This document shows, one piece after another, positions 1 through 31,240 of a stretch of 31,240 nucleotides of DNA (position 1 is the first letter of the stretch; every line of letters starts with the position of its first letter). The DNA lies in NCBI GenBank assembly GCA_039024555.1, contig JBCCQQ010000070.1, positions 1 to 31,240 of the forward strand, given 5' to 3'. This DNA comes from Cyanobacteria bacterium P01_D01_bin.156. GTDB taxonomy: Bacteria > Cyanobacteriota > Cyanobacteriia > Phormidesmidales > Phormidesmidaceae. The notes under the pieces were generated by a model, which was not told the DNA's origin, ran no database searches, and saw only the letters and a list, made by a program, of their open reading frames with translations. Made by a program: the position numbers and the translations under genes.

Positions 1-369
1 CATTTTCATTGTGATTGAGAACGGCAATCTCCTGTCCACTCTGGCTATCCCACAACCGCGCCGTAGCGTCCAAACTGGCGGTGGCAACCGTGTGGCCATC
101 GGGGCTAAAACTCACCGCTCTGACATTTTCATTGTGATTGAGAACGGCAATCTCCTGCCCACTCTGGCTATCCCACAACCGCGCCGTAGCGTCCAAACTG
201 GCGGTGGCAACCGTGTGGCCATCGGGGCTAAAACTCACCGCATTGACATTTTCATTGTGATTGAGAACGGCAATCTCCTGTCCACTCTGGCTATCCCACA
301 ACCGCGCCGTAGCGTCCAAACTGGCGGTGGCAACCGTGTGGCCATCGGGGCTAAAACTCACCGCTCTGA
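1..369. repeat. Three tandem 123-bp repeats encoding 41-aa WD40 units
   Basis: Units start at 1, 124 and 247. Units 1 and 3 are identical; unit 2 differs at 3 nt (158, 242, 243). Minus-strand peptide V[R/N]AVSFSPDGHTVATASLDATARLWDSQSGQEIAVLNHNEN. Confidence 0.95.
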
Positions 370-2191
370 CCTCTGCATCGTGACTGAGTCGCGCAATTTC
401 GGGAGCCATTAAGGTGTAATTGCGCAGTGCGCTGTCTGCTTCCCCTCGGCTAATGTTGTTTTTGGCAGTACCTGCTTGTATCAGCCGTTGACTAGATTCA
501 ATCGCAAGCAAAATGCTAGTGGGTAACAAGTTACCACGTAAACCCCGGGTGATCTCTGATTGAGCTGCAAGCTGACGACCCAAAGCAATTTTCGATTGTT
601 CTTCTGCAACTTGTGTGGCTGCTTCTGCTTGCAAACGCCGCTCCTCTGCATTCTGTCGAGCGCTTGTTTCCGCTTCCCGTGCGACTGTCTCTGCCTGCTC
701 TGCCTGCTCTGCCTCTAGCTGCCGTTGTTCTGCCAACAGTCGTTGTTCCGCTTCAATAGCTTTTGCCTCCTCAGCCTGTTGGCGCGCTACTTCTGCTTCA
801 TCGCGCTCTTTTTCTGCTAACCCTTCTGCTGCTAAGGCTCTTATTGCCGCTCGTTTTGCATTATCAGCTGCCGTTGTTGCAATATCTCTTTGTCTTTTAA
901 TTTCTTCATTCTGTGCTTCTAGATCTACTAGATAGCTTTCAGCCCTATCTGACTCGGACTGAGCCCTAGCTCGTTCTACTAAAGCCCAAGTTGCCAACCC
1001 AGACAGTCCCCCCATCACCAACAAACTAGCCGCAATCGTCCCTTGCAACTGCCGTATCCGCTTCCGCCAGTTCACCGGCAAGTTATCCCTCACCCAAGCC
1101 CCATCAAACACCCGCGCATAAATCCCATTGCGCACCCGCAGGGTCTTATCCACTTCTCGCTTTACCACCCCCGACAGTTTCAAATGAGACTTTATCAACG
1201 ACTGCTCATCATCCACCACCGGCTGCCGCCCAGCCCACACATCCCGATACGTGGTCAACACGTCATAAATCTCATGGTCACTCTCCGTCAACATCCCCCG
1301 CACAAACTGCAGGTTGTTGTCCCGCTCCGCCATCAACCCAAAAAACGTAGCAGCCACCGCATCATCCACTGCCCGCTTTGTCCAGCCCCTTACTTGGCCT
1401 TCCCCTTCACTACTCTCCGCCAAAGCCCGACATAGCTGCTGCGTTAAATAAGGATGTCCCCCCGTCCATCCCATCACCCACTCCATCACCTTCTCCGCCT
1501 CCAGCTGAGGCAATCCCAGTCCTGCTGCCAACGGCCCCACTTCTGCTAGTGTAAAGTCCGTCAGGTCCACCCGCTGCCCCACATTAAACGGCGTCCGCTG
1601 CCGGTCTTGGATCAGATTTCCTGGTGTTGCCACCCCAATCAACACAAACGACAGCCGCTTAAATACAGGCTTCACCGCCCGCGACACCGCAAAGTACCGA
1701 ATCGCCACAAAAAAGTCGTCGGTAAAGTCGATACCCAAGGTGGTGTCAATCTCATCCACAAAAATAACAATCGGGGCCGTCACCTCCGCTAGCAGCACCT
1801 GCTCCATAAATAGCGAAAACCGCTTCGATGGCCCTAGATCCCGATTCTCCTGCCACCACTTCCGCACCTGGGTATCCAGCTCAATATCCTGCTCGTCCAG
1901 CGCTTCCTCTAGCGACACCAAAAAATTCAGATACCACTGGTCCACCGACACCAGCTTCCCTGAAACCTGCAGGTCAACAATCACCGACACAATGCCATCA
2001 TCCGCCAGCCGCTCCGCCGTCCGCACCATCAGGCTACTTTTACCCATCTGCCGCGCCGTCAGCACATAAGCAAACGTCCCCTCTTTGCACAGCGCCAACA
2101 GCTCACCATCTGCCTTGCGCAGCACATACACCCCACTCCCCGCCTGCACAGGCCCACCAACCGTATAAAACCCAGGATTCGGCGTACTCAT
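1..2191 (-). CDS. AAA-like (AAA_35/STAND-type) ATPase + TM helix + coiled coil + WD40 repeat protein, 3' truncated by the window edge
   Basis: Translated by hand from ATG at 2191 (MSTPNPGFYTVGGPVQAGSGVYV...), open for 730 codons to the window edge. Walker A TARQMGKSS, Walker B IVIFVDEID, TPFNVGQ, WTGGHPYLTQ, hydrophobic GTIAASLLVMGGLSGLATWALV, an Ala/Glu/Arg-rich coil, then WD40 repeats. Absent from the ORF track because its stop lies outside the window. Confidence 0.92.
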   Translation of the reverse strand, partial: MSTPNPGFYTVGGPVQAGSGVYVLRKADGELLALCKEGTFAYVLTARQMGKSSLMVRTAERLADDGIVSVIVDLQVSGKLVSVDQWYLNFLVSLEEALDEQDIELDTQVRKWWQENRDLGPSKRFSLFMEQVLLAEVTAPIVIFVDEIDTTLGIDFTDDFFVAIRYFAVSRAVKPVFKRLSFVLIGVATPGNLIQDRQRTPFNVGQRVDLTDFTLAEVGPLAAGLGLPQLEAEKVMEWVMGWTGGHPYLTQQLCRALAESSEGEGQVRGWTKRAVDDAVAATFFGLMAERDNNLQFVRGMLTESDHEIYDVLTTYRDVWAGRQPVVDDEQSLIKSHLKLSGVVKREVDKTLRVRNGIYARVFDGAWVRDNLPVNWRKRIRQLQGTIAASLLVMGGLSGLATWALVERARAQSESDRAESYLVDLEAQNEEIKRQRDIATTAADNAKRAAIRALAAEGLAEKERDEAEVARQQAEEAKAIEAEQRLLAEQRQLEAEQAEQAETVAREAETSARQNAEERRLQAEAATQVAEEQSKIALGRQLAAQSEITRGLRGNLLPTSILLAIESSQRLIQAGTAKNNISRGEADSALRNYTLMAPEIARLSHDAEVRAVSFSPDGHTVATASLDATARLWDSQSGQEIAVLNHNENVNAVSFSPDGHTVATASLDATARLWDSQSGQEIAVLNHNENVRAVSFSPDGHTVATASLDATARLWDSQSGQEIAVLNHNEN

Positions 2192-2299
2192 AGGACTACT
2201 AAGAGAGAACTGTTAATACGTGTGGACATTGAAAACTCATCTGAGAAAGACATAATTCACATAAGGAGGCTCGTGCTAAACAACAAGGCGATAACCTGA

Positions 2300-4741
2300 T
2301 TAATCGACCCCGCCGTATCCCCTTTTTAATGCCATTGAGAATAACCTAGTAGGCTGGGTCCTAGGGCGGCCTCCCGGCCCTAGCCATGGGGGTTTGGGGA
2401 ACTCGGAGGGACCCCAAGCAACCGGTTTTGATTCCTTCCGATCATCTCTCGATTCAGTATGAACGAAGTCATAAGCCTCACAAAAAATCTCTGGTGAAAA
2501 CGAAACAACCTTGCCTTCTAAAGGGAAGAACTGAGCTATCCCAAAATCTCCCCCCATACTCCCCCCATACAAATGCTTCCGAAAATACTCCGCATACAGC
2601 TCGCACCGCGCCACCGCGCCAGTCTCCGTCTTCCGCACCAGCCCAGCACCCTCCAGCCGCCACACCAGCTTCTCATCCCCACAAGACTGACTCCGCAAAA
2701 TCTCCATCAGCCCTCGGGTCAAATCCACCTGCCCCTTCAACCGAAACAAATGCCGTCGCAAATGCCCACCAAATGGTCCCTGGGCCGCACTCGCCGTCTT
2801 AAAAAAGGTCTTCGCCGTATACTCCTTCGTCGCAATCAGGTACAACGCCCGCCGCACCAAATACGGATGCCCCGCTAACAGTCGCATCAGCTCTTTCAAC
2901 TCACCTACACCAAACGGATTTCCATGGCGTTCGTTTAGCTCCGCCACCTGCGCTGCCGAAAAGTCCTGTAGCCGCAGCGTTTGTCCCACATTAAACGGCG
3001 ACTGGTTCAAATCAGCAATCAGCTGATACGGTTCTGTGGAAATCACTAACACCTGGCTAAACTGTCGCCATACTTTGCTCATGGCTCGCTTGTTATGCCA
3101 GCTGCGCAACATGCCAAAAAAGTCTGACCGAAATGGGGTATCCAGTACCCGATCCACTTCGTCCATAGCCAGCACCAAGGGCTCATCGATTTCCTTAAGC
3201 ACATAGCGCTTCATGTAACTGGTGCAAATTTTAGGTAGGGGCAAATCCTCATCCCAATAGTCATCAAGGCGGTTGGGTAGGTCCAGCTCATCCGCTAAGA
3301 ACCGACAAAACTGTCGGAAAAAGCGCTGCCGATTTTCCAATGCAGGCTGGTCAAATAACTGAAAATCCAGAAACACCACCTGCCGATCTTGATCCACTGC
3401 GCTGGCAATCATACGATTTAGCAATGAGCTTTTGCCCATCTGCCGCGCCCCTTTGATGATCACCGTGCCTTCCTGGGCATCAATGGCGGTTTGTCCCCGC
3501 CGGTCCTCGGCCCGCTCAATGTAAAACTTGGATTCCAGAGCCATGGTCCCCTGATCCGGCGACTCCAGGGAAACGGGCTGGGCTGAAGATGCTGGGTTGG
3601 GAATTTCATCTTCTGTCTGATGGTCCAACAGGTCCTTTTTGGCATCATCGGCAATGGGCAACGGCACACCCTCTATAGCCTTGATCAGTTCTGCGATCAG
3701 ATCGCCTGTGTCGTCATCATCTTCCCAAAAGGCCCAGTTCAGCGGGTCCAAATACTGGTTTAACGGATACTGAAATGGTTTTCGATAGGTCAGCCGCACG
3801 GGCAAAATGCGGGGTTTTCCGTTAGCGCTAGCAAATCGATGGGCCAGCTCCACCTCATGCTCCACCATTTCGCTATGCACGGAATGCTCCGACAGCAGCA
3901 CGATCAGCACATCGGATTGCTTTAGTTCAGCATTAATGTGCTCAGCCCATGGGGTACCCACCGGCATTTGCTGGTCAATAAAGACTTCATGGTTTGTCTG
4001 TAATGCTTCAAAGAGCTGCTTAGCAACGGGCTCATCCGGCGTCATATCCCGTTTATAGCTAATAAAAATCCGTGACTTTGTGGCAGTTTCTTTCTCAGGG
4101 ATTGCCTCGCTAGGCGTCTCCGCCTCACTTTTACGCTTGAGCACCGGAATATGATCCTCTGGAATCCTTTGCAGCTCCAGCGAATTCCGCCCCAGCTTGT
4201 AGGCAAACTCCACATCTTTACCTGCCCCCAGCCCTCGGTAAAATCCCTCCGCAAACCGAATCGCGGCGGTATCCCCAATGGGTTGGTTCATGCCAATGAC
4301 AGCATCAATGTGCTCCACAATGGCTTCCGCCTGCACCTCGGAATAGCAGGCATTCAGCACCACACACTTCACCTGACCAGCAAATAACTCAAATAAATTT
4401 GCTAGAGCCTGAGAGTCCACAAACTTCCCCATGCCCTGGTCATCTTCAAACACCAGTCCTTGATCGCCTTCCCCATGGCCACAAAAGTGCACAATCTGTG
4501 GATTGTAGTCCAGCAGCGCTTGCTGAATATCGCTGGGACGAGTCGCAGTCTGGGGCTTTAGCTCAAACAGATCCCGCTTCTTCGCCCGCTGTAGTACAGA
4601 TTCAATCTCACGCACCTCTTCCTCCAGACGCAGTCTGGAAGAGTCCAATGGATTTGCAGCTAAATTAGAATCCTTTGCACCGGGGGCATGGGCAAATTGG
4701 CTGGAAGAATGCGTCTTGAATATACTCCACGCTTTCAGCAA
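2300..4741 (-). CDS. CHAT (caspase-like protease) - TIR - AAA_35 ATPase protein; probable native start at 4689 is out of frame (frameshift or sequencing error)
   Basis: CHAT motifs AANP, IVHFCGHG, VVLNACYS; TIR motifs RIFISYKR, VFID, SEMVEHEVELA; Walker A GARQMGKSS, Walker B LAMDEVD, SPFNVGQ, AGHPYL. Confidence 0.88.
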   Translation of the reverse strand: MLKAWSIFKTHSSSQFAHAPGAKDSNLAANPLDSSRLRLEEEVREIESVLQRAKKRDLFELKPQTATRPSDIQQALLDYNPQIVHFCGHGEGDQGLVFEDDQGMGKFVDSQALANLFELFAGQVKCVVLNACYSEVQAEAIVEHIDAVIGMNQPIGDTAAIRFAEGFYRGLGAGKDVEFAYKLGRNSLELQRIPEDHIPVLKRKSEAETPSEAIPEKETATKSRIFISYKRDMTPDEPVAKQLFEALQTNHEVFIDQQMPVGTPWAEHINAELKQSDVLIVLLSEHSVHSEMVEHEVELAHRFASANGKPRILPVRLTYRKPFQYPLNQYLDPLNWAFWEDDDDTGDLIAELIKAIEGVPLPIADDAKKDLLDHQTEDEIPNPASSAQPVSLESPDQGTMALESKFYIERAEDRRGQTAIDAQEGTVIIKGARQMGKSSLLNRMIASAVDQDRQVVFLDFQLFDQPALENRQRFFRQFCRFLADELDLPNRLDDYWDEDLPLPKICTSYMKRYVLKEIDEPLVLAMDEVDRVLDTPFRSDFFGMLRSWHNKRAMSKVWRQFSQVLVISTEPYQLIADLNQSPFNVGQTLRLQDFSAAQVAELNERHGNPFGVGELKELMRLLAGHPYLVRRALYLIATKEYTAKTFFKTASAAQGPFGGHLRRHLFRLKGQVDLTRGLMEILRSQSCGDEKLVWRLEGAGLVRKTETGAVARCELYAEYFRKHLYGGSMGGDFGIAQFFPLEGKVVSFSPEIFCEAYDFVHTESRDDRKESKPVAWGPSEFPKPPWLGPGGRPRTQPTRLFSMALKRGYGGVD
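2361..2428. repeat. Short GC-rich double-hairpin interspersed element
   Basis: CTAGGGC...GCCCTAG (2361-2383) and TTGGGG...CCCCAA (2394-2417) stems; the second shares the CCCCAA/TTGGGG motif with the element at 7909. Confidence 0.4.
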
Positions 4742-4857
4742 TAAATATTATTTGTTAGAGTTTCGTTAGATTAATCAGCACGTTTAGGAGCTGTAATATC
4801 TTGGACGTAGAAGTTGTCTCGATTACGTCAAAATAGTAATGATTTAGAAGCAAAATT

Positions 4858-5412
4858 ATGGTTGCACTTCCAGCCGGGTTTAGCCCTCAAGAATACTTGG
4901 CTCTAGAGTACGAAAACACAATTCGTCACGAATATCGCCAGGGCTTAGTCTATGCCATGGCAGGCGGCAGCGATGACCATAGCCGTATTGCCATTAACTT
5001 TCTTACTGCTCTAAACCTGCACCTGCGCGATGGCACTTGCCAGTTCTTCTCCGGTGATGTCAAAGTCAACTACGCCGACGACTTTTTCTATTACCCAGAT
5101 GCCTTTGTCATCTGCAATCCAAACGACCGAAAAGATCGCTACGTAAAACGCTATCCTAAATTAATCACCGAAGTCTTATCTCCTGCCACCAAAGACTTTG
5201 ATAGAAGCGATAAATTTAAAGACTATGCCCTGCTATCTTCCTTAGAAGAATATGTCTTGATTGAACAAGATACCCAACAAGTGGAATGCCGTCATTGTAT
5301 AGGTGCCCAGTGGGAAACCATCATTTATTCCATTGACGAACAAGTCACCTTCAAAAGCATTAACTTGACACTACCTATCGAAGAACTCTATCGCGGTACC
5401 AGCATTGTTTAG
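4858..5412 (+). CDS. Uma2 family (DUF820) putative restriction-like endonuclease
   Basis: EY..G.VYAMAGGS..H..I, YYPDAFVIC, PKLITEVLSPAT...DRSDKFKDY...SLEEYVLIEQD. Confidence 0.92.
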   Translation: MVALPAGFSPQEYLALEYENTIRHEYRQGLVYAMAGGSDDHSRIAINFLTALNLHLRDGTCQFFSGDVKVNYADDFFYYPDAFVICNPNDRKDRYVKRYPKLITEVLSPATKDFDRSDKFKDYALLSSLEEYVLIEQDTQQVECRHCIGAQWETIIYSIDEQVTFKSINLTLPIEELYRGTSIV

Positions 5413-5602
5413 AAAATCTCTTATCTCAAGGTGTTGCTCCCCTTCTTAATCAAGATGCCAAAATCTTGTGTATGGGTGATCGGATGGCCACGCCACATTG
5501 TGCGCTGATAGCCAAGACTTTTATGAGATCAATTCAGCCATAAGGATGCCCAATAGCCAATGCTATACTAGAGAAAGCGGCTGTCCAGATCCGTTTGAGG
5601 CT

Positions 5603-6196
5603 ATGACTATCACTCTCAGGCCATCCCCTATTCAAGTAGAAATCAATAACGGAGATGTTTGCACCCTACAGCAGCATCGAACTTGGGCACAGTTTAAGCA
5701 CTTACAAAAAGGGTTTGAAAACAGCTCTGGGGTCAGACTGTTTTATTACAATGGCACTATTGAAATTCTGTTGCCAGGGGAGGCACACGAGCTATTCAAA
5801 AGCTTAATTGGTTTTTTAATCGAACTATTTCTATTTCATCGAGAAATTGAGTTTAAACCAACCGGCTCAATGACCCAGGAAAAGACCGGTGTAGCTTCTG
5901 CCGAAGCGGATGAATCCTACGAAATCCAAGGTTTTAAGCTGGCTGTTGAAGTCAACTTTACCAGTGGTGATACATCCAAGCTTCTACGCTACAAGGCTTT
6001 GGATGTGAATAAGGTATGGATATGGGAGGATGGCATTCTCAGTGCTTACCATTTGCAAGCGGGTAACTATCAAAAAGTGACAGCTAGTCTGATTCCTGCT
6101 TTATCACTACTGGATTTAGAAATATTGTCAGAGTGTATTCTGTTGGGAGAAACCTCCAGACTTGAAGCTGGAAAGAAATTACTAGGTACGCTGTAG
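5603..6196 (+). CDS. Uma2 family putative endonuclease
   Basis: TW.QF, RLFYYNGTIEIL.PG..HE, TGSMT, EADESY, LAVEVNFTSG, VWIWEDG. In-frame ATG at 5603 preferred over the TTG at 5498. Confidence 0.85.
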   Translation: MTITLRPSPIQVEINNGDVCTLQQHRTWAQFKHLQKGFENSSGVRLFYYNGTIEILLPGEAHELFKSLIGFLIELFLFHREIEFKPTGSMTQEKTGVASAEADESYEIQGFKLAVEVNFTSGDTSKLLRYKALDVNKVWIWEDGILSAYHLQAGNYQKVTASLIPALSLLDLEILSECILLGETSRLEAGKKLLGTL

Positions 6197-6264
6197 GCGT
6201 TTTAACGTGCTCCTTTCAGGTTGAACTTGGCATACTTGGGATTCTTTGCCAGGGTGCTTACTTG

Positions 6265-6597
6265 CTATTCTGGGAAAACAACAACGCCTTTTTGTTCCAG
6301 CTGATATTCCGCCGCAAACCAGTTATTACTCAGGACCACATTTAAATTATTAACCTGGTGATCAATCCAGTAAAACCCATTGGGAAGCCGCCCATCATAT
6401 TTTTCCAGCCACTCATCCCAAAACGACTTTTCAGTAAAGCCCTTTTGAGACTCCATTATTTTTATCCGTTGGCTGTTGGTCAGACTTTTTCGTTGCCCCT
6501 CCAACACCTGCCACAGGTGGATGCTGCTAGGGACCCTCACATGCTGAAGCTCTTCAACTTTGACAAATTCATGGGTGACAAATTCAGGCATTTTCAT
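6265..6597 (-). CDS. Hypothetical protein (110 aa)
   Basis: ATG-started ORF with protein-like composition filling the gap between the Uma2 and SDR genes; no family recognised. Confidence 0.55.
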   Translation of the reverse strand: MKMPEFVTHEFVKVEELQHVRVPSSIHLWQVLEGQRKSLTNSQRIKIMESQKGFTEKSFWDEWLEKYDGRLPNGFYWIDHQVNNLNVVLSNNWFAAEYQLEQKGVVVFPE

Positions 6598-6945
6598 AAT
6601 TCAGAAAACAATATTAGTGATTTTGGAAAACTCTTCAGCGCAACATTACCCACTGAAGTATTTAAACTCCGTGAATGATTGTTTAAGGGGTCTTTGACGG
6701 TTTTGAAGAGTATAAAATGAGCTTCTTAGGAAGAAGTCATGCATAGCCTGTCGCTATTGGTTTAACACACCTACTAAGAACGAGATCTTCTAGTATCTTT
6801 TCTTAAATAACCGCAATAATGCTTAACACAATTATGGCAAGCTGCTGTCACATATGCCCTTAGCCCAACGGCCAAAAAACGAGTAATCACAATCCAGATA
6901 GTATTCAAACCATAGTTATTGGCTTCGGATTATTTTTCGTTCATC

Positions 6946-7863
6946 TCAAATCGGAAACGTACATTCCGTCAACGTTTCCGATACCTCCCACAATTGCCCT
7001 GCCGCGTCTAAATCCTCCACAGTCCTAGCCTTTCCCACCCGTCCAGGCTTTCCCTTTAGCTCCAACACCCCCTGCGGCCCAAAATAGTCTCCCCCTTGCA
7101 CATCAGCCCTCAATGCCGCCATCACCGTCGGCAGCGCCGCCTGCTCTACCCCATGCATAAAAAACGGGGCCACCGTTACCCGCAAAAACATCAGCTGATA
7201 CATCGGCATGTACCGCGCCAACTCCGTTGGCGACATGCCCGGATGGGCACTCACCGACAAAATCTTCTTACCTGCCTTTGCCAATCGCCGCTGCAGCTCA
7301 TCGCCAAACATCAAACAGGCCAGCTTACTCTGGGCATAGGCCCCAAATTTCGAGTAGTGTTTCTCTGATTGCAAATCCTCAAAGTTAATCCCCTGCGCTG
7401 CTCGATGGGCACCGCTACTCAACGACACCACCCTAGACTCTGCTCGATCCGGCATCCACTCCAATAACAACGCCGTCAACAGAAAATGACCAAAGTAATT
7501 CACCCCCATCTGGCTTTCAAAGCCATCCACCGTTTTGGCATAGGGCGGAAACATAATGCCCGCATTGTTAACTAGCAAATCCAATCGGTCATATTTCTCG
7601 CAAAAGACTTTCGCAAACTCGCGAACAGAGGATAGATCCGTCAGGTCAATGGGCAAAAAAGCTAAATCAGCTCCCGGTACCTCAGCTTCGATATCTGCCT
7701 TAGCCTTCTCAGCTTTTGCCCGATTCCGACAGGCCATCACGACCGTCATCTCTTTTCTAGCGAAATTGAGCGCTGTTTCATAACCCAGTCCCGTATTAGC
7801 TCCGGTAACGATGGCGATTCGCCCTTGCTGGGAAGGAATAGAGTCTAGATTAAAATCTGTCAT
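6946..7863 (-). CDS. Short-chain dehydrogenase/reductase (retinol dehydrogenase-like)
   Basis: TGANTGLG, NNAG, YAQSK (YxxxK), AHPG. Confidence 0.95.
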   Translation of the reverse strand: MTDFNLDSIPSQQGRIAIVTGANTGLGYETALNFARKEMTVVMACRNRAKAEKAKADIEAEVPGADLAFLPIDLTDLSSVREFAKVFCEKYDRLDLLVNNAGIMFPPYAKTVDGFESQMGVNYFGHFLLTALLLEWMPDRAESRVVSLSSGAHRAAQGINFEDLQSEKHYSKFGAYAQSKLACLMFGDELQRRLAKAGKKILSVSAHPGMSPTELARYMPMYQLMFLRVTVAPFFMHGVEQAALPTVMAALRADVQGGDYFGPQGVLELKGKPGRVGKARTVEDLDAAGQLWEVSETLTECTFPI

Positions 7864-7908
7864 TTTTGATTTAGATAGGTAATCTCAATGGGCTAATAGA
7901 TATCGAGA

Positions 7909-7975
7909 CCCCCTTCCGTCCCCCAATCCTGGGGGAGACTAAACTCAAAGCCCCCAAAATTGGGGGGGTGGGGGC
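7909..7975. repeat. Cyanobacterial short dispersed palindromic repeat (nested hairpins)
   Basis: TCCCCCA...TGGGGGA (7919-7936) and CCCCCAA.A.TTGGGGG (7951-7966) enclosed by CCCCC (7909) and GGGGG (7970-7974). Confidence 0.6.
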
Positions 7976-8101
7976 AAAGTCTAAGATATTAAATCGATCT
8001 GACTCATGGAACGTCAGGCAAGTAATCCACAGCACTCACAGCTATTTTTCCTTACATTAAGGGAAAAAGGACCGTGTTTTTTTACAAGTTAGCTATCTCC
8101 T

Positions 8102-8887
8102 ATGCAATATGAACCCATAATTCGATTTAGCTGTTTTTTCGGTGTCTTAGTATTCATGCTCTTGTGGGAAACGATGGTTCCTCTTCGGAACCTGTCAGCT
8201 CCCAGACGCATACGCTGGTTGAGTAACGTGGGTCTATTAGTGATAGGAACAGTGCTGCTACGAGCGGCCTTTCCCATGGCTGCCGTGGGCATGGCTGCCA
8301 TCGCTGAAAAACAACAATTTGGACTAGTTCACCTTAGCCCCCTGCCTCCTTGGCAGGCTGTCGTTTTATCCATTATTGCCTTAGACTTTATTGTCTATCT
8401 AAATCACGTTCTGTTCCATGCGTTGCCTGGCCTGTGGCGAATCCATCGGGTGCACCATGCTGACCTCGATTTTGATGTGACCACCGGTCTGCGATTTCAT
8501 CCCTTTGAAATCTTGTTGTCCATGGGAGTTAAAGTCGGGTCTATTCTCTTATTGGGTACTCCAGTCATGGCTGTGCTTATTTTTGAAGTACTGCTCAATG
8601 CGACGTCCATGTTCAACCACGGGAATATACATCTACCCCATAGGGTTGATAGCCGTTTGCGTCACATTGTTGTTACACCCAGCATGCACCGCATCCATCA
8701 TTCGGCTATTACCCAGGAGACCAACAGCAACTTTGGCTTTAACCTCCCCTGGTGGGACTATCTGTTTGGTACCTATCGAGCCAAGCCATCGGTTGACGCT
8801 AAGACCATGACCATCGGCCTTAGCGAATATCAAAAAGATTGGCGAGTTGCACAGCTGCCCTGGATGCTGGCTTTTCCGTTTTTCTAA
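8102..8887 (+). CDS. Sterol desaturase / fatty acid hydroxylase family protein
   Basis: His boxes HVLFH, HRVHH, FNHGN, HRIHH; NFG; TM helices. Confidence 0.93.
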   Translation: MQYEPIIRFSCFFGVLVFMLLWETMVPLRNLSAPRRIRWLSNVGLLVIGTVLLRAAFPMAAVGMAAIAEKQQFGLVHLSPLPPWQAVVLSIIALDFIVYLNHVLFHALPGLWRIHRVHHADLDFDVTTGLRFHPFEILLSMGVKVGSILLLGTPVMAVLIFEVLLNATSMFNHGNIHLPHRVDSRLRHIVVTPSMHRIHHSAITQETNSNFGFNLPWWDYLFGTYRAKPSVDAKTMTIGLSEYQKDWRVAQLPWMLAFPFF

Positions 8888-10884
8888 ATGTCTGAGTCGT
8901 CCGGGGCTGTCAGCTCTAAAGTGTTAGCTCCCTGCATTCTTTGCCAGTCTCGGATGCGGTCCTGGGCATTGGCATAGGCTGCTGCCTGGGATGGAATTTG
9001 ACCAGCTAAGCTAATGGCCCGCTCCAGACTAATACTGGATTCACTTTCTGCTAGATTTAGCAGGTTCCAACTCCAATCGTTAATCTGGGTGAGGGCGTTT
9101 TTGTACTGACTGCTGTTGTCAGGAATTTGGTTGGCGGTAACAATGGCTCGTGCCAAGTCATTGGCGGTGCCAGAGCGGGCAATATTGTTGGCCTCTTGTA
9201 AACGAGTTGTATTTTGTTGCTGATCGCGCCAGCTGCCGAGCTCGTCTTGGATTTCGCTATAGAGAGACCGCTCTGGAGAAATCCGCGAGGCAACTGCGAT
9301 CGCACCTCCCAAATCCCCGGCTGCGGCTCGCCGTCTTGCTTCGTCTAATAAAGGCCGATCTTCAATCGCTTCCAACTGCCCTTGCCAGCCGCCGATCCGC
9401 TCTTTTGCCCGGTCAGATAAGGCCCGATCCGAGCGAATCCGCTGGGCTTCTCGAATTGCTAGCTGCAGCCCTTGGGGAGTCCCCGCCGCCGCTAGCTGGT
9501 CCGCCCGATTCAAAATAGGTAAATCCTCTGTTGTTTCCACCCGAGTTTCCCACTGGTCAATTTGGTTGGACACCTCATCCCAACGGGGATTGCCTCGATC
9601 GATCTGGCGCGCTTGCACAATGGCCGAGCGCAGGTCATTCAGATTGCCAGGAGCGGCAATCTGACGCGCCACATCTAGCTGGGCCAGGGCTTGAATTTCA
9701 GCCCGCCACTGACTGATTAACTCCTGGGCACGGCCATAGAGGGGCCGGTCTCGACCCATGCTTTGCAGACGGGTAATGGCAGAGTCTAGTCCTAGAGCAT
9801 CACCGCTCCAAGCCCGCCGATAGGCATCGATAAAGACTTGGAAGTCGGCAATTTCTGCATCCAACCCTTCATTACGTGGAATCGCCACCAGGATTTCTTC
9901 GGCCTGGGGTAGCTGTTTTCTGGCCAGAAAGCGCTCTGCCACCCTCAGCATATCCCTGGAAATATCGGACTTTGAGGTCTGGGCATCTTCGTACAGGACG
10001 CTTTCGCTGCTAATGGAGTTAATGAGCTTTAGGGCTTCCTTAAACCCCTTAACAGTACCTGCACGGGCTAAACGCCTTACCTTACCAAGCTTACGGCTGT
10101 CCTCACGGGCCATGGCGATCAGCCCAGTGAGTTCACCGTATTTGGTTTCTGACCAATGGTCGTTGCTAACGTCCAGCAGCCGTACCGATAGACCAAAGGC
10201 ATCTTTAAAGTTGCCTTCTACGAGTTGGGTCTTGGCCTGTTCAAAAATGTCTGACCCTTCTTCCCACACCCGACGCCAGCGGTTCACCGATGTTTCTACA
10301 TCGTCGGCAGCGGCGGTATGCAGGGGAATTTTTTGGGCGGTTGCGATCGCGCCATCGAGATCCCCTTGATGAAACTGATCGTCCGCCAGTTCCAGAATTT
10401 TGATAGACCAGCGCTCTACTTTGGCATTAATCTCAGCCCGCAGGGGATGATCGTCCGGCAGTTTTTCCACCAGATTGATGGCTTCTAACAAAAAATCAAC
10501 GCTGTCCTGGGCCGCATAGGACTCGGCACATTGCAGACGCATGGCAGCCGAAGCCGTAGGCCAAAACACTCCCCGGCAGTTGGGTAAATTTGGCATGCGA
10601 AACAAGCTAGACACCGCCAACGATACAGTGCCCGTCAATATAACCACCGTGGCAAGTAAAAGAAATTGCCAGCTACCCATCCACCGTAGGGCCGCTAATC
10701 CAGGGAACTTACGTGATGGTTTAGCGGCAGGCTGGGCAGAAGGAACATCCGTGGCCACCCCAGCATAGGATGGAGACGGAACAGACCGTTTACCACCTCC
10801 GCCACTAGGCTCCGGCTGAGACCGATGACTGCGGGGCACATGCACAGATTTAGAGTGACGACGGGAAGGACGTTGGGGGCTCAT
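8884..10884 (-). CDS. Conserved cyanobacterial membrane-anchored helical-repeat protein (often labelled chromosome segregation ATPase)
   Basis: Disordered N-terminus, TM helix, LPNC..VFWPTASA.MRL.CA motif, repeated AIA.A..I....Y..AQ..I..W helical units. Confidence 0.8.
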   Translation of the reverse strand: MSPQRPSRRHSKSVHVPRSHRSQPEPSGGGGKRSVPSPSYAGVATDVPSAQPAAKPSRKFPGLAALRWMGSWQFLLLATVVILTGTVSLAVSSLFRMPNLPNCRGVFWPTASAAMRLQCAESYAAQDSVDFLLEAINLVEKLPDDHPLRAEINAKVERWSIKILELADDQFHQGDLDGAIATAQKIPLHTAAADDVETSVNRWRRVWEEGSDIFEQAKTQLVEGNFKDAFGLSVRLLDVSNDHWSETKYGELTGLIAMAREDSRKLGKVRRLARAGTVKGFKEALKLINSISSESVLYEDAQTSKSDISRDMLRVAERFLARKQLPQAEEILVAIPRNEGLDAEIADFQVFIDAYRRAWSGDALGLDSAITRLQSMGRDRPLYGRAQELISQWRAEIQALAQLDVARQIAAPGNLNDLRSAIVQARQIDRGNPRWDEVSNQIDQWETRVETTEDLPILNRADQLAAAGTPQGLQLAIREAQRIRSDRALSDRAKERIGGWQGQLEAIEDRPLLDEARRRAAAGDLGGAIAVASRISPERSLYSEIQDELGSWRDQQQNTTRLQEANNIARSGTANDLARAIVTANQIPDNSSQYKNALTQINDWSWNLLNLAESESSISLERAISLAGQIPSQAAAYANAQDRIRDWQRMQGANTLELTAPDDSDI

Positions 10885-11160
10885 AAAGTATCAGCCAGAG
10901 AAAAATTAGTTGCTGAATATGCGCCACTTTAGCGCAATCCACTGGCACTGCATACGGCGACTTAGCTAAAAAAGATGCCGGTCTGGTGGGCGATAAAACC
11001 CATCGCCTATGGTAGCCCGCGATCTTCATGCTGTTTCCATTGCACCTAAATCTTGGAAACTATTTAACATTTCACAGCACGGTCGATGTCTATCCCAGAT
11101 ACCAATACAGAGTGGGATATGAGTTTGGAGTTCGGAAATTCCGGCTTCCGACTTCCAACT

Positions 11161-12402
11161 TCAGCCCCCTGCCCCCTGCCCCGTCATCAAAGCCCTGATG
11201 GGTTGACCGGCCTGGATCAACGTTTCTCCCAGCGGCACCTGAGCTAAGCCATTGGTTCGACTCAGGTTGACTAGATTTCCAGAACTATGGCCACCGGCTG
11301 CCACCGTAAAGTGATAACCATCCTGGGCCAAGGATAGCTGTCCCCATAAATAGGTTTCTCGTTTTCCCCCTGCTTTCAGGTCGTTATCGGTGATGGCACT
11401 CACAAAGGTGGGCGACCAACCACCTTGCCGTCCCGAGAGCTTGCGTAGGGCAGGTTGTACAAACCGCCAAAAGCTCACCAAAGACGATACTGGGTTTCCC
11501 GGCAATCCAAAATATAGCTGCTGTTGCTGGCTGCCTTCAAAGTTTTCAAAGGTGGCTACCGTCAGCGGTTTACCCGGTTTGACGGCAACGGCACGAATAT
11601 GAATTTTCGCTCCCAGTTCCGCCAAAATTTGATCCACATAGTCGTAGTCTCCCACCGACACACCACCGGAGGAAATCACCATGTCTGTCTGGGTTAGGGC
11701 CTCCGTGATGGCCTGCCGTGTAGCCGCAGGCTGATCGGGCACAATGCCCAAAGGAATTGGTTCTGCCCCCGTTTGGGCCACGAGCGCCGCCAACGCATAG
11801 CGGTTGGAGTCCACAATCTGTCCTGGTCCCAAAGGCTGATGAATCTCCACCAGCTCATCTCCGGTGGAAAGAATCGCTACCCGAGGCCGCCGATAGACTG
11901 GCACCGTCCCACATTGGGCCGCGGCCAGTACCGCAGTTTCGGCTGCCCCTAATTCAATGCCGGGGGACAGTAGCGTGGCTCCCGCCTGGTAAAAGCTTCC
12001 CTGGTGGCGCACAAATGCTTGGGCCTTGGCCGCTTCTAGGACCGTAACCCGGTCTCCCTGACGCTGGGTATTTTCTTGAATCACAATGGTGTCTGCACCG
12101 GAGGGCATCATCCCACCGGTAAAAATTCGGGCCGCCTGACCTGGCCCCACTGGGACCTGGGGGACCTGTCCTGCGGGAATTTCTTCCACTACCGTTAGCT
12201 GTATGGGCGCTGTGGTTACGTCTTCGTAGCGGACGGCGTAGCCATCCATGGCAGAGTTATCCCAGTGGGGAAAATCCAGCTGGCTGCGAATCGTTCCCCC
12301 TAGTACCCGTCCCAAACTGTTTCCTAAGGGAACCGTCTCAGTGTCCCTAATGGGGGAAACCAGGTCTAAAATCAATTTTTCCGCGTCGTGGGCAGGCACC
12401 AT
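11161..12402 (-). CDS. moeA: Molybdopterin molybdotransferase MoeA
   Basis: DNSAMDGYA, RIFTGG.MP.GAD, STGDEL, SSGGVSVGDYD, KPGKP, GLPGNPVS. Confidence 0.96.
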   Translation of the reverse strand: MVPAHDAEKLILDLVSPIRDTETVPLGNSLGRVLGGTIRSQLDFPHWDNSAMDGYAVRYEDVTTAPIQLTVVEEIPAGQVPQVPVGPGQAARIFTGGMMPSGADTIVIQENTQRQGDRVTVLEAAKAQAFVRHQGSFYQAGATLLSPGIELGAAETAVLAAAQCGTVPVYRRPRVAILSTGDELVEIHQPLGPGQIVDSNRYALAALVAQTGAEPIPLGIVPDQPAATRQAITEALTQTDMVISSGGVSVGDYDYVDQILAELGAKIHIRAVAVKPGKPLTVATFENFEGSQQQQLYFGLPGNPVSSLVSFWRFVQPALRKLSGRQGGWSPTFVSAITDNDLKAGGKRETYLWGQLSLAQDGYHFTVAAGGHSSGNLVNLSRTNGLAQVPLGETLIQAGQPIRALMTGQGAGG

Positions 12403-12457
12403 GTCTGGGTTATTGGTTTAAAGTCAAATCAGCACGAACCATTCCCAACCATATCAA

Positions 12458-13834
12458 ATGACCCTTGCTGCCACCCTTAAACATCGTCGCCAACAGCTTG
12501 CTCGTCATCTGGATATCCCAGCCCTACTGTGGTCCGGTCGCTCCACCCCCCGGAATTTTCCCGCTAATACCCATCCGTTTCGCCCCAGCAGCCACTTTCT
12601 TTACTTTGCGGGCTTGCCCCTAGAAAATGCGGCGATCCACCTAGCCGATGGTCAACTCACATTGTTTATGGATGAAGCTACCCCTGCTCAAGCTCTGTGG
12701 CATGGCCCCAGCCCTAGTCGTAAGGAGTTAGCGACCAAAATCGGAGCGGACAATGCCCTACCCTTAGCTGACCTAGGGCAGTTTGTCGGGGAGCATGTAG
12801 CCACCCTGAAAGTGCAGGACAGTGCAACTGCATCCCAACAGGAAGAGGCATTAAAGCGATCTATCCCCCCAGCGAAACAATCACAACAACAAGATTTAAG
12901 TCTCCTTGAGGCCATTGTTCAACTGCGTCTGTGCCACGATCGCCATGCCCTAGATGAAATTCAACGGGCGGCAACGGTGTCGGTGGCCGCCCACAAAATG
13001 GGAATGGCGACAACCCAAGCAAATCTTACCGAAGCGAATATTCGGGCTGCCATGGAACAGGTGATTATGGCCCACAGCATGACCTGTGCTTACAACAGTA
13101 TTGTCACGGTACATGGAGAAGTTTTACATAACAACCACTATCACCATACTCTCGGAGAGAATGATTTAATCTTGGCGGATGTAGGGGCGGAAACGTACAC
13201 AGGCTGGGCATCGGACATTACTCGCACCTGGCCTGTAGGTGGTAAATTCTCCTCAACACAGCGAGATATTTATGAGATTGTGTTGGCCGCCCATGATGCC
13301 TGTATTGAGGTGGCAAAGCCTGGGGTGGAATATCGCGAGCTGCATTTGCTGGCCTGCCGAACCCTAGCAGTGGGTCTGGTGGATCTGGGAATTCTTATGG
13401 GAGAACCAGACGACTTGGTGGAACAGGATGCCCATACGTTGTTTTTTCCCCACGGGGTGGGGCATCTGCTGGGATTGGACGTGCACGATATGGAAGACCT
13501 GGGAGATTTAGCAGGCTATGCCCCTGGTCGCCAGCGCAGCGATCGCTTTGGGCTTGGGTTCCTGCGGTTAGATAGACCTTTGCAAACCAATATGGTGGTA
13601 ACCGTCGAGCCTGGTTTTTACCAGGTACCAGGGATCTTGGACGATAGGAAAAATCGCGATCGCTACGCCAGCATGGTCAACTGGGAGCGTCTTCAACAAT
13701 TTGCTGATGTGCGTGGAATCCGCATAGAAGACGATGTGTTGATTACCGATGAGGGATGTGATGTACTGACAGCAGAGCTGCCGACCCAAGCAAACGACAT
13801 CGAGGAATTAACACTCCGGAAGGTTGCACCATAG
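12458..13834 (+). CDS. pepP: Xaa-Pro aminopeptidase (aminopeptidase P, M24B)
   Basis: LADVGAE, ASDITRTWP, HGVGHLLGLDVHD, TVEPGFY, GIRIEDD. Confidence 0.93.
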   Translation: MTLAATLKHRRQQLARHLDIPALLWSGRSTPRNFPANTHPFRPSSHFLYFAGLPLENAAIHLADGQLTLFMDEATPAQALWHGPSPSRKELATKIGADNALPLADLGQFVGEHVATLKVQDSATASQQEEALKRSIPPAKQSQQQDLSLLEAIVQLRLCHDRHALDEIQRAATVSVAAHKMGMATTQANLTEANIRAAMEQVIMAHSMTCAYNSIVTVHGEVLHNNHYHHTLGENDLILADVGAETYTGWASDITRTWPVGGKFSSTQRDIYEIVLAAHDACIEVAKPGVEYRELHLLACRTLAVGLVDLGILMGEPDDLVEQDAHTLFFPHGVGHLLGLDVHDMEDLGDLAGYAPGRQRSDRFGLGFLRLDRPLQTNMVVTVEPGFYQVPGILDDRKNRDRYASMVNWERLQQFADVRGIRIEDDVLITDEGCDVLTAELPTQANDIEELTLRKVAP

Positions 13835-14172
13835 GACTACAACCGCCAGATGGCGTAGACTGCCTACAGGGAAAATACTGTTGACAGTATAGCCATTATT
13901 GTTCTGGAAGTTTGTTTATGCGGCATCCTCTTAAATTATGCGTTTGTTGAATTCAACAAAAATTATTAAGACTGTGTGAGTAACCGTCGGTTCAACGTGC
14001 GTTTGGTCTCAGGATATCAATGCAACGGATTTTCTTCAGATCTCTGAAACCTTTTCCAGACAAGAGAATGGAAGTATATCGATGAAAAACAAAGAAAATA
14101 GCCTCTAGGGTTGTTTTATAAGCACAGCATGAAGCACCGTCTTTATACTCTTCTTCATCGTGTTTAGAGTCC

Positions 14173-14200
14173 TTGACAAACAAAGTGAGGCTCCTAAAAT
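14173..14200 (+). promoter_or_regulatory. Possible sigma70-type promoter
   Basis: TTGACA-N16-TAAAAT; suboptimal spacer, about 490 bp upstream of the 14687 ORF. Confidence 0.3.
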
Positions 14201-14686
14201 GAGACAGGGATTAAAACCTTCTTAAGAAGGAGACTTTTTAGGCATTTCGTGACCTAGGTCTTAAATCGTTTTCAATACGTTTAGTTTTAATAATCTTAGT
14301 GAGAATGACTTTAATGGACATGTGGCCTACAGCATCTTCTCTTAGTGCACAACGGTGCGTGAAAACACGGCTAAATGAGTCAATGATCGTACAGCCTGGA
14401 TTTTGTTGAAGCGGGCAAATTGATTGCTGTGCCGACATATGCTCATAGCGATGAGAATATTAGACGGCTAGATTATTGACAAAGGCCCCTATTGTTGAAG
14501 AATAACAAAAAGACTTAGAGGCTGTTTTATTTAACAGCCTCAGTGAAGTTTCTGTTGCTGATTTAGGCTGATTTACGGAATGCGACGATCTGCAGAACGT
14601 CGCAGGGTTAAGAATTTGCTCCCTAAAATCATCCTGAGGATCCGCAACGCTCCATTTTATCCAAGCTACTTTAACCCATTCAAACA

Positions 14687-15757
14687 ATGATGTTTCAGTC
14701 TACACAGGTTATCTCTAGCCCCTACACCAATGACTTTTCCCATATGTGGGCAGATCGATATACCCTAGACGCAGTTAAGCTTTTACAGATTTATACACGG
14801 TCAGATTTAGTCAGGGCAGCCAGTCAAGAAGGCCGTCAACAAACGGTTGCTAAAGTCAAAAAATGGTTGACAGTCAGTAGTGAGCTCGCTGAATTAAAAA
14901 CTAATCAGCTATTTGCTGGTCAAGCTAACATTGTCGAATTTGTCGAAATTAAAGGTCTCGCTAAGCAGATTGAGACAATCTATACTGAACTGCTCGATCT
15001 TTATCAAAATCAGTCCGCAGAATTAGCTGGCAATTTATTTCAAGGTGCTTTAACCAGTTACTATATGGACAGGGGATATGGTCAAAAACAACTCAGAGCA
15101 GCTGATTTACATGCCTTTGAGAAAAGTACAGTTGAGGTCAAGTCTCTCTTGTCGCTCTTTAGAGAACAAAAATTCTCCTGTAGAGATTCTCGCATTATGG
15201 GTTTTATGAGTACCCATTTTCATCTTGTAACGGCCTCTTTAAAGAATCACTTATCCCCTGTTGAAACTGCGTTACTAGAGCCTTACATGCGTTTTCTTGA
15301 GGAGCAGGCCTGTATCCCCTGGGAAAGACTTTGTAAAGCTGCTAATCGATATGATGCTTATAATCCTACAGTAGGATTAGCCAGAAATATGTTGAGCCAA
15401 AGTCAAGAGATTTCTCAGCAGATTTATAATCATGCCTTAACTCATTTTCCGTATCATCAAAGCCATCATGGATATCTCAGAGAAGCCCATATAGCAACGT
15501 CTTCCATTCGTGACCTAACCATGTTCCAAGTGTATATTTGGCTATGCATTTTAGAGGGTAACAGCTCATCAATAGAACATGAGCTGTTACCCCTGTGTCG
15601 GATGGTGTATTCAAGTCTTTCTGTTGACTGGGAACTGGTAGAGTTTGGCATCAACAGAATTGTTGCTAATATTCTTCAATGCATAGACGACAACTCTGTA
15701 TGGACGGTTCAACCCGGCTTAGAACGAATTTTATTCCTCTTCTCGCAGCCCCGATAA
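14687..15757 (+). CDS. Hypothetical protein (356 aa), all-helical, possible globin/phycobiliprotein-like C-terminal domain
   Basis: Long ATG ORF; C-terminal SSIRDLTMFQVYIWLCILEG resembles the RD helix of phycobiliprotein-like folds (weak, by eye). Confidence 0.75.
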   Translation: MMFQSTQVISSPYTNDFSHMWADRYTLDAVKLLQIYTRSDLVRAASQEGRQQTVAKVKKWLTVSSELAELKTNQLFAGQANIVEFVEIKGLAKQIETIYTELLDLYQNQSAELAGNLFQGALTSYYMDRGYGQKQLRAADLHAFEKSTVEVKSLLSLFREQKFSCRDSRIMGFMSTHFHLVTASLKNHLSPVETALLEPYMRFLEEQACIPWERLCKAANRYDAYNPTVGLARNMLSQSQEISQQIYNHALTHFPYHQSHHGYLREAHIATSSIRDLTMFQVYIWLCILEGNSSSIEHELLPLCRMVYSSLSVDWELVEFGINRIVANILQCIDDNSVWTVQPGLERILFLFSQPR

Positions 15758-15770
15758 CGTTGTTGATCGG

Positions 15771-17111
15771 CTAGCGCATAGTCACAAATTCTTCTGCGGA
15801 GCTGGGATGAATACCCACGGTGGCATCAAAATCCGCTTTCGTAGCACCCATTTTGATTGCGATCGCAACTCCCTGAATAATCTCAGCCGCAGAATCTCCT
15901 ACCATGTGGGCTCCTAGTACTCGGTCATTTTGTACGTGAACCACCAGCTTCATCAGGGTTTTCTCCTCTAGTTTTGGCAGCGCATAATACATGGGACGAA
16001 ACCGCGAGCGATAAACTCGGATAGCGGCTTCACCGTACTTTTCAATGGCATCAGTTTCGGTCATACCCACCGTTGCGACCTCAGGGCTGGTGAATACTGC
16101 CGAAGGAACATTATCGTGGTTCATCACCCCGCGTTTGCCACCGTAGTGGGTATCTGCAAACACCCGCCCTTCACTAATAGCCACTGGCGTCAGATTAATG
16201 CGGTCCGTGCAGTCCCCCACTGCAAAAATATTCGGTTCTGTAGTTTGGCTGTGGGCATCCACAACAATGGCGCCTTTATGGACCTCGACCCGAGTGTTTT
16301 CCAATCCTAGATTTTCTAACCGGGGTATCCGTCCTAGCGCAGCCAGCCCCACCACATCAGTAAACACCATCTGGTTGCTTTTTAGATTTACCTGCAGTCC
16401 CGTCTCTGTTTTTTCCAGGCTCACCAACTCATCGGTGATGATGCGGATGCCGTGGCGTTCCATGGCATCCTGTACTTCGGTGCGAATGTCTTCATCAAAG
16501 CCCCGCAAAATCTTGTCCCGTCGGATAACCTGAGTGACTTCGGTACCCAGGGCGTTTAACACACAGGCAAACTCACAGCCAATGTAGCCACCGCCAAAAA
16601 TTACCATGCGCTTAGGCTGTTGGGCTAAATTAAAAATCTCATCGGATGTAATCGCCAGGGCAATGCCAGGAATATTGGGGCGACTGGGTTTACCCCCCAC
16701 GGCAATTAAAATTTTCTCAGCGGTGACAGTTTCTCCGGCGACTTTCACCGTATGGGAGTCAACAATCCGAGCATGACCTGAATAAAGCGTAACCTCAGCA
16801 TTGTCAATCATCCGTTGATAGATGCTATTCAGACGAGTAACCTCAGCATTAACGGCTGTGATCATCTGCTCCCAGCTAAACTGCCCCGGTTCAAAACTCC
16901 AACCATAGCCTGCCGCCTCCTGAACATGGCTAGCAAAGTGAGAGGCATAGACCATGAGCTTTTTAGGCACACAGCCTCGATTGACACAGGTACCTCCCAG
17001 ACGGTCAAACTCTGCTATAGCCACCTTAGCCCCGTATTGGGCCGCCCGCCTGGCCGTGGCAATACCACCGGAACCAGCCCCAATGGTGAACAGATTAAAA
17101 TCGTAGGTCAT
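15771..17111 (-). CDS. gor: Glutathione-disulfide reductase
   Basis: GAGSGG, GGTCVNRGCVPKK, GGGYIGCE, C-terminal IHPSSAEEFVTMR. Confidence 0.96.
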   Translation of the reverse strand: MTYDFNLFTIGAGSGGIATARRAAQYGAKVAIAEFDRLGGTCVNRGCVPKKLMVYASHFASHVQEAAGYGWSFEPGQFSWEQMITAVNAEVTRLNSIYQRMIDNAEVTLYSGHARIVDSHTVKVAGETVTAEKILIAVGGKPSRPNIPGIALAITSDEIFNLAQQPKRMVIFGGGYIGCEFACVLNALGTEVTQVIRRDKILRGFDEDIRTEVQDAMERHGIRIITDELVSLEKTETGLQVNLKSNQMVFTDVVGLAALGRIPRLENLGLENTRVEVHKGAIVVDAHSQTTEPNIFAVGDCTDRINLTPVAISEGRVFADTHYGGKRGVMNHDNVPSAVFTSPEVATVGMTETDAIEKYGEAAIRVYRSRFRPMYYALPKLEEKTLMKLVVHVQNDRVLGAHMVGDSAAEIIQGVAIAIKMGATKADFDATVGIHPSSAEEFVTMR

Positions 17112-17161
17112 GTGTCTTTTTGCCCTCTACACCTTGGCTATAGTCAGAACCGTTAATGCCG

Positions 17162-18553
17162 TTAGCGGGTGACTAGTTTTTTGATCTGGGCTAACTTGGA
17201 CGACTTATAGGGGGCATAGCGCCAGTCCAAATCAAACCAAAAGGTCTTTCTAAGCACACTTTTATAGTGGGAAAAGGTATCAAAGGTGGCCTTACCGTGG
17301 TAGCTCCCCATACCACTATGCCCCACACCGCCAAAGGGCAAATCAGGCACACCAATGTGCAACACCGTATCGTTTAAACAGACGCCACCGGACGATGTTG
17401 CCGTGAGTACCTGTTGCTGTTTGGTGCGATCGCGAGAGAACAAATACAGGGCTAGGGGCTTAGGGCGGGCATTAATGCAGTCAATGGCCTCGTCCAAGTG
17501 CTCATAGGTTAGTACAGGTAAAATTGGCCCAAATATCTCATCCTGCATGACGTCTGCATCCCAGGTAACGTTATCCAAGATAGTGGGGGCAATGTAGCGG
17601 GTACTGGCATCGGTTTGACCGCCTAACAGCACTGTGCCGCTATCCAGAAGGCCGGTTAGGCGCTCAAACTGGCGCTGGTTGATAATACGACTCAGATCGG
17701 CGCTCTGGGCGGGATCATCGCCAAAGAACTCACCAATAGCTTCGGTAAGCTTGGGAAGAAACGCATCTTTAATGGTGCGATCAACCAAGAGATAATCCGG
17801 TGCGATACAGGTTTGGCCAGCGTTGATAAATTTCCCCCAAGCAATGCGCTTAGCAGCGTGATCCACGTTAATGTCAGCATCGACAATGCAGGGACTCTTA
17901 CCCCCCAACTCCAGGGTGACCGGTGTCAGGTGCTTGGCGGCGGCCTCCATGACAATGCGGCCAATGGCGGTACCGCCAGTAAAGAAAATATGATCAAACT
18001 TTTCAGCGAGCAGGGTTTGGCTTACTTCGGCATCCCCTTCAAATAGGGTGATGTAGTCGGGGTCGAAGGTATCTGCTACCAGGTCTGCTACCACCCTAGC
18101 GGTTGCAGGAGCATGTTCTGAGGGTTTAAGAATGGCACAGTTGCCAGCTGCGATCGCGCCCACCAAAGGAGACATCATCAGCTGAAACGGATAGTTCCAA
18201 GGACCAATAACTAGAACCACACCCAAGGGGTCAGGCTGAATCCAAGCCGACGATGGAAAATTCTCCAGGGTGGACTTTACCCGCTTAGGCTTCATCCAAG
18301 CCTTGAGCTTTTTAAGGGCTAAATTAATTTCTGTGAGGGTGGCAATTTCAAAATATGCTTCAAACTCAGGGCGTCCTAAATCTGCCTTGGCTGCAGCGAC
18401 GATATCCGCCTGTCGGTCAATGATCGCCTGCTTAAGTTTAGATAACTGCGCCAGACGAAATTCGATAGGTTTTGTTTGACCGGTGGCGAAAAACTGTCGC
18501 TGATGCTTAATGGCTGAAGGGATGGCAGAAGATTTAGTAAGCTGAGCCGTCAT
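17162..18553 (-). CDS. Aldehyde dehydrogenase (class 3-like)
   Basis: PWNYP, KPSE, FTGGT, LELGGKSP, AGQTCIAPDY, EIFGPILP, PFGGVG.SG.G.YHG. Confidence 0.96.
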   Translation of the reverse strand: MTAQLTKSSAIPSAIKHQRQFFATGQTKPIEFRLAQLSKLKQAIIDRQADIVAAAKADLGRPEFEAYFEIATLTEINLALKKLKAWMKPKRVKSTLENFPSSAWIQPDPLGVVLVIGPWNYPFQLMMSPLVGAIAAGNCAILKPSEHAPATARVVADLVADTFDPDYITLFEGDAEVSQTLLAEKFDHIFFTGGTAIGRIVMEAAAKHLTPVTLELGGKSPCIVDADINVDHAAKRIAWGKFINAGQTCIAPDYLLVDRTIKDAFLPKLTEAIGEFFGDDPAQSADLSRIINQRQFERLTGLLDSGTVLLGGQTDASTRYIAPTILDNVTWDADVMQDEIFGPILPVLTYEHLDEAIDCINARPKPLALYLFSRDRTKQQQVLTATSSGGVCLNDTVLHIGVPDLPFGGVGHSGMGSYHGKATFDTFSHYKSVLRKTFWFDLDWRYAPYKSSKLAQIKKLVTR

Positions 18554-18640
18554 AGGGCAGGATTAAATTTATAGCTGAACGCGCATTCCACATCCTATGA
18601 TGTCGTGAATTCAAGGATCTGACTAGTGGGAAGTACGCCC

Positions 18641-19975
18641 ATGTTTCAAGCCACCCGCCTTCGTTTAGCCCTTTGGTACACCAGTATCACAGCGATTTTG
18701 CTCCTGATTTTTGCCAGCGGCGTCTATTTCTACGTACGCAATACCCTGGTGGAGCGGGTGGATGACACCCTTAACCATGTGGTGGAAGTCGTGCAGCGTT
18801 CCCTCGTCATTGAAACCGCCGATCCATCCACCGGACGAGTGCTCACAGCCACTGGAGTTAAAGGCCAAGCCGCCCTGCGAGTAAATGTGGACAACAGTTT
18901 TCGAGACAATGCCCCAAATTTAGAAGATGACCACATCGATATCGAATGGTTCTCCCCCAGTGGCGAACTCCAGTGGAGTACCCTATCGATCCCCACGGGC
19001 TTACCATTGCAGGTAAATTCAGCCGGGGCAACCGTTCATATCCGCCACGGTGCGGCGGATAATCCTGACGACAGCGATCAGGTGCTGCGCCAGATTAGCC
19101 GTCGGGTGCAGATTAATAATCAAATCCTCGGTTATTTACGGGTAAGCCATCCCTGGTTTGAAGTCAGCAAACCCAGCCGTCAGCTGGTTAGAGATCTGAG
19201 TCTTTGGTCCGGTTTCGGGATTGTCGCGACGGGCACCATTGGTTGGCTGCTCTCGGGGCTGGCGATGGCTCCGGTGCGGAAGTCCTACCAGCAGCTGAAG
19301 CAGTTTACCGCCGATGCATCCCACGAACTGCGTAACCCCATTGCCGTGATTCAAACTAATGTCCAGGTGGCCTTGACCGATCCGGATGTGGAGTTTCAAC
19401 ACAGCCAGCTACAGGTAGTCGAACGTCTGACACGACGCCTGGGACGACTGGTGGATAATTTGTTGTTTTTAGCCCGCCAGGATGGGGGATTGATTCCAAT
19501 GCAGTGGGAGGAGTTAACTCTCCATACCCTGTTATCAGAAGTGATTGAGGAACAAACCCTGATCGCCCAAAACCAAGGGTTGAATCTGGTATACCAACCC
19601 CTGGATTCAATGTCAGCCCCCCTAGCAGGCGATCGCGACCAGCTGATCCGCTTGTTTACCAATCTAATTAGTAACGCTATTCAATACACATCGGAGGGCA
19701 ACGTTACCGTCACCGTAAAAGCAGCCCAAGACGCCTATGAAATCTCGGTGGACGACACGGGCATCGGCATTGCTAAGGAATTACAGTCCCAGGTATTTGA
19801 CCGGTTTTATCGAGTCGATAAAGCTCGCAGCCGCCGAGAGGGGACTGGTTCTGGGTTGGGATTAGCGATCGCAAAAGCCATTATTACCAACCACCAGGGA
19901 CACATTCACCTAGAAAGTACTCCTGGCAAGGGGACCACCGTGACCGCTACGCTACCGCTCAAGAAAGGGGAATAG
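18641..19975 (+). CDS. Two-TM sensor histidine kinase, ManS-like by recollection of its N-terminus
   Basis: MFQATRLRLALWY start (ATG 18641), H-box ADASHELRNP, N-box NLISNAIQY, DTGIGI, FDRFYR, GSGLGL. Confidence 0.9.
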   Translation: MFQATRLRLALWYTSITAILLLIFASGVYFYVRNTLVERVDDTLNHVVEVVQRSLVIETADPSTGRVLTATGVKGQAALRVNVDNSFRDNAPNLEDDHIDIEWFSPSGELQWSTLSIPTGLPLQVNSAGATVHIRHGAADNPDDSDQVLRQISRRVQINNQILGYLRVSHPWFEVSKPSRQLVRDLSLWSGFGIVATGTIGWLLSGLAMAPVRKSYQQLKQFTADASHELRNPIAVIQTNVQVALTDPDVEFQHSQLQVVERLTRRLGRLVDNLLFLARQDGGLIPMQWEELTLHTLLSEVIEEQTLIAQNQGLNLVYQPLDSMSAPLAGDRDQLIRLFTNLISNAIQYTSEGNVTVTVKAAQDAYEISVDDTGIGIAKELQSQVFDRFYRVDKARSRREGTGSGLGLAIAKAIITNHQGHIHLESTPGKGTTVTATLPLKKGE

Positions 19976-20119
19976 GGGACCTGTAGATTTTGGTACTAAA
20001 GATGAAAAAATTCGCCCCTGAGGAGCTGCTAAGAAACGACTTCACGGTTTAAGCCTGAAAAGCTTGTTAAGCCGTGATTTAAATGCACAAGGCCATGATT
20101 TTAAATTGTTAACAAGCCC

Positions 20120-20911
20120 TTAGCGTGTCAGACTTGCCAATTCTCCCTCACCGGGTTTAAAGGTTTGTTCCACCACCGTTCCAGGTTTTCCCATGGGCTT
20201 GGTCGTACCTTGGTTGTAGCTCAGTATGACCCCACCAGCGTTACCAGCCCGGATTGTTAGAAATTCTTCAGCGGTCCAGGACCGCTCAGTGCCCTCTTGC
20301 AAAATCCCCTCGTAAGCCTCTTCACCATCCGTAGTTACCCGCACCCAAGACTGTTGCACAACCTTGGCGTCTATCACAATCGGGGCTTCAGGCGCTAATT
20401 GCGGCTCTTCCGTAGGAGCTGGAGGAGCCGCTTCTGTAGAGGGTTGAGGCTGGAGGGTGAGCTGCTCGACAGCAGCTGGGTCTAAAACTGGTTCAGCTGA
20501 ATCCTGGGGGATGGCTCGCTGCATCAAGTAGGATAAGCTACTGACCGAAACCGCAATCAGAACTACGTAAGCGGCATACAGATGATAAGGCCGCAGCTGT
20601 ACTGCCTCCCGTGACCAGCTGCGGCCACCGCCTTTGGGGGCAGGCACAGTCACATAGTGCTGAGCCAAGGCTTTTCCATCTAACCCTACCTGATCGCCAT
20701 AGCGCCGAATAATACCTTGTACATAGACAGGTTCAGGCAGCTCGCTCGTGTCGGCCTCCTCCAATGCTAAAAGCAGCCTGGGACGCACTAACACTTTGGC
20801 CGCCAACTCATCTAAGCTCAAACCACTGGCTTCACGAGCATCTCGCAGCACTTTACCAAGAGCAATTGCTTGCTCCTGCTGCTGATTGCTGATGTAGCCT
20901 TGGCGTTTCAT
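20120..20911 (-). CDS. rodZ: RodZ-like HTH / DUF4115 membrane protein
   Basis: HTH with LPEPVYVQGIIRRY, single TM, C-terminal SWVRV..DG...YEG and IRAGNAGGV. Confidence 0.85.
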   Translation of the reverse strand: MKRQGYISNQQQEQAIALGKVLRDAREASGLSLDELAAKVLVRPRLLLALEEADTSELPEPVYVQGIIRRYGDQVGLDGKALAQHYVTVPAPKGGGRSWSREAVQLRPYHLYAAYVVLIAVSVSSLSYLMQRAIPQDSAEPVLDPAAVEQLTLQPQPSTEAAPPAPTEEPQLAPEAPIVIDAKVVQQSWVRVTTDGEEAYEGILQEGTERSWTAEEFLTIRAGNAGGVILSYNQGTTKPMGKPGTVVEQTFKPGEGELASLTR

Positions 20912-20985
20912 AGCGTCAAAATGTTTCTTAATAATTTAAGCACATGGCCAACGTGATTCCAGCATACGCACTAATCAACGCAAGG

Positions 20986-21738
20986 TCAGAGAAGATCCAG
21001 GAGTTTTTTAATTTCCTGGGGCGTCAATGGTCGGCAGCTACCCATAGAGAGGTCGTCTAAACGGATGCTGCCAATGGCGATACGGTGCAACCTGAGTACA
21101 GGATGGCCTAGTTTTTCAGCTACCCGACGAATCTGACGATTACGCCCCTCCTTCAGGACAATTTCTAACAGGGCCGGGGGCTTAGCATTCAGGACCTTCA
21201 CACCTGCAGGAGCCGTTTGTCGTCCATCTAAGCTAATGCCCCGACGCCATTTTTCCAAGGTTGGGGCCGTGGGTTTACCCTGCACCTTGACTTGATAGGT
21301 CTTGGCAATGTGGTGGCGCGGATGGGTCAATGTTTGGGTTAACTGACCGTGATTAGTGAGTAGCAAGGCCCCGGTAGAATCAGTATCCAGACGGCCAACC
21401 GGGTGCAGGCGCACCGTTTCCAACTCCTTTGGTAGTAAGTCGATAACGGTTTGCCGCCCCTGGGGGTCGTCACAGGTTGAAACCACTCCCCGAGGCTTGT
21501 TCAGGAGAATATAATATTTGTCTGGTCGGTTATCTATGTTCAAAGGACGACCATTAATCTGAATGTTGTCCACGTTTGGATTTGCCCGCTGGCCAATATG
21601 AGCTTTAACTCCATTGACGGTGACATGTCCGTTGGCAATTAGCTGCTCTGCCTGTCGTCGGGATGCAACTCCCCACTGCGATAGTAATTTTTGCAGCTTT
21701 TCATCGGAAGGTGATTGGGATAAGGGTTGATCAGACAA
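20986..21738 (-). CDS. rRNA pseudouridine synthase, RsuA/RluB family
   Basis: S4 domain LQK.L...GVASRR.AE, LNKPRGV, HPVGRLD.DSTG, EGRNRQIRR; exact start uncertain. Confidence 0.93.
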   Translation of the reverse strand: MSDQPLSQSPSDEKLQKLLSQWGVASRRQAEQLIANGHVTVNGVKAHIGQRANPNVDNIQINGRPLNIDNRPDKYYILLNKPRGVVSTCDDPQGRQTVIDLLPKELETVRLHPVGRLDTDSTGALLLTNHGQLTQTLTHPRHHIAKTYQVKVQGKPTAPTLEKWRRGISLDGRQTAPAGVKVLNAKPPALLEIVLKEGRNRQIRRVAEKLGHPVLRLHRIAIGSIRLDDLSMGSCRPLTPQEIKKLLDLL

Positions 21739-21860
21739 ATGTTTAGCAAAGCCCAGCGTTTAAGGCATTCATAATAAACGGTATGTGGGTGCCTACGCCA
21801 TGCCCCCCATGCAGTGTTTTAATCAAACCCTGGACTAGAAGCTGCATAGGTTATCGGTGC

Positions 21861-23180
21861 CTATTCCGTTGCGACGTAGTCAACATCGGGTTTGGCCCCC
21901 TTTTGAGGTAGCCAAACTTTGAGCCAAGCACCGCCAGTGTTGGGATGATTTTGGGCTTGTACCTGTCCACCGTGGAATTCGACAATTTTTTGGACAATGG
22001 AAAGCCCTAACCCCGTGCCATTGTCCTGGGCATTACTCCCAGAGCGAGTACGGGAGGCATCCGATCGATAAAATCGATCAAACACAAACGGTAAGTCTTT
22101 TTCTAAAAAGCCTGAACCACAGTCAAACACCTCTAGTTGGAGTCCGGTAGCAGCGCCCTGGGACAAGGGTTGAATATGGGCGTAGACGGCTTGATTAGGC
22201 GGACTATATTTGAGGGCATTGTCCAGTAGATTAAGGATCATGCGATAGGCTAAACCGCTGTTTAGAGATGCGATCGCAGAGTCTGGTCCCTGATACTCCA
22301 ACCCTTTATTACGCAGCCTAGCCTGGGGTTCTAAGCTTTGCCATGCTTGGTACACCAGTTTAACTAAATCGGTATCTTCTAAACGGTTGGGGGGATGTTG
22401 CTCCAGATGATTAAGACTGAGCATATCGTCCACCAATGCACTGAGGCGATTGACCTCCCGCAATAGCCGGTCCGCCCACGTGACTAAATTTGGATCAATG
22501 CGGTTGCGTAAGGTTTCCCCCACGAGCCGAATGGACGTGAGGGGAGTTTTTAGCTCATGGGCGACATCGGACGTCCAGCGATCCCGCTGTTGAGCCAGCA
22601 TCACCGCTTCCTGACGATTTTCTAAAAAGATCCCTACATTTCCCTGACGCAGAGGAATACCATAGCCAGTTAGAGGAAAAGCCGGTCGCTCTAAAACGTT
22701 AGCCGGATCGGGAGAAATAGACCGGAATGTCCAGTCTTTTTTACACTCAGCTTGGGTAGTCCGGGTTTGTTCCACCAGCTGATCCAGTTCGTAGGAACGA
22801 GCAATGGCTAGCAGTAGCTTAGGGCTTTCATAACCCAGCTGCTCAATACCCAGGAGTTCCCTAGCTTTAGGATTACACCACAGCAGACGATTCTCTGAGT
22901 CGACTTTGAGGTATCCCAAAGGTGAGCGCTGTAGGATGATATTAACTTCGTCTACCTCAGCCTGTAAGTCTTCTAAACTGGTGGTTTGGTTTGCGATCGC
23001 GCTAGCAATCTGTGCTTCATAGGAGTAAAACTGCGCCTCCGGCTGAATACTAAATCGTTTCATCAATGCTCGACGCCTTGCACCGGAGCGAAGACGGTTA
23101 ACCAACAGACACAGAAGTCCTATGGATAAACCTGCCAGAAAAGAGAGCACAGAGCATAAGATTAACCACCCCAGAATCAT
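21861..23180 (-). CDS. PAS-containing histidine kinase, SphS/PhoR-like
   Basis: N-terminal TM, PAS-like region (WCNPKA..LL, RSYELD), SDVAHELKTPLTSIRL, NLLDNALKY, FDRFYR.D.SR, GTGLGL. Confidence 0.88.
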   Translation of the reverse strand: MILGWLILCSVLSFLAGLSIGLLCLLVNRLRSGARRRALMKRFSIQPEAQFYSYEAQIASAIANQTTSLEDLQAEVDEVNIILQRSPLGYLKVDSENRLLWCNPKARELLGIEQLGYESPKLLLAIARSYELDQLVEQTRTTQAECKKDWTFRSISPDPANVLERPAFPLTGYGIPLRQGNVGIFLENRQEAVMLAQQRDRWTSDVAHELKTPLTSIRLVGETLRNRIDPNLVTWADRLLREVNRLSALVDDMLSLNHLEQHPPNRLEDTDLVKLVYQAWQSLEPQARLRNKGLEYQGPDSAIASLNSGLAYRMILNLLDNALKYSPPNQAVYAHIQPLSQGAATGLQLEVFDCGSGFLEKDLPFVFDRFYRSDASRTRSGSNAQDNGTGLGLSIVQKIVEFHGGQVQAQNHPNTGGAWLKVWLPQKGAKPDVDYVATE

Positions 23181-23279
23181 ACCCTAGGAGCACATGACCA
23201 CTGGCAGGATTTCAGCAATCAAAAGCATCTGAGGATTTTAGGAATATCAAATAACCAAATAGATATTTTGCATCGCACT

Positions 23280-23308
23280 AAAAAAAAGTCCCTTCAATTA
23301 GAAGGGAC
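23280..23308 (-). terminator. Rho-independent terminator of the DUF4278 gene
   Basis: Minus strand GTCCCTTC-TAATT-GAAGGGAC followed by T8. Confidence 0.85.
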
Positions 23309-23388
23309 CGTATGAAAGTCATTGAATTAAACAGTGGGCATTAATTACCCAACAATCTAGTATCCAGAGAACACAAGATGGTGAACCC

Positions 23389-23559
23389 TTAGCGGACCTG
23401 AGCACCGCGATATCTCAAACCGCTCACAGTGCCATGAGCATTGCCAACAACTTTTTTGACACGGTAAGAAGCTCCGCGATAGCAAGCAACATCACCATTT
23501 TCAACGGTAACATTACGCTCGGGAACAGTATATTTAACTCCACGGTAAGACAGTTGCAT
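23389..23559 (-). CDS. DUF4278 family small protein (56 aa)
   Basis: Hand translation MQLSYRGVKYTVPERNVTVENGDVACYRGASYRVKKVVGNAHGTVSGLRYRGAQVR with three YRG motifs; SD AAGGAGG 8 nt upstream; shorter than anything in the ORF track. Confidence 0.9.
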   Translation of the reverse strand: MQLSYRGVKYTVPERNVTVENGDVACYRGASYRVKKVVGNAHGTVSGLRYRGAQVR

Positions 23560-23607
23560 GGATTTCGCCTCCTTAAAATCAATAGCGTAGAGAAGAGTTA
23601 AGATGAG

Positions 23608-23710
23608 GCGCGTTCCTTCGAAAGAGTAGCTTTGCTTCCCCTTCTACTTCCGTCCCTAATTGAATCAAGTGCACCCAAACAGATGAAATTGTGTAATTAG
23701 GAATGAACGT
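23608..23710 (-). promoter_or_regulatory. Glutamine riboswitch (glnA RNA motif, type I)
   Basis: Minus strand ACGTTCA-[P2 TTCCTAATT..AATTAGGGA]-CGGAAGTA-[P3 GAAGGGGAAGC..GCTACTCTTTC]-GAAGGAACGCG; P1 CGTTC/GAACG; typical position upstream of a DUF4278 gene. Confidence 0.88.
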
Positions 23711-23719
23711 TTCGTTTCT

Positions 23720-23733
23720 GTATTCAAATATAC
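23720..23733. promoter_or_regulatory. NtcA binding site (repressor position)
   Basis: TGTA-TTCAAATA-TACA matches GTA-N8-TAC and overlaps the -10 box and predicted TSS. Confidence 0.75.
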
Positions 23734-23755
23734 AGAAACGAAAATTATTTGTCAA
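23727..23755 (-). promoter_or_regulatory. Sigma70-type promoter for the riboswitch/DUF4278 transcript
   Basis: Minus strand TTGACA (23755-23750)-N17-TATATT (23732-23727); predicted TSS about 23720, just upstream of the aptamer. Confidence 0.8.
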
Positions 23756-23940
23756 CATCTTTCTTTTTGCGTTGGGGTCTAGTGCCACAGCCCTATGTTG
23801 ATGATATTGCTCAGGGTATGCTGACCAAAAAGATTTCCCTGTCCTGGAGAGGCTCAGCTAGCCCCCAAGTAATGTACTCTGCACTTGGCCGCCTATGCGA
23901 GGAGAGCCTAGGCTCTCCTGTACTTGTCACTTGAAAACAT

Positions 23941-24744
23941 ATGCATCAAACGATTCCTCCCCAACGGTTTTATCCCTATCTCACCTGGCAGGATATTGAT
24001 GGCATGGCGAATAAGGAACAAGTGGTGATTGTTCAACCCGTCGGGGCCATTGAACAGCACGGTCCCCACCTTCCTTTAGTGGTAGATACGGCATTGGGTA
24101 TGGCGGTGATGGGACAGGCTTTAGAGCAGCTAGATCCATCAATTCCCGCGTATTGTTTACCGCCGCTGTGCTACGGCAAGTCTAATGAACATTGGGGGTT
24201 TGCTGGGACAATTACGTTGTCAACTGACACGTTGATATCAGTATTAATGGATGTTGCCAACAGTATTTATCGAGCTGGCTTTCGTAAACTGGTGTTGCTG
24301 AACTCCCATGGCGGGCAGCCCCAGGTATTGGAAATTGTGGCCCGAGATATGCACCAGCAGTGGCCTGATTTTTGGATATTTCCCCATTTTGTCTGGCATG
24401 TGCCCCATCAGGTAGGCGAACTTTTAAGTCCTCAAGAACGGCTGCAGGGTATCCATGCTGGAGATGCAGAAACCAGTGCAATGTTGGCTATTTTGCCGGA
24501 TCAGGTACATATGGACCGGGCAGTCAAGGAGTATCCTCCCGAATATGATGGGCTATTGAGCTTAGAAGGTGCGCTTCCCTTTGGTTGGATGACTCAGGAT
24601 ATTTCTAAAAGTGGTGTAGTCGGTGATGCTACGGTCGCAACTGCGGAAAAAGGGAAAGAAATTCTGACCCAGGTTGCGGCTGGTTGGGTAACGGTTTTGG
24701 AAGAAATTTATCGGTTCGATCCTCCACAGCGCTGGCAGGATTAA
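23941..24744 (+). CDS. Creatininase / creatinine amidohydrolase family protein
   Basis: PVGAIEQHGPHLP..VD, GKSNEH..F.GT, NSHGGQ, HAG..ETS, SGVVGD. Confidence 0.93.
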   Translation: MHQTIPPQRFYPYLTWQDIDGMANKEQVVIVQPVGAIEQHGPHLPLVVDTALGMAVMGQALEQLDPSIPAYCLPPLCYGKSNEHWGFAGTITLSTDTLISVLMDVANSIYRAGFRKLVLLNSHGGQPQVLEIVARDMHQQWPDFWIFPHFVWHVPHQVGELLSPQERLQGIHAGDAETSAMLAILPDQVHMDRAVKEYPPEYDGLLSLEGALPFGWMTQDISKSGVVGDATVATAEKGKEILTQVAAGWVTVLEEIYRFDPPQRWQD

Positions 24745-24812
24745 TTGGCAGGCAGAATAGGTGGATGCTTACGGTGCTTATGTTTATTGGGCATTCAGCC
24801 TAAGGAGTTTTT

Positions 24813-25565
24813 ATGCTGACCGTTAAACAGTCTGTCCCTCAGCCTACAGATGATGGGTCTCCAGTGTTAACAACTGCGACAACCCTAGCGGTTGATATTG
24901 GCGGTAGCGGTATCAAGGTGATTTTGCTGGACTCAGCCGGTAATCCTTTGGGGGAACGAAAACGGGTAAAAACACCTGCCTCGGCTACCCCCGAAGCAGT
25001 CACAAAGGCAATTTCAAAATTGGCAGAAACGCAACCCGCCTTTGATAGAGTTTCTGTTGGTTTTCCGGGAGTCGTACGCCACGGAGTAACCTACACCGCT
25101 GTCAATCTGGGTAAAGAATGGGTTGGGTACCCCTTAGGTAAGAACCTAGAGCAACAGCTTAATTGTCCTGTTAAGGTTGCGAACGATGCTGATATTCAAG
25201 GGTTTGGGGCCATAAACGGCACTGGAGTAGAGCTGGTGATTACCCTGGGGACTGGATTTGGGTCTGCTCTTTTTGTCAACGGGCATTTACTCCCTAATCT
25301 CGAGATGGCGCACCATCGCTTTCGTAAAAATGAAACTTACGAGGAGCAATTAGGTCGCGCTGCCCTAGAAAAAATTGGCAAGGATAAATGGAATCGACGG
25401 TTGCAAAAGGCGATGCATGGATTAGAGCATCTGTTCAACTACGATCGACTCTACATCGGTGGTGGTGAGGCCAAAAATATAGGGTTTAAGCTACCGGACA
25501 ACGTTGAAATTGTGTCCAACATGCTAGGGCTACTGGGGGGAATTGCCCTATGGCGAGACGAGTAG
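24813..25565 (+). CDS. ppgK: ROK family polyphosphate glucokinase
   Basis: VDIGGSGIK, VGFPGVV, NDAD, TLGTGFGSALF, PNLE.AH, IGGG. Confidence 0.82.
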   Translation: MLTVKQSVPQPTDDGSPVLTTATTLAVDIGGSGIKVILLDSAGNPLGERKRVKTPASATPEAVTKAISKLAETQPAFDRVSVGFPGVVRHGVTYTAVNLGKEWVGYPLGKNLEQQLNCPVKVANDADIQGFGAINGTGVELVITLGTGFGSALFVNGHLLPNLEMAHHRFRKNETYEEQLGRAALEKIGKDKWNRRLQKAMHGLEHLFNYDRLYIGGGEAKNIGFKLPDNVEIVSNMLGLLGGIALWRDE

Positions 25566-25681
25566 CCATGGGACCTATCAAATCAATTTAGTAAAAAGGT
25601 CAGTTTAGTTGCTGTTTGATGGAAATGTGGCGGGCAATATATTGGCAGCTTAACCGTTGTTAATACATTCCTACAATCAGC

Positions 25682-27202
25682 ATGAGTGGCCAACCAAAGG
25701 ACCTATCAAACGAGCTGCGTCCAGTTTTTGGGCTACCGACCGTTGCTCTATTTCTGGCGGTTTGTCTAATTTACTTGGCGTTTCTAAAGCCAGGGATTTG
25801 GGGTGTCGACGGCACAGACATGTTAAATATGTCGCGATCGCTGATTGAACAAGGAAATTTTTCTATTCCGGCAGGTACAGGGGGAGTGCAGGGACCCGAC
25901 GGACAGTTTTATTCAATTCGTTATCCGCTATTGCCCATTGTGGCTATTCCCTTTGTCTGGGTGGGGCTAACCTTGGGCCAGGCGCTTAATCTACCGCTGC
26001 AGTATACAACCGGTACCTGTGGCCTAGTGCTCAATATTTTGCTAACAGCCGCAACGGCTGTTTTGGTTTATGGGCTAACTCTGCGATTAGGGGGGCAACG
26101 ACGGGGAGCATTTATTGCGGCTGTTGGCTATGGTTTTGGGACAGCGGCCCTGGTATATGCCCGAGAGTTTTTTGCTGAACCCCTACTTGGCTTTATCATC
26201 ACCCTGGCCCTGTATTTGGCTTTTGGTCAATCTCGCCGGGGGCATTGGATGACAGGGGTGCTTTCTGCCCTGGCTATTGCTGCTAAACCGGCTGGTATTT
26301 TGCTAGGACCTGTTATTGCCCTATATTTTTTGCTGCGGCGCTACCGTTGGGACCGCATTCTGGCTCCTTGTATCGGCACAGCCATAGGGGTGGGGCTGTA
26401 CCTAGCTTATAACTATGTTCGGTTTGGTAGCCTAACATCGTCTGGGCAAGATACGTCGCAGCTAGGGTTTGATGGTTTTTGGTTAAGGGCCCTGGGGCAG
26501 TGGATTAGTCCAGGTAGCGGTGGCGGTATGTTTTGGTACTGTCCCCCCACTATTCTTGCCTTAGTGGGACTGTGGGTACTTTGGCAACAGCGCAAATTAG
26601 AATGTGTGGCTCTATTGGGGATTGTGGTCGCCTTTTGGTTGCTGCACAGCGGTTGGGCGTTTAATGGTTGGAATTGGGGACCTCGTTTTCTGGTGCCCAT
26701 CATCCCGGCCCTGATGGTGACCGTAGGTATCCTTGGCAATCGTTGGCACATGCCAGCGCTCGGATTGATTGTGCTGGGTTTTTTGGTGAATGCTCCCACG
26801 TTGCTGGTGTATTACCAACGCTATTTTGCAGAGCTAGCGGATGAGAGTACAGTGCTTCTCATGCAAACGGTTTCTCTTTGGAATGTAGAGCCCTCCCAAG
26901 CTCCGATTTTTAATTTGTGGGCAGCTGCAGGACGGCAGCTGGCAGATGCGTTTAGTACCCCAGTTCAGGATATTTTGAATAATGTGGGGGCCGCTCCGCC
27001 ACCGGGAGAATTAGCGACGTCTGAACTGTTGCGGATTGTGGCAGTCTGGTGGTGGTTTTTACCGGTGGCCGGTATCCCTACTTGGATTGGCATTGCGATC
27101 GCAGCAGCCATGATCGGCGTTGCACTTTGGCTCTTGCGGCTCAGCTGGATTACCGGGTTAAAGCCCCCAGTTCAGATAAAATCAAGCCAAATCCAATTTT
27201 GA
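25682..27202 (+). CDS. Polytopic membrane glycosyltransferase (GT-C / phospholipid carrier-dependent type)
   Basis: First-loop Asp (GVDG), many TM helices, YAREFFAEP, YNYVRFG, WGPRFLVP. Confidence 0.72.
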   Translation: MSGQPKDLSNELRPVFGLPTVALFLAVCLIYLAFLKPGIWGVDGTDMLNMSRSLIEQGNFSIPAGTGGVQGPDGQFYSIRYPLLPIVAIPFVWVGLTLGQALNLPLQYTTGTCGLVLNILLTAATAVLVYGLTLRLGGQRRGAFIAAVGYGFGTAALVYAREFFAEPLLGFIITLALYLAFGQSRRGHWMTGVLSALAIAAKPAGILLGPVIALYFLLRRYRWDRILAPCIGTAIGVGLYLAYNYVRFGSLTSSGQDTSQLGFDGFWLRALGQWISPGSGGGMFWYCPPTILALVGLWVLWQQRKLECVALLGIVVAFWLLHSGWAFNGWNWGPRFLVPIIPALMVTVGILGNRWHMPALGLIVLGFLVNAPTLLVYYQRYFAELADESTVLLMQTVSLWNVEPSQAPIFNLWAAAGRQLADAFSTPVQDILNNVGAAPPPGELATSELLRIVAVWWWFLPVAGIPTWIGIAIAAAMIGVALWLLRLSWITGLKPPVQIKSSQIQF

Positions 27203-27254
27203 TTTTATAACGACTAAACTTTCTGGCTCACAGCCCACCTACGTCTGGCCATTT

Positions 27255-28238
27255 ATGAAACTGATTATCCAAATTCCCTGTTACAACGAAGAAAACACAT
27301 TGGGGGTAACCCTATCAGAGCTACCGCGTCAGGTTCCTGGTGTTGACACTGTTGAATGGCTAATCATTAACGATGGCAGCGTGGATCGTACCGTCGATGT
27401 AGCAAAGGAATGGGGCGTAGATCATGTTGTCAGCCTTGACCATAACCAGGGGTTAGCCCGCGGCTTTATGGCTGGACTAGACGCCTGTCTCAAGGCTGGT
27501 GCAGACATTATTGTTAATACCGATGCCGATAATCAGTATTGTGCAGCGGATATTCCTAAGTTGGTTGAACCCATTGTCAACGGAGACGCTGAGATTGTGG
27601 TGGGAGAGCGTCCCATTATGCAGATCAAACACTTTTCTCCCGTTAAAAAAGTTCTTCAACGGTTAGGCAGCTGGGCTGTTCGAGTGGCCAGCAACACTTC
27701 TGTTGCCGATGCCCCCAGTGGATTTCGGGCTATCAGTCGTAATGCGGCCATGCAGCTCAATGTTTTTAATGAGTATACCTACACCCTAGAAACGATTATT
27801 CAAGCAGGTCAAAAGGGGATGGCGATAGCATCGGTGCCGATTCGTACCAATGGTTACTTGCGTCCTTCCCGATTGGTGAAAAGCATTGCCTCCTATGTGC
27901 AGCGATCGCTATTTACGATTTTGCGCATCTTTGTGACCTATCGACCGCTATCTTTTTTTACAATTCTGGGGGCAATACCTCTTGGGTTAGGGGTATTGCT
28001 AGGGGTACGTTGGATCTGGCTATTTATGACCACCTTTGAGCAGACTGGGCGTAGTCATGTACCCAGTTTGATTTTGTCGGCCATATTGATTTTGATTGGT
28101 GTCCAATGTTGGATATTTGGGCTGATGGCGGATTTAATGTCAGCTAATCGTAAGCTTCTAGAGGACATTCAACTACGACTGCGACGCTCAGAAATTGAAG
28201 GACACATAAACAAGGTTCGGGAAAAAGAGAGGCGATAA
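27255..28238 (+). CDS. Family 2 glycosyltransferase (polyprenol-phosphate sugar synthase-like)
   Basis: IPCYNEE, NDGSVD.T, DAD.QY, DAPSGFRA, two C-terminal TM helices. Confidence 0.92.
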   Translation: MKLIIQIPCYNEENTLGVTLSELPRQVPGVDTVEWLIINDGSVDRTVDVAKEWGVDHVVSLDHNQGLARGFMAGLDACLKAGADIIVNTDADNQYCAADIPKLVEPIVNGDAEIVVGERPIMQIKHFSPVKKVLQRLGSWAVRVASNTSVADAPSGFRAISRNAAMQLNVFNEYTYTLETIIQAGQKGMAIASVPIRTNGYLRPSRLVKSIASYVQRSLFTILRIFVTYRPLSFFTILGAIPLGLGVLLGVRWIWLFMTTFEQTGRSHVPSLILSAILILIGVQCWIFGLMADLMSANRKLLEDIQLRLRRSEIEGHINKVREKERR

Positions 28239-28345
28239 CATTTTTTCTGCTTTGAGCTTTAGCCTCCACGCTTATTGGTTTACCCTTCGAGAAGGTATGG
28301 CCTACGCGCAGCCTCTTTTCTCATTTCTATATCTCCCATTTTTAT

Positions 28346-29944
28346 ATGAAAGACTTATTTGCCAAGGCTGCCCTCGAACAGATTCCTAAAATTCTGACAC
28401 TGCAGGACCGTAACCCCCACAGCCCCAACTATGGTTGTTTTGATCGCAACTATTGGCAATACAAAATAATTGACTTCCCCAGCGGCATGTCCCAAGAGTT
28501 TGTGTGGCCCCTGGCACTGGTATGTGCCATGCCGTTACCGGATAATCCGTATCACCAGCAGCCCAATATTAAGGCATGGGTAGAAGCCGGAATTAGCTTT
28601 GCAGCCAAAAGCGCTCACCCAGACGGTTCCTGCGATGATTATTTTCCGTTTGAACGGGCTGGGGGAGCTGCCGCCTTTTCATTGCTGGCCTGTTTAGAGA
28701 GCTATCGTTTGTTAAATCTGGACAATCAGCAACTGCTACGTTTTTTTGAAACCCGCGCCGATTGGTTAGCCCACCACCAGGAAAGCGGGCGTTTAACCAA
28801 TCACCAGGCACTGATTGTCCTGTGTTTAGAATTGGCCTCTCGGGTGCTAGGTACTCAAAAATGGCAGGGGGCGATTCAACAGCGGCTGAAACAGGTGCTT
28901 TCTTGGCAAGACCCGGAAGGATGGTTCCAGGAATATGAGGGCTGCGATCCGGGGTATCACACCCTAACGATTGCTTGTTTAGCTCGGGTATATGACTTGG
29001 GAGATCGAAAAGATGAGCGTTTGAGAGCTGCGATCGCAAATGGCGTCCGTCTTGCCAGCCACTTTGTTCATCCCGACGGCTCCTACGGTGGTGAATACAC
29101 CAGTCGCAATACCTACAACTTCTTTCCCCATGGTTTCGAGCTAGTAGGCCGCTGGATGCCTGAAGCACTTAGCATTAACGATCGTTTTCTTTCAGGGTTG
29201 GCAAGTGGGCGTGGCTCCTGCTATGCCGATGATCACATTGTGGGTCACCACACCTGGAACTACCTGCTCACCTGGCAAGACTTTGTAGATGAACGCCCTC
29301 CTACCCAGGAGCCCCAGGCGGGCCGAATATGGTTTCCCCATGCTCGTATTCTGGTTGACCAGCGAGATGATACTAAGCTCTATTTAGCCTTAAACAAGGG
29401 GGGAGCGTTTAAGTTCTTTCGCCAAAACCAGTTGGTATTGTCCGATACCCAGTTCTCATTGCAGGTGAGAGATGGGGGCAAGATTAAAAATGCTGTTGGG
29501 CATCTAGTGGGAGACTACACCTACGACATCCAAGATGATCAAATTGTTATTGAAGGTCCCCTAGGCTGGGCCAAACAAAAACAGATGACCCCCTTAAATC
29601 TCATAATTTTACGGGTGGTCATGCTAACCGTGGGACGATTTTTCCCAAATCTGATTCGTAAGCTGTTGCAAAAGATGTTGATCACCGGTAAAAATGACGC
29701 ACCTTTTCAGTTTCAGCGCACCTTTCAGTGGCACCATGACCACTGGAAGCTTACAGATAATCTGATAGCCACCAGCGGTTGGAAAAATGTGATCACTGCC
29801 GGTATTGGCAGTGATCAAACCTCGATTTATGTGGTCATGAGCCGCACGTTTCAGTTCGGGCAATTACAACCTTGGAAAGACCTCAGCGCTGAGGTCAACA
29901 GTCTCTCGTCAGGGCAACCGCTGGAGGTGGAACGACAGTTGTAG
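28346..29944 (+). CDS. Hypothetical protein, probable alpha/alpha-toroid plus beta domain (heparinase II/III-like architecture)
   Basis: Repeated Q/H.PDGS/EGW helix-end motifs, TNHQAL, GWFQEYEGCDPGYH; fold is an inference. Confidence 0.7.
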   Translation: MKDLFAKAALEQIPKILTLQDRNPHSPNYGCFDRNYWQYKIIDFPSGMSQEFVWPLALVCAMPLPDNPYHQQPNIKAWVEAGISFAAKSAHPDGSCDDYFPFERAGGAAAFSLLACLESYRLLNLDNQQLLRFFETRADWLAHHQESGRLTNHQALIVLCLELASRVLGTQKWQGAIQQRLKQVLSWQDPEGWFQEYEGCDPGYHTLTIACLARVYDLGDRKDERLRAAIANGVRLASHFVHPDGSYGGEYTSRNTYNFFPHGFELVGRWMPEALSINDRFLSGLASGRGSCYADDHIVGHHTWNYLLTWQDFVDERPPTQEPQAGRIWFPHARILVDQRDDTKLYLALNKGGAFKFFRQNQLVLSDTQFSLQVRDGGKIKNAVGHLVGDYTYDIQDDQIVIEGPLGWAKQKQMTPLNLIILRVVMLTVGRFFPNLIRKLLQKMLITGKNDAPFQFQRTFQWHHDHWKLTDNLIATSGWKNVITAGIGSDQTSIYVVMSRTFQFGQLQPWKDLSAEVNSLSSGQPLEVERQL

Positions 29945-30025
29945 TCCACCGCTGCCAACAGTTATTCCAGGGCACCCACAGGGAGATGCCCTGATAGAGA
30001 ATTCTCCTTTATTCCCTAATTTTTA

Positions 30026-30973
30026 ATGAAACGCTTTATCTCAATTGCTGTCAGCACGCTGATCCTGGTGATCTTGTATAACAAGATTAATTTCCCAGAA
30101 CTCTTGAAGGTCTTTCAGAATTGTAATCCTGTTTGGATGGTGGTTAGTTTGGGTATGGTCATCCCCATTACCTTTTTTACCGGTTGGCGACTAAAGCAGC
30201 TAATTCCGGTACAGGCCAAGCTGGGTATATGGGAAGCCAATAAACTTATCCTGGCAGCCAGTGTGCTGAATATGGTGTTGCCGTCCAAAATGGGAGATAT
30301 TGCCAAGTCTTACTTTATGAAGGAACGGGGGAATCTCAGCGGCACCCTTTCTCTGTCCATTGTAATTTTTGAAAAGGCTTGCGACATGCTGTCGCTGTTG
30401 TTGTGGTGTGCGTTTGGCCTACTGCTATACCCTCAAAAAGATGCCTTCTTCTGGACGATGACCGTCGGTATTCTTGGCGGGTTAGTGTTTGGCCTACTGA
30501 TGCTAGGCTCCAAGAAATTTGCTCGCCTAGGCTTCACTACAATGCGTCGCATTGCCCCTGGCAAAATTAGTAAAAAGTTAGCGTCATTCCAGGATTCCTG
30601 GGATGAAATGCACGATTACTTTTGGGGTAGCCCTAGCCAGCTTGCTCGCATTGCCGGGATGTCCATTTTTGTGTGGTTCCTACATCTGTTGCAAATTTGG
30701 CTCTTTATTTTGGCCCTCAACGCCTGGGCTCCGCCTGTGATTAGTTTTGCACTCTCGCCGTTAGCAATTTTGGCCGGTTTGTTGCCCCTTACATTTGCCG
30801 GTGTAGGTACTCGGGATGCCGCTTTAGTCGCTCTTTATGCGCCTTACTTTAGTGCTGCCACTGGAGCTGCTCTTGGGGTTCTATGTACGTCTCGTTATTT
30901 TCTGCCTGCCATTGGTGGCCTGCCGTTCCTCAATCAATATCTAAGTACGGTCAAGCAACTCAAAAAGGCATAA
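30026..30973 (+). CDS. Lysylphosphatidylglycerol synthase TM domain (flippase-like) protein
   Basis: LNMVLPSKMGDIAK, SIVIFEK..D, LPLTFAGVGTRD, polytopic. Confidence 0.88.
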   Translation: MKRFISIAVSTLILVILYNKINFPELLKVFQNCNPVWMVVSLGMVIPITFFTGWRLKQLIPVQAKLGIWEANKLILAASVLNMVLPSKMGDIAKSYFMKERGNLSGTLSLSIVIFEKACDMLSLLLWCAFGLLLYPQKDAFFWTMTVGILGGLVFGLLMLGSKKFARLGFTTMRRIAPGKISKKLASFQDSWDEMHDYFWGSPSQLARIAGMSIFVWFLHLLQIWLFILALNAWAPPVISFALSPLAILAGLLPLTFAGVGTRDAALVALYAPYFSAATGAALGVLCTSRYFLPAIGGLPFLNQYLSTVKQLKKA

Positions 30974-30992
30974 CCTCTACACAAGTGTGAGC

Positions 30993-31240
30993 TAGGGGAC
31001 TTGCCAAAAAATAGATTACCCGTATTTTAAGAGATAGACCATGTATGACTAACTGCTTGTTTTGAGGCCCCCGAATGCTTGACTCCTCCATAAAAGAGCC
31101 CCTTCGAGATGCAGCTCAGAAACTCACAGGAGCTCGGAAGCGAGCCTTTATGGCAAAGGTTGCCGAGGATTACTTTGAAGGGTCTGCCCGAAAAACCGAA
31201 CGGCATTTAGGGTGGGGTCGTCAGGGTGTTCAATTAGGCC
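30993..31240 (+). mobile_element. Left end of ISAzo13-family insertion sequence (partial)
   Basis: Terminal-like TAGGGGACTTGCCAAAAAATAGATTACC directly upstream of a transposase start; the right end is outside the window, so the inverted repeat cannot be confirmed. Confidence 0.65.
31075..31240 (+). CDS. ISAzo13-family transposase N-terminus (partial)
   Basis: Hand translation MLDSSIKEPLRDAAQKLTGARKRAFMAKVAEDYFEGSARKTERHLGWGRQGVQLG, open to the window edge. Confidence 0.8.
   Translation, partial: MLDSSIKEPLRDAAQKLTGARKRAFMAKVAEDYFEGSARKTERHLGWGRQGVQLG

What the first reader, a model, noticed from the sequence alone, without database searches (positions are those of the whole stretch)
1..4741. 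Paired STAND-like ATPases: CHAT-TIR-ATPase effector plus ATPase-TM-WD40 sensor, a candidate split NLR-like immune system
Seen: two co-oriented genes carry the same ATPase type (RQMGKSS, hhhhDE.D, PFNVGQ, GHPYL) and share exact 15-16-nt stretches at those motifs. The upstream gene has only effector domains: CHAT with its His (GHG) and Cys (NAC) dyad, and TIR with an acidic SEMVEHEVELA helix. The downstream gene has only a sensor-like WD40 array. Established: STAND/NLR proteins couple repeat sensors to effectors by oligomerisation; bacterial TIRs cleave NAD+; CHAT proteases act in antiphage and cell-death pathways. Inference: the two proteins hetero-oligomerise through the ATPase domains, so WD40 ligand binding activates two effectors, as in sensor/helper NLR pairs. 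I know of no experimental characterisation of this arrangement but cannot verify novelty.
Basis: partly seen in the sequence, partly recalled or inferred. Interest (0 to 1): 0.82.

Follow-up and report, generated by a model that had tools for sequence, protein, structure and literature searches.

The report
Paired membrane-receptor and effector ATPases
Two neighbouring cyanobacterial genes encode sister switch ATPases, one carrying a membrane-anchored, fast-varying WD40 sensor that probably faces outward and one carrying a protease and a TIR enzyme; this widespread but apparently untested pairing may let bacteria detect foreign molecules outside the cell, although this copy of the effector gene is damaged.

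Summary
Observation confirmed, with additions. Gene A is CHAT-TIR-AAA_35 and gene B is AAA_35-TM-coiled coil-WD40; B runs on into contig C91. The ATPases are two deep sister clades with STAND architecture. Pairing is conserved: six pairs in this genome, 70 of 80 related loci, and natural B-A fusions in four genomes. A complex prediction gave only weak support (0.60, best control 0.00). For non-self sensing: the WD40 repeats are homogenised yet vary at the spacing known from fungal het-e. It is probably the Npun2340/2341 STAND family (recalled, untested); I found no experiments on it. This scan noted the same pairing on two other genomes.

The parts
2567..4689 (-). Gene A, native extent (ATG at 4689 to the end of the ATPase): CHAT-TIR-AAA_35 class A, broken by a 1-nt deletion at codon 9-10. 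The open frame from TTG 4741 to 2300 bypasses the break but replaces the first CHAT strand and adds a C-terminal read-through.
4660..4664 (-). Frameshift site: one base fewer than in three orthologs; stop at 4662-4660 in the native frame
   Evidence: Alignment with L008, L009, L010. An X1 contig covering 4467-5600 matches the window with 0 gaps; one contig of related DNA in X3 has one more base behind 4661.
4208..4657 (-). CHAT (caspase-fold) protease domain; His in HFCGHG (4489-4472), Cys in LNAC (4357-4346)
   Evidence: Pfam CHAT E 1e-11; motif positions; both motifs in 21 of 22 motif-bearing relatives
3710..4069 (-). TIR domain; Glu of the EMVxxE helix (3874-3842)
   Evidence: Pfam TIR_2 E 2e-21; Glu in 75 of 79 aligned N-termini; its catalytic role is inferred from known TIR NADases
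2576..3553 (-). Class A AAA_35 STAND-fold ATPase (NBD, GxP helical domain, winged helix); Walker A 3451-3425, Walker B 3172-3152
2194..2562 (.). ~370-nt insertion at the A-B junction; holds a ~250-nt dispersed repeat (2275-2527). It removed A's native stop.
   Evidence: Absent from orthologs L008, L010 and G045. One X1 contig at depth 2.3 joins 2193 to 2563; read that way, A's stop overlaps B's ATG. 19 further blastn hits in the genome; no Rfam match.
1079..2191 (-). Gene B: class B AAA_35 ATPase module; Walker A 2059-2033, Walker B 1765-1745
980..1036 (-). Single predicted transmembrane helix (res 386-404) preceded by a basic stretch, suggesting N-in/C-out
   Evidence: Hydropathy 1.71; a like helix in 6 of 6 B proteins of this genome and 58 of 62 B tails of relatives; net charge higher on the N side in 50 of 63
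383..979 (-). Ala/Glu/Gln/Arg-rich helical stalk, coiled-coil-like, and linker
   Evidence: Sequence; no Pfam match in the equivalent stretch of L008; coiled coil inferred from composition
2..382 (-). First three 41-aa WD40 repeats (123-nt tandem units). The array continues on contig C91 (12 more units, then a two-Cys tail and stop); about 1,300 aa in all.
   Evidence: 96-nt exact end overlap with C91; the C91 tail resembles the tail of the G045 ortholog

Best explanation
The two genes encode a two-subunit STAND switch. B is a single-pass membrane receptor: cytoplasmic class B ATPase, one TM helix, a helical stalk and an extracytoplasmic double WD40 propeller closed by a probable disulfide. 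A is the soluble output subunit: class A ATPase with CHAT protease and TIR. Ligand binding clusters B, its ATPase domains seed a mixed B+A oligomer, and this brings TIR domains together (NAD+ cleavage or signal nucleotide) and CHAT domains together (His/Cys proteolysis), giving growth arrest or death of the cell. In this TIR/CHAT plus homogenised-WD40 subfamily the likely job is non-self recognition at the cell envelope (phage, predator, competitor or non-kin filament); other subfamilies use the same ATPase pair for transcriptional or second-messenger outputs. Shown here: domains, motifs, fold, conserved pairing, fusions, repeat variation, lesions. Inferred: topology (about 0.75), direct A-B oligomer (about 0.7), immune or death output (about 0.6). 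This copy is decaying: an intact CHAT is unlikely, a TIR-ATPase made from an alternative start is possible, and B looks intact.
For: Six A+B pairs in this genome; 12 of 13 AAA_35 matches are in them. B within 3 kb of A in 70 of 80 loci, 63 in A>B order, 43 of those 63 within about 60 nt. B-A fusion proteins in 4 genomes and arrays of 2-4 B genes beside one A (10 regions picked by me). A and B are separate clades (100/100), both keeping Walker A Lys (83 of 83, 69 of 70) and Walker B Glu (81 of 83, 69 of 70). Best fold matches are archaeal ATPases 2qen (Z 20.9, rmsd 4.1, 301 aligned) and 2fna (Z 20.2, rmsd 4.0, 299 aligned), then plant resistosomes and CED-4. Complex prediction of the two ATPases: 0.60 against best control 0.00, runs agree in at least 95% of contacts, pLDDT at least 83; the mark was reached by 116 of 157 solved and 2 of 215 mismatched pairs, but at 0.60 or under by only 18 of 157 and by both mismatches, so weak. 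Outward topology: CHASE2 and a periplasmic binding domain replace WD40 after the TM in relatives; two or more Cys after the last repeat in 29 of 30 complete WD40 B proteins. Non-self signature: 8 regular repeats are 84% identical in DNA, with pN/pS 0.47/0.19 at six chosen positions and 0.05/0.33 elsewhere; the most variable positions 4, 6, 22, 24 have the spacing of the selected codons 7, 9, 25, 27 of fungal het-e repeats (PMC1805685, passages). Only 1 of 20 congeners holds a close ortholog, in another neighbourhood, with different repeats and its own CHAT interruption.
Against: No experiment. The complex score is weak, had no A-A or B-B control, and may reflect likeness to solved STAND or Cdc6/Orc1 oligomers. 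Five of 80 A genes have no B in 5-8 kb of downstream flank (two of them have short upstream flanks). Only 12 of 147 neighbouring proteins matched PADLOC at E 1e-20, all with generic domains (no control set). pN exceeded pS at the chosen positions in only 8 of 15 other arrays, several of them related Nostoc loci; the WD40 top face varies in any propeller, and I chose the positions after seeing the protein repeats. Topology rests on hydropathy and context, and some B proteins put domains after the TM that are usually cytoplasmic or ambiguous (CHAT in L001). Three of the six pairs in this genome carry only an HTH-like N-terminus on A. The 80 loci are the best of 573 hits to the window's own A type, so TIR is over-represented.
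Confidence: 0.5

Rival explanations
1. The pair is an ordinary environmental or developmental signalling module, a STAND analogue of a two-component system; TIR and CHAT here are low-level signalling outputs, not death effectors.
For: A carries sigma70-r4/LuxR HTH, Ser/Thr kinase, cyclase, PNPase or GGDEF domains in relatives; B carries CHASE2, periplasmic-binding, GUN4 domains, and sits at the C-terminus of kinase-AAA_16-GAF proteins, where a His kinase usually sits (recalled), with an HTH-type A gene next to it in L120 and L123. No defence neighbours. Present in 12 of 13 same-class genomes sampled, often in many copies.
Against: In this subfamily the outputs keep the TIR Glu and the CHAT His/Cys, the sensor repeats are homogenised and hypervariable, the ortholog is patchy and lesions recur (window, G045, L009, L044), as expected of costly conflict genes.
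Confidence: 0.25
2. One reading: a split intracellular NLR. The WD40 lies in the cytoplasm (the hydrophobic helix is a buried or re-entrant segment) and senses a phage protein, as Avs proteins do.
For: STAND proteins with WD40 sensors are classed as defence-associated in PMC13581612 (sections 5 and 15 read); the window's helix scores only 1.71; some B-WD40 proteins lack a detected TM.
Against: TM at the same place in 58 of 62 B tails, charge bias, terminal Cys pair in 29 of 30, and exchange with CHASE2 and periplasmic-binding domains; no Avs or bNACHT model matched.
Confidence: 0.13
3. A and B are co-inherited and act in one pathway but form separate homo-oligomers, coupled indirectly (a diffusible nucleotide, proteolysis of B by CHAT, or a third protein).
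For: Both keep full Walker motifs in this subfamily; some A genes stand alone; one A can sit beside several B genes.
Against: B-A fusions with a short linker (L122, L123); A often has no enzyme besides the ATPase; weak complex support.
Confidence: 0.12

Closest known systems
Npun2340/2341 family, MNS clade of STAND NTPases (Leipe et al. 2004, not held, recalled; named in PMC8195603, passage seen)
   Same: A cyanobacteria-rich STAND family named after two consecutive Nostoc genes; from memory fused to TIR, HTH and WD40. The best solved matches of the model are archaeal ATPases 2qen and 2fna, which I recall as MNS-type.
   Different: I could not compare sequences with the named proteins. The held papers use the name only for single NTPase-FGS or NTPase-TPR proteins and the passages seen do not describe an A/B division, transmembrane topology, fusions or hypervariable repeats.
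nSTAND2 two-gene system (Kaur et al. 2021, PMC8195603, passage seen)
   Same: A two-gene operon in which both proteins have a STAND core, proposed to form a toroidal hetero-multimer, with variable effectors on one subunit.
   Different: There one NTPase is eroded and the effectors are GT4 or HEPN; here both keep Walker motifs in this subfamily, effectors are N-terminal TIR/CHAT and the partner is a membrane receptor.
Avs and bNACHT antiviral STANDs (PMC13581612, abstract, sections 5 and 15 and passages seen)
   Same: STAND ATPase, repeat sensor, TIR or protease effectors, activation by oligomerisation.
   Different: Those are single polypeptides with cytoplasmic sensors of phage proteins; here sensor and effector are on two ATPases and the sensor follows a TM helix.
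NAIP/NLRC4 and plant sensor/helper NLR pairs and networks (recalled)
   Same: A sensor ATPase and an executor ATPase; several sensors to one executor, as in the 2-4 B: 1 A arrays.
   Different: A different STAND clade, no LRRs, membrane-spanning sensor; the mixed oligomer is not shown.
Podospora HNWD/het-d/het-e receptors (PMC1805685, PMC4986451, passages seen)
   Same: WD40 repeats of high internal identity with variation at two pairs of codons 18 apart.
   Different: Those are cytoplasmic single-chain HET-NACHT-WD40 proteins.

Membership tests
Pfam AAA_35 (PF14516) | Score above the curated cut-off (27 bits) | tested here: met
   351.8 bits (A) and 119.1 bits (B)
STAND NTPases | P-loop with Walker A GK[ST] and Walker B hhhhD[ED] | tested here: met
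STAND NTPases | NBD followed by GxP helical domain and winged helix | tested here: met
   Model of the A ATPase pLDDT 92 aligns over its whole length to 2qen, 2fna, resistosomes and CED-4; GHPYL conserved in A and B. B was not folded alone.
STAND NTPases | Nucleotide-dependent oligomerisation on ligand binding | not testable with these tools
   Only a weak dimer prediction
MNS clade, Npun2340/2341 family | Sequence kinship with the named Nostoc proteins | not tested
   The defining paper is not held; no reference sequence was available
MNS clade, Npun2340/2341 family | Closest structural kin are the archaeal MJ/SSO-type ATPases | tested here: inconclusive
   2qen and 2fna rank first by about 4 Z units; their assignment to MNS is recalled
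Avs / bNACHT | Effector, NTPase and sensor in one polypeptide | tested here: not met
   Two genes; split in 70 of 80 loci
Avs / bNACHT | Match to family models | tested here: not met
   PADLOC and NCBIfam give only partial CHAT/TIR hits for A, below cut-off where one is given, and no defence model for B; PADLOC 2023 lacks the newer Avs families
Avs / bNACHT | Protection against phage | not testable with these tools
   No assay
nSTAND2 two-gene system | One of the two NTPases has eroded NTP-binding motifs; GT4 or HEPN effector | tested here: not met
   Both classes keep Walker motifs; Walker B is altered only in the three HTH-type A proteins of this genome; no GT4 or HEPN among 79 A N-termini
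Sensor/helper NLR pair (works like) | Genetically linked sensor and executor NTPases | tested here: met
Sensor/helper NLR pair (works like) | Sensor nucleates the executor oligomer | tested here: inconclusive
   0.60 against 0.00, weak
HNWD-type diversifying WD40 receptor (works like) | High internal repeat identity with variation at the four top-face codons | tested here: met
   84% DNA and 82% protein identity, just under the 85% mark of PMC4986451; variable positions 4, 6, 22, 24; no formal site model was run
HNWD-type diversifying WD40 receptor (member) | NACHT NTPase and HET domain | tested here: not met

The most novel reading that the evidence does not exclude
The AAA_35 A/B pair is a general two-subunit STAND signalling system that crosses the bacterial membrane: exchangeable outward-facing receptors (B), up to four per locus, feed one soluble executor (A). 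In the TIR/CHAT subfamily the receptor is a recombining, diversifying WD40 array like fungal het-e, giving multicellular bacteria a cell-surface non-self receptor wired to NAD+ cleavage and caspase-like proteolysis, a bacterial counterpart of both Toll-like surface sensing and sensor/helper NLR networks.
Probability: 0.3. Interest if true: 0.85.

Novelty: new variant of a known kind. Interest (0 to 1): 0.6.

Why it matters
The tested bacterial STAND receptors described in the papers I read are single chains that sense phage proteins. A two-chain STAND with a membrane-spanning, diversifying sensor would extend bacterial pattern recognition to the cell surface and give a simple model for how sensor/helper NLR pairs assemble. 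The exchangeable inputs and outputs make the idea testable: chimeras with a known ligand-binding input (CHASE2, periplasmic binding protein) and a TIR or HTH readout. The window's own copy is a poor reagent because it is damaged; the paralog on contig C66 (gene A intact, gene B cut by the contig end) or L008 is better.

Tried and rejected
Recent duplication, suggested by the exact 15-16-nt matches: rejected, A and B are deep separate clades. Assembly artefact as cause of the frameshift: unlikely, an X1 contig has the same letters with 0 gaps, but X1 may be the source sample, so this is not independent. The 88-codon C-terminal tail of A as a domain: rejected, it is read-through into an insertion absent from three orthologs. 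No RNA holder was listed, so expression is untested. Sequence search of solved structures gave only RecA P-loop hits. Rfam gave nothing for the insertion. PADLOC scan of 147 of 159 flanking proteins from 41 long loci: 12 generic hits, no control set, so it neither shows nor excludes enrichment. Correlation of A and B distances (r 0.92, 70 pairs) was not used as proof of contact, because shared ancestry gives the same. Literature: 'AAA_35' (317 papers, the 30 listed unrelated by title), 'Npun2340' (1 paper), 'PF14516' (0) and five combined searches (less overlap; listings only for most hits) showed no study of this pair; most subscription papers are not in the library. Supplements: 'AAA_35', 'Npun' and 'pfam14516' absent from those of PMC13581612 (file 3 not searched); file 13 of PMC8195603 not searched and file 4 cut; these may bear on whether the clade was already classed as defence-associated. 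A search for other TIR genes in the genome was not completed.
Full report
1. Observation. The window is contig C70 of a 6.6-Mb, 99% complete genome; the titles of the closest related loci are cyanobacteria. Gene A (2300-4741, minus) matches CHAT, TIR_2 and AAA_35; gene B (<2-2191, minus) matches AAA_35 and WD40. All named motifs are present and the ATPases are 32% identical. The 15- and 16-nt exact matches exist but lie in the two best-conserved motifs and say nothing on timing. Gene B is cut by the contig end; contig C91 overlaps the window start by 96 identical bases and supplies 12 more repeats and a two-Cys tail. The overlap lies in near-identical repeats, so the repeat count (about 15) is not certain, but the C91 tail resembles the tail of the closest ortholog.

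2. This copy is damaged. Three orthologs show that the native start is the ATG at 4689 and that the window lacks one base near 4661, which gives a stop at codon 10. The TTG at 4741 opens a frame across the break but replaces the first strand of CHAT. A contig of run X1 (possibly the source) has the same letters, and one contig of related DNA in X3 has the extra base. Orthologs end gene A right after the ATPase and start B within 10-20 nt; the window has about 370 extra bases holding a dispersed repeat. One low-depth X1 contig (2.3, so possibly an error) joins 2193 to 2563; read so, A's stop overlaps B's ATG. The 94%-identical ortholog in G045 has its own, different interruption in CHAT, and L009 and L044 are also broken.

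3. The pairing is conserved. Of 13 AAA_35 matches in this genome, 12 form six A+B pairs: CHAT-TIR-A with B-WD40 twice (C70, C66), TIR-A with B-CHAT, and HTH-like A with B-CHASE2 or B-WD40 (three; the HTH label rests on an Atlas lead of 0.86 to HTH_VMAP-M9). In the best 80 of 573 related loci, from cyanobacteria, Chloroflexota, Acidobacteriota, Myxococcota and others, 70 have B within 3 kb (63 A>B, 3 B>A, 4 divergent); of the other 10, four end at a contig edge, one has B at 3.3 kb and five have none in the flank held. Of 22 loci with CHAT motifs, 16 have a WD40-bearing B by motif. In a phylum sample, 12 of 13 same-class genomes and 0 of 27 others had a B match. In ten regions that I picked from that output, four genomes have B-A fusion proteins and several have 2-4 B genes beside one A. 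A and B are separate clades with full support in a 60-row tree (a subsample of 153 sequences), and both keep Walker A and B; only the three HTH-type A proteins of this genome have an altered Walker B.

4. Fold and contact. The A ATPase model (pLDDT 92) matches archaeal ATPases 2qen (Z 20.9, rmsd 4.1, 301 aligned) and 2fna (Z 20.2, rmsd 4.0, 299 aligned) best, then resistosomes and CED-4: a STAND module. The A-B complex scored 0.60 against a best control of 0.00, with at least 95% agreement between runs and pLDDT of at least 83. That mark was reached by 116 of 157 solved and 2 of 215 mismatched pairs, but at 0.60 or under by 18 of 157 and both mismatches; alignments had only six rows; no homo-dimer control was run; likeness to solved STAND or Cdc6/Orc1 oligomers may contribute. 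It is weak support on top of the fusions and the coupling.

5. B is probably a membrane receptor. A hydrophobic helix follows the ATPase in 6 of 6 B and 0 of 6 A proteins of this genome at one threshold, and in 58 of 62 B tails (threshold 1.6) against 0 of 78 A proteins (threshold 1.9; not the same cut). The N side is more positive in 50 of 63, and 29 of 30 complete WD40 B proteins have at least two Cys after the last repeat. CHASE2 and a periplasmic binding domain take the place of WD40 in relatives; FGE-sulfatase, TPR and CHAT also occur. This is inference from sequence, not a topology measurement.

6. Immune or regulatory? Among 79 A N-termini: TIR_2 76, CHAT 23, sigma70-r4 HTH 8, kinase 6, PNPase 1, cyclase 1 (set biased to the window's type). 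Elsewhere A carries GGDEF and B ends kinase-AAA_16-GAF proteins. So the pair is a general transducer. For the window's subfamily three things point to conflict: effectors keep their presumed catalytic residues; the ortholog is patchy (1 of 20 congeners above 55% identity) and often broken; and the repeats are homogenised (84% DNA identity among the 8 regular units; irregular units left out) yet vary at positions 4, 6, 22 and 24, with pN above pS at six chosen sites and far below elsewhere. Fungal het-e repeats are under diversifying selection at codons 7, 9, 25 and 27 on the propeller top face (PMC1805685, passages): the same spacing. In 15 other arrays pN at these sites always exceeded pN elsewhere, but exceeded pS in only 8. 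Against: 12 of 147 neighbours hit PADLOC, all generic.

7. Mechanism. Most likely B binds an extracytoplasmic ligand, clusters, and its ATPase seeds a mixed oligomer with A that switches on TIR and CHAT (overall 0.5). Rivals: non-lethal regulatory signalling (0.25), cytoplasmic Avs-like sensing (0.13), indirect coupling (0.12). For this copy, intact CHAT output is unlikely; B could still work with a truncated A or with the intact paralog A on C66 (54% identical ATPase), which is speculation.

8. Known systems. The family is probably the Npun2340/2341 family of MNS-clade STANDs; the name appears in PMC8195603 (passage) and itself points to two consecutive genes, but the defining paper is not held and the identity is recalled, not tested. 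The same paper describes another two-STAND operon (nSTAND2) and proposes a hetero-multimer; ours fails its defining feature. Avs and bNACHT membership fails on architecture. PMC13581612 (abstract, sections 5 and 15, passages) surveys STAND clades and WD40 sensors; the passages seen do not mention pairs or membrane receptors. Searches showed no study of this pair, within a library that lacks most subscription papers. Two earlier notes of this scan describe the same pairing on other genomes; they agree with a reading I had recorded before opening them and are not independent support.

9. Verdict. A real, conserved and apparently untested paired-STAND architecture; a new variant of a known kind, with probable prior computational notice. 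Interest 0.6.

Noticed in passing
window 2275-2527; also C5, C89 (twice), C68, C26, C46, C95 and shorter copies on about ten more contigs: A ~250-nt dispersed repeat (80-90% identity between copies) with a ~75-nt palindromic core; very high contig depth in all four runs laid; no Rfam match. It looks like a REP- or MITE-type element (recalled resemblance); ends and target duplication not defined.
   Followed up: partly
L121:5799-12062, L123:220-6001, L120:1-3969, L127:12379-15999: Kinase-AAA_16-GAF sensor proteins (whole in L121, split in L123, cut by the region edge in L120 and L127) that end in a class B AAA_35 ATPase, in two cases followed by an HTH-type class A gene.
   Followed up: partly
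L120:12759-15041, L121:14337-17051, L122:6286-8541, L123:8374-10545: Single proteins with both ATPase classes (B then A), one with a cyclase domain between them; no TM detected.
   Followed up: partly
L118, L119, L125: Tandem arrays of two to four B-type WD40 receptor genes behind one A gene.
   Followed up: partly
L128 (G045:C44): The closest ortholog pair lies near a phage-integrase gene and an AAA_25 gene, has four WD40 repeats of a different sequence and a separate ~160-nt interruption in CHAT.
   Followed up: partly
L004:560-3253 (G000:C17:71560-74253): A Ser/Thr kinase-NACHT-like multi-TM gene directly upstream of one HTH-type pair (read from the translation; not scanned).
   Followed up: no
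window 4858-6196: A Uma2 endonuclease-fold gene and a second Uma2-like ORF without Pfam match flank gene A; the rest of the window looks like housekeeping and signalling genes by translation.
   Followed up: no
L036:6345-8999: A class A protein whose N-terminus begins with a ParA/MinD-like P-loop, with a separate TIR-like gene just upstream.
   Followed up: no
L006 (C91) fifth repeat region: One WD40 unit carries a 14-residue insertion and three carry one extra residue at the variable loop, i.e. length variation at the same surface as the substitutions.
   Followed up: no
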